DNA from: an archaeon
GTDB taxonomy: Archaea; Aenigmatarchaeota; Aenigmatarchaeia; QMZP01; JAFGSV01
Assembly (NCBI GenBank): GCA_028279705.1
Contig: JANQNF010000024.1
Location: 48,257 to 112,256, forward strand
DNA length: 64,000 nucleotides
Reading direction: 5' to 3'
Each line of letters opens with the position of its first letter. Position 1 is the first letter of the stretch. The notes beneath the pieces were generated by a model that saw only the letters and a list, made by a program, of their open reading frames with translations, did no database searches and had not been told where the DNA came from. A program made the translations under genes and the position numbers. Of this stretch, positions 1-64,000 are shown in pieces.

Positions 1-543
1 ATTAAAGTGGAGAAGGAAAGGCTCTACATGATGGAGGGCGGACACGTTTTCCCCATAGTCAGCGAACTTGTAAGCGACCTTAACTTGAACGACCACGAGA
101 TAGAGAATCTCATAGAAAAGAAAAAGAAGATTTACAGTGAAATGACGAAAAACCTCAAGATGAGGCCGGAAGCAATAGAGCTCATAGAGAAACTGAGGAA
201 GCTAAACTACAGGATAGGACTCGCTACCGGAAGCCACAAGCATGTGGTTGACGTGCACGTTTCCCAAGAAGAGTACGGGCTTTTTGATTACGTTCTTACT
301 CTTGAGCAGACGAAAAAACCCAAACCCGATCCGGAGCCTTACATGAAGTGCGCAAAAGGCCTTGACGTAAAGCCTGAAGAAGTCGTCGTGATCGAGAACG
401 CACCGCTTGGAGTCGAATCGGCAAAGAGTGCCGGCATGATATGCATAGCCCTCACAAGCACGGTCTCAAAAGAGGACCTCGAAAGGGCTGATTTTGTAGT
501 AGAATCACTTAATGATGTTGAAGATATCATCAAAAGCCTGTAA
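1..543 (+). CDS. HAD-superfamily hydrolase (beta-phosphoglucomutase-like), 5'-partial; open from window start
   Basis: Frame open from nt 1. HAD motifs II/III/IV are visible (GLATGS..., KPKPDPEPY, VVVIENAPLGVESAKSAG). Motif I (DxDG) is absent, so the N-terminus lies upstream of the window. Confidence 0.6.
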   Translation: MKVEKERLYMMEGGHVFPIVSELVSDLNLNDHEIENLIEKKKKIYSEMTKNLKMRPEAIELIEKLRKLNYRIGLATGSHKHVVDVHVSQEEYGLFDYVLTLEQTKKPKPDPEPYMKCAKGLDVKPEEVVVIENAPLGVESAKSAGMICIALTSTVSKEDLERADFVVESLNDVEDIIKSL

Positions 544-586
544 ATGTCAAGACTATCGGATCATAGAGACCCGGATATGACAATAA

Positions 587-787
587 TCAAAGTTCATACC
601 CGGCATTCTGTTTACCGTTTTGTGATACCGCTTTCTCGCTTTTTGCAGCGAGGCTCATCTTCGCGTATATGTCCATGTCCGCATCGTTAATGAGTTCAAG
701 CGGATTCGGACGTTCAAGTGGGCCATTCGTCCCGTACATCGACAGCGGCCTTAAGTCTTTATTCACACCCTTTACATTCTCAGTCAT
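587..787 (-). CDS. small hypothetical protein (~66 aa)
   Basis: ORF track 587..817. I prefer the internal ATG at 787 because GGAGGTGA sits 5 nt upstream as a Shine-Dalgarno. No recognisable domain. Confidence 0.35.
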   Translation of the reverse strand: MTENVKGVNKDLRPLSMYGTNGPLERPNPLELINDADMDIYAKMSLAAKSEKAVSQNGKQNAGYEL

Positions 788-1014
788 TTCCTCACCTCCA
801 TCATATTTTGAAGGCACCAGACAGGTCCGGGGAGAAAAAACTCTTTCTCAGGGAAATGAAGAAGAATTGATGCACCCCGGGAAACCTATGACTAATTATT
901 CTAGGATAATTAGCCCGGTAATACCCATGTGATGCATAACATATCATTCGTTGCGCACTTTTAAATACTTTTGCCTCATGCTTGCGCTTCAGCGTTGTTA
1001 TTTGCCGTAGAAGT

Positions 1015-1043
1015 GAAAAAGAAAAATAATCCCGAGAGGGAGA
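1015..1043. repeat. Direct repeat copy A (gaaaaag-aaaaataatcccgagagggaga); second copy at 3174-3203
   Basis: 28/29-nt identity with one indel to 3174-3203, in the same orientation. Confidence 0.85.
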
Positions 1044-1142
1044 TTCAGGCCCCATAGTGCAACTCCCACCCTTTATTTTATCTAATATGTGTATAAATAC
1101 ATATAAATCCATAGGTCCCTATGAATATATAGGTATGTTAGC

Positions 1143-1481
1143 ATGACAAGAGCAGAGCTAAAGCACCCGGAACATAAGAAAACAGGTGCGGATAACGAGT
1201 GGAAGATAGAGTTCAGCTGCAAGGTCACCCACTATCCGAGGCTGGATACTGTCATAATGGTAGCCGAGACAATAAAGAAAATCGGACCCTGCACGAAGAC
1301 AGAGCTTTCAAGGAAGCTGAAGAAACCTGTCATGTGGCCGACACTTACCGTTATACTTGACTATTTCGAGACTATGGGCTTTACGATAAAGGACAAGAGA
1401 AACCAGATAGTCTGGATATACAATCCCAAGCTTGTGAAGAAATACATAGGCAGGGAGGACCTTAAATGGGAGCCGAAATAA
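1143..1481 (+). CDS. putative antitoxin / winged-helix DNA-binding protein
   Basis: 112-aa protein with a wHTH-like core. Its end overlaps the start of the RelE/ParE-like gene by 16 nt. Confidence 0.45.
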   Translation: MTRAELKHPEHKKTGADNEWKIEFSCKVTHYPRLDTVIMVAETIKKIGPCTKTELSRKLKKPVMWPTLTVILDYFETMGFTIKDKRNQIVWIYNPKLVKKYIGREDLKWEPK

Positions 1482-1795
1482 TATTTGTCGACCGAAAGCT
1501 CAAGGATGAATATGAATCGATAGGGAACAGCTCTGAATTTGCATGGCTTCACAAGGCATTGACCAGAGCATTCAGAGATATCATGGACAATCCGTCTTGT
1601 GGAATTCCACTCAAGAAGTATCGCGTTCCTAAGAATCTCAAGTCAGTAGACATTGACAACCTCTGGAAATATGACCTTCCGGGAGGTTGGAGGCTTCTAT
1701 ACTCTCTTGCAAAAGACGAGATACGCATCATGTCGCTGATACTTGAATGGTGCGATCATCATACATACGAGAAGAAATACAGTGGAAAGAAGTAA
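1466..1795 (+). CDS. RelE/ParE-superfamily toxin
   Basis: The C-terminal motif NLWKYDLPGGWRLLYSL..DEIRIMSLILEWCDHHTY matches the RelE/ParE signature (YRxxY ... HRxxxY). Confidence 0.65.
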   Translation: MGAEIIFVDRKLKDEYESIGNSSEFAWLHKALTRAFRDIMDNPSCGIPLKKYRVPKNLKSVDIDNLWKYDLPGGWRLLYSLAKDEIRIMSLILEWCDHHTYEKKYSGKK

Positions 1796-1802
1796 ACTTT
1801 TA

Positions 1803-3218
1803 TCAGAATTCTTCAGTTTTTGAGTCTATCTGGTACTTACCCTTAGACGAGTACTGGGTCGAAACCTGGTATGTTATCCTGCTCTGATATTCACTGGTGC
1901 TATCTTCTTCAGAAAGTCCGCTGAAATCATATTTCTTTCTTGTGGCATCTTCCTTTGCCGTTTCTTGCGGTATCTTAACCTCAATGCTGAAAACTTCCTG
2001 TGCCTCAGGATAAGAGGACGGCTGACCTTCAGTTCTGAACTTCCATACAAGGCTTCCGTCTGTGTCAATGCAGTAAAGATGACAATCAAATGAGCTGAAA
2101 TAAACATTGCTATCCCAGATTACTGGTCCAAGGTACACTTTTTCTTGTGTGTCAAACTTCCACAATTCCTTTCCACTCATATTGAGGCAGTAAAATGTGT
2201 AGTTTTCACCTCCACTTAAGAAGACTCTATTCCCTTGAACTGCAGGCATGCCAAGTAGTTCATTCTTCTTGTATTTCCATATAATTTTGCCGTCCATAGT
2301 CAAGGCGTACAGTACACCATCTCTGGACGAACAGTAAAGAGTATCATCATGAATCACGGGTGACATGTAATTTCCATATATTCCCATTCTAAGTTTCCAT
2401 TTTTCCTTTCCCGTTTCTATATCAATTGCGTAAAGGTTGTTATCAAAGGAACCAAAGTAAACAACATCGTCATGGACAAGTGGGCGGTTAAGTAAATGTA
2501 TCTCGCCCCGAGTTTTGAATTTCCATATGAGGTTTCCTGTTTTAGAATCAAGGCAATAGAAAAAATGGTCGTAAGAACCGATGAAAACTTTTCCATTATG
2601 GACTGAAGGAGTTGCAACTATTTCATCGTATGTTTTGAATTTCCACACAAGATTACCCGAATTTGCGTCAACTGCATAAAACATATTATCCTTTCCGCCA
2701 ACGTATACGATGCCATCAGCGATCGCAGGTGTCGCACAAATCTTATCACTCGTCTTGAACTTCCATAAGAGTTCCCCGGTTTCTGTATTGATTGCATAAA
2801 GATTGTGGTCGTACGAACCTATGTAAAGAACTCCGTCGCTTATTGCAGGAGAGGATAGATGGATAACATCACTTGTTCTGAATCTCCATATTTCTTTCCC
2901 ACTTTTTGCATCAACCGCATATATATTGTGGTTAGCGCAACCGAAGTAAACAATTCCTTTATGTATAACTGGTATCTGCATTATGCTTCCACCGGTTTCA
3001 ACGCCCCACTGCCTGTCGAACTTCTTAGACTTCTTTACAGATAGGTCTGCCATTTCTATAGAAAAATCCTGGAATGCAGCATCACTTTCTTCCATATAGT
3101 CTATGGATGACGATAAGATTAAAAAGGTCCATATTTCGTTTATTTTGTACTCATAATCGGTATCAATCGAATCTAAAAAGTAAAAATAATCCCGAGAGGG
3201 AGAGTTCCACTCTTCCAC
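1803..3218 (-). CDS. PQQ-like beta-propeller repeat protein (start uncertain, probably internal Met near 3092)
   Basis: About eight repeats of the (Y/F)AxDxxxGxxxWKF(K/R)T motif typical of PQQ/WD-like propellers. The annotated 5' end overlaps the direct repeat and tRNA-Tyr, so the true start is likely downstream. Confidence 0.6.
   Translation of the reverse strand: MEEWNSPSRDYFYFLDSIDTDYEYKINEIWTFLILSSSIDYMEESDAAFQDFSIEMADLSVKKSKKFDRQWGVETGGSIMQIPVIHKGIVYFGCANHNIYAVDAKSGKEIWRFRTSDVIHLSSPAISDGVLYIGSYDHNLYAINTETGELLWKFKTSDKICATPAIADGIVYVGGKDNMFYAVDANSGNLVWKFKTYDEIVATPSVHNGKVFIGSYDHFFYCLDSKTGNLIWKFKTRGEIHLLNRPLVHDDVVYFGSFDNNLYAIDIETGKEKWKLRMGIYGNYMSPVIHDDTLYCSSRDGVLYALTMDGKIIWKYKKNELLGMPAVQGNRVFLSGGENYTFYCLNMSGKELWKFDTQEKVYLGPVIWDSNVYFSSFDCHLYCIDTDGSLVWKFRTEGQPSSYPEAQEVFSIEVKIPQETAKEDATRKKYDFSGLSEEDSTSEYQSRITYQVSTQYSSKGKYQIDSKTEEF
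3174..3203. repeat. Direct repeat copy B; overlaps the 3' end of tRNA-Tyr (T-stem 3' strand + acceptor 3' strand + 13-nt flank)
   Basis: See copy A. The reverse complement tctccctctcgggattattttt contains the tRNA 3' end. Confidence 0.85.
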
Positions 3219-3361
3219 GGGATTGTGGAATCGTTTTGAACTCCCGACCTATCGGTCTCTTTCGAGCGACTGCGTCCAACAAACACACTCATAAGACCGT
3301 GCATATATCACGGTGTGCCCGTCTACAGCCGATCGCTCTAGCCAGTCTGAGCTACCTCGGG
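3190..3361 (-). tRNA. tRNA-Tyr (anticodon GUA) with a 66-nt anticodon-loop intron and a second ~31-nt insertion at the T-loop/T-stem junction
   Basis: The minus strand reads CCCGAGG-TA-GCTC-AGACTGGCTA-GAGC-G-ATCGG-CTGTAG[66 nt]A-CCGAT-AGGTC-GGGAG-TTCAAAA[31 nt]CTCCC-TCTCGGG-A. All stems pair and there is a C1:G72 pair, which is a Tyr identity element in archaea. The mature length is 75 nt. Confidence 0.6.
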
Positions 3362-3385
3362 ATTGTAATAGAATATGACATGAAA

Positions 3386-3397
3386 GCCTTAAAAAAG
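3386..3397 (-). promoter_or_regulatory. TATA/BRE-like element about 25-35 nt upstream of tRNA-Tyr
   Basis: The minus strand reads CTTTTTTAAGG just upstream of the tRNA 5' end. Confidence 0.3.
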
Positions 3398-3401
3398 GTA
3401 A

Positions 3402-4745
3402 TCATGCTGCAATGTTGAGTTCCTTTGTCTGCACTTTGGATTTGCCGCCCTTGCCCGTTGAGTACCTCATGAAGGCTTTTGGTACTTTAAGGCTGCCCTT
3501 GACCACTGGATTCATCTTGTAGTGTATTATCCTGTGGTCCCCTGGCTCTATTGCGGGAAGCGACCATACGAGTTCGGTCATTTCCTTGTGATGCTTCACT
3601 GCAGGCTTCACTGTCTCGAAATCATCTTTCAGGTTGAAAAGCGGTGAGACCTCGTCCTTTACGATGACATCTGTTATCTTCTTTCCGGCGTTCTTTATCT
3701 CAAGCACGGTCATGTAGCTTCCGTCTTCTCCCATTTCGACCTTTTTCCTGAGAGCAGGAGTATTGATCTTGGTCCTCCCGAAGAACACGAAGACTCCGAG
3801 AAGCACGGCGATTAAAAGGCCTTCAGCTATGAGCGGCCAGTACTGTACCCGGTAGACGATTTGCATTGCTTCTTCAGGGTTGAGTTTTGACACAGTCCAT
3901 TCGCATACACTCTCATCGCAACTTTCTGGTTCCTGTGAAAACGTGACGAAACCGGTCGGCACGTTCGCACTTACCGTGTAGTCCTCCTCTATCACGTTGC
4001 CCTCGTTTGACACGCTTATCACGAATTCCTGGAACAACGGGTTTGTGCTCTCTTCTTCTGTCTTTACCATCCTGTGGACAGGCTCTATCATGAACGATTT
4101 TTCCAAAGATATGTCGGTGCCCTTCACTTCAGCCTTGGCGGTGTATGTGTCTGCGAAAGGTGCAGCACTCAGTGGTATTTCATGTGTCAGGTTGGTCCTG
4201 CCTTCGATGAATAATGTCTTTGTGTAAGTGTACATGGTCTTTTTGGAACTACTCACAAGCGAGAATTCCGCGGTCACCTCTTCCTCAGTGCCTGAATCCA
4301 GCTCAAGCAGCATGTCCACGCTGTCTGCGCTCTTTTTTATTTCACCGTCAAGTTCGCTTACTTCTCCCTCGCCAAGAACAACCAGTTCCACCTTCTCGCT
4401 TAATACCAGCTCGGGTTTGTCATGGGACTGGACCTTTATCTCGTACTCATAAGTTCCCGGTACATCGTTTGGGTAAAACTCGATTTTTACCGTGACCGGG
4501 TCTTCTACCGGGAGGTCTATGTAGGAAGTTCCCATGTTGATCCAGTGACTCGGGGATCCTGTCACAAACAGGTACAGTCCGCCCACTGACTCAGGACTGT
4601 ATGCTGTCACAGTGAATTTTGTCATCTCTCCTGGGTTGACCCTGAGAACTTTTGGGACGACTTCCAGGCTCATGTCCGTCTGGGCAGAAACTAAACCGAT
4701 GCTTACGATGAATGCAATGAGCGTGAATGCCAGTATCTTTTCCAT
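3402..4745 (-). CDS. secreted, membrane-anchored cell-surface protein (hypothetical)
   Basis: N-terminal signal peptide MEKILAFTLIAFIVSIGLVSAQT and a C-proximal TM helix LIAEGLLIAVLLGVFVFF followed by a basic cytoplasmic tail. Confidence 0.55.
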   Translation of the reverse strand: MEKILAFTLIAFIVSIGLVSAQTDMSLEVVPKVLRVNPGEMTKFTVTAYSPESVGGLYLFVTGSPSHWINMGTSYIDLPVEDPVTVKIEFYPNDVPGTYEYEIKVQSHDKPELVLSEKVELVVLGEGEVSELDGEIKKSADSVDMLLELDSGTEEEVTAEFSLVSSSKKTMYTYTKTLFIEGRTNLTHEIPLSAAPFADTYTAKAEVKGTDISLEKSFMIEPVHRMVKTEEESTNPLFQEFVISVSNEGNVIEEDYTVSANVPTGFVTFSQEPESCDESVCEWTVSKLNPEEAMQIVYRVQYWPLIAEGLLIAVLLGVFVFFGRTKINTPALRKKVEMGEDGSYMTVLEIKNAGKKITDVIVKDEVSPLFNLKDDFETVKPAVKHHKEMTELVWSLPAIEPGDHRIIHYKMNPVVKGSLKVPKAFMRYSTGKGGKSKVQTKELNIAA

Positions 4746-4854
4746 GTAAAAGACCTCTTGGTGCTTTCCTTATTGACTCTAAAATTTATAAATATGAACG
4801 TGGCAGAGCTCTAATTTATATTTAACCCGGCAATATACAGATTACCACGCAATC

Positions 4855-4929
4855 GGGACCGTGGTGTAGCTTGGCCTAGCATCGGGGCTTCGGGAGTCCC
4901 AGACCTGAGTTCAAATCTCAGCGGTCCCA
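4855..4929 (+). tRNA. tRNA-Pro (CGG)
   Basis: 75-nt cloverleaf GGGACCG..TTCAAAT..CGGTCCCA with anticodon loop TTCGGGA. Confidence 0.8.
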
Positions 4930-4963
4930 TCGAATGACCCCCAAAACAATTATACGGTAAAAT

Positions 4964-5038
4964 GGGGCCGTAGTGTAGTTTGGCCTATCACTCGAGGCTG
5001 GGGGCCTCGTAACCGGAGTTCAAATCTCCGCGGCCCCA
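4964..5038 (+). tRNA. tRNA-Pro (GGG)
   Basis: 75-nt cloverleaf GGGGCCG..TTCAAAT..CGGCCCCA with anticodon loop CTGGGGG. Confidence 0.8.
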
Positions 5039-5050
5039 TCCTTTTTTTAT
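5039..5050 (+). terminator. oligo-T archaeal terminator after the tRNA-Pro pair
   Basis: A T7 run lies immediately 3' of the tRNA. Confidence 0.4.
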
Positions 5051-5072
5051 ACACGATTGAGCAAATGGAAGT

Positions 5073-5236
5073 ATGGGAAAAAATAAGGCAGACGAGGCAG
5101 GAGGCCTGGTCTTTGTTGGCGGGTTCTTCATCGGTTTTGCCGTCGGTGTACTAATGGGAAGGTATGACGTTGCTGCATTCCTTGCGCTTGGGATAGGATT
5201 CTTAGGTATGGCCGCTGTTCGTCTGAAGTCCAAGTG
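5073..5236 (+). CDS. small hydrophobic protein (54 aa), not in the ORF track
   Basis: ATG..TGA ORF MGKNKADEAGGLVFVGGFFIGFAVGVLMGRYDVAAFLALGIGFLGMAAVRLKSK with two predicted TM segments. Confidence 0.3.
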
Positions 5237-5289
5237 AATGAAAATCCTGCGTCGCTAGGATTTTTATTTAGGCCCTGACAACTATTACT

Positions 5290-6141
5290 ATGCTAGGATG
5301 GCTGCTTCTTGCAATAGGAGTCGTGGGTTTCAGCTGCGCCGGCTGGAAGGACTTAAAGACTACGGAATTTGAGGACTGGCTCCCCTACTCCATCATAATA
5401 GCCGCGCTCGCCGTTAGGGGAGTGTTTTCGCTTGTTTTAGGAGATTTTGCTATAATAACAGATTCCATCCTTTACGGACTCATCTTCCTTGGATTCGGCT
5501 ATCTCCTATACATGCTCAGGCAGTGGGGAGACGGCGACGCCTGGCTCATGGGGGCAATGGGATTTCTTTTTCCAAACGCGACGGGATTTGCGCCATTTTT
5601 CGCAAGCAGCATGCCATTTCCTTTGCTTGTGATATTCAACTTCTTCATGGTCGCGCTTGTGTACATGATAGTCTATTCATTCATACTTGGCATAAGGAAA
5701 CCAAAAGTGGTAGCGACTTTCAGAAAGAACCTGCAGATACGGAAGAAAGCGATTGTATATGTTTTTGCCCTTCTGCTTTCTGTGACAATATTTACTAGCT
5801 TGTACTTGTCGTCAGTTTATCCTGTAACAATCTCTGCGTTCACCGGTCTCTTCACACTACCTTTTGTAGCCGCGGGTATATTGGTTTTCCTTCAGTATGC
5901 GAGAGCCATTGAGAATGACCTTTTCAAGCGAAAGATAAAGATGAGGGATCTAAGAGTAGGTGACGTCCTCATGACGGATAGAGTAAGAGGACTCACCGAA
6001 GAGGAAGTGAACAAGCTGAAGAAGAAGGGCGGCAGCGTGTGGATAAAGGAAGGCGTCAGGTTCGCACCTGTCTTTGTCATAAATCTCTTGGTCACACTTT
6101 TCATCGGGAACCTGATGGCACTTTTCATACCGCTGATATAG
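5290..6141 (+). CDS. A24-family prepilin/preflagellin peptidase (PibD/FlaK-like)
   Basis: Polytopic membrane protein. The GDGDAWLMGAMG motif resembles the catalytic GGGDVKLL box, and there is an upstream Asp in TM1 (LGDFAIITD). Confidence 0.55.
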   Translation: MLGWLLLAIGVVGFSCAGWKDLKTTEFEDWLPYSIIIAALAVRGVFSLVLGDFAIITDSILYGLIFLGFGYLLYMLRQWGDGDAWLMGAMGFLFPNATGFAPFFASSMPFPLLVIFNFFMVALVYMIVYSFILGIRKPKVVATFRKNLQIRKKAIVYVFALLLSVTIFTSLYLSSVYPVTISAFTGLFTLPFVAAGILVFLQYARAIENDLFKRKIKMRDLRVGDVLMTDRVRGLTEEEVNKLKKKGGSVWIKEGVRFAPVFVINLLVTLFIGNLMALFIPLI

Positions 6142-6238
6142 AATCCTGATATCTACCCATTAGTCATTGATGAAAAACGAAGAAAACAAACGATATAAAA
6201 ACAAATAAAAAAATTGCCGATGTGGCGGTAAACGCGAT

Positions 6239-6523
6239 TTATGCGCTCTTTACCCTGTCTACACCGGACTTCTTTACTACAGGCTTTTTCACCTTGGCTG
6301 GAAGCCATGATGGCCTGTTTGCAGGCGCGTCAATGACCTTGACTGAACCCTTGAACTTGTGGATTGTGAAGGTCCCGTCCTTGTTTCGCCTGCCCCTCTC
6401 CCTGAGCTTGATGTCACCGAAGCCCCTGGCTGCGGCTTTCAATGCTGCCTGTCGAGGAGATTTTCCGGTAAATACGTGCTTTGTTCCACCAACTTTCATT
6501 TCGTAGTATTTTTTTGCTGCCAT
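6239..6523 (-). CDS. chromosomal protein MC1 family
   Basis: VFTGKSPRQAALKAAARG...LRERG...HKFKG..KVIDAPANRPSWLPAKVKKPVVKK aligns by eye with Methanosarcina MC1. I chose the internal ATG because AGGAGGT lies 7 nt upstream. Confidence 0.7.
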   Translation of the reverse strand: MAAKKYYEMKVGGTKHVFTGKSPRQAALKAAARGFGDIKLRERGRRNKDGTFTIHKFKGSVKVIDAPANRPSWLPAKVKKPVVKKSGVDRVKSA

Positions 6524-6640
6524 AATTTTACCTCCTGATAGAATTTTCAATGAAATTATGGTTTCCTGACTTATAAATGTTTACGCTAGGTGCTTATTTC
6601 GGATTGAAAAGTAACAAAAAACGGGTGCATGGGCGACATT

Positions 6641-7546
6641 TTATCTTAAAACCGTCATCGTGCGAAGCTTCTTATACCAGTAAACCATTTGCTTTACTTC
6701 TTCCTCGAAATTACCAACCGGCTCGTATCCAAGTTCCCTTTCAGCCTTTCGTATTACGTAATGCCTGTTTATTGTGAGCACGTCAAGATAGTTCTTCATA
6801 CCTGCAGTCCTGGCCATGATACCGACCATGAAAGACGGCAGCTTCCTTGGGTTCTTTCCAAGCGCCCTCATTAAAATCTCTGCAAAAGTGACGAAAGGCA
6901 CGGGGTCCTTTTCGGCTATGTTGTACACACCGCTTCCCTTCTCGACTGCCTTGACAAAGGCCTGGACAGCGCTTGATATGTGGGTTACGTGTGTGAGTTT
7001 TCTGGTCCTTGGTATGGGAAACCCCCTTTCCATTAGGCTTAAGTTCTTCATCCAGTTAGGGCTTCCCTTGCCGTAAATTGGTGCTATCCTCAGTATGGTA
7101 TAAGGTATGCCGGAGTCAATGATGTACTTTTCTGCCATACGCTTGGATTCTCCATACGGTGTCTTTGGCGTCAGCGGATATCCTTCATCAGCTTCCCCCT
7201 TTATTTCACCATAGACCGAAACGCTTGAAGCGAATATGAACTTCTTTGCGGACTTGCAGTGGTCGAGAAGATTCCTCGTACCGATCGCGTTTATCCTGAA
7301 CAGCTCTTCCCTTGGCATGGTGTAAGAAACCAGTCCCGCCAGGTGGATGACAGTGTCAACGTTTCTGAGCGGGCTTATCAGAGTCTGGGGCTTTGTGATG
7401 TCTCCTATTGCTATTTCGGCTTTTTTTGGCACCTTCTCTGCTTCTTTCCTGTTCATGCAGAGTGCTCTTACCTTATGACCCTTTTCAAGCAGGCTCTGAA
7501 CGACATTCCTTCCAACAAAACCGGATGCACCAGTGACGAGAAGCAT
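6641..7546 (-). CDS. NAD-dependent epimerase/dehydratase (SDR family)
   Basis: N-terminal TGASGFVGRNVV Rossmann motif, YGESK catalytic region, about 300 aa. Confidence 0.75.
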   Translation of the reverse strand: MLLVTGASGFVGRNVVQSLLEKGHKVRALCMNRKEAEKVPKKAEIAIGDITKPQTLISPLRNVDTVIHLAGLVSYTMPREELFRINAIGTRNLLDHCKSAKKFIFASSVSVYGEIKGEADEGYPLTPKTPYGESKRMAEKYIIDSGIPYTILRIAPIYGKGSPNWMKNLSLMERGFPIPRTRKLTHVTHISSAVQAFVKAVEKGSGVYNIAEKDPVPFVTFAEILMRALGKNPRKLPSFMVGIMARTAGMKNYLDVLTINRHYVIRKAERELGYEPVGNFEEEVKQMVYWYKKLRTMTVLR

Positions 7547-7597
7547 ATGTTATTATTCCCGGCGGTACATTTAAAAACCTGCTGCCAATCTATAACA

Positions 7598-8416
7598 ATG
7601 GACCGTAAGGTGGGGCGTTACGTCCGCAAGATAATGCCGGCCAAATCTAAAAAGATACGGACGGGTAAAGTCGAGAAGTACATAAATTCCATAACTTCTT
7701 CAGGCAAGGGCGTCTTCATGGGACTCATAGATCCCGAGAAGCATACTCCTGCGAAGGGTGCCAAGCTTGCCAAGATGATGTACGAAGGCGGCGCTGACAT
7801 CATAATGCTCGGGGGCTCCATCGGTGCCCAGGGGCACGCGCTTGACGACATGGCAAGGCGGATCAAGGAAAGTGTTTCGATCCCTCTTCACATCTTCCCA
7901 GGAAACATAGGCAACATAACAAAGCATGCCGATTCCACTTACTTCATGAGCCTTCTCAATTCCAAGAACCCGTACTGGATATCCGGTGCCCAGGCACTTG
8001 GTGCTCCCATGGTGAAGAAATACAGGATAGAGGCCATACCGACAGCGTATCTAGTTTTTGAGCCGGGACAGACAGTTGGCTACGTCGGCGAGGCGAAGCT
8101 TCTTCCAAGGGAAAAGGCTGACGTTCCCGTTGCCTACGCCATGGCTGCTCAGTACATGGGCATGCGTTTTGCCATACTTGAGTCTGGTTCAGGTGCACCT
8201 GAACCTGTGCCACTTGAAATAGTCGGGGCAATAAGGAAAACTACCGATCTCAACATAGTCATAGCAGGCGGTGTGAAGACGCCTGACCACGCGAGGGCGC
8301 TCATAAAGGCGGGGGCAAACTGCATTCACATAGGAACGAAGATAGAAGACGAGAAGAACCCGCTTGAGCAGGCAAAGAAGTTTGCAAGAGCCATACACAT
8401 GAAGAACGGAAAATGA
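7598..8416 (+). CDS. geranylgeranylglyceryl phosphate synthase (GGGPS/PcrB family)
   Basis: TIM-barrel signatures (GGADIIMLGGS, FPGN, IVIAGGVKTPDHARALIKAGANCIHIGT). The ORF-track start at 7259 overlaps the convergent epimerase gene, so I chose the ATG at 7598. Confidence 0.7.
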   Translation: MDRKVGRYVRKIMPAKSKKIRTGKVEKYINSITSSGKGVFMGLIDPEKHTPAKGAKLAKMMYEGGADIIMLGGSIGAQGHALDDMARRIKESVSIPLHIFPGNIGNITKHADSTYFMSLLNSKNPYWISGAQALGAPMVKKYRIEAIPTAYLVFEPGQTVGYVGEAKLLPREKADVPVAYAMAAQYMGMRFAILESGSGAPEPVPLEIVGAIRKTTDLNIVIAGGVKTPDHARALIKAGANCIHIGTKIEDEKNPLEQAKKFARAIHMKNGK

Positions 8417-9390
8417 ACCGTGAGTTGATTCTCATGAAGCTGAAAAACATTGTCAGAAAGGAAAAGGAAACTTCTTTCAGCCTCTTCGGGGGCAAGGGCG
8501 GTGTCGGTAAGACTTCCATGGCTGCGGCCACTGCCGTGTCCATGGCAAAGATGGGCAAGAAGACCCTTGTCATATCCACGGACCCTGCACATTCCCTTTC
8601 GGACTCCCTTGAGACGAAGATAGGCGGCGACGTCAAGAAGATAACAAAGAACCTCTACGCTCTGGAAATAGACCCGCAGAAGGCCATGCAAGAGTACAAA
8701 GGAAAGATACTTCCTAAGATTGAGGGGATGGACGCGCTGAAAGGAATGGGCCTTGGCGATACGTTCGACATGATGGGCATGACGCCAGGAATAGACGAGC
8801 TTGCCTCCATGGACAAGTTCATGCAGTACATGCAGTCAAAGGAATACGACGTCATAGTGTTCGACACTGCGCCTACCGGGCACACCCTGAGGTTCCTTTC
8901 GCTTCCCGAACTGATGGACTCGTGGGTTGGAAAGATGATAATGATAAGGATGAGATTTGCCGGCATGATAGGCGCTTTTAAGAAATTGCTCCCGTTCACA
9001 AAGGACCAGGAAGACAGTGACATAGACCTTGAGCATCTCAACACCATGAAGGCGCGCATAGAGGAGGCACGAAAGATACTCCAGGACCCGAAGAGGACCG
9101 CATACAACATCGTCATGATACCAGAAGAGATGAGCATACTGGAGTCAGAGAGGTCGCTTAAGGTTCTGAACGAATACGGGATACATGTCGGCGGCATGAT
9201 AGTCAACAAGCTGATACCTGAGAACAGCCACTGCTCATTCTGTGCTGAAAAAAGAAAGCAGCAGCAGGAAAGGCTTAAGATGGTCAGGGAGAAATTCGGC
9301 AAGTACAGCATAAAGCAGGTGCTTCTTTCAAAAGAAGAAGTCAAGGGTATCAAGATGCTTGAGAACGTCGGAAAGGAGTTATCTGACTAA
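8413..9390 (+). CDS. ArsA/GET3-family ATPase
   Basis: P-loop GKGGVGKTS and the STDPAHSLSD signature. Its start overlaps the GGGPS stop (ATGA). Confidence 0.75.
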   Translation: MNRELILMKLKNIVRKEKETSFSLFGGKGGVGKTSMAAATAVSMAKMGKKTLVISTDPAHSLSDSLETKIGGDVKKITKNLYALEIDPQKAMQEYKGKILPKIEGMDALKGMGLGDTFDMMGMTPGIDELASMDKFMQYMQSKEYDVIVFDTAPTGHTLRFLSLPELMDSWVGKMIMIRMRFAGMIGAFKKLLPFTKDQEDSDIDLEHLNTMKARIEEARKILQDPKRTAYNIVMIPEEMSILESERSLKVLNEYGIHVGGMIVNKLIPENSHCSFCAEKRKQQQERLKMVREKFGKYSIKQVLLSKEEVKGIKMLENVGKELSD

Positions 9391-10179
9391 TTATAGTTCT
9401 CCCAGCACTTTTCTGAATTCCGGAAATTCGTCCAGATCGGGTATGTCAAAACCTCTTTTACCCTCAACATTTTCCGTCTTTGTGTTTTGTTTCTTCATTG
9501 TAGATGTGACTGATTTGTACTTTCCAAACATTTTCAGTGTTTCTATTGCCTCCTCTTCGTTTCCAGCCTTAAGGTATGCCCTTACGGACCAGTACGCGTT
9601 AAGGGTTGCACTGTTGCATCCCCCTTTCTGTGTATAGAATCCAGCACCGCCGTCCTTCTTCTCTGCAGTTTTCGCAGCTCTTTTGTATAGTTCTCCCAGT
9701 CCTTCCCATGATGTTTCTGTTCCTGATTTATGTAAAATTCTTTCAGTGTTGCTAGCACCTTCCGTAGCAAAAGACCACGAACCATAATAATGACTGAAAT
9801 TTATTTCGTCATTCAACTCTCCTAGCATTCTGAGCCCCTTCTTTTCAAGCGCCTTTTTGTAGACAGGACTTTCCGCCAGATCGGAATACTCTGTCCAATC
9901 TCTGGAGGGATTAGGAACAAACAATTTCGGGTATGCTTCCTTTGCGATTTTCTCCGCTTGCTCTATCATCCCGAAATTGCAGTATCCCTCAAACAACTTT
10001 TTTCCGATCTTCTGTGCGTCGTCGAAGTTTCTTTCTTCAATGTAGCGGCGCATGGACCTTTTCAATGCAGGGTATCTGAAAACCGAGCTTAGTATATACC
10101 TCGCTTTTGTCATCTTAACACCTTTTAGAGTGACTAAAATGTTATGATATAACAATCTTTTGTTTAAATTTTTGGTCAA
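9391..10179 (-). CDS. hypothetical protein (possible alpha/alpha-toroid QW-like motifs)
   Basis: 262-aa ORF with no clear family. Weak QxxGG(C/W) repeats. Confidence 0.4.
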   Translation of the reverse strand: MTKNLNKRLLYHNILVTLKGVKMTKARYILSSVFRYPALKRSMRRYIEERNFDDAQKIGKKLFEGYCNFGMIEQAEKIAKEAYPKLFVPNPSRDWTEYSDLAESPVYKKALEKKGLRMLGELNDEINFSHYYGSWSFATEGASNTERILHKSGTETSWEGLGELYKRAAKTAEKKDGGAGFYTQKGGCNSATLNAYWSVRAYLKAGNEEEAIETLKMFGKYKSVTSTMKKQNTKTENVEGKRGFDIPDLDEFPEFRKVLGEL

Positions 10180-10220
10180 ATGTAAAAAGTATTTAAGTTT
10201 ATTTTTCTATATGACTAATA

Positions 10221-11228
10221 ATGAGTTCAGGAATTGTTAAAATTGATGCAAAAGACAGAAAGCTTCTTTACGAGCTTGACATAGATAGTCGAAGATCTGC
10301 ATCCCAGCTTGCAAAGAAGGTAGGTATATCGAAACAGGGGTGCACTTACAAGATTAACAGTCTCAAAAAGAAGGGTGTCATAGTTTCGTTTCCTACGGTC
10401 ATGGACATAGCACTCATGGGTTACCTCTCCTTCAGGTTATACTTCAAACTCATCGACATATCACCTGAAGATGAAGAAGAATTCAGGAGGTACATGATAA
10501 ACAACAGGGACGTTCCGTGGCTTGTCGGTTGTGAAGGCGCGTGGGATTACATAGCAGTAGTCTTCCCGCCAGATTTTGAAAGCTTTGAGAATTTTTCTGC
10601 TGAACTGAACAACAGGTTCGGCAAGTTCATAGAGAAGAAAGACATAGCACTGGTGACCAGTGCACACCATTTCCGTTGCGGTTACCTTCTTGGTGAAAAG
10701 AAAGATGTTCCACCCATGATATATGCTGGCCAGCCGAAGCGAATAGAAAGGCTTGACGATATCGAAAAGAGCATACTGTCACTGCTATCGAAGAACGCAC
10801 GCATATCACTGAAGGATATCTCCAGGCGCCTTGACATACCCGCCAAGATCGCGAGTTACCGCATACAGAAACTGAAAAGTCTGAATGTCATAGAAGGGTT
10901 CACAGTCACTGTAGATCTCGAAAAAGTCGGTTTTGAGCGCTATAAGGTATTCATACGTACCAAGAACATGACGAGTGAGAAGGAAAAGACATTCATGCAG
11001 TATTCCAGGATGCAGCCTTACATTCTTTACTATAGCAAGTCGATAGGTACGAATGATGTCGAGCTGGAACTCGTTGTCAAGGACAGTATACACCTAAGGA
11101 GCATAATAGCAGACATACGGAACAAGTTTGGCAACCTTATCAAGAGTTATGAAATACTGAAGATATACAGGGAGTACAAGCTGAATTATTATCCGTCTGG
11201 CGTTGTCGGAAAAGGCAGATCTTCGTAA
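10221..11228 (+). CDS. full-length tandem Lrp/AsnC-family transcriptional regulator (two HTH+RAM units)
   Basis: Two HTH_AsnC-like segments (KDRKLLYELDIDSRRSASQLAKKVGIS..., IEKSILSLLSKNARISLKDISRRLDIP...), each followed by a RAM-like domain. Confidence 0.7.
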   Translation: MSSGIVKIDAKDRKLLYELDIDSRRSASQLAKKVGISKQGCTYKINSLKKKGVIVSFPTVMDIALMGYLSFRLYFKLIDISPEDEEEFRRYMINNRDVPWLVGCEGAWDYIAVVFPPDFESFENFSAELNNRFGKFIEKKDIALVTSAHHFRCGYLLGEKKDVPPMIYAGQPKRIERLDDIEKSILSLLSKNARISLKDISRRLDIPAKIASYRIQKLKSLNVIEGFTVTVDLEKVGFERYKVFIRTKNMTSEKEKTFMQYSRMQPYILYYSKSIGTNDVELELVVKDSIHLRSIIADIRNKFGNLIKSYEILKIYREYKLNYYPSGVVGKGRSS

Positions 11229-11241
11229 ACTGCCCCGTTAT

Positions 11242-12399
11242 TCAGTCCCTGAAATACTTCAGCGTGATGAAAGTACCCAGTATGGCCATTGCGAATATCA
11301 CCTGAAAGACCATGTTACCTATGAAGTATGACAATGCTGCGTATATCGACAGGATTGCCAATTCGGAAAAGCAGATGATCATCTGCTTGCACGTTGCGAA
11401 GAGTTCTAGTTTCCTGCTGTTTCTTATCTTCTCGAATACCTGGGAATAGAAGCTGTCCCTGAATGAAGACCACGATATATGGTTGAACGACTGGACGAAG
11501 AATGCTGCAAGGGGGGTTACCATCGCAAACATGTACCCCAGATAGCCGATCCCCTGAAGCACCCCACCGCCTGTTTCTGACTGCTTCCTCCTCTTGTCAG
11601 CGTAGTTTCCATACAGGAGTATGAAAAGGGATTCCACGATGATTGCCGATATGGTGACGTTACCCAGTGTCTCAAAGCCGCCGAAGGTTATGAAGATGAA
11701 AAGCGGCGCGATGAAAAGGCTTGCGATAATCGCCATGGACATGCCAAAGAACGGTAGCAGGTTCTCGCGGAAATCATCTGAGACGAGGTATCCAAAAGGT
11801 TCAGTGAAACGCGTTTTGCTTCCATCCCCTTTAGGCATCCTGATTTTCAGTAGCGGTATGGTCGAGAGGAAGAGTGCAGCTATGGCAAGGACAGCAACCG
11901 GAAGGTAAGAGTAATTGACAAGGAAGAACGTCCCGATGGCAACTGAAACTATACCGGAAACCGATGAAACCACCCTCTCCATTGTGAGCTCCTTACTTCT
12001 GTTGATGTTTTCCACCAGCTGGGCGTGTATTATGTTATTGCAGGGATCGTATATGCCCCTTGCTATACTGTGAAATACGAATGCCGCCAAACCGAACAAG
12101 AGCGACACTTCCGTGAACGCTATTCCTATGAAGAAGAACGACATGAATACGTATGATACGAGTATTGCCTTTGCAAGTCCCATCCTGTCGAAGAGTTCCG
12201 GGCCAAGCGGCGACATAAGTCCCCTCAACCCGAATTCGAGCCCGACGAGGACGAATATGAGGTAGAGCGGCACGCCGATTGAATAAAGGTATGCAGCCGT
12301 GAATATCTTTACAAGCGCCCTTGAGAAACTGTGTCCGCTTCTGTGCAGGTACATCTCCGTGTAATTCCTGTCAGAGAAATACCCCCCACGAATGCTCAT
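11242..12399 (-). CDS. MFS transporter
   Basis: About 12 TM segments and MFS motif A (GPELFDRMGLAKAI). Confidence 0.65.
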   Translation of the reverse strand: MSIRGGYFSDRNYTEMYLHRSGHSFSRALVKIFTAAYLYSIGVPLYLIFVLVGLEFGLRGLMSPLGPELFDRMGLAKAILVSYVFMSFFFIGIAFTEVSLLFGLAAFVFHSIARGIYDPCNNIIHAQLVENINRSKELTMERVVSSVSGIVSVAIGTFFLVNYSYLPVAVLAIAALFLSTIPLLKIRMPKGDGSKTRFTEPFGYLVSDDFRENLLPFFGMSMAIIASLFIAPLFIFITFGGFETLGNVTISAIIVESLFILLYGNYADKRRKQSETGGGVLQGIGYLGYMFAMVTPLAAFFVQSFNHISWSSFRDSFYSQVFEKIRNSRKLELFATCKQMIICFSELAILSIYAALSYFIGNMVFQVIFAMAILGTFITLKYFRD

Positions 12400-12952
12400 T
12401 CCATTCTATTCTCCGCGCTCAAATAAAAATAATTTTAACTCAAGAAACAGTGAAAGTATTTATACTTTCCAATACCAAAATAATTTTACGCACTGTAATC
12501 ATAACGTTTTTTCAAGGATTGCTGGGCGCAAGGAATAGCTCCAGGAGCTTGCTTTCGTCCGGTATATCCCCAGCCGCAGAAAAGAGGATTTTATTTGGAC
12601 GTTAGCCAAAGGACAATACAGTAACCCTATTTTCTGGATTAGCCCCTTGCGACCAAAACATGAAAATCGTAGTGAGAGTTTACGGGTCATCTTCGAGAAA
12701 AGAATCATCCCCAAAATCAGTAGCACTTATTTGACACAATGGTGGTAAAGTGCATTGGGGACCTGCAGACTACAGAGTCATCTGCCATGAGTACCCACTT
12801 AGCCAGGGACTTTAGGTGTGACTGCATAATCTGCACTTATTTCATAATTGCCTGCGAGATTTTATATAAGTTGTGGTACCACTTTTCCTGAACACCTTCA
12901 ATTGCCCCAAAAAATACAAAAAAGATTTTAATCCTTCCGGGAAATCTGTAAG

Positions 12953-14062
12953 ATGGAAAATGTCGCTTGGGTCGATTTTGAAACCATGGAGAGATTCATG
13001 GTAGACGTTCTGAAAGCTGCGGGTGTTCCCGAGGAGAATGCAAAGATCGCTGCGGACGTGATGATAACGGCTGACAAGATGGGCATAGACTCCCATGGCA
13101 TAAACCGGCTGAAGTCCATGTACTATGACAGGATAAGGGCAGGGGCGCTGGATCCCAAGGCCGAGCCAGAAATCGTAAGGGAGGGGCCAACCACCACGGT
13201 CATGGACGCTCACAGCGGCCTCGGCCATTCTGTTTCCAAGAAGGCCATGCAGATTGCAATAGACAAAGCAAAGAAGTACGGCATGGGGATGACAGTTGTC
13301 CGGAACTCCAACCACTACGGAATAGCCGGTTACTATTCCCTCATGGCTGAGAAAGATGGCATGATAGGCATCTGCGGAACCAATGCCAGGCCTAGCGTCG
13401 CGCCCACTTTCGGCGTCGAAAACATGGCCGGGACAAACCCGCTTGCTTTCGCGATGCCAAGTGACGAGGATTTCCCATTCTTTTTTGACGCAGCAACGTC
13501 CATGACTCAGCGCGGAAAAGTGGAGGTCTGTGCAAAAAAAGGCAAGGATCTTGCAGAGGGGCTTGTAATAGGCGATGATGGGAAAAGCATTACCGATCCA
13601 AACAAGGTTCTTGAAGGCTTCACGAATGGTAATGCTGCACTTTGCCCTCTTGGCGGGATACTGGAAGAGACCGGCAGCCATAAAGGATACGGGTTCCTGA
13701 CAGCTATCGAGATACTATCCGCAGCCCTTCAGGGCGGAAGCTTCCTGAAGATGCTTTCCGGCCTTGATGAAAACGGTAAAAAAGTCCCCTGCAAGCTCGG
13801 CCACTTCTTCATTGCAATAGACATTTCCGCATTCACGGACCTTGGGTCTTTCAAGAAGACGACAGGCGACATACTGCGTTCACTCAGAAGCTCAAGGAAG
13901 GCGCCTGGAAAGGAGAGGATATACACGGCCGGTGAAAAGGAGTATCTCGTTCAGATCGAGCGCAAGGACAAGGGCGTCCCTCTAAGCGAGAGCCTCCAGG
14001 AAGAGGTCCTATATCTCAAGAAAGAACTCGGTCTTGACAGTTACCATTTCCCTTTCGGCTAG
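12953..14062 (+). CDS. Ldh_2 family dehydrogenase (malate/L-sulfolactate/ureidoglycolate dehydrogenase-like)
   Basis: Conserved GINRL...SNHYGIAGYY...GTNPLAFAMP blocks. Confidence 0.7.
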   Translation: MENVAWVDFETMERFMVDVLKAAGVPEENAKIAADVMITADKMGIDSHGINRLKSMYYDRIRAGALDPKAEPEIVREGPTTTVMDAHSGLGHSVSKKAMQIAIDKAKKYGMGMTVVRNSNHYGIAGYYSLMAEKDGMIGICGTNARPSVAPTFGVENMAGTNPLAFAMPSDEDFPFFFDAATSMTQRGKVEVCAKKGKDLAEGLVIGDDGKSITDPNKVLEGFTNGNAALCPLGGILEETGSHKGYGFLTAIEILSAALQGGSFLKMLSGLDENGKKVPCKLGHFFIAIDISAFTDLGSFKKTTGDILRSLRSSRKAPGKERIYTAGEKEYLVQIERKDKGVPLSESLQEEVLYLKKELGLDSYHFPFG

Positions 14063-14155
14063 TTTTGCAAGTATTATAAACTTAATGACGAATTTCTATC
14101 ATGATCAGCGATAATGGGTAATTAAACATTTTATTCTGCGAACCAAAGAATAACC

Positions 14156-14845
14156 ATGACCATAAAGGCAGTACTCTTCGACCTTGACAACACACTCGTG
14201 GATTTTCTTCGGATGAAGAAGACAAGCACCGACGCTGCGGTTTCCGCCATGATAGATGCGGGCCTTCCCATGAAAAAGGAGAAGGCGCTCAAGATACTCT
14301 GGGACCTCTACGACGATTATGGCATAGAGTATGGCAACATACTCCAGGAGTTCCTGATAAAGGCGCTTGGCAGGATAGACTGGAAGATGCTCTCCAATGG
14401 TATAATCGCATACAGGCGGGTCAAGGTGAGTTTCCTTCAGCCTTATCCCCATGTCATAACGACCCTTATAAGACTAAAGAAGATGGGATACGAGCTTGCA
14501 GTCGTGAGCGATGCCCCGCGCATGAGGGCATGGCTTCGTCTCGCTTCCATGAAGATTACCGAGTTCTTCGACACTGTCATTACCATGGACGACGTTGGCG
14601 GCAAACTCAAGCCCGATCCTGCGCCTTACAAGCTGGCGCTCAAGAAGATGGGCGTGAAACCGGACGAAGTGGTCTTTGTCGGCGACAACCCTAACAGGGA
14701 CATACTGGGCGCGTCGAAGCTTGGGATAAAGACAGTACTTGCAAAGTATGGTGAATGGTCTAGGCCCGGGAAGGATTCTGTCAAACCGGACTATGAAATA
14801 GATGACATCAAGCAGCTCCCGAAAATACTGGAGAAGATGAAATGA
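14156..14845 (+). CDS. HAD-superfamily hydrolase (phosphatase)
   Basis: Motif I FDLDNTL, motif II SDAP, motif IV GDNPNRD. Confidence 0.75.
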   Translation: MTIKAVLFDLDNTLVDFLRMKKTSTDAAVSAMIDAGLPMKKEKALKILWDLYDDYGIEYGNILQEFLIKALGRIDWKMLSNGIIAYRRVKVSFLQPYPHVITTLIRLKKMGYELAVVSDAPRMRAWLRLASMKITEFFDTVITMDDVGGKLKPDPAPYKLALKKMGVKPDEVVFVGDNPNRDILGASKLGIKTVLAKYGEWSRPGKDSVKPDYEIDDIKQLPKILEKMK

Positions 14846-15210
14846 TAATAGAGACAATACTGCTTTCCCTTGCCATACTCGCACTGGCCTTTACTATCCT
14901 CTACAGGGCCTATTCCGAGCTGAAGCACGATTACATGCAGCTTCTTTCAAGCAAGCAGAGCATGTCCGTCAAATATGGCAAGATGAGCGAACAGTTCATA
15001 CCTCTTCTTCAGATATACCCCTACGACCAGCAGAACTTCCGGTTCCTTGGAAGTCCAGTAGACGGCGTGCAGTTCAACGACGACAGCGTAGTATTCGTCG
15101 AGTTCAAGACGGGCAGTTCGAAGCTTAACAAGAACCAGAAAAGGATAAAGCACCTCGTCCTTGACGGTAGGGTAAAATTCGAGGAAATTCACGTTAAGAA
15201 TCCGGATTAA
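14842..15210 (+). CDS. membrane-anchored PD-(D/E)xK (Hjc-like) nuclease-fold protein
   Basis: N-terminal TM helix, then PVDGVQFNDDSVVFVEFKTG, a D...E.K pattern resembling archaeal Hjc. Start overlaps the previous gene. Confidence 0.4.
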   Translation: MIIETILLSLAILALAFTILYRAYSELKHDYMQLLSSKQSMSVKYGKMSEQFIPLLQIYPYDQQNFRFLGSPVDGVQFNDDSVVFVEFKTGSSKLNKNQKRIKHLVLDGRVKFEEIHVKNPD

Positions 15211-15686
15211 TCGACGGTTATATATTCACTGTCGCCTTTCCTTCCTTCCTTCTTGTCCGCACCTGACATTGCCTGTTTCTGAAATTCCTGGAGTTCAAGC
15301 CCTATCCTGTCCATCGAACCCCTGATGTGATCGATTTCCATCTTGAGCTTCCTTGCAGCGTCCTCGACTTCGGCCTTCTTTGCGTCCACGTTCTTCAGTG
15401 CGTCCTTTAGTCCCTGCTCCTTTACAAGTCCTGCTCCTATCTCCACGAGGAACTTGTCCTTGTTGCTGAGCTTACCATAGCCGTAGCAGCCGGCTCCCAT
15501 TGGAACGAGCATGTCACTCCCTTCCTTTGAGCCGTTGACTTCCTTGAGAGAAGCTTCTGCTGCCTCAAGCTCCACCATGCGGTTTTCAAGCGCGACGGCC
15601 TGCTTTGACAATTCGTCCATCTGTGCCTGAAGTATCTGATACATCAAGGCCTTTTCCTGTGCACCTTTTTGGTCCATTTCCATCAA
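15207..15686 (-). CDS. pfdA: prefoldin alpha subunit
   Basis: Coiled coil, beta-hairpin core (LVPMGAGCYGYGKL...FLVEIGAGL), coiled coil. Confidence 0.7.
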   Translation of the reverse strand: MMEMDQKGAQEKALMYQILQAQMDELSKQAVALENRMVELEAAEASLKEVNGSKEGSDMLVPMGAGCYGYGKLSNKDKFLVEIGAGLVKEQGLKDALKNVDAKKAEVEDAARKLKMEIDHIRGSMDRIGLELQEFQKQAMSGADKKEGRKGDSEYITVD

Positions 15687-15723
15687 ATCACCAGAATAGT
15701 ATGGATTATATGTTAATATACTT

Positions 15724-16065
15724 TTAAAGCATTTTCATGTGACCGGTTATCCCGTCAACTTCTTCGTCCTCGCAAGGACCTATCCCAAGCGCGGTCACTG
15801 TCCCGGGCTTTACTTCAGTCTTCCCGGCATCCTTTATGAGCGCATGCGCAAGCTTTGCTTTCTTTGCAGTCTTTTGTATCTGCAGAAGCTCTTTAAGGTC
15901 CGCAGCCTTTACTATGACCTTCTTGGACCCGCATGCTTCCCACTCTGCCTGCTGCTCCCGTGTGGATTCCTTGAATGCCTCAAGCGATGCGTGTGCCGCC
16001 TGTGCTGCGGTCTTGCCCTTGCTTAGCTTCAGGTCCATCCTTATGACTATTACCTGCTTGTACAT
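15724..16065 (-). CDS. pth2: peptidyl-tRNA hydrolase Pth2
   Basis: KGKTAAQAAHAS... archaeal PTH2 signature, 113 aa. Confidence 0.8.
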   Translation of the reverse strand: MYKQVIVIRMDLKLSKGKTAAQAAHASLEAFKESTREQQAEWEACGSKKVIVKAADLKELLQIQKTAKKAKLAHALIKDAGKTEVKPGTVTALGIGPCEDEEVDGITGHMKML

Positions 16066-16181
16066 AGCAAAACATTTGCCGGTATGACTTAAAAACAGAA
16101 CGATATAGTTGCATCATGCAGGATCAAATTAAATAAAGAAATAGCTAACATGATGAACTTAATCGTATCAAGACTCAAGGC

Positions 16182-16649
16182 TTATGAAACTGTTCCGGTT
16201 ATTGTACCCATTTCCTTGAATCCGGTCAGTCCCGTGTCGAGATTGTCGTAGGTCAGCTCGACATCTGCCGAGTAAGTTGATCCGGCTGTCTGGTCAGTGC
16301 AGTACGCATTGATGGTTATACCCGTACCTACTCCCACAGAACCCGTTCCTGACGTGGCAGTGCAGCTTGTCGCACCAACGCTTACCGCGATTGCTGTTAT
16401 GTTTATCCTTGACGGAAGGTTGTTGGCCAAAACGAGCTGGAACTGATCTGTTGCATTGGTTGCACCAAGCTTCCATGCACCAGGTTCAGGCGCACCGATG
16501 TTTGTGAACCCAGTTGCCCTGGAACCAGTCCAGGTCGCCGGATTGAACACGCCGAGCGAATAAAGCGCCGCTGCCACGATGATCACGATCAGGATGGCCC
16601 AACCGTAAGTCATCAAGTATTCCATTGCTGCTTGTGCTTTCATTTTCAT
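16182..16649 (-). CDS. archaeal type IV pilin-like protein (class III signal peptide, DUF361-like), paralog 1
   Basis: N-terminus MKMKAQAAMEYLMTYGWAILIVIIV (K-A/Q-AAMEYL prepilin motif followed by a hydrophobic helix). Ser/Thr/Gly-rich secreted domain. Confidence 0.7.
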   Translation of the reverse strand: MKMKAQAAMEYLMTYGWAILIVIIVAAALYSLGVFNPATWTGSRATGFTNIGAPEPGAWKLGATNATDQFQLVLANNLPSRINITAIAVSVGATSCTATSGTGSVGVGTGITINAYCTDQTAGSTYSADVELTYDNLDTGLTGFKEMGTITGTVS

Positions 16650-16783
16650 ATTAATCTTATATTATCGTCAGTTCCTTATAAACAGACATGCGGCATGTAC
16701 CCATGCCACGCGGAAAATATTGTTAGAAATAGAAAAATGAATAAATTCAAATGGAATGGCTTGGATCAGGGTTACCTGAGACT

Positions 16784-17251
16784 CTAACTTACGGTTCCGG
16801 TTATTGTACCCATTTCCTTGAATCCGGCAAGACCGGTGTCAAGGTTCTCGTATGTCAGCTCGACATCTGCCGAGTAAGTTGATCCGGCTGTCTGGTCAGT
16901 GCAGTACGCATTGACTGTTATGCTCGAACCAACACCTGCAAGTCCTGTTCCTGCTGTAGCAGTGCAACTTGTTGCACCGACGCTGACTGTAACGGCTGTT
17001 ATGTTTATCCTTGACGGAAGGTTGTTAGCCAATTTCAGCTGGAACTGATCTGTTGCATTGGTTGCTGACAGTTTCCAAGCGCCTGGTGCGGGTGCACCGA
17101 TGTTTGTGAACCCAGTTGCCCTGGAACCAGTCCAAGTTGCCGGGTTAAAGACACCAAGTGCATACAATGCCGCTGCCACGATGATCACGATCAGGATGGC
17201 CCAACCGTAAGTCATCAAGTATTCCATTGCTGCTTGTGCTTTCCTCTTCAT
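16784..17251 (-). CDS. archaeal type IV pilin-like protein, paralog 2
   Basis: About 90% identical to 16182-16649 at both nucleotide and protein level, a tandem duplicate. Confidence 0.7.
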   Translation of the reverse strand: MKRKAQAAMEYLMTYGWAILIVIIVAAALYALGVFNPATWTGSRATGFTNIGAPAPGAWKLSATNATDQFQLKLANNLPSRINITAVTVSVGATSCTATAGTGLAGVGSSITVNAYCTDQTAGSTYSADVELTYENLDTGLAGFKEMGTITGTVS

Positions 17252-17337
17252 AATTTATCAATATATAGTTGATTTAATTCCCTTATATTTGTTAATAAGA
17301 GAAATGCTCCGAAACTTATTGGTATTTACAAAAATGA

Positions 17338-18186
17338 TTAAATCTCCGCTATTTCGGGCCTCTTCTTGAACTTGGCGAACGGCTCGCTTATGAATTCAGG
17401 CACCTTTCCCCTTATCATTACGTTCACGTAAAGGTGGGGTTTTATGCGTATCTTCCTGCTGCAGTTTCCCTTAAGGTAAAGCTCCAGCCATTCTATTGAC
17501 GTGAAGTCGATATCATTTTTGAGCCTGAACGTCACTTCGGTGCCAGACGTCTTCCTGGGCTCGACGTCTAGAATTGACAGTGCTGTTGGGACCGTTATCC
17601 TCTTGCCCCTCCTAAGCTTTATCACAAGGGATGCACTTTCTATTGAGACTGGCGAATAGCTGTCGTTTACAATGTCGTATGCGATCAGGACGTTTCTTAT
17701 CCTGCCCATCTTTTCGACCTTTTCCTTCATGCCGTAGAGATTGAGCACTTTTATCCTGTCGGAAAACAGCCTACATTTACTTATCCTGACAAACTGTATA
17801 GTCGGAACATACTGCCTTACCATCCTCTTTTGGAACTTGAGCTGCGCGTAGATGATCACTATCAGGACAAGCATCAGTATTGGCATGAGAATCGTTATGA
17901 GACTCTCGCCCCTGTACGTCATGACCATGAAGGCAGCAATGGCTATTATGGCACCGAAGAGCAGAGATTCTGTATAGCTTGACACCTTCCGGATTTCGAA
18001 AAGAACGTCCTCGGAGAAATACCTCACGCGCCTTAAGAACTTGTCCCGCTTCTGTCTGGCGCAAAACGACGCATACTTTCTCGTTGGTAAGTCGTGCTTG
18101 GTTGCCAATACCTCGTCGCGCCATTTGGAGATCCTGTGCTTTATCCTGTCCTTGAGCTTGCGCTTTGGCATGAACGGGATAATCAT
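17338..18186 (-). CDS. membrane protein, hypothetical (upstream of the pilin pair, same strand)
   Basis: Basic N-terminus, two TM helices, beta-rich C-terminal domain. Confidence 0.45.
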   Translation of the reverse strand: MIIPFMPKRKLKDRIKHRISKWRDEVLATKHDLPTRKYASFCARQKRDKFLRRVRYFSEDVLFEIRKVSSYTESLLFGAIIAIAAFMVMTYRGESLITILMPILMLVLIVIIYAQLKFQKRMVRQYVPTIQFVRISKCRLFSDRIKVLNLYGMKEKVEKMGRIRNVLIAYDIVNDSYSPVSIESASLVIKLRRGKRITVPTALSILDVEPRKTSGTEVTFRLKNDIDFTSIEWLELYLKGNCSRKIRIKPHLYVNVMIRGKVPEFISEPFAKFKKRPEIAEI

Positions 18187-18214
18187 ATTATAATATTGGA
18201 CTGATGTATTAATT

Positions 18215-19030
18215 ATGCAGACCGTTTATTCCCCCGAATGCCTCAAATATGATATTCCGGGCCATCCCGAATGCTCTGGAAGGGTGAGTGCTATATACCA
18301 AGCTCTCAATGACGACGGTCATACGTTCGTGACTCACGAGCCTGCCACAAAAGAAGACGTACTGCTCGTGCATTCCAAGGAGCATTACGATATGGTGAAT
18401 AAGGCTGATTATGCCGGGATAGAGACGCCTCCGATAGACATTAAGTTCCCGCTGCTTTCTGCCGGTGCGGCGATAAAGGCGTCAGAAGTGCTCGGATTTG
18501 CACTGACAAGACCTCCCGGACACCATGCCAGCCGTGACATGCTTGAGGGATTCTGCTACTTCAACAACGTGGCGATAGCCGTCAGGAAACAGGGAAAAAG
18601 AACGGCGATTCTGGACATAGACGTCCACCATGGAAACGGCACGCAGTCCATATTCCTCGGCGATGAAAGCGTCAGGTACGTTTCACTCCACCAGACGCCT
18701 CTTTATCCGATGACTGGACTTAGGTCCGAGCAGAACTGTCACAACTTTCCGCTCATCCCGGACACAAGTGAAAGAGAATACCTGAAGACGCTTGAGCGCG
18801 CACTTGAACTGGTAGAAAGGTTCAGTCCAGAGCTCCTTGCAGTTTCCATGGGTTTTGATACTTTTGAAGGTGATCCTCTTGCAGGGCAGCACCTAACGGC
18901 GAAGGGTTATGAAAAGATTGCTAAGATGATAAGTGACCTGAGCCTGCCGACTTTCATGACGCTTGAGGGCGGCTACAACGTGGAGAAGATCGGCGAGATG
19001 TGCAGACACTTTCTTGACGGATTTGAATGA
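18215..19030 (+). CDS. histone deacetylase/AcuC/acetylpolyamine amidohydrolase family protein
   Basis: RPPGHHA...FCYFNNVAIA...DIDVHHGNGTQ catalytic motifs. Confidence 0.8.
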   Translation: MQTVYSPECLKYDIPGHPECSGRVSAIYQALNDDGHTFVTHEPATKEDVLLVHSKEHYDMVNKADYAGIETPPIDIKFPLLSAGAAIKASEVLGFALTRPPGHHASRDMLEGFCYFNNVAIAVRKQGKRTAILDIDVHHGNGTQSIFLGDESVRYVSLHQTPLYPMTGLRSEQNCHNFPLIPDTSEREYLKTLERALELVERFSPELLAVSMGFDTFEGDPLAGQHLTAKGYEKIAKMISDLSLPTFMTLEGGYNVEKIGEMCRHFLDGFE

Positions 19031-19089
19031 CTTCAAGCCTGTTGAATATATTTAAAAACTTAAATATCAAATAATATCATGAGATATCA

Positions 19090-19278
19090 ATGGATATCTC
19101 AAAGTATGAAATTGAAATAAAGAGGCACGCTTTCATACGCGCAATGGAACGTGGTATAACGCCGGACATGATAGAAGCGACCATAATGGGAGGGAAAGTC
19201 ATAAGGTTTGGCAAGAACAATGTGAAATTCGTTCGGCATTACAAAGATTGCGATGTCTTTGCGTTGACGAGATTGTAG
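19090..19278 (+). CDS. DUF4258-like small protein (putative toxin)
   Basis: 62 aa. The HAFIRAMERGI...IMGGKVI pattern matches DUF4258 as I remember it. Confidence 0.5.
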   Translation: MDISKYEIEIKRHAFIRAMERGITPDMIEATIMGGKVIRFGKNNVKFVRHYKDCDVFALTRL

Positions 19279-19342
19279 GAAAAAGAATAAAGATAGTGAC
19301 AATAGTCAGGAGACAATGAGCAGAGTTAATCGAGGTGGTAAA

Positions 19343-19648
19343 ATGAAAAAATGTGGTGATTGCAGAGGAAAAATGGAAGAGAAGGAATCCAAGACTCCCG
19401 AGGGAGTGAAATACAAGTATTCCAAATGCAATAAATGCGGTGAGGAAGTTGTCGGCATGCTCCAGCTGCGCGAAGTTTCTGTCAAATACAGGGCACTGAA
19501 ACTTTTTCACGCTAAAATGACGCAGTGGGGGCAGAGCCTTGGCGTGAGGATACCAAAAGAGCTTGTTGAAAGGTATCAGTTCAAGCCCAACGAGGAAGTT
19601 ACGATAATCCCGGAAAAGGAAGGGATAAGAATAATGACATGCAAGTGA
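19343..19648 (+). CDS. Zn-ribbon + SpoVT/AbrB-domain protein (putative antitoxin/regulator)
   Basis: CGDC...CNKC zinc ribbon, then GQSLGVRIPKELVERYQFKPNEEVTIIPEKEGIRI (AbrB/MazE swapped hairpin). GAGGTGGT lies upstream of the internal ATG at 19343. Confidence 0.55.
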   Translation: MKKCGDCRGKMEEKESKTPEGVKYKYSKCNKCGEEVVGMLQLREVSVKYRALKLFHAKMTQWGQSLGVRIPKELVERYQFKPNEEVTIIPEKEGIRIMTCK

Positions 19649-19660
19649 TTTGAGTTAATA

Positions 19661-20710
19661 CTAGCTCTTCTTCATTATGTAGGTGTCGGTGTCCTTCACA
19701 GGGTCGAGGAACTTGCACGATTTGAGTATGCTTCGGACTTCCTTTTCGTCGAATCCGAACTCCTTTGCGACGGCTTTCTCAGATATCACCGTCCGATCCG
19801 AGACGACGTCTCCGATCTTTTTTAGCCTGCCTGTGAAATTCAGCGCTTCCTTCTTTTGGTTGAACCAGTCGGAATAGCCAACCGTCAGCGGATGCCTGAT
19901 GTTGAAGTTTAGGTGGCCGTTCTTTGGCTCTGCCAGGAACAGCGAAAAGCTGCTGTCAGAGAACTTGTTGACAAAATGTGCCATCTCGATTCCAGCACCC
20001 TCGCTGACGAGCACTATTATCTTGTAGCCCTTCATCTTCCTTGCTTCCTTGTGGATGTATGCGTTTAACGCGTTCTCGTCGAATATTCCCCTTGAGTCGT
20101 AAGGAGTCACGAGAATGCTTAACCTTGTCTTTTTGAAGAACCATTTCTTGCTGTACACCTCGATTAGGTAGTCACCCTCATTCTTTTCGGACCTGAACTT
20201 GGCCTTCTTCACAAACTGCGTGGGAGTCCAGTCAATCGGGCCGTTTTGCTCCATCTTCTTTTGAAGCTGCCTTGAGAATTCAGAAGCGTAATACTGCAGC
20301 TTTGAGATCCTGCTCTCCTCGTGGTTATCCAGGACGCCTTTTAAGTCCACCTTAATTTCAGGCCCGTCTTCTTCCCCGAACACTTCCTTTTTGTCAGGGT
20401 CCTCCTCTTTCTCGTCTACGATATTTTTGGTGTGCTTTGTGCAGAACTTGTACTTGTGGACGTCCCAGCAGTCGTGGCATATGAGGTTTTCGCAGCCTTC
20501 CCACATGCATTTTCCAGCCCAGTCGGTCCTTGAACTTATCTTCCTGCCACACCTTGAGCAGAACTGCATGTTCTTATCGGAAAGCATCTCGTCGAGCTTC
20601 TCTTTTGCTTCCCGTTCCCTTTGGGCTATGTCAATTTCAAGGTCCTTTCTTGCAGCTTCCAGTCCCAGTTTCGCATCAGCGTCTTCAGAAACATTTTCCA
20701 TTTCAACCAC
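19661..20710 (-). CDS. Zn-ribbon domain protein, hypothetical (last gene of five-gene operon)
   Basis: CSRCG...C..C.NLICHDC zinc-binding cluster after an acidic coiled-coil N-terminus. Uncharacterised C-terminal alpha/beta domain. Confidence 0.5.
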   Translation of the reverse strand: MVEMENVSEDADAKLGLEAARKDLEIDIAQREREAKEKLDEMLSDKNMQFCSRCGRKISSRTDWAGKCMWEGCENLICHDCWDVHKYKFCTKHTKNIVDEKEEDPDKKEVFGEEDGPEIKVDLKGVLDNHEESRISKLQYYASEFSRQLQKKMEQNGPIDWTPTQFVKKAKFRSEKNEGDYLIEVYSKKWFFKKTRLSILVTPYDSRGIFDENALNAYIHKEARKMKGYKIIVLVSEGAGIEMAHFVNKFSDSSFSLFLAEPKNGHLNFNIRHPLTVGYSDWFNQKKEALNFTGRLKKIGDVVSDRTVISEKAVAKEFGFDEKEVRSILKSCKFLDPVKDTDTYIMKKS

Positions 20711-21206
20711 CGAGTGAGTGTCTTCTCTTCTTGAAAAGCGCCATTAGGTCGAGTATGTACTTTTTGAGCTGATCGCACTTCTTCGGTACGGTTGCACCAC
20801 CCTTGCCCCTGAGAACACTGTCCTGCATGTCCTCAATGAAACCTGCAAGCTTCACAGCGTTTTGCACGAGTGCGGAATCGAACTTTATGAGCCTCATGTA
20901 ATCCTTGTAGTCACCCACTTCGCTCCAGCTCATCTTGAGCCCGAGCTCCAGGAGGAATATGTCAAGCCACTGCATGACCTCGTCAAGGGGTCCTGCACTC
21001 TTCATGTCCTGCTCGCGGTACGCTGCCTCTATCATAGGGAAAAGGAAGTCCCTGGACTTGTTTATCTCATCTGCGACGATCTTTCTGAGTTTCTCGTCTG
21101 TCTTGTCCGTGTGCTTTGGATCCTTGTAGTTGTAGCCTTCTATAAGCTTTTCCATGCTGTTATATTCTTTTTTTACTTGTCCTCTCGCTTTTCCCCATTC
21201 ACTCAT
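20703..21206 (-). CDS. hypothetical alpha-helical protein
   Basis: 167 aa, 8-nt overlap with the downstream gene, no known domain. Confidence 0.45.
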   Translation of the reverse strand: MSEWGKARGQVKKEYNSMEKLIEGYNYKDPKHTDKTDEKLRKIVADEINKSRDFLFPMIEAAYREQDMKSAGPLDEVMQWLDIFLLELGLKMSWSEVGDYKDYMRLIKFDSALVQNAVKLAGFIEDMQDSVLRGKGGATVPKKCDQLKKYILDLMALFKKRRHSLGG

Positions 21207-21207
21207 T

Positions 21208-21726
21208 TTACCACCCTGTAACTATCTTCTCCCTCTCTTTCATGAGGGATGCTATCTCGTCTGTGTATACTTTAATTTTATCCAGATTTTTAATAAAGTA
21301 ATTTTCCCTGCCCTTTTCAAGGAGCGTCCTGTGGAGTGAATGTGCAACCGCTTTCATTTCCCTCACTTTGGTTACGAGCTCCTTGTCCCTCCGTATGAGA
21401 TCTCGTAGATCCTTTTCGACCTTTTTCGTGCAGGCGTCGCACGCTTTCTTGCCTTTCTTGCCGCACGTCCTGCTGACTTCTGCCCTGATTGCAAGCGACC
21501 TCGTCTCGTCCCAGATCGCTTCTGCCGCCATGCTTAACTTGTCGCGCTGCAGTTCAAATCCGACCTGGACCACGTGGAACATGACGTCCTTGACTTTCTT
21601 TATTTCGGAAACGAGGAACTGCTTGACCTTGGCGTCTGTTTCGACAGCGCACTTGACATTGGTGTAGCTGTATTCCGGCACTACGCCTTCCATCATTTCC
21701 ATGATGTCGAAAAAATCATCGGACAT
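21208..21726 (-). CDS. hypothetical alpha-helical protein with CGKKGKKACDAC Cys cluster
   Basis: 172 aa, 1-nt spacing to the next gene. Confidence 0.45.
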   Translation of the reverse strand: MSDDFFDIMEMMEGVVPEYSYTNVKCAVETDAKVKQFLVSEIKKVKDVMFHVVQVGFELQRDKLSMAAEAIWDETRSLAIRAEVSRTCGKKGKKACDACTKKVEKDLRDLIRRDKELVTKVREMKAVAHSLHRTLLEKGRENYFIKNLDKIKVYTDEIASLMKEREKIVTGW

Positions 21727-21730
21727 TCTA

Positions 21731-22879
21731 TCACTTCTTTTTCTTCTCCATCTTCACTTCCAGTTCGGTCTTCTCCTTCTCAGCTTCCTCGACCATCTTC
21801 CTGAGTGTCTCCTTGTCAATCTTTCTTTGCAGGTATTTCTTCTCTGCAGAACCTATCATCTTCTGCAGACCGTCGTACCTTTCCTCAAGAGTGCCGCCGC
21901 TCTCGTCGGGCACTACCTCCTTCAGGGACTCGAGCCCGAGATTTTTCCTCTCGACCTCTTCTGCCATCTTCTGCTTTTCCTTCACGTCCTTTAGCTTCAG
22001 TCCCTCGAGGGCGTCCTTCATGTCCTGCTGGGTTTCCTCTTCCTCTATCTGCATCTCTGCCTCGCGCTTTATGCGCTCCCTCTGCATCTCGTCCAGAGCA
22101 CCTTCCCTTGTCTCGACGGTACCACTTATCTCAGCCATCTCCCTGTCGTGGACTGTCTTTCTGGTGTCCTCCTCCTCGTCGATTCTGGACTTTTCAACGT
22201 CTTCCTTGATTTCCCCGCGCCTTTTGAGATATTCCTTGTAATCTTTAGGGAGTATGAACTCGACCGAAAACGACAGCAGCCTAAGGCCGAACACCTCAAA
22301 CTTCTTCCTCGCCTCGACTTCCACTGCTATTCTTATCTCCTTTTCGACCTTCTTCTCGTCCTGGAGTTCGTCTACGACCTTCTTTTTGACTATCGGTGCC
22401 ATGGATGACACCACTATCTCTTTTCTGAGCTCTGTCCATACGTCCTCCACGCTTAAGATGTTTCTTCGTCCCATCAGAAGCTTCCTTACTTTTTCTGCGT
22501 CAGTGACAGAGAACTTCATCTCTATTGCAGCGTTTATCTCCTTGTCGTCCCCTGTCCAGAGACCTTTGATGTCCTGGTGGATGCTTTTTGGAGACGTGTC
22601 GACAAACACGACGTTCATCTCTGACCCAGAAAACATGCCAGACACTTTGTGCTTTCCTTCCGAAAAGGACCTTACGGGTTCTCCCTCCTTTTCAAGTACA
22701 GCATTTTCGGTCTCGGAGAGCTGTATCTTCTTTCCAAGAAATCCGTCTATCTGTGAGACTGCAACCCTTTGCGAAATCGTCGAATCCGACTTTTCCCACT
22801 TCATGGCCATATGTATCATTTCCCGATGAAATTTATAAGCTTCAGGTTCCCGTTCTCTGCACGACCGAGTCCTTGACAT
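21731..22879 (-). CDS. SPFH/band-7 (flotillin-like) domain protein with long E/K-rich coiled-coil tail (start probably internal, ~22819)
   Basis: N-terminal region with NVVFVDTS...FGLRLLSFSVEFILPKDYKEYLKRR resembling the SPFH core, then about 200 aa of EK-rich coiled coil. Confidence 0.45.
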   Translation of the reverse strand: MSRTRSCREREPEAYKFHREMIHMAMKWEKSDSTISQRVAVSQIDGFLGKKIQLSETENAVLEKEGEPVRSFSEGKHKVSGMFSGSEMNVVFVDTSPKSIHQDIKGLWTGDDKEINAAIEMKFSVTDAEKVRKLLMGRRNILSVEDVWTELRKEIVVSSMAPIVKKKVVDELQDEKKVEKEIRIAVEVEARKKFEVFGLRLLSFSVEFILPKDYKEYLKRRGEIKEDVEKSRIDEEEDTRKTVHDREMAEISGTVETREGALDEMQRERIKREAEMQIEEEETQQDMKDALEGLKLKDVKEKQKMAEEVERKNLGLESLKEVVPDESGGTLEERYDGLQKMIGSAEKKYLQRKIDKETLRKMVEEAEKEKTELEVKMEKKKK

Positions 22880-24566
22880 TTACTACTTTTTTTGTGGCCT
22901 TTCCTTCTTCACCTGAGCCTATCCTCGACCTCTGAACGACAGAATCTATGATGTTTATGACCTTCTTTATTTCAACCTTCTCCACTTCGTGCGCATCGGT
23001 CTCGGATACTATAGTGTGCCTTATTATGTCTGCAATCTTTTCGAGATTTCTGTCTATGTCCTCTTCCTTTTCAGAGTAAAGCTTGAATACGAGGTGTGCA
23101 AGTTCTTCGTCCTTTTTTATGACTGCGGTGAGAAGGTAGTGCTTTCCTTCCAGCTTGAACGAATAAAGTACCATGACTTCCTTTTCGAACTTGTGCTCAG
23201 CTACAAGCGACATGTCCTTGCAGTTTTCCATGATGTGCTTTAGTACAACACCGCCCTTGAGCCCGCGGAACGTGTAGCCCTTCTGGTGATGGAACATCTT
23301 CTTTTCCAGTTCCACGTAAAGCTTCTCGCTTATCGGGTATGCGCTGATGCTATTGTCTATGTGCTTTTTGTTCTCTTCTGCCTTGGTTGCTGCCTCCGAA
23401 ACCTTCTTTGGCTGCGGCTCTGAGGCAAGGACGCTTGCGATGACGGGCTTTATTTCCTCCCCGTATTTCCTCCCCTTCTCATCGTGCATTATTATCCTGC
23501 CTTCGGCTATCTTGTGCCTTCCTGGGATGCCGACCTTCATGCTCCATGCTGCCCCGTACTCCTCTCCTGGCGAAAGCTTGTCGAATTCCTTTGGATTCTG
23601 GTGCGGCACGCTGACTCCTTCGTCGAAGTCCACGTCCACCTTCAGGTCCTGAAGCGGCGTGGACGAAAGGTTCTTGACCAGGATGACAAGCTTGCTCGTC
23701 TTTCCTGCAACCGGGTCAGGGTGCAGGTGCGGCGTTATCTGTATGCTCGGCCGTACGATCACCGACACTGGCCTGATTTCAAAATCCAGCAATTCCCCTT
23801 CGTTGTTGTTCCACGTTATGAAATTGTAGGGTGAACTGAGCTTTCCTATCGTACCTGACGTTTCGTACGAGAAGACGTTGACCTCTCCCGGCTTGAGCTT
23901 CTCTATATCATGCGTAATCTTTGCGTCCCTGTCGCCCACCACCACGTTTGTTATGGTTTCCTTTGTGTGGTTCTCAACTACAATCTCGAATCTTACTTTC
24001 TCACCTTCGCTTACCACTTCCTTGTCTGCGTACTGGTCAACCCTTGGGTGCGATATTGAATGCTTTAGCCTGTTCACTTCACTTTTCAGGTCATCGTCGT
24101 GCTCTATTTCACAGGCCTTGTCATACAGCTTTATTGCCTTGTCCGGCCTTCCCGAATCCTTGCTTGCCTGTGCTGCAGTCTTGTAGCACCACTGCGCGGC
24201 GTAGACGCTTCCTGATTCCTCGAATTTCCTGGCACCCCTCATCGCGTAATCAATAGTATTTTCGTAGTCTCCCTTTCCTTTTGCAGCAAGTGCAGCGGAC
24301 CTGTAGGACCATCCCGCGTTGAACGCGTTTCCTGTCGATTCGCTGTACTCCGCTGACTGGAGCGCATAGTTGATCCCGTCGTCCCATTCCCCGGCCCTTC
24401 TTGCAAGGACAGACAACCTGTGGTACATCCACGCAGCGTTGTCAATGTCGTTTTTTTCCGCACTTTCTTGCGCTTTTTCAAGAAGCTTTGATGCGTGCTT
24501 TTCGTAATCCTTCCTGCTTATGGACGCATCGTCAGAACTTTTTGACAGCATGTTGAAAAGCGACAT
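22842..24566 (-). CDS. TPR-repeat protein with two CARDB/DUF11-like beta-sandwich domains and a C-terminal alpha/beta domain
   Basis: N-terminal TPR-like repeats (AWMYHRLS...AGWSYRSAA...AAQWCYKTAA), beta-sandwich repeats, and a possible roadblock-like C-terminus. Confidence 0.5.
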   Translation of the reverse strand: MSLFNMLSKSSDDASISRKDYEKHASKLLEKAQESAEKNDIDNAAWMYHRLSVLARRAGEWDDGINYALQSAEYSESTGNAFNAGWSYRSAALAAKGKGDYENTIDYAMRGARKFEESGSVYAAQWCYKTAAQASKDSGRPDKAIKLYDKACEIEHDDDLKSEVNRLKHSISHPRVDQYADKEVVSEGEKVRFEIVVENHTKETITNVVVGDRDAKITHDIEKLKPGEVNVFSYETSGTIGKLSSPYNFITWNNNEGELLDFEIRPVSVIVRPSIQITPHLHPDPVAGKTSKLVILVKNLSSTPLQDLKVDVDFDEGVSVPHQNPKEFDKLSPGEEYGAAWSMKVGIPGRHKIAEGRIIMHDEKGRKYGEEIKPVIASVLASEPQPKKVSEAATKAEENKKHIDNSISAYPISEKLYVELEKKMFHHQKGYTFRGLKGGVVLKHIMENCKDMSLVAEHKFEKEVMVLYSFKLEGKHYLLTAVIKKDEELAHLVFKLYSEKEEDIDRNLEKIADIIRHTIVSETDAHEVEKVEIKKVINIIDSVVQRSRIGSGEEGKATKKVVNVKDSVVQRTGT

Positions 24567-24649
24567 AGTTAATAAATGGCAGTAAAAATTATATTAATAC
24601 CGTGCGATGAAGACATGGTTTTTTAAAATTATCACCACTTTCATTATTC

Positions 24650-25642
24650 ATGAGTGGGTACATGGATTTGAGAAGGAGCGCGCTTTCGGGACTTCTCGTC
24701 GGTGAAGACAGTATGCCTGACGGAAACGTTATTGACGTAAAACAATATCCTGATTTCGACAAGAAGATAGGCAACGTCTGGGTAAGGTCAATAGGATATA
24801 AAAGCAGATTTTTCCCAGTTTGCGAAACCGACGAAGACGGTGACACAGAAACGATACACAACGATACAAGCATTCCCGCACTCATTCTTGAAGGAGACAC
24901 CAGCGTGAAAAAGAACGGAAAGGGTGTCATAGCCCTTCATCAGCATGCAAGGGATTATAAACTCGGCAAGAGCGAGGTTGCCGGCCTGAAGAAGGGAAAA
25001 AGCGGGGACATGATGAAATACGGACTTGAGCTGGCGAATAAGGGCTACCATGTAATATGCTTTGATTTCAAGCCCTTTGAGGACAGGCTTGTTACCGATG
25101 AAAAATCTGATGATTACAACGCTGAGAGAATTCTAAAGCAGGAGACTACCGTTGACGGTATAGAACCGATGGGCATCCACGTTCTTGATACGATGAGGGC
25201 TGTTGACGTAATGGGCGATTACTGCGGCATTGAAGATGTTGGCGTGATAGGGCATTCTCTTGGAGGGACTGTCGCTTTATATTCGATGGCATCCGACGAT
25301 AGAATAAAGGCGGGAGTCTCAAACTGCGGCGTTGCGACATTCGATTCCGTCAGGAATGACTACAAAATACATAATTGGGCATGGTCAGTCCACGGCATAA
25401 AGAAGGACTTTGGCGAGTTCCACAAGCTTCTGGAACTGATTTCACCTAGGGCACTCATGATAGCTTCTGGAAAAGGTGACAACATCTTCCCAATAGAAGG
25501 TGCAGAGAATGTCGTCAAGTGGGGAAGTAAGTATTACACAGAATGCCCGGAAAACCTAAAGTTCGAGGCTTTCAATGGCGGGCACACTTTCCCTGAAGAT
25601 GTGCGTAACGGCGCCTACAAGTTCTTTGACGATATGCTTTGA
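24650..25642 (+). CDS. alpha/beta-hydrolase (dienelactone hydrolase / acetyl-xylan-esterase-like)
   Basis: Nucleophile elbow GHSLGG and the architecture of a cap-less alpha/beta hydrolase. Confidence 0.65.
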   Translation: MSGYMDLRRSALSGLLVGEDSMPDGNVIDVKQYPDFDKKIGNVWVRSIGYKSRFFPVCETDEDGDTETIHNDTSIPALILEGDTSVKKNGKGVIALHQHARDYKLGKSEVAGLKKGKSGDMMKYGLELANKGYHVICFDFKPFEDRLVTDEKSDDYNAERILKQETTVDGIEPMGIHVLDTMRAVDVMGDYCGIEDVGVIGHSLGGTVALYSMASDDRIKAGVSNCGVATFDSVRNDYKIHNWAWSVHGIKKDFGEFHKLLELISPRALMIASGKGDNIFPIEGAENVVKWGSKYYTECPENLKFEAFNGGHTFPEDVRNGAYKFFDDML

Positions 25643-25688
25643 ATTTTTAAGCATGTTTTACCAAGAATAGAAAATCTGGGTTTTCATT

Positions 25689-25805
25689 ATGGCAAAGTAC
25701 GAGTGCGTCAAGTGCGGCTGGCAGGGAAAGCCGATGGTGATGGAGCCTGTAACTAAGGTCTGTCCAAAGTGCGGTTCAGTCCAGCTAGAGAAGATAAAGA
25801 AATAG
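25689..25805 (+). CDS. small zinc-ribbon protein (38 aa), not in the ORF track
   Basis: MAKYECVKCGWQGKPMVMEPVTKVCPKCGSVQLEKIKK, two CxxC pairs. Confidence 0.4.
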   Translation: MAKYECVKCGWQGKPMVMEPVTKVCPKCGSVQLEKIKK

Positions 25806-25817
25806 GACCACCCGGTC

Positions 25818-26816
25818 TTATGATACTTTGGGTTCTTCAGGATGCTCTTTGAAGTTTTCATCAGCACGATCCATTTCAGGGAAGTATCTCATTTTTGGTA
25901 TGTCCCTTGATCTACAATACCTTATGTAAAGAATGTCACTTCCCAGGATCTTCTTTATTTCATCCACGATCTCCTTGAACCTGTATTCACTTTCGACTTC
26001 CAGGTCGAATTCTATGTTCGACCCCCCTATTGTCATGTCCTCGTACGTTATGTTTGGATGTGACGATATGAATTCCCTTAAACTCCCTTCATTATCCTTC
26101 TTCTCAAGTTCTATGCCGACTTTATAGTATTTCATTCCGAGCTTTCTCAGGTCAAGGTCGGCCCTGTAGCATAGTATTACACCCATGTCTTCAAGCCTTT
26201 TCATTCGGTAACTCACGTTGGCTGCTGTCATTGAAAGTTTTTCCGCGATTTTCACAAGAGGTTCCCTGGCATTCCCTGAGAGTATTTTCATGAGTTCTAT
26301 GTCGGTACTGTCAATCTTCTCCCTCGCTGATATCCCTATGTGCTTTTTCCAACCGCTTTTTCCGAGATACCCTCTTCCGTGGTAAACTATTTCGTATACG
26401 ACTGCATGATTCTTTTCCATTATGTTTGATTTGAAACGCCTCTCGAAGCGGTCCCATTCTTCCCTGAATTCTGAAAAATCCCTTGTCATGTACATTACGG
26501 TCATGTCCCATACATTCTCCGTTTTCATTATAGCCGATGCGCTCTTGCTGTTCTCCAGGAATTCCTCCATCTTATTCTCCGTCTCACTTGACATGTTCTT
26601 GAAGCGTATGTCTGCCCTGAAGATCAGGTACCCCATTTTTGAGAAGTTGAACAGAGCGTGATAGCCTCTTATCACGCCACGCTTCTCAAGATTCTTTATC
26701 CTGTAATTGACTACTTCCCTGCTGGCGGATACACTATCTGCTATATTTTTCATGGACGACCTGGCGCTCGTGTCGAGCTCAGCTAAAATTTGCAAATCAA
26801 GTTTGTCCATTTTCAT
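25818..26816 (-). CDS. full-length tandem Lrp/AsnC-family transcriptional regulator (paralog of 10221-11228)
   Basis: Two HTH_AsnC plus RAM units (DKLDLQILAELDTSARSSMKNIADSV..., DIELMKILSGNAREPLVKIAEKLSM...). I chose the start at MKMDKL (26816) rather than the extended ORF. Confidence 0.65.
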   Translation of the reverse strand: MKMDKLDLQILAELDTSARSSMKNIADSVSASREVVNYRIKNLEKRGVIRGYHALFNFSKMGYLIFRADIRFKNMSSETENKMEEFLENSKSASAIMKTENVWDMTVMYMTRDFSEFREEWDRFERRFKSNIMEKNHAVVYEIVYHGRGYLGKSGWKKHIGISAREKIDSTDIELMKILSGNAREPLVKIAEKLSMTAANVSYRMKRLEDMGVILCYRADLDLRKLGMKYYKVGIELEKKDNEGSLREFISSHPNITYEDMTIGGSNIEFDLEVESEYRFKEIVDEIKKILGSDILYIRYCRSRDIPKMRYFPEMDRADENFKEHPEEPKVS

Positions 26817-26922
26817 TTTTACAATTTCAATATTCATTTTTAAAATTAATAAAACTTTTTCCGCGGGGTGATCTTTTAAATGTAGTTTTTCGGACCAGTG
26901 TCCCCCGGATGACCAACCGGGT

Positions 26923-28926
26923 TTATTTTTTACTTTTCTTGATTCCATCTTTTTTCGATTTCTCGCCCTTTTCGGTTCCTGCAGCACTGTCGGTTTTTTT
27001 GGCCCCTTCTATGACACTCTTATGTTTTTCCGGCTTACGTTTTTTACTTTCCATGACTATGAGGTATGAAGCCGATACGACCAGAAGCGAAATGACTGCC
27101 ATTGCCACTATCGTGATATTGTCAAATACTTTCTTGTCAACCCCGGGCTTCTCTTCCCCAGTACAAGCATTCTTTTTGGCATCGCAACCATCTTCGCATC
27201 TTTTCAGAAGTGACCATCCGGACCCGTCACCTTCACATTCATACAGTTTGCCGTTCATGCACGACCTGTCTGATGGCGTGCATATTTTTTCAGGGACTTC
27301 AACGTCATCTTCCAGTACTTGCGCGTAAAATTCAGTTTTTACTTCGTCTATTATTGCGGCCACTTTCTGGCCGATGACCTCATAATTTATGGAAAACTCG
27401 TCTTCCGGACCGATTTCCGGATACGTTATCAGCCAGCTTGGGTCATCCTCCACCACGACAACCGTTGCTCCAGGTGCTGACACATTCACAAGACTTGCGT
27501 CAGCCGCAAATGACTTAGGGACCTTTTCGAAGACCATGAAATTCCTCACCTTCTTTTTACCCGAATATTTTATTGTAGTTTTCAGTTCCGTTCTGGTGCC
27601 GCTGAACTCAAGCGTGCGCCTGACTTTGGTGTCCCTGGTCACTGTCTCTGATATGTTTTTCAGCACTGTCTTTTCATCATCGTCCAGGTGATCATCAGAT
27701 AATACCTCGCCGATAGCTTTTGTCAGGTTCATGTTAATGTCTATCTCTGCCCCCGCTTCTATCGTGGGGTTTATGGACGTGTTGTCAGGAACTGTTATGA
27801 CCGTCGTGCCGCCTGTTCCGCCGCCCGATGTGGTACAGGACTGCGTTTCCTCAGAAACCCATGGATACTGGCACATGCTGCCGTCGTTGCATGACCTTGT
27901 TTTTTGCCCCCCTGTGCATGAAGACCAGTCCCCGCATGCCCAACTCGAATTGCATTCAAGTGTGGTGAAATTCAATACCCCTGAAATGTTGCAATTGCCA
28001 GACGCGTCGCATGAAGTTACATTGTAATAATGAGTCGTGTTCTTTGTGAGATACTTCAATGTCAGATTATGAGCCATAGTAAGAGACGCGCTGTTTACAC
28101 TTCCTGAGACTGAATGTGAAAATGGAAAGTGACTAACTGTAGAATCTGACGGCTCATCAGTTTCCCATATAATGTTTGCGGATATGGCACTTACCGCATC
28201 TTCAGTGATGTTTAATAGGGACGGCGGTGTTTCGTCAGGTGTTGTCATATTCACGTTAATATTTCTTACCACAGAATTCCCGTTACTCACAGCATCGCTG
28301 CATTCTATGTACCACGTGCTTGAACCATTTGGAACAGACGTGTTTTGTATTGTAGTGTTCGTTGCATTTGTCACGGATACATTTTCACCTGAAAATGATC
28401 CGTTTATGTAAAGTGCGCATGACATAGTCGCTTTCATGTTGTCAAGTGCAGTGAACTTGAAACCCATTGACTGGTTCGAAGAGTTGTGATTGTCGGGCGG
28501 GTATAGTAGGTTGACAGACGGAGGTTCATTGTCAATGAATAGCGCCCACGTACCAGAAATCATCGAATTCGCGTTTGTGCAGTTCACAAACCAGTTGAAT
28601 ATACCGTCGCTTAACGAGTGGTTTGCATAAACCGTTCCAGTGCTGCCGTTGGCAACCGGACCGGCAGTACCGCTACTCGTGTTGTCAATGAAAAGTACAC
28701 AGGTTGCCGGTGAGTCACCTCCCGTGTAGTTGAACCGGAACTGTATAGTATCATTCGTTCCGTTGGTCCATAAACCATTTCCCGGTGATATGAGATTGAC
28801 AATGTCCACGCCGGCACCGGTAACAGAAATGGCATAAAATATCGTGGACAGAGAGAAGAGTGCAAGCATCCCGCATAATACATGTTCCACTGTTCTCATT
28901 TTTTCACTCAACCATGTTGTGTCCAA
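26923..28926 (-). CDS. large cell-surface glycoprotein with C-terminal TM anchor and Lys-rich tail
   Basis: Signal peptide, more than 40 N-x-S/T sequons, Cys-rich modules, C-terminal TM (IVAMAVISLLVVSASYLIV), KK-rich tail. Confidence 0.6.
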   Translation of the reverse strand: MDTTWLSEKMRTVEHVLCGMLALFSLSTIFYAISVTGAGVDIVNLISPGNGLWTNGTNDTIQFRFNYTGGDSPATCVLFIDNTSSGTAGPVANGSTGTVYANHSLSDGIFNWFVNCTNANSMISGTWALFIDNEPPSVNLLYPPDNHNSSNQSMGFKFTALDNMKATMSCALYINGSFSGENVSVTNATNTTIQNTSVPNGSSTWYIECSDAVSNGNSVVRNINVNMTTPDETPPSLLNITEDAVSAISANIIWETDEPSDSTVSHFPFSHSVSGSVNSASLTMAHNLTLKYLTKNTTHYYNVTSCDASGNCNISGVLNFTTLECNSSWACGDWSSCTGGQKTRSCNDGSMCQYPWVSEETQSCTTSGGGTGGTTVITVPDNTSINPTIEAGAEIDINMNLTKAIGEVLSDDHLDDDEKTVLKNISETVTRDTKVRRTLEFSGTRTELKTTIKYSGKKKVRNFMVFEKVPKSFAADASLVNVSAPGATVVVVEDDPSWLITYPEIGPEDEFSINYEVIGQKVAAIIDEVKTEFYAQVLEDDVEVPEKICTPSDRSCMNGKLYECEGDGSGWSLLKRCEDGCDAKKNACTGEEKPGVDKKVFDNITIVAMAVISLLVVSASYLIVMESKKRKPEKHKSVIEGAKKTDSAAGTEKGEKSKKDGIKKSKK

Positions 28927-29092
28927 ACTATTGATGGAATAATGTGATTCTCAACTTTTAATACTTTATCCAGTCATGGCATATACAACTATTTTACAAT
29001 TATAATAATTTTAATTTAAAAAATTAAAAATATGTAAAAATATTTAAACTCAATTTTACAATAATTACACATCTAAATGAGGAGGTAAATAA
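28927..29092. promoter_or_regulatory. AT-rich divergent promoter region between two surface-protein genes; strong SD (AGGAGGT) before ATG 29093
   Basis: About 165 nt of more than 80% A+T with TATA-like boxes on both strands. Confidence 0.4.
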
Positions 29093-30232
29093 ATGGCGAT
29101 CAAAACACTAGCTATTATGTCAATGGCACTAGTTGTCCTTTCCATCAGCTTTACAGGCGTGCAGGCATACGAATTCAGTGAAGACTGGGAAACCGGGTCG
29201 ATTTCTTCACTCAAGTGGGCGACGTCAGGGACAAACCAGTACAGAACTTACGTGACGACTGGGTACTCACCCCGTGACACATACCACATACGCATGGACG
29301 ACAGCAGGGGCGACGGGACTTACAGCAGGAACGAACTAACCACTAAGGAAGACTTTTCCGGTGCAACGACCATGCAGCTGAGCTTCTACTGGAAGGAGCA
29401 ATATGACGAGAGTCATTACTGCCCGTCTACATGGAACTTCAGCGCGAACGGGGATTGTGTGGCTTTCACATGCGACGGATTCGTCTGGCATAAGATAATA
29501 GACCTTACAGGCGGTACAAGTTCGTACAAGAACGAAGTATACAACATATCCACACATCCAAACTTCTGTGAAGAAGTGGACTCTTCGTTTGCCATAAAGT
29601 TCCAGCATTACGACAACTATCCGCTTGGCAGTGACGGAATCTTCCTTGATGACATATCAGTAACCTATGAAATCGAGAACGATGACTCCTGCGAAGACAG
29701 CGACGGCGGGATTGTTGCAGATGTCTTTGGCTATTTGACCATTTCACTTAACGGCAGCCAATACAACCAGAGCGATTACTGCGACGACGGTTCCACTGTC
29801 ATGGAGTACTACTGCGACGGTAACTATGAAGAGTCCCAGCTGACAAGCTGCGGTACAGACAGTTACGGCGATGCCTACTGCATCGGGGACGATGTGTACA
29901 AAGACTACACTGACAACTACTGTTCGTATGGTGCGTGTGATTACAGTGTGACACCCACACTGCAGGAATCATGCGAATACGGATGCTATGGTGGCTCCTG
30001 TAATGAGCCGCCTGCCGACTACTGCAATGAAACCGATGGTGGAATGTTCCCCTACACGTTTGGTACAGCATTTGGGTTTTTCAGTGGTTATTCCTATAGT
30101 GAACCCGATTTCTGTGTGAATAACGTGACGTTAACGGAATTCTACTGCAGCGGGGACTATCACTATGAAACGAACATAAGTTGCGTGGTAAACGGTACAG
30201 GTTATTGCTACGATGGCAAATGTCAGTTCTGA
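29093..30232 (+). CDS. secreted Cys/Tyr/Asp-rich repeat protein, hypothetical
   Basis: Signal peptide MAIKTLAIMSMALVVLSISFTGVQA, then repeated YCDDG/CxxDxY modules. Confidence 0.55.
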   Translation: MAIKTLAIMSMALVVLSISFTGVQAYEFSEDWETGSISSLKWATSGTNQYRTYVTTGYSPRDTYHIRMDDSRGDGTYSRNELTTKEDFSGATTMQLSFYWKEQYDESHYCPSTWNFSANGDCVAFTCDGFVWHKIIDLTGGTSSYKNEVYNISTHPNFCEEVDSSFAIKFQHYDNYPLGSDGIFLDDISVTYEIENDDSCEDSDGGIVADVFGYLTISLNGSQYNQSDYCDDGSTVMEYYCDGNYEESQLTSCGTDSYGDAYCIGDDVYKDYTDNYCSYGACDYSVTPTLQESCEYGCYGGSCNEPPADYCNETDGGMFPYTFGTAFGFFSGYSYSEPDFCVNNVTLTEFYCSGDYHYETNISCVVNGTGYCYDGKCQF

Positions 30233-30340
30233 ACTCAGTTAACATGCAGCGGTACTGTCTTTTCTCGGCACGCCGTTGCAACTTTTAATTTCTTTTCTAG
30301 ATCTCACCGAATATAGACATGAACTACAATAAAACATTGC

Positions 30341-31195
30341 CTATATCTTTTTTATCTTTCCTGGTGTCGGTTCGTAGCAGACGCCTTCCCCAAGGAGCTC
30401 GTTTATCACGCCTTCGAGGTCTTCCTCTGGCGCTCCCGACTGCTGCATGAGTTCGCTGTACTTTATTCCTTCTTGGCTGCCTTCTATCAGCGTGAGCACT
30501 TTCTTCCTGAGGTTCTCGCCTTCTGCGGGTTCAGGTTTTTCTTCTTCCTGCGGCTTTGGAGGTTCAGGCTTAGCATCGGCTGCCTCAGGCTTTGCTTCAG
30601 CTGCTGGTTCCGGCGCTTTTGCAGGTTCTTCCTTAATCGGTTCCGGTTGCGCTGCCTGCTGGGGTGCTGGAGGCGTTTGCGTCTTCACCGGTTCAGCTGC
30701 TGGTTCCGGCTTTGCTTGGGGTTCTTTGGTTTCCGGTGGAGCCTGTGCAGGCTGAGTAGGCTCTTCCTTTGGCGCTTCCTGCACGTTTCCGGACCTCTTC
30801 TTGATCAGTTCCAGAACCTCGAGCCTGAAAAGCGTTTCCTGGTCTGGAGTTATCTTGGTTATGATCTCCGGTACTATGTATATCTCGCCCTCGTATTCCC
30901 GCACCTTGCCTATGAGATTCACGAGGTCTCCTACCTGGACAGTGTTTAGAAGTTCTATCTCCCTCCACAGCTTGGCCCTGATGGAAGCCGTGGAATCGTC
31001 AAGCGTGATTGAAGAGAAGTTGCCGTCTTCGGAAGTGAACTTACCTACTACGGTTCCCGCTATCCTGGCTCTTGCGATGTTTTCCTTGGCCGGGGTGATA
31101 ACGTAGCTTGGTTCCATTCCTTCCTTTTTCACCCACTCGCCGCTTATCAGGTCAACTGCCCGGACTTTCTTTGCGGTCTGTCTCTGAATTGGCAT
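30341..31195 (-). CDS. OB-fold + winged-helix protein (RPA32-like architecture) with P/E/A/K low-complexity linker
   Basis: N-terminal OB-like block (ARIAGTVVGK...IRAKLWREI...VGDLVNLIGKVREYEGEIYIVPEI), about 90-aa PEAK repeats, C-terminal wH (LIEGSQEGIKYSELMQQSG...LLGEGVCYE). Confidence 0.5.
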   Translation of the reverse strand: MPIQRQTAKKVRAVDLISGEWVKKEGMEPSYVITPAKENIARARIAGTVVGKFTSEDGNFSSITLDDSTASIRAKLWREIELLNTVQVGDLVNLIGKVREYEGEIYIVPEIITKITPDQETLFRLEVLELIKKRSGNVQEAPKEEPTQPAQAPPETKEPQAKPEPAAEPVKTQTPPAPQQAAQPEPIKEEPAKAPEPAAEAKPEAADAKPEPPKPQEEEKPEPAEGENLRKKVLTLIEGSQEGIKYSELMQQSGAPEEDLEGVINELLGEGVCYEPTPGKIKKI

Positions 31196-31232
31196 AACAA
31201 GTTTATGCTCTTCTTATTTATAGCGTTTTCGG

Positions 31233-31583
31233 TCAGGTCCCAAGTAACATCAATTTCTCGTTGATCGCCAGTTTCCTCAGGTGAGGATCCTGCGTATGTA
31301 TGTCAAGGATCTTCTTCCAGTCCCTGTCTGGCGGCAGAGATATGACATCGAGTTTGTAGGGTTCGAGATGCTCCTTGTACATGTCCCATGAAGCATAAGC
31401 CTCTGTCGATGAGTGCGTCTTTTCTTCCCTCTCTTCTTCCTGCGACTCCTCCTCGACATCTCCTTTCATGGAATCTTCGTCGATGTCATCTTCCATGAGC
31501 TTCATAGCGCCATATTTGAAAAATGACGAATTCAGGAACTTTCCTTTCATGATAAATGTTTCGAGTAAGGGATTAAAAATCAT
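31233..31583 (-). CDS. acidic hypothetical protein, translationally coupled to the DRG GTPase (ATGA overlap)
   Basis: 116 aa with a D/E-rich centre and no recognisable domain. Confidence 0.45.
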   Translation of the reverse strand: MIFNPLLETFIMKGKFLNSSFFKYGAMKLMEDDIDEDSMKGDVEEESQEEEREEKTHSSTEAYASWDMYKEHLEPYKLDVISLPPDRDWKKILDIHTQDPHLRKLAINEKLMLLGT

Positions 31584-32644
31584 GCGTGCAGTTCGACAAT
31601 GTCCTTATCCTTTAGCTTGTGGTCCGGGCCGACCTTCTGCTCGTCGAATTTGGCAGAAGGTCCCCATATCCTTGCGTACTTGAGGTATTTTTCCTGACCT
31701 TTCAGAATCTTCTTTGCAACATCCATGATGGTGACTCCCTCGTTCATTATGAGCGGCTCTTCCATGTCCGGCTCCTTGCCGATTCTTTTCATGTATATCC
31801 GTACGAGGTCAAGCTTCTTCCACATGGCTTCCTTGAGGTCGTCTAGATTTTCTTCCTTCTCTGCCGATATCTTGACTATGTTTCTTGTTATCCTGCTGAA
31901 ATCCATTATTTTGTCTATCTTGTTTAGGACTACTAGGGACGGGACATAGACCCTGTTTTTCATCATGGCGTCTATAAGTTGTTCCTCGTCAATGTTTTCG
32001 CGTATCAGAATGTCTGCATTGTGCATCTTGAATTCGGACAAAACCTTCTTCACGGTATCCTTTGTGAGCTTTGGCCTCTTCACCGCTATATTTATGTTGA
32101 GTCCGCCGGTGTCTTTCTTTGAAATCCTTACGTCAGGCTTGCGGGTGTCAAGCCTGAATCCCGCATTGTAGAGCTCCTTTCTCATTGGTTCCAGCTGGTC
32201 TATGTCGTCGAGGACGAAAACTATGAGGTCGGCACTCCTGACAGCAGATAGTACTTGCCTTCCCTTCCCGGCACCTTTCGCCGCATCGGCTATGAGACCC
32301 GGAACGTCGAGCATCTGTATCCTGGCACCGTTGTATTGAAGCATCCCGGGAACGACGTCAAGCGTCGTGAAATCGTAATGCCCTATCTTTGACTCCGCAT
32401 TCGTGAGTCTTGTGAGAAGTGTAGACTTGCCAACAGAAGGATACCCTACCAAAAGGACGGTCGCATCACCGGATTTCTTCACATTGAAGCCTGGTCCGTA
32501 GCTCGTTCCAGACCCCTTGGCGTCCTCTGCTCGTAGTTTCGCAAGCTTTGCCTTGAGTGATCCTATATGGCCCTGAGTGTGCTTGTTGTATTTGGTCTTC
32601 TCAAGTTCTTCCTCGATCTTTTGTATCTCTTCCTCGCGCGTCAT
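31580..32644 (-). CDS. DRG/Obg-family GTPase with C-terminal TGS domain
   Basis: G1 GYPSVGKST, G3 DVPG, and a TGS-like C-terminus. Confidence 0.8.
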   Translation of the reverse strand: MTREEEIQKIEEELEKTKYNKHTQGHIGSLKAKLAKLRAEDAKGSGTSYGPGFNVKKSGDATVLLVGYPSVGKSTLLTRLTNAESKIGHYDFTTLDVVPGMLQYNGARIQMLDVPGLIADAAKGAGKGRQVLSAVRSADLIVFVLDDIDQLEPMRKELYNAGFRLDTRKPDVRISKKDTGGLNINIAVKRPKLTKDTVKKVLSEFKMHNADILIRENIDEEQLIDAMMKNRVYVPSLVVLNKIDKIMDFSRITRNIVKISAEKEENLDDLKEAMWKKLDLVRIYMKRIGKEPDMEEPLIMNEGVTIMDVAKKILKGQEKYLKYARIWGPSAKFDEQKVGPDHKLKDKDIVELHA

Positions 32645-32707
32645 AAAAGAATATTGTCATGAAAGGTTATTATTGCTGAATGCGCAAGAACTGCATGCTG
32701 GTTATCT

Positions 32708-33520
32708 TCACAGCCACGTGCTTTTCAGGTCTTTAAGCTTCCCGGTCGTTTTCATGTTCCTGAGAATCTTGTTGATTTCATCCATGAGTGCAACGTTGTC
32801 GAGATTTGTCGCTATCCCGTAATATTCCTGGGTGAACGGCTCACCGACCATTTTCAAATCATCAGGATTTTCCTTTACGTAACCGGAAGATCCGATAAGG
32901 TCAGTGACCAGCGCATCTATTTCCCCGGCTTTCAGGTCTTCTATTATCTCTTCGTAACCCGGATAGCCTATCACGGATTCCCTGTCCGCGTATTCCAATA
33001 CGGCCTGTTCGCACGTCGTGCCTGCACTCACTCCCACTTTTGTACCGTTTAGGTCTTCGGGACCTTTTATGTCATCGTTTTCCACTCTTACGGTTATTAC
33101 CTGGCCCGCGTCGAAATACGGGACACTGAAAAGCATTTCTTCCTGCCGCTCAGGTGTTATTGTGATCGCAGAGATTATTATGTCGACTTCCCCGCTTTTC
33201 ACAGCGTCGAATAGTTCTCCCCACGGTATTTGCTTGAATTCGGTGGCGACTCCCATCTGGGCCGCAATCTCCCTTGTGACATCAAGGTCGTATCCGACAA
33301 ATTCTCCGGACTCGTCAATATACTCCATCGGCGGGTAATCCGGAATTGCACCAACGACAAGTTTCCCACTCGCCTGTACGTCAATAAGTGATGTGTCGGT
33401 TACCACTTTTTCTTCTTCAACCGTCTGCGTGCATCCTGAAATTACTAAGACTGAGAAAACAAATAATACGAAAATAACGTTTTTCGAAATCATTCTCCCG
33501 ATATAATAATTGGCATCCAT
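32708..33520 (-). CDS. family-3 solute-binding protein (polar amino-acid SBP fold), lipobox-like ISGC
   Basis: GKLVVGAIPDYPPMEYIDESGEFVGYDLDV... SBP_bac_3 pattern. No adjacent permease or ATPase. Confidence 0.65.
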   Translation of the reverse strand: MDANYYIGRMISKNVIFVLFVFSVLVISGCTQTVEEEKVVTDTSLIDVQASGKLVVGAIPDYPPMEYIDESGEFVGYDLDVTREIAAQMGVATEFKQIPWGELFDAVKSGEVDIIISAITITPERQEEMLFSVPYFDAGQVITVRVENDDIKGPEDLNGTKVGVSAGTTCEQAVLEYADRESVIGYPGYEEIIEDLKAGEIDALVTDLIGSSGYVKENPDDLKMVGEPFTQEYYGIATNLDNVALMDEINKILRNMKTTGKLKDLKSTWL

Positions 33521-33563
33521 CCTATTTTATACTTTTCTATTGGTGCCAACGGCTTCAGCTAGG

Positions 33564-33926
33564 TCACCCGTCCGTTACTTCAAGCACCTTTGCTGTCATG
33601 TAGGGGTTTCCATCCACTTTGAACGGGAAGAACTTCATTTTCAATTTTATTAATTTTCCCTGCTTGGTTTTTACGGGAACGGTCTTTATCGTGGGTTCAG
33701 ACAATGTGAATATCTCTGATTCCATTTTCCTTGCATGTTCCTGCGAGTCGGAGTGGACATTCGTTACCTGCCTGTCCAGCAATTCAGACTCTTTATATCC
33801 CATGATCTTGCAGAGCTTTTTGCCTATCCACTGGAAAGTCATGTCATAGCCATCCGATATTGCGTCGGGATCAGGTACCTTTTTCTTGGCAGCCTCGATG
33901 AGCTTTTCAACACTTTCACTTGACAT
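33564..33926 (-). CDS. PAS-domain protein
   Basis: 120 aa with a PAS-like beta-sheet core. Confidence 0.45.
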   Translation of the reverse strand: MSSESVEKLIEAAKKKVPDPDAISDGYDMTFQWIGKKLCKIMGYKESELLDRQVTNVHSDSQEHARKMESEIFTLSEPTIKTVPVKTKQGKLIKLKMKFFPFKVDGNPYMTAKVLEVTDG

Positions 33927-34085
33927 TAAAACTATGTTTCATTTTTCACCTTAAATAATATGATCCCCGCATAGACGCGGGGTTTTTGATACCTTCTCCA
34001 CCGATGCAGTTTTCACATGCTAAGAATGAACATTTCGTCACTTCTTCTGACTAACCTATAAATTGGATGACAGAGAATTATATTC

Positions 34086-35936
34086 ATGGCAACTGAGCTG
34101 AAAAAAGAACTGGGACTGATACACGTCGTGATGCTTTGTACAGGTGCCATAATGGGCACGGGCATCTTCATCATACCAGGCGTTGCGGGCGGCCTCATGG
34201 GTCCTGGGTCAATGATACTCTGGGTCATAATAGGATGCCTTACAATACCGATAAGCCTGTGCTTCATAGAACTTGCGTCGAGCTATAACATCACAGGGGG
34301 CCCGTACGTATATGTCAGGGAAGCCATGGGCGACTTCTGGGGCTTCATAACCGGGTGGACCGCCTGGCTTATGGCGTGCATATACATAGGGACGCACACG
34401 ATAGCCATAAAGTATTACTTGGATTATTTTTACGAACTTACTTTCGTTGAGTCTGCCGTGCTTTATGCCGGCGTCATAGGCATCATAACACTTGTCAATT
34501 ATGCAGGCGTAAAGCAGGGGGGCAGGACACAGCTTTTCCTTACGCTTGGAACGTTTTCCGTGCTTGCGATATTCATAATATTCGGACTTCCCAAGGTCGA
34601 CATGACAAACTTCGACCCGCTGTTTCCGCTTGGACTTTCAGCTCTTGGGATGACCGCCGTATTGATAGTCGAGCCGTTCATAGGCTGGGAGACGACGACT
34701 GTCATCGCAGGTGAGGTCAAGGACACCAAGAGGAACATACCGCTCGGACTGGTGATATCGACCGTTCTCATAATGTCTTTCTACCTGCTCACGGTGTTCG
34801 TGACGCTTGGTGTCATGAACTGGGAGATGCTGGCCGAATCGGTCTCACCCATGGCGGACGTGATGAAGCTTGCCTACGGAAGCTTCATGGGCATGATGAT
34901 GACCGGCGGTGCAATAGTGGTAAGCCTTGCCTGCCTGAATGCGTGGATACTCACGACTGCGAGGCTTCCATACGCCATGGCAAAGGACAAGCTTTTCCTT
35001 GACTCCTTTGGAAACATAAGCAGGAAGTACAATACACCGTCGAGATCGCTTCTGGTCCAGGCTATCATAGCCTTCGTCATAACACTTACGGGTTCATACG
35101 AAGGTGCGGTATTCCTTCTCATGGCAAACGCGCTGATGCTTTATGCGCTCTGCGCATTGTCTGTCATAAAGCTTAAGAAGAGGCCGGTAGACAGGCTCAT
35201 AGACCTTCCCGTCGTCATACCACTCATGGCTTTTGTCATGTGCATAATACTGCTCATACAGATACCGTTCGAGCTCATGCTTTCTGGACTGATGCTCATA
35301 GCGTTTGGTATACCGATCTACATAATGATACGGGTAACTTATGACAAGGAGTTCCTTGAGAAATTCTACAATGCGGTGTCACCGCTTTATGATGTGATCT
35401 CACCGCTTTGGTATGGAAAGGGCAGAAGGGACAAGGTGATAACCAACGCCGATGTGAAACCTGGCAACATAGTTCTTGACTACGGCTGCGCGACAGGTAC
35501 AGACGTTGTGGGACTTTCAAAGCTTGTTGGAAGTGAAGGCAAGATAGTTGCAGTGGACATATCCATAAAGCAGCTTGAAAGGAGTGTTGAACGCGCAAAG
35601 AAAATACCCGGAATGCCGAACGTGGCCTTTGTCAAGGAAGGAAAAGAGCTCATGCCGTTTGAGGCAAACACGTTCGATCGTATAGTTTCCGTCGGCGTGC
35701 TGTCATACCAAGACGATCCGACCGAGCTGCTCAAGGAATTCAGGAAAGTGCTTCGGAAAGGCGGGAAAGTGAGCATACTCGATTTCGGCAGGGCACTTTT
35801 CGTCCCCAAGGCAAAATACCTCAAATCCCACGAGACCATAAAGAAGACATTTAATAGCGCTGGATTCAAAGACATTAATGTGGAAAAAAACAGCAGCATC
35901 TCTGCTGAGTACTACTACATAACTGCAGTGAAGTGA
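34086..35936 (+). CDS. APC-family amino-acid permease fused to a C-terminal class-I SAM-dependent methyltransferase domain
   Basis: 12-TM APC-like N-terminal part, then motif I VLDYGCATG and the post-I/II blocks of a type-11 MTase, in one continuous 616-aa ORF. Confidence 0.6.
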   Translation: MATELKKELGLIHVVMLCTGAIMGTGIFIIPGVAGGLMGPGSMILWVIIGCLTIPISLCFIELASSYNITGGPYVYVREAMGDFWGFITGWTAWLMACIYIGTHTIAIKYYLDYFYELTFVESAVLYAGVIGIITLVNYAGVKQGGRTQLFLTLGTFSVLAIFIIFGLPKVDMTNFDPLFPLGLSALGMTAVLIVEPFIGWETTTVIAGEVKDTKRNIPLGLVISTVLIMSFYLLTVFVTLGVMNWEMLAESVSPMADVMKLAYGSFMGMMMTGGAIVVSLACLNAWILTTARLPYAMAKDKLFLDSFGNISRKYNTPSRSLLVQAIIAFVITLTGSYEGAVFLLMANALMLYALCALSVIKLKKRPVDRLIDLPVVIPLMAFVMCIILLIQIPFELMLSGLMLIAFGIPIYIMIRVTYDKEFLEKFYNAVSPLYDVISPLWYGKGRRDKVITNADVKPGNIVLDYGCATGTDVVGLSKLVGSEGKIVAVDISIKQLERSVERAKKIPGMPNVAFVKEGKELMPFEANTFDRIVSVGVLSYQDDPTELLKEFRKVLRKGGKVSILDFGRALFVPKAKYLKSHETIKKTFNSAGFKDINVEKNSSISAEYYYITAVK

Positions 35937-35937
35937 C

Positions 35938-36432
35938 ATGAAAGTAAAAGACATAATGACAAAGAATCTCATAAAGTTCAAGCCGGGCCAGACGCTGCAC
36001 GATGCCCTTGAGGCATTCACCAACAAGAACATTTCCGGTGCACCGGTCGTCAAGGACGGCAAGCTGCTGGGTCTTATAACCGAGCTTGACGTCATAAAGG
36101 TCATAGACATTTACACACCAAAGGTACATTTCACGTCAATGCCCCATTTCTTTTTGGTCCTTGCAGGGCTTAAGAGCAGGAAGAAGGCAACAGAGCTTAA
36201 GAAGAAGATAGTGGCCGCATCAAAGCTCAAGATCGAAGATTTCATGACGGCAGAACCCGTCACGATAGAGGAAGGCGCCGACATAATGGAGGCTGCGAGA
36301 ATCATAGACACTTACAAGGTGAACAGGATTCCCGTAATGCACGGTGACAAGCTCTGCGGCATAATAACGAGAAACGACATAATCAAGTCCGTTGCAAAGC
36401 TCGAACTGTCGCTTGTGAAGAAAAAGAAATAA
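35938..36432 (+). CDS. CBS-domain pair protein
   Basis: Two CBS motifs (IMTKNLIKF...GAPVV, FMTAEPVTI...RIPVM). Confidence 0.75.
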   Translation: MKVKDIMTKNLIKFKPGQTLHDALEAFTNKNISGAPVVKDGKLLGLITELDVIKVIDIYTPKVHFTSMPHFFLVLAGLKSRKKATELKKKIVAASKLKIEDFMTAEPVTIEEGADIMEAARIIDTYKVNRIPVMHGDKLCGIITRNDIIKSVAKLELSLVKKKK

Positions 36433-36459
36433 TATAATCATAATTTCTCAAATACTCTC

Positions 36460-37923
36460 ATGGATAAGAGTGACATTTTTCAGGACCCTGATCTTGATCA
36501 GGTCTTCATGACTGACGAGAATGTGCTTTCAGACATCATAGAACTCTGTGACCTGAAGAAGAGCGAGACCGTCCTTGAGATAGGTTCTGGTCCCGGTAAC
36601 CTGACAGAAGCTCTCGCAGCGAAGTGCAAGAAGGTCGTGACAATAGAGATCGACGAGCGGAGAAAGGACGAACTGGAAAAGAAGTTCTCGGGAAAGAACG
36701 TCCAGATCGTCTGGGGAAACGCGCTGGAAATTCTTGAGAAGAAGAGCGTGCGCTTTGACAGGATCGTCGCAAACCCACCTTACGCAATAAGCGAGGCGCT
36801 CATAAAGGCACTTTTCAGGCACGATTTTATATCATCCATACTCACGCTTCCTTCGAAGTTCGTCGAGAGGCTTGCTGCGAATCCGGAGGAAGACCGTTAT
36901 TCAAGGCTTTCGCTTTTTTCCCAGGCTTTCTTCAAGATCGAGACTCTTCTTCGCGTGGAAAAGAGCGCGTGGACGCCGAGTCCTGATACATCAAGCTTCG
37001 TTGTCAAGCTGACGCCCAGAAAACCTGCGGATTCAAGAGAGCTCTTACTTAGAGAGATGTCGCTGCAGGACGACAAGAAGCTGAAAAACGCGCTGAGGGA
37101 TGCGATGTCCAAAAGTGACGGCAAGACGAAGCGCAGCGCCATGGAAGTTATCAGAAACGCCGGTGTGCCAAAAAAACTTCTGGACAAGAAGATAAGCGAG
37201 ATTGGGCTCCGGGACATAATGGAAGTTGCTGCCAAATTCGGAGGAAAGAAATACAAGCTTGTTGCCTTCGACCTTGACGGTACGCTGATCGACGAGAAAG
37301 AATGCATATGGAAGATCATACACGACCATGTCGGAACCGACCCGAAGATACGAGAAGATCTCATGGAAAAATTCTTCAGCGGGAAGATAACCTATGCAGA
37401 CTGGGCTTACCACGACATCGAGAGATGGAAGGAAATGGGGGTTACGATGGACACTCTTGCCAAAAAGGTAAAAGAGTTCAGACTGATGCCCGGCGCCATG
37501 GAGACTTTGAAAACGCTGAAGAAGAAAGGATACAAACTCGCATTGATATCCGGAAGCATAGGCATAGTGCTTGACACATTCATACCCGATGCTCACAGGA
37601 TATTCGACCACGTCGTCATAAACAGGCTGACGTTTGAGGACGACGGAAAGATAACCGGAATAGACGTTCCAGAAGACTACAAAGAAAAGGAGAGCAAGGC
37701 CAGGTCACTTGAAAGGATAGCGTCACTTGAGGGTGTTAGTCCTGAGGAGTGTGTCTTCGTCGGGGACTCAGACAACGACTTCGATGTCATGAAAGTCTCC
37801 GGACTTTCGATAGGATTCATGCCGACCAAAAAGATATCATCGGTCAGCGATGTCATCATAAAAAAGAAAGACGTACGCGAGATAATGAAATACCTGAATG
37901 ATGGTCAACACAATCCCTTGTAA
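36460..37923 (+). CDS. KsgA/Dim1-type rRNA adenine dimethyltransferase fused to a SerB-like HAD phosphatase domain
   Basis: N-terminal VLEIGSGPGNLT and IVANPPY (KsgA). C-terminal FDLDGTL...GDSDNDFDVMKVSGL (HAD motifs I and IV). A single 487-aa ORF. Confidence 0.6.
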   Translation: MDKSDIFQDPDLDQVFMTDENVLSDIIELCDLKKSETVLEIGSGPGNLTEALAAKCKKVVTIEIDERRKDELEKKFSGKNVQIVWGNALEILEKKSVRFDRIVANPPYAISEALIKALFRHDFISSILTLPSKFVERLAANPEEDRYSRLSLFSQAFFKIETLLRVEKSAWTPSPDTSSFVVKLTPRKPADSRELLLREMSLQDDKKLKNALRDAMSKSDGKTKRSAMEVIRNAGVPKKLLDKKISEIGLRDIMEVAAKFGGKKYKLVAFDLDGTLIDEKECIWKIIHDHVGTDPKIREDLMEKFFSGKITYADWAYHDIERWKEMGVTMDTLAKKVKEFRLMPGAMETLKTLKKKGYKLALISGSIGIVLDTFIPDAHRIFDHVVINRLTFEDDGKITGIDVPEDYKEKESKARSLERIASLEGVSPEECVFVGDSDNDFDVMKVSGLSIGFMPTKKISSVSDVIIKKKDVREIMKYLNDGQHNPL

Positions 37924-38216
37924 CCGCCGGGTGTACTTAGTCCCTTGTAGCCACCGGGTGTACTTATTTCTGCTACCTGTATGTATTTTTCATTTTCCCC
38001 CACAGCAATCCTAACTTTTTCGCTTATGTCAATCACACTTTCAAACGAATCCAGTTCGCCAAATTTGCAGCTTGAGAATCTTATTTTCATACTGCCATTT
38101 TTCTCCCACAGTACTTTTTCGCTCTCGGCATAGGCTCCGCATAAACTTAGTATTTTGCCCACCGGAATCTCCCCTCCATTCGGGACTGAATTCAATGTGC
38201 AGTATACGAAAGCCAT
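37905..38216 (-). CDS. gamma-glutamyl cyclotransferase/AIG2-like protein with C-terminal STPGGYKGL x2 repeat
   Basis: N-terminus AFVYCTLNS resembles the GGCT VFVYGTL motif. 19-nt convergent overlap with the previous gene. Confidence 0.4.
   Translation of the reverse strand: MAFVYCTLNSVPNGGEIPVGKILSLCGAYAESEKVLWEKNGSMKIRFSSCKFGELDSFESVIDISEKVRIAVGENEKYIQVAEISTPGGYKGLSTPGGYKGLC
37914..37967. repeat. 27-nt tandem repeat (2 units, 3 mismatches)
   Basis: tcccttgtaaccgccgggtgtacttag and tcccttgtagccaccgggtgtacttat. Confidence 0.8.
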
Positions 38217-38249
38217 GTTATTAAACGAGCAGAAAATAATAAAAAACCA

Positions 38250-39404
38250 TCAAGACGATGCGAATCTCATGATCCTTTCAAGACCCTTTCTTATGGTCTC
38301 TTCGGAACAGGCATAAGACATCCTGATGTGTCCGTCACAGCCGAAAGCCACGCCCGGCACCACGGCTACTTTTTCCTTATCGAGGAGTTTTTTGGAAAAT
38401 TCCATCGAATTCTTGCTGACGCCTGAAATGCCTGGGAAAACGTAAAACGAGCCTCCCGGCACCTGGCAGCTTATTCCGGGAATTTCATTTAGGCCTTTTA
38501 CCATAATGTCCCTTCTCTTCCTGAATTCTGACACCATCATCTTCACAGCGTCCTGGCTGCCCTGCAGGGCTTCCATGTACGCAACCTGTGCAATCGACGT
38601 CGGATTGGATGTCGTGTGGGACTGCAGCTTTACCATGGCCTTTATGACATCTCTTGGACCTGCTGCCCATCCTATCCTCCAGCCCGTCATGGCATACGTT
38701 TTGGCAGCACCGTTTGCTATTATCACCCGTTCTTTCATCCCACCAAGCGACGCGATAGAAAACGGCTTTTCTTCGTATGATAGGTGCTCGTATATCTCGT
38801 CCGATATGACATAGATACCATTCTTGGTCGCAATGTCTGCGATCTTCATGAGCTCTTCCTTTTCGTATACAGCGCCCGTGGGATTGTTCGGGGAATTGAT
38901 CACTATGGCCCTCGTCTTTGATGTCACGCACTCTTCAATCGACGATGCTTTCAGCTTGAACCCTTCTTCTTTACTGGTTTCGACTATCACGGGTTTTCCT
39001 CCGGCAAGTTTGACCTGCTCAGGGTACGAGACCCAGTATGGGCTTGGGATTATTATCTCATCGCCGGTATTGCATAAAGCCATCATTACATTGTGGAGTA
39101 CATGCTTTCCCCCGCAGCTGACTATGATTTCCCCGGGTCCGTAATCAAGGCCGTTTTCCCTTTTCAGCTTCTCTGACACTGCTTTTCTCAGCTCGGGCGT
39201 ACCGGCCGGTGCCGTGTACTTTGTAAAGCCTGAATTGATCGCACCTATTGCAGCCTTCTTTATGTTATCAGGAGTGTCGAAATCCGGTTCCCCTGCGGTG
39301 AAATTCACAACGTCAGCGCCGGCCAGTTTCAGCTCCTTTGCCTTGGTGTTGAGTGAAAGCGTCGGCGATTCTGAAATGTCCATTATTCTCGATGATACTG
39401 ACAT
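38250..39404 (-). CDS. class I/II PLP-dependent aminotransferase (aspartate aminotransferase-like)
   Basis: Fold-type I aminotransferase blocks (SPNNPTG, the K-containing SKTYAMTGWRIGW region), 384 aa. Confidence 0.8.
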   Translation of the reverse strand: MSVSSRIMDISESPTLSLNTKAKELKLAGADVVNFTAGEPDFDTPDNIKKAAIGAINSGFTKYTAPAGTPELRKAVSEKLKRENGLDYGPGEIIVSCGGKHVLHNVMMALCNTGDEIIIPSPYWVSYPEQVKLAGGKPVIVETSKEEGFKLKASSIEECVTSKTRAIVINSPNNPTGAVYEKEELMKIADIATKNGIYVISDEIYEHLSYEEKPFSIASLGGMKERVIIANGAAKTYAMTGWRIGWAAGPRDVIKAMVKLQSHTTSNPTSIAQVAYMEALQGSQDAVKMMVSEFRKRRDIMVKGLNEIPGISCQVPGGSFYVFPGISGVSKNSMEFSKKLLDKEKVAVVPGVAFGCDGHIRMSYACSEETIRKGLERIMRFASS

Positions 39405-39435
39405 GACCTAGATATAGAACGATTTCTTAAATTGG

Positions 39436-40221
39436 TTACTTCTTCTTCGACTTTTCCTTCTTGGAAACTCCGTCCTTTACGGCCTTGGCTTCCTTGCTGT
39501 CTGATTTGATCTTCTTGCCGCAACTCCAGCAGAACTTGTCACCAACCTTGTTTGGAGCGTTACATTTTGGACATATGACAATCTTTGCCACCCTCTGGTT
39601 TTCCACCATCTCTATCGTTCCCGGATCCAGCTTTATGTGGGTACCTCCCTCGTCCTCGTTTGGAGTCTTCCTCCTCAGCTTGTTTCCGCACGTGAAGCAG
39701 AAGAAATTACGCTCTTCATTAGCTGCCCCGCATTTTGGGCACACGAACTCTATGATGTCAGCTTCTGTTGGAACGATCCTGCCGCCCTTTATGTCATCCA
39801 TCTCGATCTGCAAAATGTCTTCCTGGGTCAGCGCTATTTCATCGGGTGCAGGCGCCTTCCTGAATGACTGAAACAGTCCCGAGAATCTGGATCCCGTCCC
39901 CGGCTCTGTGGGATGTTGCGGTATATCCCCCTCCGGGGGTAACTCCTCAGGCTGCCATTCAGCTTCCTCTTCGTCATGCCCTGTAACTTCAGGTTCAGCC
40001 GGCTGCGGTCCAGGTTCACTCTCCGCAGCTCCATTGAAGTCGAGCTGGCCAGTCATCCGCATCTTCCTTCCGTGTGCAGCGCCGATTGCAGCTATTGCAA
40101 GCCCTACTAGCATTACCACAAAGCTTGCGGGACCGGGACTTGAAATGAGCGTGAATATGCCGATAAAGATTATTATGAGACCGGTAGCATATAACCAGAC
40201 GACCTGCATGTATTTGTTCAT
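39436..40221 (-). CDS. membrane protein with two C-terminal zinc ribbons
   Basis: Two N-terminal TM helices, acidic linker, CPKCGAANEERNFFCFTCG and CPKCNAPNKVGDKFCWSCG. Confidence 0.5.
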   Translation of the reverse strand: MNKYMQVVWLYATGLIIIFIGIFTLISSPGPASFVVMLVGLAIAAIGAAHGRKMRMTGQLDFNGAAESEPGPQPAEPEVTGHDEEEAEWQPEELPPEGDIPQHPTEPGTGSRFSGLFQSFRKAPAPDEIALTQEDILQIEMDDIKGGRIVPTEADIIEFVCPKCGAANEERNFFCFTCGNKLRRKTPNEDEGGTHIKLDPGTIEMVENQRVAKIVICPKCNAPNKVGDKFCWSCGKKIKSDSKEAKAVKDGVSKKEKSKKK

Positions 40222-40319
40222 TATAAGTTATTGTTCAATGCTAATAAAATAATTAATTCGCTTTTTGTCTAATCCGAACGGCCACTATTTTTATAGGTTG
40301 TTTTTCAATATCTGTACTC

Positions 40320-40634
40320 ATGAAGGAACTTGACCACATAAGAAAGGTCGAAAATGAGATTTCTGTCAAGGTGGAAAGGGCACGCAATGAGTCTGAAAAA
40401 AAGCTTGCGAAAATGAGACGTGACCGAAGCATGCTAATCGAGGAAAAGGTAAACGTCGTAAGAACTGAACTGGAAAAGGAGAAAGAAAAGTGCAGGCATG
40501 ATTCTGAAAAGGAGGCTTCCCTCATGCTTGACGGTGCGGAAAGGGAAGTTTCTGAAATAGAGAAAGCTGCCAAGAAGAACTTCGATTCCGCAGTAAAAAC
40601 GGTCTTGGGGTTTTTGTCTTATGACAAATCTTGA
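40320..40634 (+). CDS. atpH: A-type ATP synthase subunit H (probable)
   Basis: Small charged coiled-coil protein at the head of the ATPase operon. Confidence 0.5.
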   Translation: MKELDHIRKVENEISVKVERARNESEKKLAKMRRDRSMLIEEKVNVVRTELEKEKEKCRHDSEKEASLMLDGAEREVSEIEKAAKKNFDSAVKTVLGFLSYDKS

Positions 40635-41607
40635 ATATTCAAATGCCAGGATAAAGGGCTTGAAGAGCTTTCTCATAAGCGAAAATGACATGAAGATAGC
40701 CCTTGAGATGAAATCCGTCCGTGATTTTTCCTCATGGCTTGAGAGCTCCTCTTACAAGTCATCGGTTGACGGGAAAAGTCTTCTGGACATAGAAAACGGA
40801 CTTTTCCTGGACCTTCTTAAAACTTCTGAAAAAATACTAAGGATAGTTCCCGAGAACACAGTATCGTTCTTTTCTGCAAGGCTTTCTTATTTTGAAATAG
40901 AAAGCCTGAAGCTTCTTTTCAATTTGAAGTCCAGCGGAATCAGTAACGAGAACCGTACGGCCTTTCTTACTGGAAAACTGAAAAAACTTGCAAATGCCCT
41001 TTCTTCTGCTGACAGTGCTGAAGAAATATCTGAAATCCTGAAAAAGACTAAGTACGGCGATGTGATTTCCGGCTGCCTTGAGCGGAAAGAAGACGTCTGT
41101 TCAGGCCTTGACCGGTACTATTTTGAGAGGCTCTGGGAAGAGGTTGGAAAGCTTCCGAGGGGATACAGGCCACTTGTCAGGGAGATTATCGGAACGGAGA
41201 TAGACTGTGCAAACATAATGCTTGCCCTCAGGGCAAAAGCCAGAGGTGAGGATAAGTGCCCGGTGATACCGATATTTCACAACCTCAAGAACAATTTTGG
41301 CACTTCCTGCGACAGCGCAGACGGCGTCAGGGGAGTCATCTCACTCATTTCGGAAAGTGCCTATGTTAGAATCCTTGATGATGCGATCCGTTCCTATTCC
41401 GACGGCAAGTCACTTTTCATGTTTGAACAATTGCTCAGAAGGCGCGTTGCAAATGCCTACAAGAAAGCAGCATCCGATACCCTTTCTATTGGTGTTCCTC
41501 TCGCCTATGTCAAGATGAAGGAAAACGAGATAACGAATCTCAGGTCAGTTTCCATGGGCCTTTCAAGCGGCATGTCAAAGCCTGAGATAGAGGAGATGAT
41601 ACTGTGA
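40621..41607 (+). CDS. atpC: A-type ATP synthase subunit C (V-type d)
   Basis: N-terminal YSNARIKGLKSFL motif and length of about 330 aa, inside the operon. Confidence 0.6.
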   Translation: MTNLEYSNARIKGLKSFLISENDMKIALEMKSVRDFSSWLESSSYKSSVDGKSLLDIENGLFLDLLKTSEKILRIVPENTVSFFSARLSYFEIESLKLLFNLKSSGISNENRTAFLTGKLKKLANALSSADSAEEISEILKKTKYGDVISGCLERKEDVCSGLDRYYFERLWEEVGKLPRGYRPLVREIIGTEIDCANIMLALRAKARGEDKCPVIPIFHNLKNNFGTSCDSADGVRGVISLISESAYVRILDDAIRSYSDGKSLFMFEQLLRRRVANAYKKAASDTLSIGVPLAYVKMKENEITNLRSVSMGLSSGMSKPEIEEMIL

Positions 41608-43607
41608 CGTGGTATCCAGACGATATGATGCGGGTAGACATACTCGTTCCTGACACGAGGAAGGAAAAGGTGGTCAGGGACCTTGAGGATAGCGGCCTCA
41701 TGGAACTCATAGAAGCAGACGCTCCTGGTGTAGAAAAGAGCGGTATATCGGACAGCTATCCGCGCGTATCAGAATTCATAAACATGATCGAAGACACGCT
41801 TGAAGCGTTTCCCGCTCCGGTGAAAAAGGACAACATAGGTTCTAAGGAGAAGGTTTCCGTACGAGACGACGGTACTGAAAGACTCCTCTTGGATGCGGAG
41901 AAGATGAGACCTATTTTGGAAAATGTCAGGTCGATCAGGGACGAACTGAAGTCGTGTTCTGACAGGAAAGAAAAACTTTCCGCTATCGGCAAGATAGTAT
42001 CGCTTCTTGGATCGCTTGATGTTGACCCGTCGAGTGTTTCCGGCCACGACCTTGTGTCAGTCTTTCTTGGAAACATTCCTGCAAAGGACGTCTTGAAGGT
42101 AAAGGAAGAACTCTCAAATAAATCCAGGAAAAGTTTTGTGAAGGCCGGGAAAGCATCCGGCGGAAGTTCCCTTCTAGTCGCGGTAGTTTCAAACGAACAT
42201 GCTGATGATTCAACAAGGATTCTCAACACAAGCGGCTTTGAGCCGCTGAAGCTTCCAGAGGAAATATCAGGGATGAGCCTGGCTGAAGCGAAATCCTTTG
42301 TTGAAGGTGAAACGGAAAAAGCTACAAAACTTGAAGACAAGCTGAAAAATGAACTACTGAAACTTTCCGAGAAAAGGCACGACCTTCTAGTTCTTCTTGA
42401 ACTGTTGAAGATTGAAAAAAATCTCGACGAGTCTGGTATGAAATTCGGGAAGACGAATCTCACAGGGCTTATCAGCGGCTGGGTTCCTGAAGCGAAGCTG
42501 AAGTCACTCGAGAGTACGGTAAAGCGCTCTTCAAATAATGCGTGCGAGGTTTCAAGCAGGAAGCCGGGGAAGGGCGAGATACCACCAAGCCTCATGCACA
42601 ATCCCGGACCTGCAAGCGGGTTTGAGATGATAACAAAGAATTACGGGCTTCCGGCCTACGACGAGCTTGACCCGACAAAGATAATAACGTTCACTTTCCC
42701 TTTCATTTTCGGCATGATGTTTGGAGATGTCGGGCATGGCATAATGCTCTTTATCGCAGGACTTTTCATGGTAAAGAAGTTCGATGCCGGCATAAGGGAC
42801 TTTGGAAAGACCATTGTCATATGCGGGATTGCGGCGACGTTTTTTGGGTTCCTTTATGGTAGCATGTTCGGCCTCACGATTGAGAATACTTCGTGGATGT
42901 TCCATCCGCTCTGGATGGAGCCACTTGCCCATGGCGGTGCGAACATAACATATTTCATAAAGTTTTCGATAATGCTTGCACTCGTCGTTCTCAGCCTTGG
43001 CTGCATACTGAACATAGTAAACAAGGCAAGACATTCGCTAATCCATGCATTCTTCCATCCGTGGGGAGTTCTTGGGTTGTGGGTGCTCCTTGCGGGCGCA
43101 AACCTGTTTTTCAGGCACGGAATGGATTTCATACCACTCATAATAACAGGGGTACTGGGAAACGCCGAAGCGATGAGTACAATATTTACCGATTTCATGC
43201 TCCTTCTGATCCCCGTCGCCCTCGTTCCCGTCGGGGAGATATTTGTTGACAAAAAGCCCGTTCCTGTCGGACTTTACGCAGCAATGGAGGTCCTGCAATG
43301 TTTCCTCGTAAACACGATATCATACGTGAGGGTCGTTATAATCGCTGTCGTCCATGGCGCGCTTCTTCTCATGGTAATGAAAGTGATGGAAGTTGTGACA
43401 TCTGGCATGAGCGGGCCTGTCGGTTCCGTTGTGTCAGTACTGATATTCATAATCGGAAATGTCGGCGTCTTCGGCATGGAAGCAATGATATCTATGGTGC
43501 AGACCGTAAGACTCCATTATTACGAGCTTTTCTCCAAGTTCTACAGCGCTTCTGGCAGGCGGTTCTCTCCTTTCAAAACAGAACGAAATTACACGGTCAG
43601 AAAGTGA
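41604..43607 (+). CDS. atpI: A-type ATP synthase subunit I (membrane a-subunit)
   Basis: Soluble coiled-coil N-terminal half, polytopic C-terminal half, 667 aa. Confidence 0.75.
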   Translation: MTWYPDDMMRVDILVPDTRKEKVVRDLEDSGLMELIEADAPGVEKSGISDSYPRVSEFINMIEDTLEAFPAPVKKDNIGSKEKVSVRDDGTERLLLDAEKMRPILENVRSIRDELKSCSDRKEKLSAIGKIVSLLGSLDVDPSSVSGHDLVSVFLGNIPAKDVLKVKEELSNKSRKSFVKAGKASGGSSLLVAVVSNEHADDSTRILNTSGFEPLKLPEEISGMSLAEAKSFVEGETEKATKLEDKLKNELLKLSEKRHDLLVLLELLKIEKNLDESGMKFGKTNLTGLISGWVPEAKLKSLESTVKRSSNNACEVSSRKPGKGEIPPSLMHNPGPASGFEMITKNYGLPAYDELDPTKIITFTFPFIFGMMFGDVGHGIMLFIAGLFMVKKFDAGIRDFGKTIVICGIAATFFGFLYGSMFGLTIENTSWMFHPLWMEPLAHGGANITYFIKFSIMLALVVLSLGCILNIVNKARHSLIHAFFHPWGVLGLWVLLAGANLFFRHGMDFIPLIITGVLGNAEAMSTIFTDFMLLLIPVALVPVGEIFVDKKPVPVGLYAAMEVLQCFLVNTISYVRVVIIAVVHGALLLMVMKVMEVVTSGMSGPVGSVVSVLIFIIGNVGVFGMEAMISMVQTVRLHYYELFSKFYSASGRRFSPFKTERNYTVRK

Positions 43608-43675
43608 GATATGGGACAAACATGTGGGACCTATTTAATATTTAAAGGTAAGGAACCATATGAACGTTATATAGT

Positions 43676-43999
43676 GTGATAATAATGAGAGGGAAATTGT
43701 TAACAATTGTGAGCGCATTCATTGTCGTGCTTGCCCTTTCTTCTGGTGCGAACGCACAGAAAGAAGCACACGCAGCTACTGCGTCTGACAGCGGGATTAT
43801 TGCAATCTCTGCTGCAATCGCAATAGGAATGTGCGCTCTTGGCGCCGGATACGGTATTGCAAAGGCAGGTTCTGCCGCAATGGGCGCCATAGCAGAGAAA
43901 CCTGAGTCTGCAACATGGGGACTCATAATCGTTGCTCTGGCAGAAGGTGTTGCGCTATACGGCCTTATAATAGCATTCCTTCTGGTGACCAAGCTGTAA
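43676..43999 (+). CDS. atpK: A-type ATP synthase proteolipid subunit K (c)
   Basis: Glycine-rich helical hairpin and a conserved acidic residue in helix 2 (ALAEGVALYGLI). Confidence 0.75.
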   Translation: MIIMRGKLLTIVSAFIVVLALSSGANAQKEAHAATASDSGIIAISAAIAIGMCALGAGYGIAKAGSAAMGAIAEKPESATWGLIIVALAEGVALYGLIIAFLLVTKL

Positions 44000-44047
44000 A
44001 ACCTATTTTTAGCTTTTCTTGTCTTCATCAGATGCCTTAAGATAGTT

Positions 44048-44587
44048 ATGGGGATTGGCGAAATAATACGGGAATTGAAGGAAACCGGAAACAAGCAGGC
44101 AGAACAAGTCAGATCTGAGGAAAAGGCAGAGACCGACAAGCTGAAAAAGGAAATCGAGCGCGACGCATCTTCTGAAATTGTAAAAGTCAAAGAAAAATAC
44201 CGAAGGGAAATCGACCTTGAGAAGAAAAGGATACATGCAAAAGCCACTCTGCAGATAAAGGAACAGGTTGAGCAGAAGAGAAGCGAGGTCATAGACAGGG
44301 TATTTCTCGAAGCAGAAAAGAGGGTCCTTTCCATGAACGAAACCGGAAAGAAAAAGATACTGGAGTCGCTTTCAAGGGACGGAAAGGCTGGAGTTTCAAA
44401 CCCGACGGTTTTTGTTGACATGAAGTATGCAAAGCTTCTCAAGGGCGCAAAGGCAAAGGGCATAGGTGACTTTGGCGTGATTGTCGAAAGCGGACATGTG
44501 ACTGTTGACAATACGCTTTCTGCAAAGCTTTCCGAATTCAAGTCGGGTTCAAGACATAAGGTTGCTGAGGTGCTATGGCAAAACTAG
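44048..44587 (+). CDS. atpE: A-type ATP synthase subunit E
   Basis: About 180-aa charged coiled coil plus C-terminal globular domain, placed between K and F. Confidence 0.65.
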   Translation: MGIGEIIRELKETGNKQAEQVRSEEKAETDKLKKEIERDASSEIVKVKEKYRREIDLEKKRIHAKATLQIKEQVEQKRSEVIDRVFLEAEKRVLSMNETGKKKILESLSRDGKAGVSNPTVFVDMKYAKLLKGAKAKGIGDFGVIVESGHVTVDNTLSAKLSEFKSGSRHKVAEVLWQN

Positions 44588-44859
44588 CTGTGATCGGGGA
44601 CGACATGACCGTACTCGGGATGAGACTTGCAGGCGTTGAAAGCAGCATTGCCACTGCTGAAAATATCCAGAGCGTGTATGACAAGGTAGCGGAAAGTGCG
44701 GACATGATAGCAGTGACTCATGGTCTTTTCGAATCGCTGAAAAAAAAGGACGAGAAAAAGATAACCGTAAGCATCCCTGACATGACGGGAGGTGGCGGTG
44801 ACATGATAAAGGAAATGGTAAAAAGGGTTGTTGGATTCGAGGTGAAGTCAAATGGGTAA
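44575..44859 (+). CDS. atpF: A-type ATP synthase subunit F
   Basis: MAKLAVIGD...GMRLAGV flavodoxin-like F-subunit signature. Confidence 0.7.
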
Positions 44860-47800
44860 GATAATACGTGTTACTGGTTCGGCAATTGAAGCCGAAGGCA
44901 TGCGCGGAAGCAGCATGTATGAGATGGTAAAGGTAGGAAATGAAGGCCTTCTTGGCGAGATAATAAGGCTTGAAGGTGACACGGCTTTCATACAGGTATA
45001 CGAAGAGACTACGGGTCTTACTCCGGGAGGTCCTGTAGAATGCACGGGAAAGCCGCTTTCAGTGGAACTCGGTCCAGGTGTTCTTAAGTCCATTTACGAT
45101 GGCATACAAAGACCGCTTGAGTCGATAAAGTCGGAGTGCGGCGAATACATACTGAGGGGAATATTCGTCCCATCCCTTGACAGGAAGGCGAAATGGAAGT
45201 TCACGCCTGTCGTCAAGAAGGGCGATTCCGTCAGGGCAGGAAGCGTCGTTGCCACGGTTCCCGAAACAGATGTCGTAACCCACAAGGTGATGGTACCATA
45301 CGGTGTCGAGGGAACGGTAGAAAGCGTTGAAAAAGGGGAGTTTACCGTCGATGACGTCGTCTACAAGATAAAGACAAAGGACGGTGTGAAGAAGTTTACG
45401 ATGGTCCAGACCTGGCCCATCAGAAAGCCAAGGCCTGTCACAGAAAAGCTTGCACCAGAAATCCCGCTTCTTACAGGGCAGCGGGTGTTTGATATGTTCT
45501 TCCCGCTTGCAAAAGGCGGCGCTGCCGCGATCCCTGGAGGCTTTGGGACAGGAAAATGTGTCAGTGGTGACACTCCTGTTGTCATGGGTGATGGAAGTAT
45601 AAAGAAGATGTGCGACGTGTTTGAAGAGAACAAGAGAAAGGGACTTTCGACGCGCGAAGGCGTTGAGGAGTATACACATCTGTCAAAACCCCTGAATGTC
45701 TTTTCGTGCAACAGCGGCCACGTGAAGAAGAAAAAGGCAACACTTGTCTACAAGGGAAAGACCAATTCTATGTGCAGAGTTAAGACGAGAATGGGACGGG
45801 TTGCCGAGGTGACACCGGTCCATAAACTATTCAAGATCAATCCGGATCTTTCCATAACAGGTACCGAAGCTGGAAAGCTTAAGAAGGGGGACTTCCTGAT
45901 ATCACCGAGGAGGATGAAGATCAAAGCAGAAATCCAGAAGATCAATGTCTTTGATCACTTTGATCATGAGAGGGTGTGTGATAAGGAAATAATTGACGAA
46001 ATCCCGGGTATTATCGACGGTTTTAGCTGTACAAGAAAGGAGCTTTCAGGAAGACTCGGGACCTCCTGCAGCACCATCAGTGGATACTACTCCAAGAGCA
46101 ACAGGCCGACTGTCGATTTCGTGAGGAAGCTTTACTCTCTTTCAAAGAAGAAAGTCAAAGTTTCAACAATAAAAAGCCAGAGATATGGAAAGAAGATTTC
46201 AGTACCTGACACGTTTTCTACGGAACTTGCAGAATTCATGGGACTTGTGATTGGCGATGGTTCCCTCAAGCCTGGGGGAATAGAGTTCTACAACAATGAC
46301 GAAAAGATGCTTGACAGGTTCGATGAGCTTGGTATGAAGCTTTTTGGCCTTACTTCCATAAGAAAGGTTGCAAACACAGTAAAGTGTTCGCACATGGGAA
46401 GTGTCGCCCTTGTCAGGTTCATGAACAGTCTTGGTATACCAAGGGTCAAGAAGTCCAGGACGTGCACTGTTCCAAAGATCCTAATGAAATCCAGTGACAG
46501 GCATGTTGCGGCCTTTTGTGGAGCCTACTTTTCATGCGATGGTCACGTCTCAAAGAGAGGATACGATCTTGAGATTGCAACCGCCAGCAGCGAATTCCAG
46601 ATAGGGTTCTCGTATCTTCTTCTGAGGCTAGGAATACTCCACAAGCTTTCCGAAAGGACGGGAGTAAATGGAAGGCCCCAGTACAGGATATTCGTTACAG
46701 GAAAGGACCAGATCGGCATTTTCTATGAAAAAAGTAATAATAATAGCGTCAAGTTCGAAAGAATCAGGGATTATCTTGAAAATGGCAGGTGTGCTTACAA
46801 TTCAACTGACGTGGTCCCTATAGGCAGCGATCTGGTTGAGGAGGTGTACGATTCTCTTGGCAGGCCCCATAACCGACTGAACTCCTACGGTGTCCACATA
46901 GACAACTATCTCGGCAACAAGGAAATGATGGGAAGGGGCGTGTTTTGCAAGTTTGCAAAAGCCAGCGGAAGAGAATCACTGATGAAGTTTGCAGACTGTA
47001 TGAGCGACATATACTGCGACAAGATCGTGGATGTGCAGACTATTGATAGTCCAAGGGACGTCTTTGATATAACTGTCCCGGATTTCCACAATTTCGTTGG
47101 AGGCTTCGGACCGATGTTTTTGCACAACACAGTATCACAGCAGAGCCTTGCGAAGTGGTCTGATGCAAACATCATAATCTATGTCGGATGCGGTGAGCGC
47201 GGAAACGAGATGACAGAGGTTCTTGACGAGTTCCCGCACCTGAAGGATCCTAAATCCGGACTTCCTCTCATGGAGAGGACGTGCATGATCGCGAATACGT
47301 CAAACATGCCTGTCGCTGCAAGGGAGGCGTCCATTTACACGGGAATAACGCTTGCAGAATACTACAGGGACATGGGATACGACGTTGCAATGATGGCGGA
47401 TTCGACATCCAGATGGGCAGAAGCCCTGAGGGAGATGTCAAGCAAGCTCGAAGAAATACCTGGTGAAGAAGGGTATCCTGCATACCTTGCGTCAAGGCTT
47501 GCAGACTTCTATGAGAGGGCAGGACGGGTAAAGGCGCTAAGCAGCGAGACCGGGAGCATCAGCATCATCGGTGCAGTGTCCCCTCCGGGCGGCGACTTCT
47601 CAGAGCCTGTCACGCAAAACACCCTGAAGATCACAAGGGTCTTCTGGGCGCTTGACACGACGCTTGCGGACAGGAGGCACTTCCCGTCCGTAAACTGGCT
47701 CACTTCGTATTCGCTTTACAGCGGAAAGCTTGACGCGTGGTTTTCCAAAAACGTTTCTCCTGAATGGGCAGCGCTTCGAAACAAGGCAATGGTAATACTC

Positions 47801-48151
47801 CAGAAGGAATCTGAGCTGAGGGAAATAGTCCAGCTTGTCGGCCCGGACGCACTTCCGCTTTCAGAAAGAGTGGTACTTGAGGTTGCAAGAATGGTCAGGG
47901 AGGACTTTTTGCAGCAGAACGCCTTCCACGAAGTGGATTCGTACTGCCCGCCAGAAAAGCAGTTCCGTATGCTTGAAATGATAATGGCATTCCACTCCTT
48001 TGCAGACGGCATGATAGCTTCCGGAAAGTCCATAGAAGATGTCCTGAATACGGACATCGCATCCGAGATGGGCAGGATGAAGTACATGAATGAGAATGAA
48101 TTCTCAAAGATGCACGAGTCGTCCATGAAGAAAATGAAGGCAGGTGTTTGA
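44852..48151 (+). CDS. atpA: A-type ATP synthase catalytic subunit A, interrupted by a 524-aa intein in the P-loop
   Basis: The extein GGFGTGK|TVSQQ reconstitutes the Walker A motif. The C-terminal half matches A-subunit blocks ([16 protein letters not shown]). Confidence 0.85.
45557..47128 (+). mobile_element. Full-size intein with LAGLIDADG homing-endonuclease domain, in the atpA P-loop
   Basis: Starts at Cys1 (CVSGDTPVV). Two LAGLIDADG motifs ([27 protein letters not shown]). Ends ...FLHN followed by Thr+1. In frame with the exteins. Confidence 0.8.
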
Positions 48152-49530
48152 TTATGGCAGTAAAAGAGTACAAGTCCGTTGAGAGGGTCTTTGGACCGCT
48201 CATAATCGTTGACAAGGTATCAGGTGTCAGCTACAACGAGATGGTCGAGATAAAGACTGCGACCGGCGAAAAGAGGTTCGGCCAGGTGCTTGACGCGATG
48301 AAAGACAAGGCGGTCGTCCAGCTTTTCGAAGGGACTTCAAACCTTGACACAAGGGACACGAGCGTAAAGTTTCGTGGCGAGAGCATGAGGCTTGACGTTG
48401 GCGTTGGAATGCTTGGACGCGTATTCAGCGGTGCTGGAAGGCCGATAGACAACCTCGGCGACCTTGTCCCAGAAGACCGCCTGGACGTAAACGGATTTCC
48501 AATAAATCCCGCTTCGAGGGAGTTTCCAAAAGAATTCATCCAGACAGGCGTTTCTGCAATAGATGGCATGAACACGCTTGTCAGGGGACAAAAGCTTCCC
48601 ATATTTTCTGCTGCAGGCCTTCCGCACAACCAGCTTGCTGCACAGATTGCAAGGCAGGCGACCGTCCTCAAGGGCAAGAGCAATTTCGCAGTGGTCTTTG
48701 CTGCTATCGGCATAACTGCAGAGGAGGCAAGGTTTTTCAGGGAGAGCTTTGAAGAAAGCGGTTCCATGGAAAGGATCGTAACGTTCTTAAACCTTGCAGA
48801 CGACCCGACGATCGAGAGGATAATAACCCCAAGAGCAGCCCTTACGACAGCGGAGTTTCTCGCGTTCAAGCACGGCATGCACGTCCTTGTAATAATGACT
48901 GACATGACAAACTACTGCGAGGCCCTAAGAGAGGTGTCTGCTGCAAGAGAAGAGATTCCCGGAAGGAGGGGATATCCCGGTTACATGTACACCGATCTTT
49001 CAATGAATTACGAGAGGGCTGGGAGGATAAAGGGAAAGAAGGGGAGCATCACGCAGCTTCCGATCCTTACGATGCCCTCAGACGACATAACCCATCCCGT
49101 TCCAGACCTTACAGGATACATCACCGAAGGGCAGATCGTGCTTTCAAGGGAACTGCACAGGAAAGGTGTATTCCCTCCAATAGACGTTCTTCCGTCCCTT
49201 TCAAGGCTCATGCAGCAGGGAATAGGTGCCGACAGGACAAGAGGCGATCATTCAGGAGTTTCAAACCAACTCTACTCAAGCTATGCCGAAGGAAGGGACC
49301 TAAGAGACCTTGTCGCAGTCGTTGGCGAGGAGGCCCTCGGGGAGCGTGAGAAGAGCTTCATAGAGTTCTCTGACAGGTTCGAGGGAGAGTTCACAAACCA
49401 GGGGCCGAAGGAAAACAGGACAATAGACGACACGCTTTCAGTTGCCTGGGACATAATGGCTTCCCTTTCGAAAAAAGACCTCAAGAGGATAGACCCCGAG
49501 TTCGTCGAGAAGTTTCTCAAGAAGGACTAG
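48148..49530 (+). CDS. atpB: A-type ATP synthase subunit B
   Basis: Non-catalytic B-subunit blocks ([26 protein letters not shown]). Confidence 0.85.
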
Positions 49531-49533
49531 ATT

Positions 49534-50154
49534 ATGCCAAAATTAATAGAAGGCGTTCATCCGACAAGGATGAACATGCTGAAGCTGAAGAAGAGGATAA
49601 CGCTTGCAACGAGGGGTCACCAGCTCCTAAGCGAGAAACTCGACACGCTTATGTCTGAATTCTTTGAAGTCCTTGAAAAAGCAAGGGGGATTCGGGAAGA
49701 ACTTGCCGTCTCTCTTGAAGCCGGCAGGAAGAACCTTGCAATGGCTGCCGCACTCTCGCCTTTTGGGGAGGTTGAAGCGGCAGCGTCCTCTGCGGGCCCA
49801 ATAAGCGGCGTAGAACTTGAGATGAGGAACCTGATGGGTGTTCGGATACCAAAGCTGAAAGTCCCCGAAAACGAGCGGAAAATGGACTACAGCTTCGGGC
49901 TTTCCTCGTCAAAGCTCGATGATGCGGCAGTAAACTTCTCCGATGCACTGAAAAAACTCCTTGTTTTGATAGAAAGCGAGGAGTCTCTTCGAAGGATCGG
50001 TGAAGAGGTTGCAAAGATAAAAAGAAGGACAAATGCCCTTGAGTACATACTCATCCCAAACCTCAAGCATACCAATGCCTACATACGCTTCATGCTCGAG
50101 GAACTCGAGCGTGAAAACTTTTTTAGGCTCAAAATCATAAAAAGAAAAAGATAG
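49534..50154 (+). CDS. atpD: A-type ATP synthase subunit D
   Basis: About 200-aa coiled-coil central-stalk protein directly after atpB. Confidence 0.7.
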   Translation: MPKLIEGVHPTRMNMLKLKKRITLATRGHQLLSEKLDTLMSEFFEVLEKARGIREELAVSLEAGRKNLAMAAALSPFGEVEAAASSAGPISGVELEMRNLMGVRIPKLKVPENERKMDYSFGLSSSKLDDAAVNFSDALKKLLVLIESEESLRRIGEEVAKIKRRTNALEYILIPNLKHTNAYIRFMLEELERENFFRLKIIKRKR

Positions 50155-50165
50155 GTCGTGAATGC

Positions 50166-50459
50166 ATGATTGCAAGCCGCTGGATAATTGAAAAGATCAT
50201 AAGATTCCTAAAAGACGAGAAGCGGAAGGAAAAAAGAAAGGAAATGGACACGCTTTTTGGCAGGTATTCAGACGACTCGGACCTGCAAAAAATAAAAAAA
50301 GACATAGATTCCTACTTCAAGAAGCCAACGGAAAAGTCGCTAAACGCGATCATGAAAAAGCTTGAGAATCTCGTCCGCACAAGAAAGATAGAGTCTTCAG
50401 GCGGTACGAGGCTTTGGTTTGGCGACAGAAGGAGAGGTCCTGGGAAAAAGATGAGGTAG
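50166..50459 (+). CDS. small basic hypothetical protein
   Basis: 97-aa Lys/Arg-rich ORF. Weak support. Confidence 0.25.
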   Translation: MIASRWIIEKIIRFLKDEKRKEKRKEMDTLFGRYSDDSDLQKIKKDIDSYFKKPTEKSLNAIMKKLENLVRTRKIESSGGTRLWFGDRRRGPGKKMR

Positions 50460-50463
50460 GACT

Positions 50464-50853
50464 TTACTTCTTAGCTTCGAGAAGCACGGCGTTTGCAATT
50501 CCCTGCTGACCGGGCCTTGACGTAATCCTTGCAAGTCCGGCTTCAGTCTCAACGACAGCACCCTTTGTTACAATGTTTCTTCTTATGAAGTGAGGGTTTG
50601 CTTTGTTCTCCTTTACGGAGATGAGTTTGGACCTGCTGATTTTTCCGGTCTTTGGGTCTGCCACGTTTATCATCTCTACAGAAGAAAGCTTGAGCTTGAC
50701 GGAGCCGCCTTCGGCTCTCTTCTTTGCGACCTGCCTTTTTCCTATCTTGGTTTCTATCGGCAGGTTACCCCTGTCGTTTCGCCTCTTCTTCCTCACCCTC
50801 TGAAGTCTTCCCCCAGTGGGCTTCCTTTTTGATCTCAGATGCCAGAGTACCAT
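50464..50853 (-). CDS. rps8e: 30S ribosomal protein S8e
   Basis: N-terminus GRSKRKPTGGR and C-terminus TSRPGQQGIANAVLLE match S8e. Confidence 0.8.
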   Translation of the reverse strand: MVLWHLRSKRKPTGGRLQRVRKKRRNDRGNLPIETKIGKRQVAKKRAEGGSVKLKLSSVEMINVADPKTGKISRSKLISVKENKANPHFIRRNIVTKGAVVETEAGLARITSRPGQQGIANAVLLEAKK

Positions 50854-50959
50854 GAAATCACTTATCTAATATAGAACGATATCTTTATATATATTTTATG
50901 GAAAATAATATAGACCAAGCGACACCGACCTCGCTTGATTTTAAAGGAAAGGTGATTAA

Positions 50960-51178
50960 ATGCAAAGACCACTGGATGTCCTTGGAAGTTCACAGGACAA
51001 GAAGGTAATCATACAGCTGAAGTCAGCTTCAAAGATCACAGGTACGCTGAGAGCATTCGATTCTCACATAAACCTGTGGCTTGACGACGCCAGCTTGGAC
51101 GAAAAGGAAAGCACAACGAAGCTTGGCAAGGTTCTTGTCAGGGGCGACAACATCGTGCTTATTTCCCCGGAAAAGTAA
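50960..51178 (+). CDS. Sm-like archaeal protein (SmAP/LSm)
   Basis: Sm1/Sm2 pattern (VIIQLKSASKITGTLRAFDSHINLWL...LVRGDNIVLI). Confidence 0.8.
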   Translation: MQRPLDVLGSSQDKKVIIQLKSASKITGTLRAFDSHINLWLDDASLDEKESTTKLGKVLVRGDNIVLISPEK

Positions 51179-51193
51179 AGGGAGCCGTGAATT

Positions 51194-51382
51194 ATGGTAA
51201 AAGGAACACCGTCTTTTGGTAAGAGGAACAAGAGGAGTCACATAGCTTGCAGGCGATGCGGAAAAAAGAGCTACCACGTCAAGCACAACGAATGCGCTGC
51301 CTGCGGATACGGTAAAAGCAGCAAGCTCAAGAAGTTCTCGTGGCAGTGGAAGACCCTCATAAGCAAGCGAAGGACGAAGTGA
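51194..51382 (+). CDS. rpl37e: 50S ribosomal protein L37e
   Basis: C4 zinc ribbon CRRCG...CAACGY typical of L37e. Sm and L37e adjacent to each other is a conserved archaeal arrangement. Confidence 0.85.
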
Positions 51383-51432
51383 GAAACTCCCAGAAATTTT
51401 ATTAATGTTACCCTGTCATTATATTCATCGAT

Positions 51433-51529
51433 GGGCCTGTAGCTCAGTCTGGTTAGAGCACCCGGCTCTTAGGGGTCACTTGACCACGGAGAAACCGGGG
51501 CGTCGCGGGTTCGAATCCCTCCAGGCCCA
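51433..51529 (+). tRNA. tRNA-Lys (CUU) with 22-nt intron at the canonical 37/38 position
   Basis: GGGCCTG-TA-GCTC-AGTCTGGTTA-GAGC-A-CCCGG-CTCTTA[22 nt]A-CCGGG-GCGTC-GCGGG-TTCGAAT-CCCTC-CAGGCCC-A. Confidence 0.7.
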
Positions 51530-51595
51530 TTTCATTTTCTAAAGTTTTCCCACAGAAGACCGAAGGGTTTTTATTACTTTCTTTCAAGAATCAAT

Positions 51596-52693
51596 ATGTC
51601 AAAAAATCCTTTCATTTTAGCAGTCCCAGATTATTCAAATATGGATTCCATAGGGAGGGGGAAATATCTTGGTGACATGATTCACCAAAAGCTAGAGAGA
51701 TACGCGTCTTTTGATAAAGTTTACATACAGGCAGAACCATTTGCTGACGGATCAGAAAAAGTGGAGACACAAGAAAACGTCAGAAGAAGTGAGATATATT
51801 TGGTAAGCCCTATGCACACCAATGGTTCTCAACACGTGATGATCAATTCTGAAATGTTAACTGAATTGAAAAGATCGAGGTCTTCTGCGATAACACTATT
51901 AGAAACTTACAATCCCTATTTCAGTCAGGATAAGAGGAAAACCAGGGAGCCGGTGACCGCAAGAGACGTCTTGGACACTTATGAAGAAAAAGGATCAGAC
52001 TATATATTGACATTTGATCCACACTCGGAAACACTTGTCATGGCTTCAAGTCATAATTGCCCGTTAGAGGCCCTTCCACTATCTGGTAATTTAGCTGTTG
52101 CTTTCAGAAAATTATACGAATTGGATAACTGTGTCGTCGCGAGTCCAGATGTTGGCGGTTATCCCAGAGCCGAGCTCTTTGCAAACCTTCTAGGACTCCC
52201 ATTGATAGGTGTGAGAAAAGTGAGGTATGGTAAGGACAAGACGAAAGCCCTGGAGATAATAGGTGACATAAAGCAGCATGTCGAAGGCAAGGATATAATA
52301 TTCAGAGATGATGTACTGAGGACTGCTGGAAGTCTTGAAACTGCAGCGCAGCTTGTGAAAAAATACGGTGCTAAATCAGTACGTGCATGTTTAACACATT
52401 TCGACCCATCGGGTGAGGCGTACAAAAGATTGTATGATAATGACATAGGCATTTTAGTCACCAATACAGTACCGCCCATCAAAAAACCAGCCGTTAAAGC
52501 TCACAAAAATTTTGCCGAACAAAACATCAAAGTTCTGGACATTTCCGATACAGCGGCACAGATTATTGCAAAAGAATCGTCCGGAGGGTCACTGCGCGGA
52601 TTCTTTGACGAAAGCTTCAATCAAATAGGTAACGGTATGGATCCCGAAAATATAGAAATCAAATTCATACAAGAAGAATTGGCAGCTCAATAA
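51596..52693 (+). CDS. prs: ribose-phosphate pyrophosphokinase (PRPP synthetase)-like protein; noticeably lower GC than its neighbours
   Basis: FDPHSE block and PRPP-binding loop IIFRDDVLRTAGSL...THFDPSGEA. A/T-rich codon usage (tta, aga, aaa) unlike the flanking genes. Confidence 0.55.
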   Translation: MSKNPFILAVPDYSNMDSIGRGKYLGDMIHQKLERYASFDKVYIQAEPFADGSEKVETQENVRRSEIYLVSPMHTNGSQHVMINSEMLTELKRSRSSAITLLETYNPYFSQDKRKTREPVTARDVLDTYEEKGSDYILTFDPHSETLVMASSHNCPLEALPLSGNLAVAFRKLYELDNCVVASPDVGGYPRAELFANLLGLPLIGVRKVRYGKDKTKALEIIGDIKQHVEGKDIIFRDDVLRTAGSLETAAQLVKKYGAKSVRACLTHFDPSGEAYKRLYDNDIGILVTNTVPPIKKPAVKAHKNFAEQNIKVLDISDTAAQIIAKESSGGSLRGFFDESFNQIGNGMDPENIEIKFIQEELAAQ

Positions 52694-52725
52694 AACAAAT
52701 AAATCAACGTTCTCCAATTATAACC

Positions 52726-54582
52726 ATGAAACTAGACTACTCCAAGCTCGGTCTGAAATGCGGCATAGAGATACACCAACAGCTTGATACTGTCAACAAG
52801 CTGTTCTGCCAATGCCCTGCGCGCTTTTCCGAAAAAGACCACTGCTGTGAGGTCACTAGGAAGCTTGGCGCTGTTGCGGGCGAGTCTGGAAAGATAGATG
52901 CTGCGGCCATGCACGAGATGATGAGGGACCGGACGTTTCTTTACAGGGTTTACGGCGACGAGAACTGCCTTGTGGAAACCGACAGTGAGCCTCCTCATGC
53001 ACTCAACATGGAGGCGCTTGTGACTTCTCTTAAGGTTTCTCTTATGCTCAACTGCGAGATACCAGACGAGGTTCACGTCATGAGAAAGACCGTGATAGAC
53101 GGCTCAAATACCGGGGGATTCCAGCGGACCATGATATCCGGCCTGAACGGCAAGCTGAAAGTTGGATGCTGCGAGGTGGGCATAACAAACGTCTGCATTG
53201 AGGAGGATTCTGCGCAGATAATCGAGAAGGGCAGCGATGCCGTGGTCTATGGTCTCGACAGGCTCGGGATACCTCTAATAGAGATAGGGACGACCCCTGA
53301 CATACACACGCCAGAAGACGTCAGGGCAGTTGCCGAGAAGATAGGAATGCTTCTTCGGTCCACAGGAAACGTCAAGAGGGGACTTGGCAGCATCAGGCAG
53401 GATGTCAACGTCTCCATATCAGATGGTGCAAGAATCGAGATAAAGGGAGCTCAGGAACTGAAGCTCATACCGGAACTCGTCGAAAACGAGGTCCAGAGGC
53501 AGGTAAGCATCCTAGAGATAGGAAAGGAGTTGAAGAAGAAGGGCTTTTCCAAGGTCCATTCCGGTGTAAAGGACGTGACGCAGGTTTTTGCAAAGACCGA
53601 GAGCAAGATAATGAAGGGAAAGAATGTATTCGCGATAATAGTTCCGGGTTTTGCCGGAATGCTTGCACGAAATGTTACCAAGACCCGGACACTTGGAAAT
53701 GAGATAGCAGGCTACGTGAAAGTGAGGGCTGGTATAAAGGGTATAATCCATTCCGATGAGAACCTGCAAAAGTACAAGCTTGACCGCGAGTTTTCGGACA
53801 TAGGAAAGAAGTTCGGTGCAAAGGTTGGGGACACGATCATAATAATGGCTTCAGGAAATGAGCTTGCGGAGAAGACCGCGGCAGCGTTTGAAGAGAGGAT
53901 AAACCAGTTCATGGACGGAGTACCGACTGAGGTGAGGAAGGCCCTGGACAATGGCGATACGGCCTACATGAGGCCAATGGCAGGAGCTGCGAGGATGTAC
54001 CCTGAAACCGACGTGTCCCCGATTCCCATTACCGGGGAGATGATGGACGAGTTAGGCAAAAACCTCCCTGAGACGTGGGAGAAGAGGATAAAGAGGATAA
54101 CAAAGTCCTATGGCATATCAGAAGAGCTTTCAAAGCAGCTGGTGCAGTCGGGAGATGACGAGCTGTTTGAGAAGCTTTCCAAAAAGTCCGACCCGAAGCT
54201 TGTGTCAAGCGTGCTGCTTTCGACCATGAAGGAGATCAGCAGGGAAGGCCTTGACGTTTCCGCAGTCACGGAGAAGCACCTTGTCGACGTCTTTGACATG
54301 GTGTCGAAAAAGCAGGTTGCAAAAGAGGCGGTCCCTGAGATACTGCGCTGTGTTGCAAAAAGTATGGGTAAGAGCGTCAGCGAAGTTGCAGGGACAGTCA
54401 AGACGGTCGATACTACCGAGCTTGAAAGAATCATATCAGGGATAATCGAGGGGAAGAAGGACCTTTTAGGCCATCCCAGAAGGGAACAGGTTCTCATGGG
54501 GCTTGTGATGAAGGAAGTCAGGGGATCTGTTGACGGAAAGACGGTCATGGACACGCTTGTCAAGGTCCTTAAGAAATACTGA
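52726..54582 (+). CDS. gatE: Glu-tRNA(Gln) amidotransferase subunit E
   Basis: N-terminus DYSKLGLKCGIEIHQQL...LFCQC and overall length of about 620 aa. Confidence 0.8.
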   Translation: MKLDYSKLGLKCGIEIHQQLDTVNKLFCQCPARFSEKDHCCEVTRKLGAVAGESGKIDAAAMHEMMRDRTFLYRVYGDENCLVETDSEPPHALNMEALVTSLKVSLMLNCEIPDEVHVMRKTVIDGSNTGGFQRTMISGLNGKLKVGCCEVGITNVCIEEDSAQIIEKGSDAVVYGLDRLGIPLIEIGTTPDIHTPEDVRAVAEKIGMLLRSTGNVKRGLGSIRQDVNVSISDGARIEIKGAQELKLIPELVENEVQRQVSILEIGKELKKKGFSKVHSGVKDVTQVFAKTESKIMKGKNVFAIIVPGFAGMLARNVTKTRTLGNEIAGYVKVRAGIKGIIHSDENLQKYKLDREFSDIGKKFGAKVGDTIIIMASGNELAEKTAAAFEERINQFMDGVPTEVRKALDNGDTAYMRPMAGAARMYPETDVSPIPITGEMMDELGKNLPETWEKRIKRITKSYGISEELSKQLVQSGDDELFEKLSKKSDPKLVSSVLLSTMKEISREGLDVSAVTEKHLVDVFDMVSKKQVAKEAVPEILRCVAKSMGKSVSEVAGTVKTVDTTELERIISGIIEGKKDLLGHPRREQVLMGLVMKEVRGSVDGKTVMDTLVKVLKKY

Positions 54583-54586
54583 TACT

Positions 54587-55027
54587 ATGGTACGCATCGC
54601 AATATGCGGGGCAGGAAACAGGAACCGCGGCGACGAGGGAATAGGTTCAGAGTCGCTTAAGGACATACAGAACGAATTATCAGGGGACAATTTCCTTTTC
54701 ATAGACTGCGGCAGGTCCCCGCAGGATTTCACGAAAGACGTCCTTGATTTCAAGCCTGACAAGGTCGTGGTAATCGCAGCTCTTGACATGCACAGGGGTT
54801 CTGGGATCGTGGAGAGTCTGAGTGCCGATGAAGCCAGGGATATGCTACATGAAGACGGCCAGGTCGACCTTGAGATGTTCCTTGGATATCTGCAGAATGC
54901 ACTTGAGGGAGAAGTTGTGTTCATAGGCTTCCAGCCATGGTCGAGGAAGGATGGGCACGGTCTCAGTGCCGAGGCCAGGAACGCTCTTGTTATAATCCGC
55001 GGAGCCGTCATGGAAATCGTCGGATGA
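54587..55027 (+). CDS. hydrogenase-maturation-protease (HycI/FrhD, peptidase A31)-like protein
   Basis: ICGAGNRNRGDEGIG resembles the GxGNxxxxDDGxG motif, and FIDCG resembles the IDAG block. Confidence 0.5.
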   Translation: MVRIAICGAGNRNRGDEGIGSESLKDIQNELSGDNFLFIDCGRSPQDFTKDVLDFKPDKVVVIAALDMHRGSGIVESLSADEARDMLHEDGQVDLEMFLGYLQNALEGEVVFIGFQPWSRKDGHGLSAEARNALVIIRGAVMEIVG

Positions 55028-55087
55028 ATCCGTACACAGGAAGGCTTATAAAGCTCTCTGTCAAGAAATAATCGTAACGATTCTGTG

Positions 55088-55258
55088 ATGATCATGACTT
55101 TGGACAAAATAGAGGAGATAAAGTGCAACTGCACTATCTGCGGATCAAGGTTCAGGGTAAAGATCGACAGGCTTGGAAACGTCAATCCGTTTGCCAAGTA
55201 CTGCGCGTTCTGCAGGTCGCTTCTTGAAGAGGTCGAAGAGTTCGAATACAAGAAGTAG
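55088..55258 (+). CDS. small zinc-ribbon protein (56 aa), not in the ORF track
   Basis: MIMTLDKIEEIKCNCTICGSRF...AKYCAFCRSLL, two CxxC pairs. Confidence 0.35.
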   Translation: MIMTLDKIEEIKCNCTICGSRFRVKIDRLGNVNPFAKYCAFCRSLLEEVEEFEYKK

Positions 55259-55344
55259 GTCGCTTACATGCACACATCCGGTGCCCGGTGCTTTCAGCAT
55301 TACTGCTTGGCTCAGTTTAAAAAGTTTAGGGTTATCCACTAATC

Positions 55345-56355
55345 ATGAACTTTGCAAAGAAAATGCTTATTGCCGGAGCAGCGGCTTCATCGCTCTCAAA
55401 TTATTCGCATTCGCAGCAGGAACCAGATTATTCAGGATATTCCGAGTATTATGACAGGACGTATCCTTTGCACAATGCCATACCCCCGGAAGGCTTTCTT
55501 AAAACCGACATGGCATTTACGATTGGTAATGATAATCGCGGCAATCTCCAGACAGACACGGATTTCGAGTTATGCCTTTTCCCAAAAAAGCTCCCTGTCT
55601 GGTGCTACGTAGACCCACTTGAGACCAACGTCATATATTCTAATCGCATCGGTCTCGGATTAAGGTTCAAAGCTGGTAAAAATCTTTACCTGATGCCATC
55701 CATGGACTTTCTTCCAACGGTCTGGACAAGCGAGGAGGAGATGAGAAAAAATGACTATAATTATGAGGGGGGCGACTTTCTCTATAATGACGGTTTTCTG
55801 GGCGCAACCGTTCATGGAACTCTTCTTACAGACGGTAAGCTTTCCTTTGACTTCAGTCCCAGCATCAGGCGGTACCTTGAAACCAAGACAACGGAACTCT
55901 GCTGCCCTGTCACTGCCTGGCTTGAACTGCCGACGGCAAAGAATGGCAATTACGAGAGCGCTCATTTGGGTATAAGCAGGGATATGGGTACCAACGCTTT
56001 AAGTGACCTCTATATCAGACTCAGTCTCGTCACAAAACATGGCGAGGAGTACAGAAACAACTTTTTCCGAGGCGAAAAATGCAGTTTCGAGATAGGTCTT
56101 GGGAGGAAAATCTACGCAGCACCGAATACAGAAACGAGGAAAAGTAATCACAGCCTGATGGCACGCCTTAGAATTGATATAGACGGTTCTGATGAGAAGA
56201 ATAGGAAACGTTTGAAAGGATATGGACAGGGAAATTATCTTGGCGATTGCCAGCCATTGCATCTGCCCGATGAAGAATACAGGGAAAAGCCCCGCAAACA
56301 ACCTAGGCAGGGAAAGATCTTCAGCAGGAAGACTGTGAAGTCTACCGGAAGGTGA
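55345..56355 (+). CDS. secreted beta-rich hypothetical protein
   Basis: N-terminal signal-like segment MNFAKKMLIAGAAASSLS, alternating hydrophobic beta-strand-like pattern, basic C-terminus. Confidence 0.45.
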   Translation: MNFAKKMLIAGAAASSLSNYSHSQQEPDYSGYSEYYDRTYPLHNAIPPEGFLKTDMAFTIGNDNRGNLQTDTDFELCLFPKKLPVWCYVDPLETNVIYSNRIGLGLRFKAGKNLYLMPSMDFLPTVWTSEEEMRKNDYNYEGGDFLYNDGFLGATVHGTLLTDGKLSFDFSPSIRRYLETKTTELCCPVTAWLELPTAKNGNYESAHLGISRDMGTNALSDLYIRLSLVTKHGEEYRNNFFRGEKCSFEIGLGRKIYAAPNTETRKSNHSLMARLRIDIDGSDEKNRKRLKGYGQGNYLGDCQPLHLPDEEYREKPRKQPRQGKIFSRKTVKSTGR

Positions 56356-56414
56356 TCACTGCCAAAACAATTTAAAGGTTTAACCCGATTATATAGAGAT
56401 TAAAAGGTGAAAAA

Positions 56415-56609
56415 ATGATCATACCCGTAAGATGCATAACTTGTGGCAAGCCTGTTGGCCAGTTCTGGGAAGAGTTCAAGACCAGGACTGCAAAGGGCGA
56501 GGACACAAAGAAGGTCCTGGACTCGCTTGGAATAGAGAGGTACTGCTGCAGGTCACTTTTCCTGACACACGTTGACCTGACCGACAAGGTCGGAAGGTTC
56601 CAGAAGTGA
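56415..56609 (+). CDS. rpoN: DNA-directed RNA polymerase subunit N (Rpb10 homolog)
   Basis: MIIPVRCITCGK...RYCCR is the canonical RpoN zinc bundle. Confidence 0.9.
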   Translation: MIIPVRCITCGKPVGQFWEEFKTRTAKGEDTKKVLDSLGIERYCCRSLFLTHVDLTDKVGRFQK

Positions 56610-56614
56610 TTCCT

Positions 56615-56950
56615 TCAAAGTCTCCAGTAGACTGTGAATATCCTTATTATGGCCTGTGCCGTGCAGCCTATCGATACTATAAGGTTGAGCACGAAAAGGA
56701 CAGTCAGTGACCATGTCCATTCCACGCCGAAGACCGATACTATCCATGGAAGTACGTTGAACCATGCAAGCCATGCGTACAATATGACCCCTATTACTGG
56801 TATGAAGCCGAGCAGCAGCGTTATCCCAAGCAGTATCTGCGTCACTATTGCTATTGGTATGCCGATGAAACTGTAAGTGAGAAAGCAAAACAGTATGCCG
56901 AGAACCAGCGCAATCGCGTTGGAATACATGTAAAGCTTTTTCTTTACCAT
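56615..56950 (-). CDS. small polytopic membrane protein, hypothetical
   Basis: Three or four TM helices. I chose the start at MVKKKLYMYS to avoid overlap with the TBP gene. Confidence 0.4.
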   Translation of the reverse strand: MVKKKLYMYSNAIALVLGILFCFLTYSFIGIPIAIVTQILLGITLLLGFIPVIGVILYAWLAWFNVLPWIVSVFGVEWTWSLTVLFVLNLIVSIGCTAQAIIRIFTVYWRL

Positions 56951-56987
56951 AATTACTATTATTCTATAGGACCCTAAAAAATAAAAG

Positions 56988-57551
56988 TTGGTGATTATGA
57001 GCGTTTTGCCCGTGCATATCGAGGATGTGACCATTACAACAGACCTGAGCGTTAGGATACCCCTTGATAACATCGCATCCAACGAAGATGACGCAGATTA
57101 TGATACAGAGAATTCCGATGGTATCGTCTACCGGGTAAAGGAACCGAAAGCAACTGCGCTGATATTTTCTGCAGGAAAGATCGTCTGCACGGGCACAAAA
57201 AGCATCCGTGACGCCGAGGAGGCCATGAGAAACGTCATAAAGAAGCTGAAGGAGCTGGGCATAGAGCACGCGTTTGAAACCGAACCTGACATGGTCATAG
57301 AAAAGATAGTAGCGGCGTTTCGCCTCAAGGATACCGTGGATCTGGATCAGCTGTCGCAGAAGCTCAAGGATGCCGAATACGATACGCAGAAACTCCCCGG
57401 AATAGTATACAGGAACGACGGCATCGATTTCATCATACTCGAGAAAAAGATAATATGCAGCGGTGGCCGCAGCATAAAGGAGATCCAGAAGGCAATGAAG
57501 GACCTGAAAAAGACCATCGAGAAAGCGGGCAGCAAGGTAGATTTCGTATGA
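56988..57551 (+). CDS. tbp: TATA-box-binding protein
   Basis: Two direct TBP repeats (IVYRVKEPKATALIFSAGKIVCTG..., IVYRNDGIDFIILEKKIICSG...) and an acidic tail. Confidence 0.9.
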   Translation: MVIMSVLPVHIEDVTITTDLSVRIPLDNIASNEDDADYDTENSDGIVYRVKEPKATALIFSAGKIVCTGTKSIRDAEEAMRNVIKKLKELGIEHAFETEPDMVIEKIVAAFRLKDTVDLDQLSQKLKDAEYDTQKLPGIVYRNDGIDFIILEKKIICSGGRSIKEIQKAMKDLKKTIEKAGSKVDFV

Positions 57552-58180
57552 TTTCTGTCGCAGAGATGCGCGAAGCCGAGAAGCGGGCAATCGGTGCAGG
57601 TATGACCGAGGCCGAGCTCATGGAGAACGCGGGAATGGGCGCTGCAGTGATCGTGGATTCTGAGATAAAACTTGAGGGCAAGGCTGTTTTTGTTTTCTGC
57701 GGTACGGGAAACAATGCCGGCGATGGCCTCGTTTTCGCAGGAGATGCACTTGAAATGGGCGCAAATGTCACCATATTCTTCGTAAAGGGTACTGATGAGC
57801 TAAAGCCTCTTCCAAGAATGCATTACGAAAGGCTTTTGGGGCTGCGTGAAAATGGAAAGCCTGTCGGGTTTGAGGAAAACGTGCAAAATCCCGTGAAAGC
57901 AGACGTGCTGGTCGACGCCATGCTCGGAACCGGGCTCAGGGGCAGCGCTGACGATACTTATTCGGATAACATACGTTTGTTCAATTCGTCAGACGGGTTC
58001 AAGGTTTCACTGGACTGCCCTTCCGGGCTCGACGCCGATACAGGTCAAGTGATGGGGATTTCCGTGAAACCGGACATGACCGTGACATTCCACGATGTCA
58101 AGAGTGGTATGGACGAAAACAACTCTGGCCGCGTGGAAGTAGTTGAAATAGGCATACCTGTAAACAAAAACGAGCACTAG
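57548..58180 (+). CDS. YjeF-N domain protein (NAD(P)H-hydrate epimerase)
   Basis: FVFCGTGNNAGDGLV signature. Its ATG overlaps the tbp stop. Confidence 0.7.
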   Translation: MISVAEMREAEKRAIGAGMTEAELMENAGMGAAVIVDSEIKLEGKAVFVFCGTGNNAGDGLVFAGDALEMGANVTIFFVKGTDELKPLPRMHYERLLGLRENGKPVGFEENVQNPVKADVLVDAMLGTGLRGSADDTYSDNIRLFNSSDGFKVSLDCPSGLDADTGQVMGISVKPDMTVTFHDVKSGMDENNSGRVEVVEIGIPVNKNEH

Positions 58181-58285
58181 GTCACTCTTAACAGGAAAAA
58201 TGAAAATGATTTTTGTTGCAATGTTTATACTTTTGTTTTTAAGTAGAAAAAACCAAATAGAATTGTATATTGTCTGGTGTGAAAA

Positions 58286-59470
58286 ATGAAGATATGCTAC
58301 TTCTACCTGCACAGGATGGCCGGCAGAGGCTCCGGGAGGTACATGCAGTCGCTTCTCAGCTATTTCAAGCCCAGAAAACACGAAATAACCGTTGTCGAGG
58401 GCATGCGCTCAAAGCTCAAGGTCCTAAAGGGCCTTGATGTAAAGTACGTTCATTTCCCCTTCCAGATACCGGTTTACCAGGGAAGGGCCGATGTGAAGAA
58501 GAACGTAAAGATATCCACCATTCCTGACTCCCAGATATTCAGCCTGTCACGCAGGTTTGCCGAGTGGGGAGTGAAGATAAACGAGAGGAGGGGGCTTGAC
58601 GTGATTCACGTCAATCACGTAGGCGTTCTTCCGTTTGCGGCAAACATGGCAAAGCAGATAAACGGCGTCCCATACGTCGTGACAGCGCACGGGACTGGCA
58701 TGCTCTCATCACTTGAAAGCAAGAGGAATTTCGATATGGCCAAGACAGGTCTTGACGGGTCTGAAAAGATCATGGCAAACAGCAAGTTCACAAAGAAGCA
58801 GCTGGTAGACGATTTTGGCGTACAGAAGAACAAGATAAAGGTAATCTACCCCGGAGTAAACACCGACGTCTTCAAGGCAGCCTCATCCAGGGTGAGAAGC
58901 GCCATAAAGAGAAAGTATGGGTGCAAGAACAAGAGAGTGATCTTCTCTTCAGGTTTCTTCACAGAAGAAAAAGGATTCCAGTACCTGCTTGAGGCTGCAA
59001 GCGTGTACGAAAAAGAGGACCCGAACATAGTAACGCTGATCACAGGGCAGGGCTCTTACCAAAAGGAGATGTTAAGACTGATAAAAAAGTACAAGCTCAA
59101 GAACACGAAGATACTTGGATGGGTGATGAGAAAGGACCTGATAAAGCTTTACGGCGCTGCAGATATTTTTGTCACTCCCTCTATATGGAACGAGCCTTTC
59201 GGCCTCGTCTCTGTCGAGGCCCTTGCTTCAAGTACACCTGTCATCGCAACCAAGATGGGTGGCATTCCTGAGATAGTAACAAAGGACGTCGGTGAGGTCA
59301 TAGAATCCAAATCGGCGAGAGCCATATCGGACACGGTCTTAAACAGGATAAACGATGAGGCTTGGCTCAAGAAGAGGGGAAAGAAAGGAAGGCAGATGGT
59401 CATAGACCACTTCTCGGTCAAATCGTGCGGAAGGGAGACCGAAAAGGTTTACAAAAAGGCAATCAAGTGA
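58286..59470 (+). CDS. glycosyltransferase family 4 (GT-B)
   Basis: C-terminal EPFGLVSVEALASSTPVIATKMGGIPE motif (EX7E region). Confidence 0.75.
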   Translation: MKICYFYLHRMAGRGSGRYMQSLLSYFKPRKHEITVVEGMRSKLKVLKGLDVKYVHFPFQIPVYQGRADVKKNVKISTIPDSQIFSLSRRFAEWGVKINERRGLDVIHVNHVGVLPFAANMAKQINGVPYVVTAHGTGMLSSLESKRNFDMAKTGLDGSEKIMANSKFTKKQLVDDFGVQKNKIKVIYPGVNTDVFKAASSRVRSAIKRKYGCKNKRVIFSSGFFTEEKGFQYLLEAASVYEKEDPNIVTLITGQGSYQKEMLRLIKKYKLKNTKILGWVMRKDLIKLYGAADIFVTPSIWNEPFGLVSVEALASSTPVIATKMGGIPEIVTKDVGEVIESKSARAISDTVLNRINDEAWLKKRGKKGRQMVIDHFSVKSCGRETEKVYKKAIK

Positions 59471-59493
59471 TCTAGCCTTTCATGAGTTTCTGA

Positions 59494-60708
59494 CTATTTT
59501 ATTATCCTGTCAGATCCAGTCTTTTTCCATTCAACTTTTCTGCCAAAAATGTAGCTGTAGAAACCCATGAAAGCGGCAATCATGTTCACGAAACCTATGA
59601 ATGGGTCCAGGAACATGATAAGGAAGAATGATCGATCTTTGTGCTTTAAAACAAAATAAACGATCAGCGTGAACACGAAGACTCTCAGCAACATCACTGC
59701 GTACCATATCACAATGAGATTTCCCAGATAACCGACGAGTGTAGGTGTAGTGCTCACCAAGACACTCAAGACAGCGTCAGTTGCGAGAGTTACGAAAAGC
59801 AGCGTGTAAAGCAGCAAATCGCCTAGATACATGAATTCGACGTACGGAATTATGAAGAGGCCGAACCTGCCGTATTTCCTCCTTCCAAATGTGCCATCGT
59901 AACCTTTCAGAGCGATCTCTGCCGTTCCCTTGGCACCTCTTGGGTTCCTGACGAAAACCTCCCTCATATATCTCAGTACCCCTACTTTACCTTCCACGTT
60001 CTGACTGAATACTACCTTGAGACCTTTCTTACGTAGATGGAGCGCCATGTAAAGATCATCCGCTATCAGCTCATCATTCTCAGGTATGTCAGCCAGATCC
60101 TTCTTCCGCATGGCACATGGTGATGCGGAGAAATAAACGGACGAATCTATGCGCGTGAACAGCCGATGTCTCACGAACGTTTTCAGTAATCTGAGAGCGT
60201 CCCATCTGCTGAAAATGCCTTTTTTGTAGTTCACCGGGGTCCTTTTTCCAAATACTGCGCCAACTCTCTCATCGACCAGGTATTTCACGCTTTCCCTGAC
60301 GCATGATGGCGAGACCACAACGTCAGAATCAGAAATCAGTATGACAGGATTTTTGGCCTTCTTGATCGCGAAGAGCACGGCACCGAGTTTGCTCTTGGTA
60401 TTTCCTGAAATATACTTGATTATATTGTGCTTTTTCGAGTACTTTTTTATTATCTCCGGAGTGCTGTCCGTGGAGTTGTCGGAGCATATTATCTCTATCT
60501 TATCTTTCGGATAGTCCACTTTCAGCCATGCCTCTATCACATCAGCTATCATCTTCTCCTCGTTTCTGCTTGGTATTATGACTGAAACCTTTGGAACATA
60601 GTTCTTATCTTCTTTGTACTTGGGACGCATGACCGACCCGAAAAATGAGATAAAGGAATTTATCAATACTATGAGAACAATCAGCAAGAATATGGGCCAG
60701 CTTAACAT
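59494..60708 (-). CDS. membrane glycosyltransferase family 2 (GT-A) with N- and C-terminal TM helices
   Basis: VSVIIPSRNEE, DxD-like SDSD, C-terminal multi-TM region. Resembles processive GT2 synthases. Confidence 0.7.
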   Translation of the reverse strand: MLSWPIFLLIVLIVLINSFISFFGSVMRPKYKEDKNYVPKVSVIIPSRNEEKMIADVIEAWLKVDYPKDKIEIICSDNSTDSTPEIIKKYSKKHNIIKYISGNTKSKLGAVLFAIKKAKNPVILISDSDVVVSPSCVRESVKYLVDERVGAVFGKRTPVNYKKGIFSRWDALRLLKTFVRHRLFTRIDSSVYFSASPCAMRKKDLADIPENDELIADDLYMALHLRKKGLKVVFSQNVEGKVGVLRYMREVFVRNPRGAKGTAEIALKGYDGTFGRRKYGRFGLFIIPYVEFMYLGDLLLYTLLFVTLATDAVLSVLVSTTPTLVGYLGNLIVIWYAVMLLRVFVFTLIVYFVLKHKDRSFFLIMFLDPFIGFVNMIAAFMGFYSYIFGRKVEWKKTGSDRIIK

Positions 60709-60711
60709 CCA

Positions 60712-61896
60712 CTAACCTCTGCCCTTTAGTAAATCCTTGTAGACTTTCAGCACTTTCGGCACTTGTGCACTGATAGAGAACTTCTCATATACGACTTTTC
60801 GGTTGTTCTTTCCCATCCTTTTTGCTGTTTCATTGTCAGAGAGTATCTTGTGCATGGCATCCGCGAGCTGCCTCACATTCTTCATCTCGACGAGGAATCC
60901 GTTGTACCCGTTTTTCACTATTTCCGGAACTCCGCCTCCTTTGGTCCCTATCACAGGCTTTCCACAAGCACCAGCTTCTATGAACTGGAGGCCGAATGGC
61001 TCGCCTATTGCCGACGGATTGATGACAAGATCGCAGGAGGAATAAAGTGATGGAAGTTCCGAATCCGGAAGCACGCCGGGGAAGAATAATATATTCTTTT
61101 CAATTCCAAGAGACTTTGCCTCGCTGGTGATCTGTTTCTGCAGCTTCATCACGTCTTTTTTAAGAAGTTTTTCGTATCCTGGAAGCAGAATCTTGAAATC
61201 CTTGAACTTCTTCATCGTAATAGACGCAGCTTTCAGTAAGATGAATATCCCTCTTTTAGTGGCCTGGCCCTTGTTGAAAAGCGGTATCGGGGAGAATATA
61301 AGCTTTTCATCATCCCTTATCCCGAATTTTTTCCTGTATATAGGTTCAATGGGCTTGTAAACGTCCGTGTCGACAGTGTTGTACACCATGGTCGTTTTCC
61401 CCTTTTCTGCACCGTTTTTGATCGAGAATCTTGCCATATCGTTTGTAATAGGGAAAAAGTGGTCCCAGCCGATATCTATAAGAGAGGGGTCACCGTAACT
61501 GTGCAGAGACATGATTACAGGCACTCCCAGTGTTTTTCCAACCCTGTATAATGAAAGAGACTGCTGGTATGAATCCTTTCCTTTGAACTCCAGGGAAGGC
61601 AGGACTTTGTGTAAGTTGTGTGCGTGAATTATGTCTATCTTTTTTCGTGTTATGAAATCACTTATCGCCTTGTATGTCGCATCAGCGTCGTAACCCACGA
61701 CCAGCTCTTTCATTCTGAAAACTTTTGCACCCTTTATGGTCTCCTCATCGGGAAGATTTTTTTCCTGTCTCGTGATCACGTATACTTCTACATTCCTTTT
61801 CAGAAGATATTTTATCATGTTTTCCATGACAGTTGCAGTACCTGTAATCCTGGGCTTGTAATACCACGTTGGCATACATACCCTTATTTTACCCAT
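60712..61896 (-). CDS. glycosyltransferase family 4
   Basis: GEPFGLQFIEAGACGKPVIGTKGGGVPE motif. Confidence 0.75.
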   Translation of the reverse strand: MGKIRVCMPTWYYKPRITGTATVMENMIKYLLKRNVEVYVITRQEKNLPDEETIKGAKVFRMKELVVGYDADATYKAISDFITRKKIDIIHAHNLHKVLPSLEFKGKDSYQQSLSLYRVGKTLGVPVIMSLHSYGDPSLIDIGWDHFFPITNDMARFSIKNGAEKGKTTMVYNTVDTDVYKPIEPIYRKKFGIRDDEKLIFSPIPLFNKGQATKRGIFILLKAASITMKKFKDFKILLPGYEKLLKKDVMKLQKQITSEAKSLGIEKNILFFPGVLPDSELPSLYSSCDLVINPSAIGEPFGLQFIEAGACGKPVIGTKGGGVPEIVKNGYNGFLVEMKNVRQLADAMHKILSDNETAKRMGKNNRKVVYEKFSISAQVPKVLKVYKDLLKGRG

Positions 61897-61956
61897 ACAT
61901 TATTTATGGCGCATTTTCAATAAAAATGATTGTGTAACGCGTAAATACGTGATGAT

Positions 61957-63057
61957 ATGAACGTTTCAATGCTGGCTTATGAGCTTTTCCCTTTCAACCT
62001 AGGTGGTTTAGGCATCCATATTAAATACATCGCGGATAGTCTTTCCAGACTCTGTGATCTTGAAGTTGTCATGCCATTCGACATGAATGCGAGCGGGATA
62101 AAAGTAGTTCCGGTTCCGGTAAATGGTGCAAAAAGCCTGGTGAAGGTCAAATATGACCCCGAAATGGTGAGGCACTATAACAAGGTTCTGGTGAAGAGAT
62201 TTGAAGGGAATAACACTGATGTAGTCCATTCGCATGACTGGGTGACGGCTGACGGCGGGAGGAGAGTGAAAGAGGAATTCGGCATCCCGTTCGTTTTGAC
62301 ACTCCATTCGACGATGCTCGGTAAAAAGAAGTACCTTGGAACCTTCAAGGAGAGCAGGTACGGTCTCGAAAAATCACTTTATTCTGCTGACAGGATAATC
62401 GCCGTCAGTGGCAAAATCAAAGAAGAACTTGTTGACCTGTATTCTGTTGACCCGAAAATCATAAGAGTGGTATACAATGGCATAGATTCGGGCGGTTTCT
62501 CAACAGGAGACGAAAATAAATACATATTTTTCATAGGACGGATATCCCCGATGAAAGGAATAGAATACCTTCTCGAATCGTTCGCGGGCATAATCGACGA
62601 CTACAGAGATTACAAACTCGTCATATGCGGAGAGGGAGACGTTGATTATGTGGATGAAATTAAAGAGCGCTGCAGGAAGCTGAAAATCGACAGGAAAGTG
62701 CAGTTTATAGGAAGAGTGGACCAGAAGAAGCTGAATAAGCTGTATTCAGAGAGCACTATCGTATGCCTTCCATCAATATACGAACCCTTCGGCCTCACTG
62801 TACTTGAAGGCGCAGCAAGCGGCAAGCCTGTCATAACGACTTCCATGAGCGGCGCATCCGAGATAATAGATAACTGGAAGAATGCTGTTGTAGTGAAACC
62901 GAAAGATTCTGCCGAATTGTCAATGGCGATGAAAAAACTCCTCGACAACGCCGAGCTAAGAAATAATATATCCAAAAACGCACTGAAACTCGCGAAACAG
63001 TATTCGTGGGACAAGGCAGCCAAGGAAACGCTGAATGTTTACAAAGAAATCGCCTAG
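61957..63057 (+). CDS. glycosyltransferase family 4
   Basis: YEPFGLTVLEGAASGKPVITTSMSGASE motif. Confidence 0.75.
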   Translation: MNVSMLAYELFPFNLGGLGIHIKYIADSLSRLCDLEVVMPFDMNASGIKVVPVPVNGAKSLVKVKYDPEMVRHYNKVLVKRFEGNNTDVVHSHDWVTADGGRRVKEEFGIPFVLTLHSTMLGKKKYLGTFKESRYGLEKSLYSADRIIAVSGKIKEELVDLYSVDPKIIRVVYNGIDSGGFSTGDENKYIFFIGRISPMKGIEYLLESFAGIIDDYRDYKLVICGEGDVDYVDEIKERCRKLKIDRKVQFIGRVDQKKLNKLYSESTIVCLPSIYEPFGLTVLEGAASGKPVITTSMSGASEIIDNWKNAVVVKPKDSAELSMAMKKLLDNAELRNNISKNALKLAKQYSWDKAAKETLNVYKEIA

Positions 63058-64000
63058 AACTTCTCGTACAGCGACGATAGCCGATCGGAGACGTTTTCCC
63101 ACGAGAAATACTTCACTGCACGTTCTCTTCCCCTCTTTTTAAGACTTTCGTATTTCTTCCTGTTCTCCAGCAAACTGATCACCTTATCTGCGATGTCGGT
63201 AGGATTTTTGGGCTTTATGAGAATACCGGAATCTCCAATAACCTCTGGTATTCCCCCGACCTTTGTCGCAATGACGGGTGTTCCGCACGCCATGGATTCC
63301 ACGAGTGTCATTCCGAAGGCTTCGTAGACCGCCGGGTGTACAAGCACTGTCGCTTCCTGGAAGTATCTTATCAGTTCACCCTCATTCTGCGCGTCGAGGA
63401 ATCTGACACCATCAAAGCTTTCTTTTTTTACCTGTTGCACATATTCGCTCTTCTCGTTCCTCTTGCCCACTATCTGAAGTTCCGCATCAGGTATTTGTTT
63501 TTTTATTTCCTTGAATGCGCGCACGAGATATATCACACCCTTTCTCGATATAAGATTTCCCACGAACAGGAGTCTTGTTCCCGGGGATTTTTTTCTTGGT
63601 ACATAACGTTTGACATCGACACCATTGTACAGGAGTTTAAGCTTACTTTTTTCCACGCCCTTTTTCAGGTAGTATTTTAAAAGATCCTCAGATACTGCAA
63701 CTACAATATCTGCACGTTCAACCCCTTTGAAGAATTCCGGGAATAAAGGGAAGCTTTTTGTCAGGCCTTCCACACGGTTATGAAGATGCATTATGACAGG
63801 CTTTTTAGGTTCCGTGTACGCAAGATATTCTGGTCTCTGGTGAAAATGAAAAATATCCGTATCGTGGCGTTCAATTTCTTTTTTCAGAAAATGTGCATAA
63901 GACCATGAGGTTATGTGTTTTTTATTGAGGTACCATCGTACCGGTGACACCTTCAGATATTTCTTGATATAATGCTCCTCGATCTTCGACAGCTTCTTGG
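63054..64000 (-). CDS. glycosyltransferase family 4, N-terminus beyond window end
   Basis: YEAFGMTLVESMACGTPVIATKVGGIPE motif. The ORF remains open to the window edge. Confidence 0.65.
   Translation of the reverse strand, partial: KKLSKIEEHYIKKYLKVSPVRWYLNKKHITSWSYAHFLKKEIERHDTDIFHFHQRPEYLAYTEPKKPVIMHLHNRVEGLTKSFPLFPEFFKGVERADIVVAVSEDLLKYYLKKGVEKSKLKLLYNGVDVKRYVPRKKSPGTRLLFVGNLISRKGVIYLVRAFKEIKKQIPDAELQIVGKRNEKSEYVQQVKKESFDGVRFLDAQNEGELIRYFQEATVLVHPAVYEAFGMTLVESMACGTPVIATKVGGIPEVIGDSGILIKPKNPTDIADKVISLLENRKKYESLKKRGRERAVKYFSWENVSDRLSSLYEKF

Follow-up and report, generated by a model that had tools for sequence, protein, structure and literature searches.

The catalytic subunit A gene (atpA) of an A-type ATP synthase is interrupted in frame, within its P-loop, in a 64,000-nucleotide stretch of archaeal DNA (hereafter the window; coordinates refer to its plus strand, on which all the features described here lie). 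The insert is, with high probability, a genuine and intact class 1 intein that occupies the VMA-b (vma-1b) site of the enzyme. It is a divergent new member of a well-known family, ordinary for the genome and of modest value, which extends the vma-1b family to an apparent Aenigmatarchaeota (DPANN) host whose closest relatives have empty sites. A conserved helix-turn-helix (HTH) region of the Cro/C1 type, placed before the nuclease, makes the intein a testable natural case of accessory-domain capture.

The interrupted atpA gene and its insertion site

The 1099-codon frame at 44852..48151, encoding the catalytic subunit A together with the intein, contains no internal stop codon, and the precursor is thus specified by one open reading frame. 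Pfam searches with its product detected the host domains ATP-synt_ab_N, ATP-synt_ab_Xtn, ATP-synt_ab (E value, 1.1e-68) and ATP-synt_VA_C, along with Intein_splicing and LAGLIDADG_3. The N-extein (44852..45556; 235 aa) ends in IPGGFGTGK. The intein (45557..47128; 1572 nt, 524 aa) begins with Cys1, encoded by TGT at 45557 as codon 236 of the frame, and ends in His523-Asn524, encoded by CAC AAC at 47123-47128. The C-extein (47129..48151; 340 aa and a stop codon) starts with the ACA codon of Thr, the +1 nucleophile. The Walker A motif of AtpA is accordingly divided between Lys and Thr, as GGFGTGK/TVSQQ (the slash marks the insertion point). The original prediction, made from the DNA letters and their open reading frames, had described a 524-aa in-frame insert starting with Cys and ending in His-Asn before Thr, and these boundaries proved to be correct to the single base. 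Its more general claim, a full-size LAGLIDADG intein in the P-loop of ATP synthase subunit A, also held, as both the HINT (splicing) and the nuclease domains were found.

Excision of the intein in silico produced a 575-aa AtpA with the Walker A motif restored as GGFGTGKT. This spliced form is 75–80% identical, over 99–100% of its length, to the intein-free AtpA proteins with which we compared it (P0161-P0165), two of which carry the Aenigmatarchaeota name. The gene resides in an ATP synthase operon, preceded by atpC (40621-41607), atpI (41604-43607), atpK (43676-43999), atpE (44048-44587) and atpF (44575-44859) and followed by atpB (48148-49530) and atpD (49534-50154); a vATP-synt_AC39 match (1.2e-51) was obtained among the upstream genes (40621..44859). 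The E-F-A-B-D order around atpA is common to the window and its intein-free relatives (L083 and L084). The atpC-I-K genes lie upstream in L082 and L084 as they do here, and atpI of L083 is found downstream of atpD. Judged by AtpA similarity and synteny, the host is most likely a DPANN archaeon of the Aenigmatarchaeota lineage; the window itself contains no rRNA.

The position GGFGTGK/T corresponds to the Lys/Thr boundary of the Walker A consensus GxxGxGK/T, which assigns the insert to the VMA-b (vma-1b) allele. The site of the yeast VMA-a allele (VMA1, PI-SceI), which we take to be YVG/CGERG, is continuous in the C-extein, 20 residues downstream of the occupied site; a VMA-a (PI-SceI-type) assignment was rejected on the basis of this unbroken stretch. 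VMA-b is the archaeal site in Walker A and lies about 20 residues from VMA-a (PMC8966425). The phrase 'classic VMA insertion site', by which the insertion had originally been described, was therefore wrong: the occupied site is the archaeal VMA-b, and the yeast VMA-a site is empty. Inteins have been recorded in ATPase subunit A at the VMA-b site since the 1990s.

The presence of a complete endonuclease instead of a mini-intein had been put forward as a distinguishing feature. The nuclease is indeed complete, but this is not unusual, as full-size inteins are common at this site (TliVMA; 199 GTDB species genomes). Mini-inteins (Thermoplasma, 4o1s) are just one state of the VMA-b family, and a mini-intein reading of the present insert was rejected, because it has 524 residues and a LAGLIDADG_3 domain as against the nuclease-free ~130–200 residues expected. 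Among the full-size VMA-b inteins, that of T. litoralis cuts a reconstituted homing site in vitro and that of P. horikoshii is degenerate; the orthologues of P. abyssi and P. furiosus are likewise listed (PMC8966425).

Splicing domain, nuclease and accessory regions

The splicing domain is split into two halves. The N-terminal half (45557..45910; residues 1–118), which aligns with residues 5–119 of 7qss, includes block A with Cys1 and block B with the Thr-x-x-His signature, here Thr86-Pro-Val-His89. The C-terminal half (47012..47128; residues 486–524) includes block F, with Asp504 and His511, and block G, with the sequence FLHN. The match to the Pfam Intein_splicing profile (PF14890; E value, 1.8e-19) scored 70.5 bits, where the curated cut-off is 35.8, and none of the intein blocks (A, B, C, D, E, H, F and G) is damaged. 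A frameshift, a stop codon or the loss of blocks B and F had been named as what would speak against the intein; the sequence is intact and both blocks are present. We examined 76 full-length relatives, gathered by a block-F pattern and by similarity to the query and hence biased to intact, similar copies: C1, T86 and H89, as well as D504, H511, H523 and N524, were invariant in this set (76/76), and Thr occupied the +1 position in 75/75. Cys1, block B, blocks F and G, Thr+1, the profile score and the colinear host protein left after removal all agree with a class 1 intein, and the insert is very likely competent in splicing, as judged from these sequence features.

The splicing steps that we propose are drawn from established intein chemistry. 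The two HINT halves (residues 1–118 and 486–524) would come together after translation, and Cys1 and Lys235, the last residue of the N-extein, would become linked by a thioester. The +1 Thr would then attack the thioester to give a branched ester, and cyclisation of Asn524, aided by His523, His511 and Asp504, would free the intein. An O-to-N shift would finally close the P-loop, before which the ATPase would bind no nucleotide.

Between the two halves lies a LAGLIDADG homing-endonuclease domain (46193..46711; residues 213–385), which aligned with the nuclease of TliVMA and matched Pfam LAGLIDADG_3 (PF14528) at 65.9 bits (E value, 3.9e-18; cut-off, 22.5 bits). Chance does not come near to explaining this match or that to Intein_splicing. 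Two LAGLIDADG motifs had been predicted, and we located them at residues 222–235 (14 residues) and 317–331 (15 residues). Block C (46220-46264) contains Asp234, block D contains Lys298-Lys299, block E (46505-46549) contains Asp328, and block H belongs to the same domain. The retention of Asp234, Asp328 and Lys299 is what is expected from the sequence of a monomeric two-motif LAGLIDADG enzyme. In the 76-member set, with its bias to intact copies, the block C residue was invariably acidic (D in 72, E in 4), the block E residue was D in 75 and K299 was kept in 74; no member contained a stop codon, and the mean pairwise identity of the nuclease domain (0.42) was close to that of the N-terminal splicing half (0.43).

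An AlphaFold model of the whole intein was built from a 4-sequence alignment and has a pLDDT of 65.5 with poorly predicted HINT halves; it serves domain-level statements only. In the nuclease, pLDDT values were ~86–93 at residues 211–290 and ~66–75 at residues 291–385, and the order of helices and strands in this shallow model matches the duplicated alpha-beta-beta-alpha-beta-beta-alpha fold. Foldseek matched the nuclease to I-DmoI (TM ~0.6) and I-Tsp061I. A second accessory region (46712..47011; residues 386–485), located between the nuclease and the C-terminal HINT half, is collinear with the accessory domain (ACD) of TliVMA, and the phmmer alignment with 7qss continues through it. Conservation within the family is lowest here (mean pairwise identity, 0.29, in the same set of intact copies), and the region is poorly modelled. 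The pI is 9.3 for the intein, a basic protein, and 5.5 for the acidic extein.

Once freed, the 524-aa intein is expected to be a nuclease of the monomeric LAGLIDADG type, with an active centre that contains Asp234 and Asp328 and an accessory region on each side, a Cro/C1-type HTH on the N-side and a TliVMA-like region on the C-side. Its expected target is the uninterrupted GGxTTyGGxACxGGxAAr/ACxGTx of intein-free atpA, which it would recognise and then cut; repair from an intein-bearing copy would convert the cut allele (homing). From its sequence, we regard the chances that the nuclease is active today as about even.

The region between the N-terminal HINT half and the nuclease (45920..46192; residues 122–212, ~90 residues; core helices at 45983-46144, residues 143–196) was present in all of the 76 full-length relatives, a set selected for similarity, and is missing from TliVMA and PhoVMA, both of which have been crystallised. 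A profile constructed from 16 homologous inserts, when compared with the PDB, retrieved XRE regulators (9sf2, 7.7e-7; MBF1 2mez, 3.2e-6; SinR, 1e-3; also HipB and HigA). Pfam HTH_3 was matched by 8 of the 16 inserts, at best with 5.3e-5, and the window's own copy scored below the gathering threshold (13.6 vs 23 bits; E value, 0.07). An AF2 model of the domain, built from five sequences, has a pLDDT of 83.6 and shows a five-helix fold with a helix 2-turn-helix 3 arrangement. Its Foldseek neighbours were essentially all of the XRE type (SinR, 1.9 Å over 58 aligned columns; P22 c2, 1.8 Å; 434 repressor, 2.9 Å), with E values of merely 0.02–0.1 because the domain is small. These results suggest, at the level of the family, that residues 122–212 form a Cro/C1 (XRE)-type HTH, by homology to the better-scoring members and by the five-sequence model. 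The predicted domain probably gives the intein a longer or otherwise modulated footprint on DNA. The original prediction had missed both this extra domain and the empty atpA sites of the closest hosts.

Beyer and Iwai proposed that inteins escape extinction by gaining DNA-binding accessory domains, and described an engineered graft of the 434 repressor (PMC8966425). Should the HTH extend DNA recognition or shift it to new targets, it would lend natural support to the idea that such domains aid intein survival and would be a natural counterpart of the engineered graft. It is conceivable, although we consider it rather unlikely, that these inteins constitute an undescribed and widespread VMA-b class, in which an XRE HTH was captured between the N-terminal HINT half and the LAGLIDADG domain, in addition to the C-side accessory domain.

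Distribution, mobility and alternative readings

In GTDB, 199 species genomes from many archaeal phyla carry full-length relatives at exactly this site. The nearest inteins are 44–46% identical and come from Thermoplasmatota and others, not from the nearest hosts. No relative above 46% identity was obtained by word-indexed single-sequence and profile searches of 5.8 G protein clusters, by exhaustive phmmer over 1.84 G representatives, or in GTDB genomes, JGI metagenomes and IMG/VR, and no donor was found in these collections. The search for viral vectors in IMG/VR returned distant LAGLIDADG/intein relatives only, with identities of up to 35% over partial lengths, apart from a short 63-residue segment at 41%; none of them was at atpA. 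The exact 24-nt spliced junction, used to look in JGI metagenomes for an intein-free allele from the same lineage, had no match there. The closest host relatives have intein-free atpA with an uninterrupted site.

The original statement that the intein may still be mobile is reasonable, given the intact catalytic residues and the intein-free atpA of the closest relatives; mobility is plausible, as far as the sequences go. The 44–46% identity of the nearest intein and the host-like composition, on the other hand, give no pointer to recent movement. The GC content of the intein is 45.7% (host genes, 47.1 ± 3.2%) and its GC3 is 53.8% (55.8 ± 7.0%), both inside the range of host genes, and recent acquisition was rejected as a reading of composition. 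The C-extein has Gln-Ser at positions +5/+6, which are His-Gln in 113 of the 120 intein-free homologues. Gln-Gln-Ser is seen again in Aenigmatarchaeota alleles with an intein, the inteins being only 35–38% identical (tblastn), and in a few intein-free proteins as well; the pattern is a hint of a co-conversion tract, not evidence for it.

The reading that competes most closely with a mobile intein is a resident relic, in which splicing has been kept and the endonuclease is inactive or without targets, the nuclease and accessory domains being retained since the splicing fold depends on them; such a mutualism of HINT and HEN was discussed by Beyer and Iwai (PMC8966425). A relic would still splice, because the cell needs its ATP synthase. 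We give this reading substantial weight, short of an even chance. It is consistent with a lineage long isolated, as the 44–46% ceiling across 5.8 G protein clusters, GTDB, JGI metagenomes and IMG/VR indicates, and with the fully host-like composition. It also has a precedent in PhoVMA, a full-size VMA-b intein with a dead nuclease, and accords with the homing-cycle model, in which decay follows fixation (PMC8966425). In PhoVMA, however, the catalytic residues are gone and block E is incomplete, whereas Asp234, Asp328, Lys299 and blocks C, D, E and H are complete here. Further against a relic, the lineage as a whole still offers targets, as the closest known relatives carry intein-free alleles, and the nuclease domain of the family is conserved like the N-terminal splicing half.

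We consider it improbable that the intein has been domesticated for the benefit of the host, either with splicing in the P-loop as a post-translational switch of ATP synthase or with the freed HTH-bearing intein as a DNA-binding regulator. A precursor with an insert in the P-loop would be inactive until spliced, the way inteins cluster in ATPase P-loops has been taken as a possible sign of function (PMC4760082), Cys makes up 2.9% of the intein as against 0.9% of the extein, and the HTH is of the transcription-factor type. The closest relatives nevertheless manage without the intein, and its distribution across phyla is patchy, as for a selfish element. A switch, moreover, would not need conserved nuclease catalytic residues; neither a conserved Cys pair nor a sign of a regulatory target was identified. 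A chimeric assembly or an insertion outside an expressed gene, for which nothing speaks except that the source is a metagenome-type assembly, is effectively refuted: the 1099-aa product is identical in an independent assembly (Logan SRR20820740, 96.6-kb contig) and at NCBI (348-kb contig), which rules out a local assembly error, the frame is perfect with precise junctions, and a homologous insert occupies exactly the same codon in 75 other genomes.

The element offers, together with the empty sites of its nearest relatives, a natural donor/recipient pair for homing assays. Its very divergent (up to 46% identity) and apparently intact nuclease might also have a new cleavage specificity of use in meganuclease engineering.

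Comparison with known inteins

A sequence search of the PDB retrieved TliVMA (7qss, 1.8e-73), PhoVMA (7qst, 3.3e-45) and the TvoVMA mini-intein (4o1s, 7.1e-21), as well as PI-PkoII and PI-PfuI, and Foldseek with the whole-intein model gave the same ranking. TliVMA, the best match by both sequence and structure, has in common with the window's intein the host protein, the GK/T site, the Cys1 to His-Asn/Thr junctions, the HINT-HEN-ACD order and both catalytic Asp residues, and its nuclease is active. It differs in its length (429 vs 524 aa) and sequence (~31% identity when aligned structurally by Foldseek), in having ~12 residues where the window's intein has the ~90-residue Cro/C1 HTH, and in its host, a hyperthermophilic euryarchaeon rather than a DPANN archaeon. 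PhoVMA and TvoVMA sit at VMA-b too, and their HINT domains are homologous to that of the window's intein. The former lacks the catalytic residues and a complete block E (PMC8966425), both of which are retained here, and the latter is without a nuclease, whereas the window's intein has a complete nuclease and two accessory regions. PI-SceI, the VMA1 intein of S. cerevisiae, resides in a homologous subunit, combines HINT and LAGLIDADG domains with a DNA-recognition region and is a structural match, but it occupies the VMA-a site and is merely 13–16% identical in the structural alignment.

Inteins of a second host gene, eRF1, contain the HTH-nuclease module too. Those of Woesearchaeota (P0005, P0006 and P0009), found with the window's intein as the query (E values down to 4.3e-18), carry an HTH followed by a LAGLIDADG domain (Pfam HTH_3 and LAGLIDADG_3) inside HINT, as here, but in a different gene, at a different site and with 23–29% identity. 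The window's intein belongs to a family of metagenomic VMA-b inteins of 490–540 aa (e.g. P0001, P0002 and P0012; L002-L081), left without annotation or given generic names in the source records, with which it shares the site, the five-part architecture including the HTH, and the conserved residues. They are 29–46% identical to it, and none is from the closest relatives of its host.

An intact intein in the Walker A motif of atpA

The atpA precursor is encoded in a single open frame (44852–48151, + strand; 1099 aa). Reading of the DNA placed the start of the insert at codon 236, a TGT (Cys) at 45557, and its end at the CAC AAC (His-Asn) of 47123–47128, followed by ACA (Thr) from 47129, in exact agreement with the original prediction of an in-frame 524-aa insert (45557–47128) beginning with Cys and ending in His-Asn before Thr. 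The insert (1572 nt) interrupts GGFGTGK|TVSQQ, and on its two sides lie four Pfam domains of the ATP synthase alpha/beta family, belonging to an A/V-type subunit A. Pfam profiles detected Intein_splicing (E = 1.8e-19, 70.5 bits; cut-off 35.8) and LAGLIDADG_3 (E = 3.9e-18, 65.9 bits; cut-off 22.5) within the insert. The identical 1099-aa product is recorded twice, in NCBI and in the independent Logan assembly SRR20820740.

The blocks were assigned by alignment with relatives and with solved structures. Block A is represented by Cys1, block B by Thr86-x-x-His89, block F by Asp504 and His511, and block G by FLHN (His523 and Asn524), after which comes Thr+1. Blocks C (Asp234 at the catalytic position), D (Lys298-Lys299), E (Asp328) and H (a 10-residue motif) are also present, which, together with the Pfam match, bears out the predicted endonuclease at the level of sequence. 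We looked for stop codons and for missing block B or F residues; all 524 codons are stop-free and the four residues are in place. The sequence aligned with VMA inteins, the best PDB match being that of Thermococcus litoralis (TliVMA, 7qss; E = 1.8e-73); further best matches were 7qsu, a deletion variant of 7qss, the VMA inteins of Pyrococcus horikoshii (7qst) and Thermoplasma volcanium (4o1s, a mini-intein), PI-PkoII and PI-PfuI. Foldseek with the AlphaFold model gave the same ranking and additionally matched the nuclease domain to PI-SceI, I-DmoI and I-Tsp061I; because the pLDDT of the whole model was only moderate (65.5), it was read at the domain level only. The domain order is HINT-N, XRE-type helix-turn-helix (HTH), LAGLIDADG nuclease, Tli-like accessory region and HINT-C. 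At the sequence level, the insert was classified as an intein, as a VMA-b allele and as a LAGLIDADG endonuclease, and neither as a VMA-a allele nor as a mini-intein. The insert is a genuine intein, intact and highly divergent, and a new member of a known family. The intein is basic (pI 9.3) whereas the extein is acidic (pI 5.5), and its Cys content is 2.9% (15 Cys) as compared with 0.9% in the extein; since most of these residues are unconserved in the alignment of relatives, a redox switch is not indicated.

The host genome and its intein-free relatives

The ATP synthase operon (40621–50154) has the order C-I-K-E-F-A-B-D, and stop and start codons overlap at F/A (44852–44859) and A/B (48148–51). 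The closest homologues of the spliced 575-aa extein were intein-free AtpA proteins of 573–575 aa (75–80% identity, full length), the named ones being from Candidatus Aenigmatarchaeota, and their contigs share the E-F-A-B-D order around atpA with the window. Among the three intein-free loci that we fetched (L082–L084), L082 and L084 have C-I-K-E-F-A in common with the window, and L083 has atpI downstream of atpD. S8e and LSM genes lie downstream in both L084 and the window; L084 has a ParE-toxin-like gene before S8e, which the window lacks. The atpA site is uninterrupted in all three loci, where the DNA reads GGnGGnTTCGGGACnGGnAAr|ACnGTTTCnCAGCA and differs from the window flanks mostly at third codon positions. 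The host is thus probably a DPANN archaeon whose closest relatives have empty sites.

The C-extein residues +5/+6 (47141–47146) are Gln-Ser in the window and His-Gln in 113 of 120 intein-free AtpA homologues; Gln-Gln-Ser recurs in three intein-bearing Aenigmatarchaeota alleles (L020, L037, L067). Gln-Ser may represent an old co-conversion tract or an adaptation of the extein to the intein.

Elsewhere in the window, a tRNA gene of 97–99 nt (51432–51530; Rfam, 52.9 bits), whose anticodon ARAGORN in bacterial mode left unnamed ('ttag'), is probably an archaeal intron-containing tRNA. Two tandem tRNA-Pro genes (4855–5041; anticodons CGG and GGG) lie 34 nt apart. Two apparent fusions join an amino-acid permease to a C-terminal SAM methyltransferase domain (34086–35936) and a KsgA/RrnaAD rRNA dimethylase to a C-terminal HAD hydrolase domain (36460–37923), and a 667-aa ORF (26923–28926, − strand) gave no Pfam match at E ≤ 1e-3.

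Distribution, conservation and predicted activity of the family

An exhaustive phmmer search of 1.84 G representatives returned 2561 proteins (E ≤ 1e-3), headed by AtpA of about 1100 aa with a 500–540-aa insert at the same position, and relatives turned up in 199 genomes when one genome per GTDB species was scanned. We fetched the best 80 loci; in all 76 with both flanks recovered, the insert is preceded by ...G.FG.GK and followed by T[VI]... of atpA. Archaeal host labels comprise Thermoplasmatota, Woese-, Aenigmat-, Iain- and Micrarchaeota, Methanosarcinales/Methanoperedens, Hadarchaeota, Asgard archaea, Thaumarchaeota, halobacteria and Crenarchaeota. Further loci with an atpA intein of the family (L003, L007, L008, L023, L045, L050 and others) belong to MAGs that bear bacterial labels (Anaerolineae, Actinomycetota, Fraserbacteria, Planctomycetia, Omnitrophota, Mahella); these loci represent either genuine A/V-type ATPases of bacteria or archaeal contigs that were binned wrongly.

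The nearest inteins, from Thermoplasmatota-type hosts, are 44–46% identical to that of the window, and those of other Aenigmatarchaeota 35–38%; the exteins of intein-bearing loci are only 49–67% identical to that of the window (over at least 200 aa of C-extein alignment). The correlation between intein and extein pairwise identity across the family is only moderate (Spearman 0.44), and the distribution is patchy, as expected of a mobile element. No closer intein was found among the 1.84 G representatives, GTDB genomes, JGI metagenomes and IMG/VR, the spliced-junction 24-mer had no match in JGI metagenomes, and the GC (45.7%) and GC3 (53.8%) of the intein fall inside the host gene distribution; thus, nothing points to a recent arrival of the intein in this genome.

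In 76 full-length members, a set picked by matching a block-F pattern and by resemblance to the query, and therefore favouring intact, similar copies, the splicing residues are all invariant (Thr+1 in 75/75) and stop codons are absent. As the acidic residue of block C, 72 members have D and 4 have E; 75 have D in block E, and 74 keep Lys299. Mean pairwise identity is 0.42 for the nuclease domain and 0.43 for the N-terminal splicing half, as against 0.30 for the HTH and 0.29 for the C-side accessory region.

By established intein chemistry, class-1 splicing would begin with an N-S shift at Cys1, followed by transesterification onto Thr+1; Asn524 would then cyclise and an O-N shift complete the reaction, restoring the Walker A GGFGTGKT, without which the A subunit would be unable to bind ATP. 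By homology to TliVMA, the freed intein would act as a monomeric two-motif LAGLIDADG nuclease on the empty VMA-b site and spread by gene conversion, with the HTH and Tli-like region modulating DNA recognition. Judged from sequence, the intein is very likely competent to splice, and the odds that its nuclease is active at present seem about even.

The helix-turn-helix domain and known VMA inteins

Residues ~114–198 remained unaligned to TliVMA in phmmer; they are helical and form the most confident part of the AlphaFold model (pLDDT 84–89). The window's own copy gave only sub-threshold matches to HTH_3 and CI-repressor HTH (E about 0.1), missing the Pfam threshold; the assignment holds at the family level and by fold. 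A profile built from 16 homologous inserts matched XRE-family regulators in the PDB (9sf2, 7.7e-7; MBF1 2mez, 3.2e-6; more weakly C protein, SinR, HigA and HipB), and eight of the 16 matched HTH_3 (best E = 5.3e-5). Structural neighbours of the HTH-only model (pLDDT 83.6) were essentially all Cro/C1-type HTH domains, including SinR (1.9 Å, 58 aligned columns), P22 c2, HipB and the 434 repressor. A 90–97-aa HTH insert is present in all 76 full-length members. Of all the elements, only this conserved accessory domain may be new to the literature, in our incomplete coverage of which we found no description of it. Inteins of three Woesearchaeota eRF1 proteins (P0005, P0006, P0009; 23–29% identity to the window's intein) carry HTH_3 and LAGLIDADG_3, and the HTH-nuclease module is therefore present at a second host gene.

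V-ATPase subunit A ranks among the leading intein hosts in archaea. The insertion point had been called the classic VMA site; Walker A is indeed split, but the description conflated two sites. The yeast intein occupies a different one, VMA-a (YVG|CGERG), which lies, unoccupied, 20 residues downstream of the insertion in the window. The contrast drawn with mini-inteins is valid against Thermoplasma only, full-size copies being the common state among GTDB relatives and the inteins described in PMC8966425. VMA-b (vma-1b) is a textbook mobile intein (Swithers et al. 2013, as quoted by others; PMC8966425), and in-vitro cleavage by TliVMA of its reconstituted homing site is described in PMC8966425. 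TliVMA differs in having ~12 residues in place of the HTH stretch. Beyer and Iwai reported that accessory domains alter cleavage specificity, and also made an artificial graft of a 434-repressor domain (PMC8966425); a natural Cro/C1 HTH in the VMA-b family fits their capture hypothesis.
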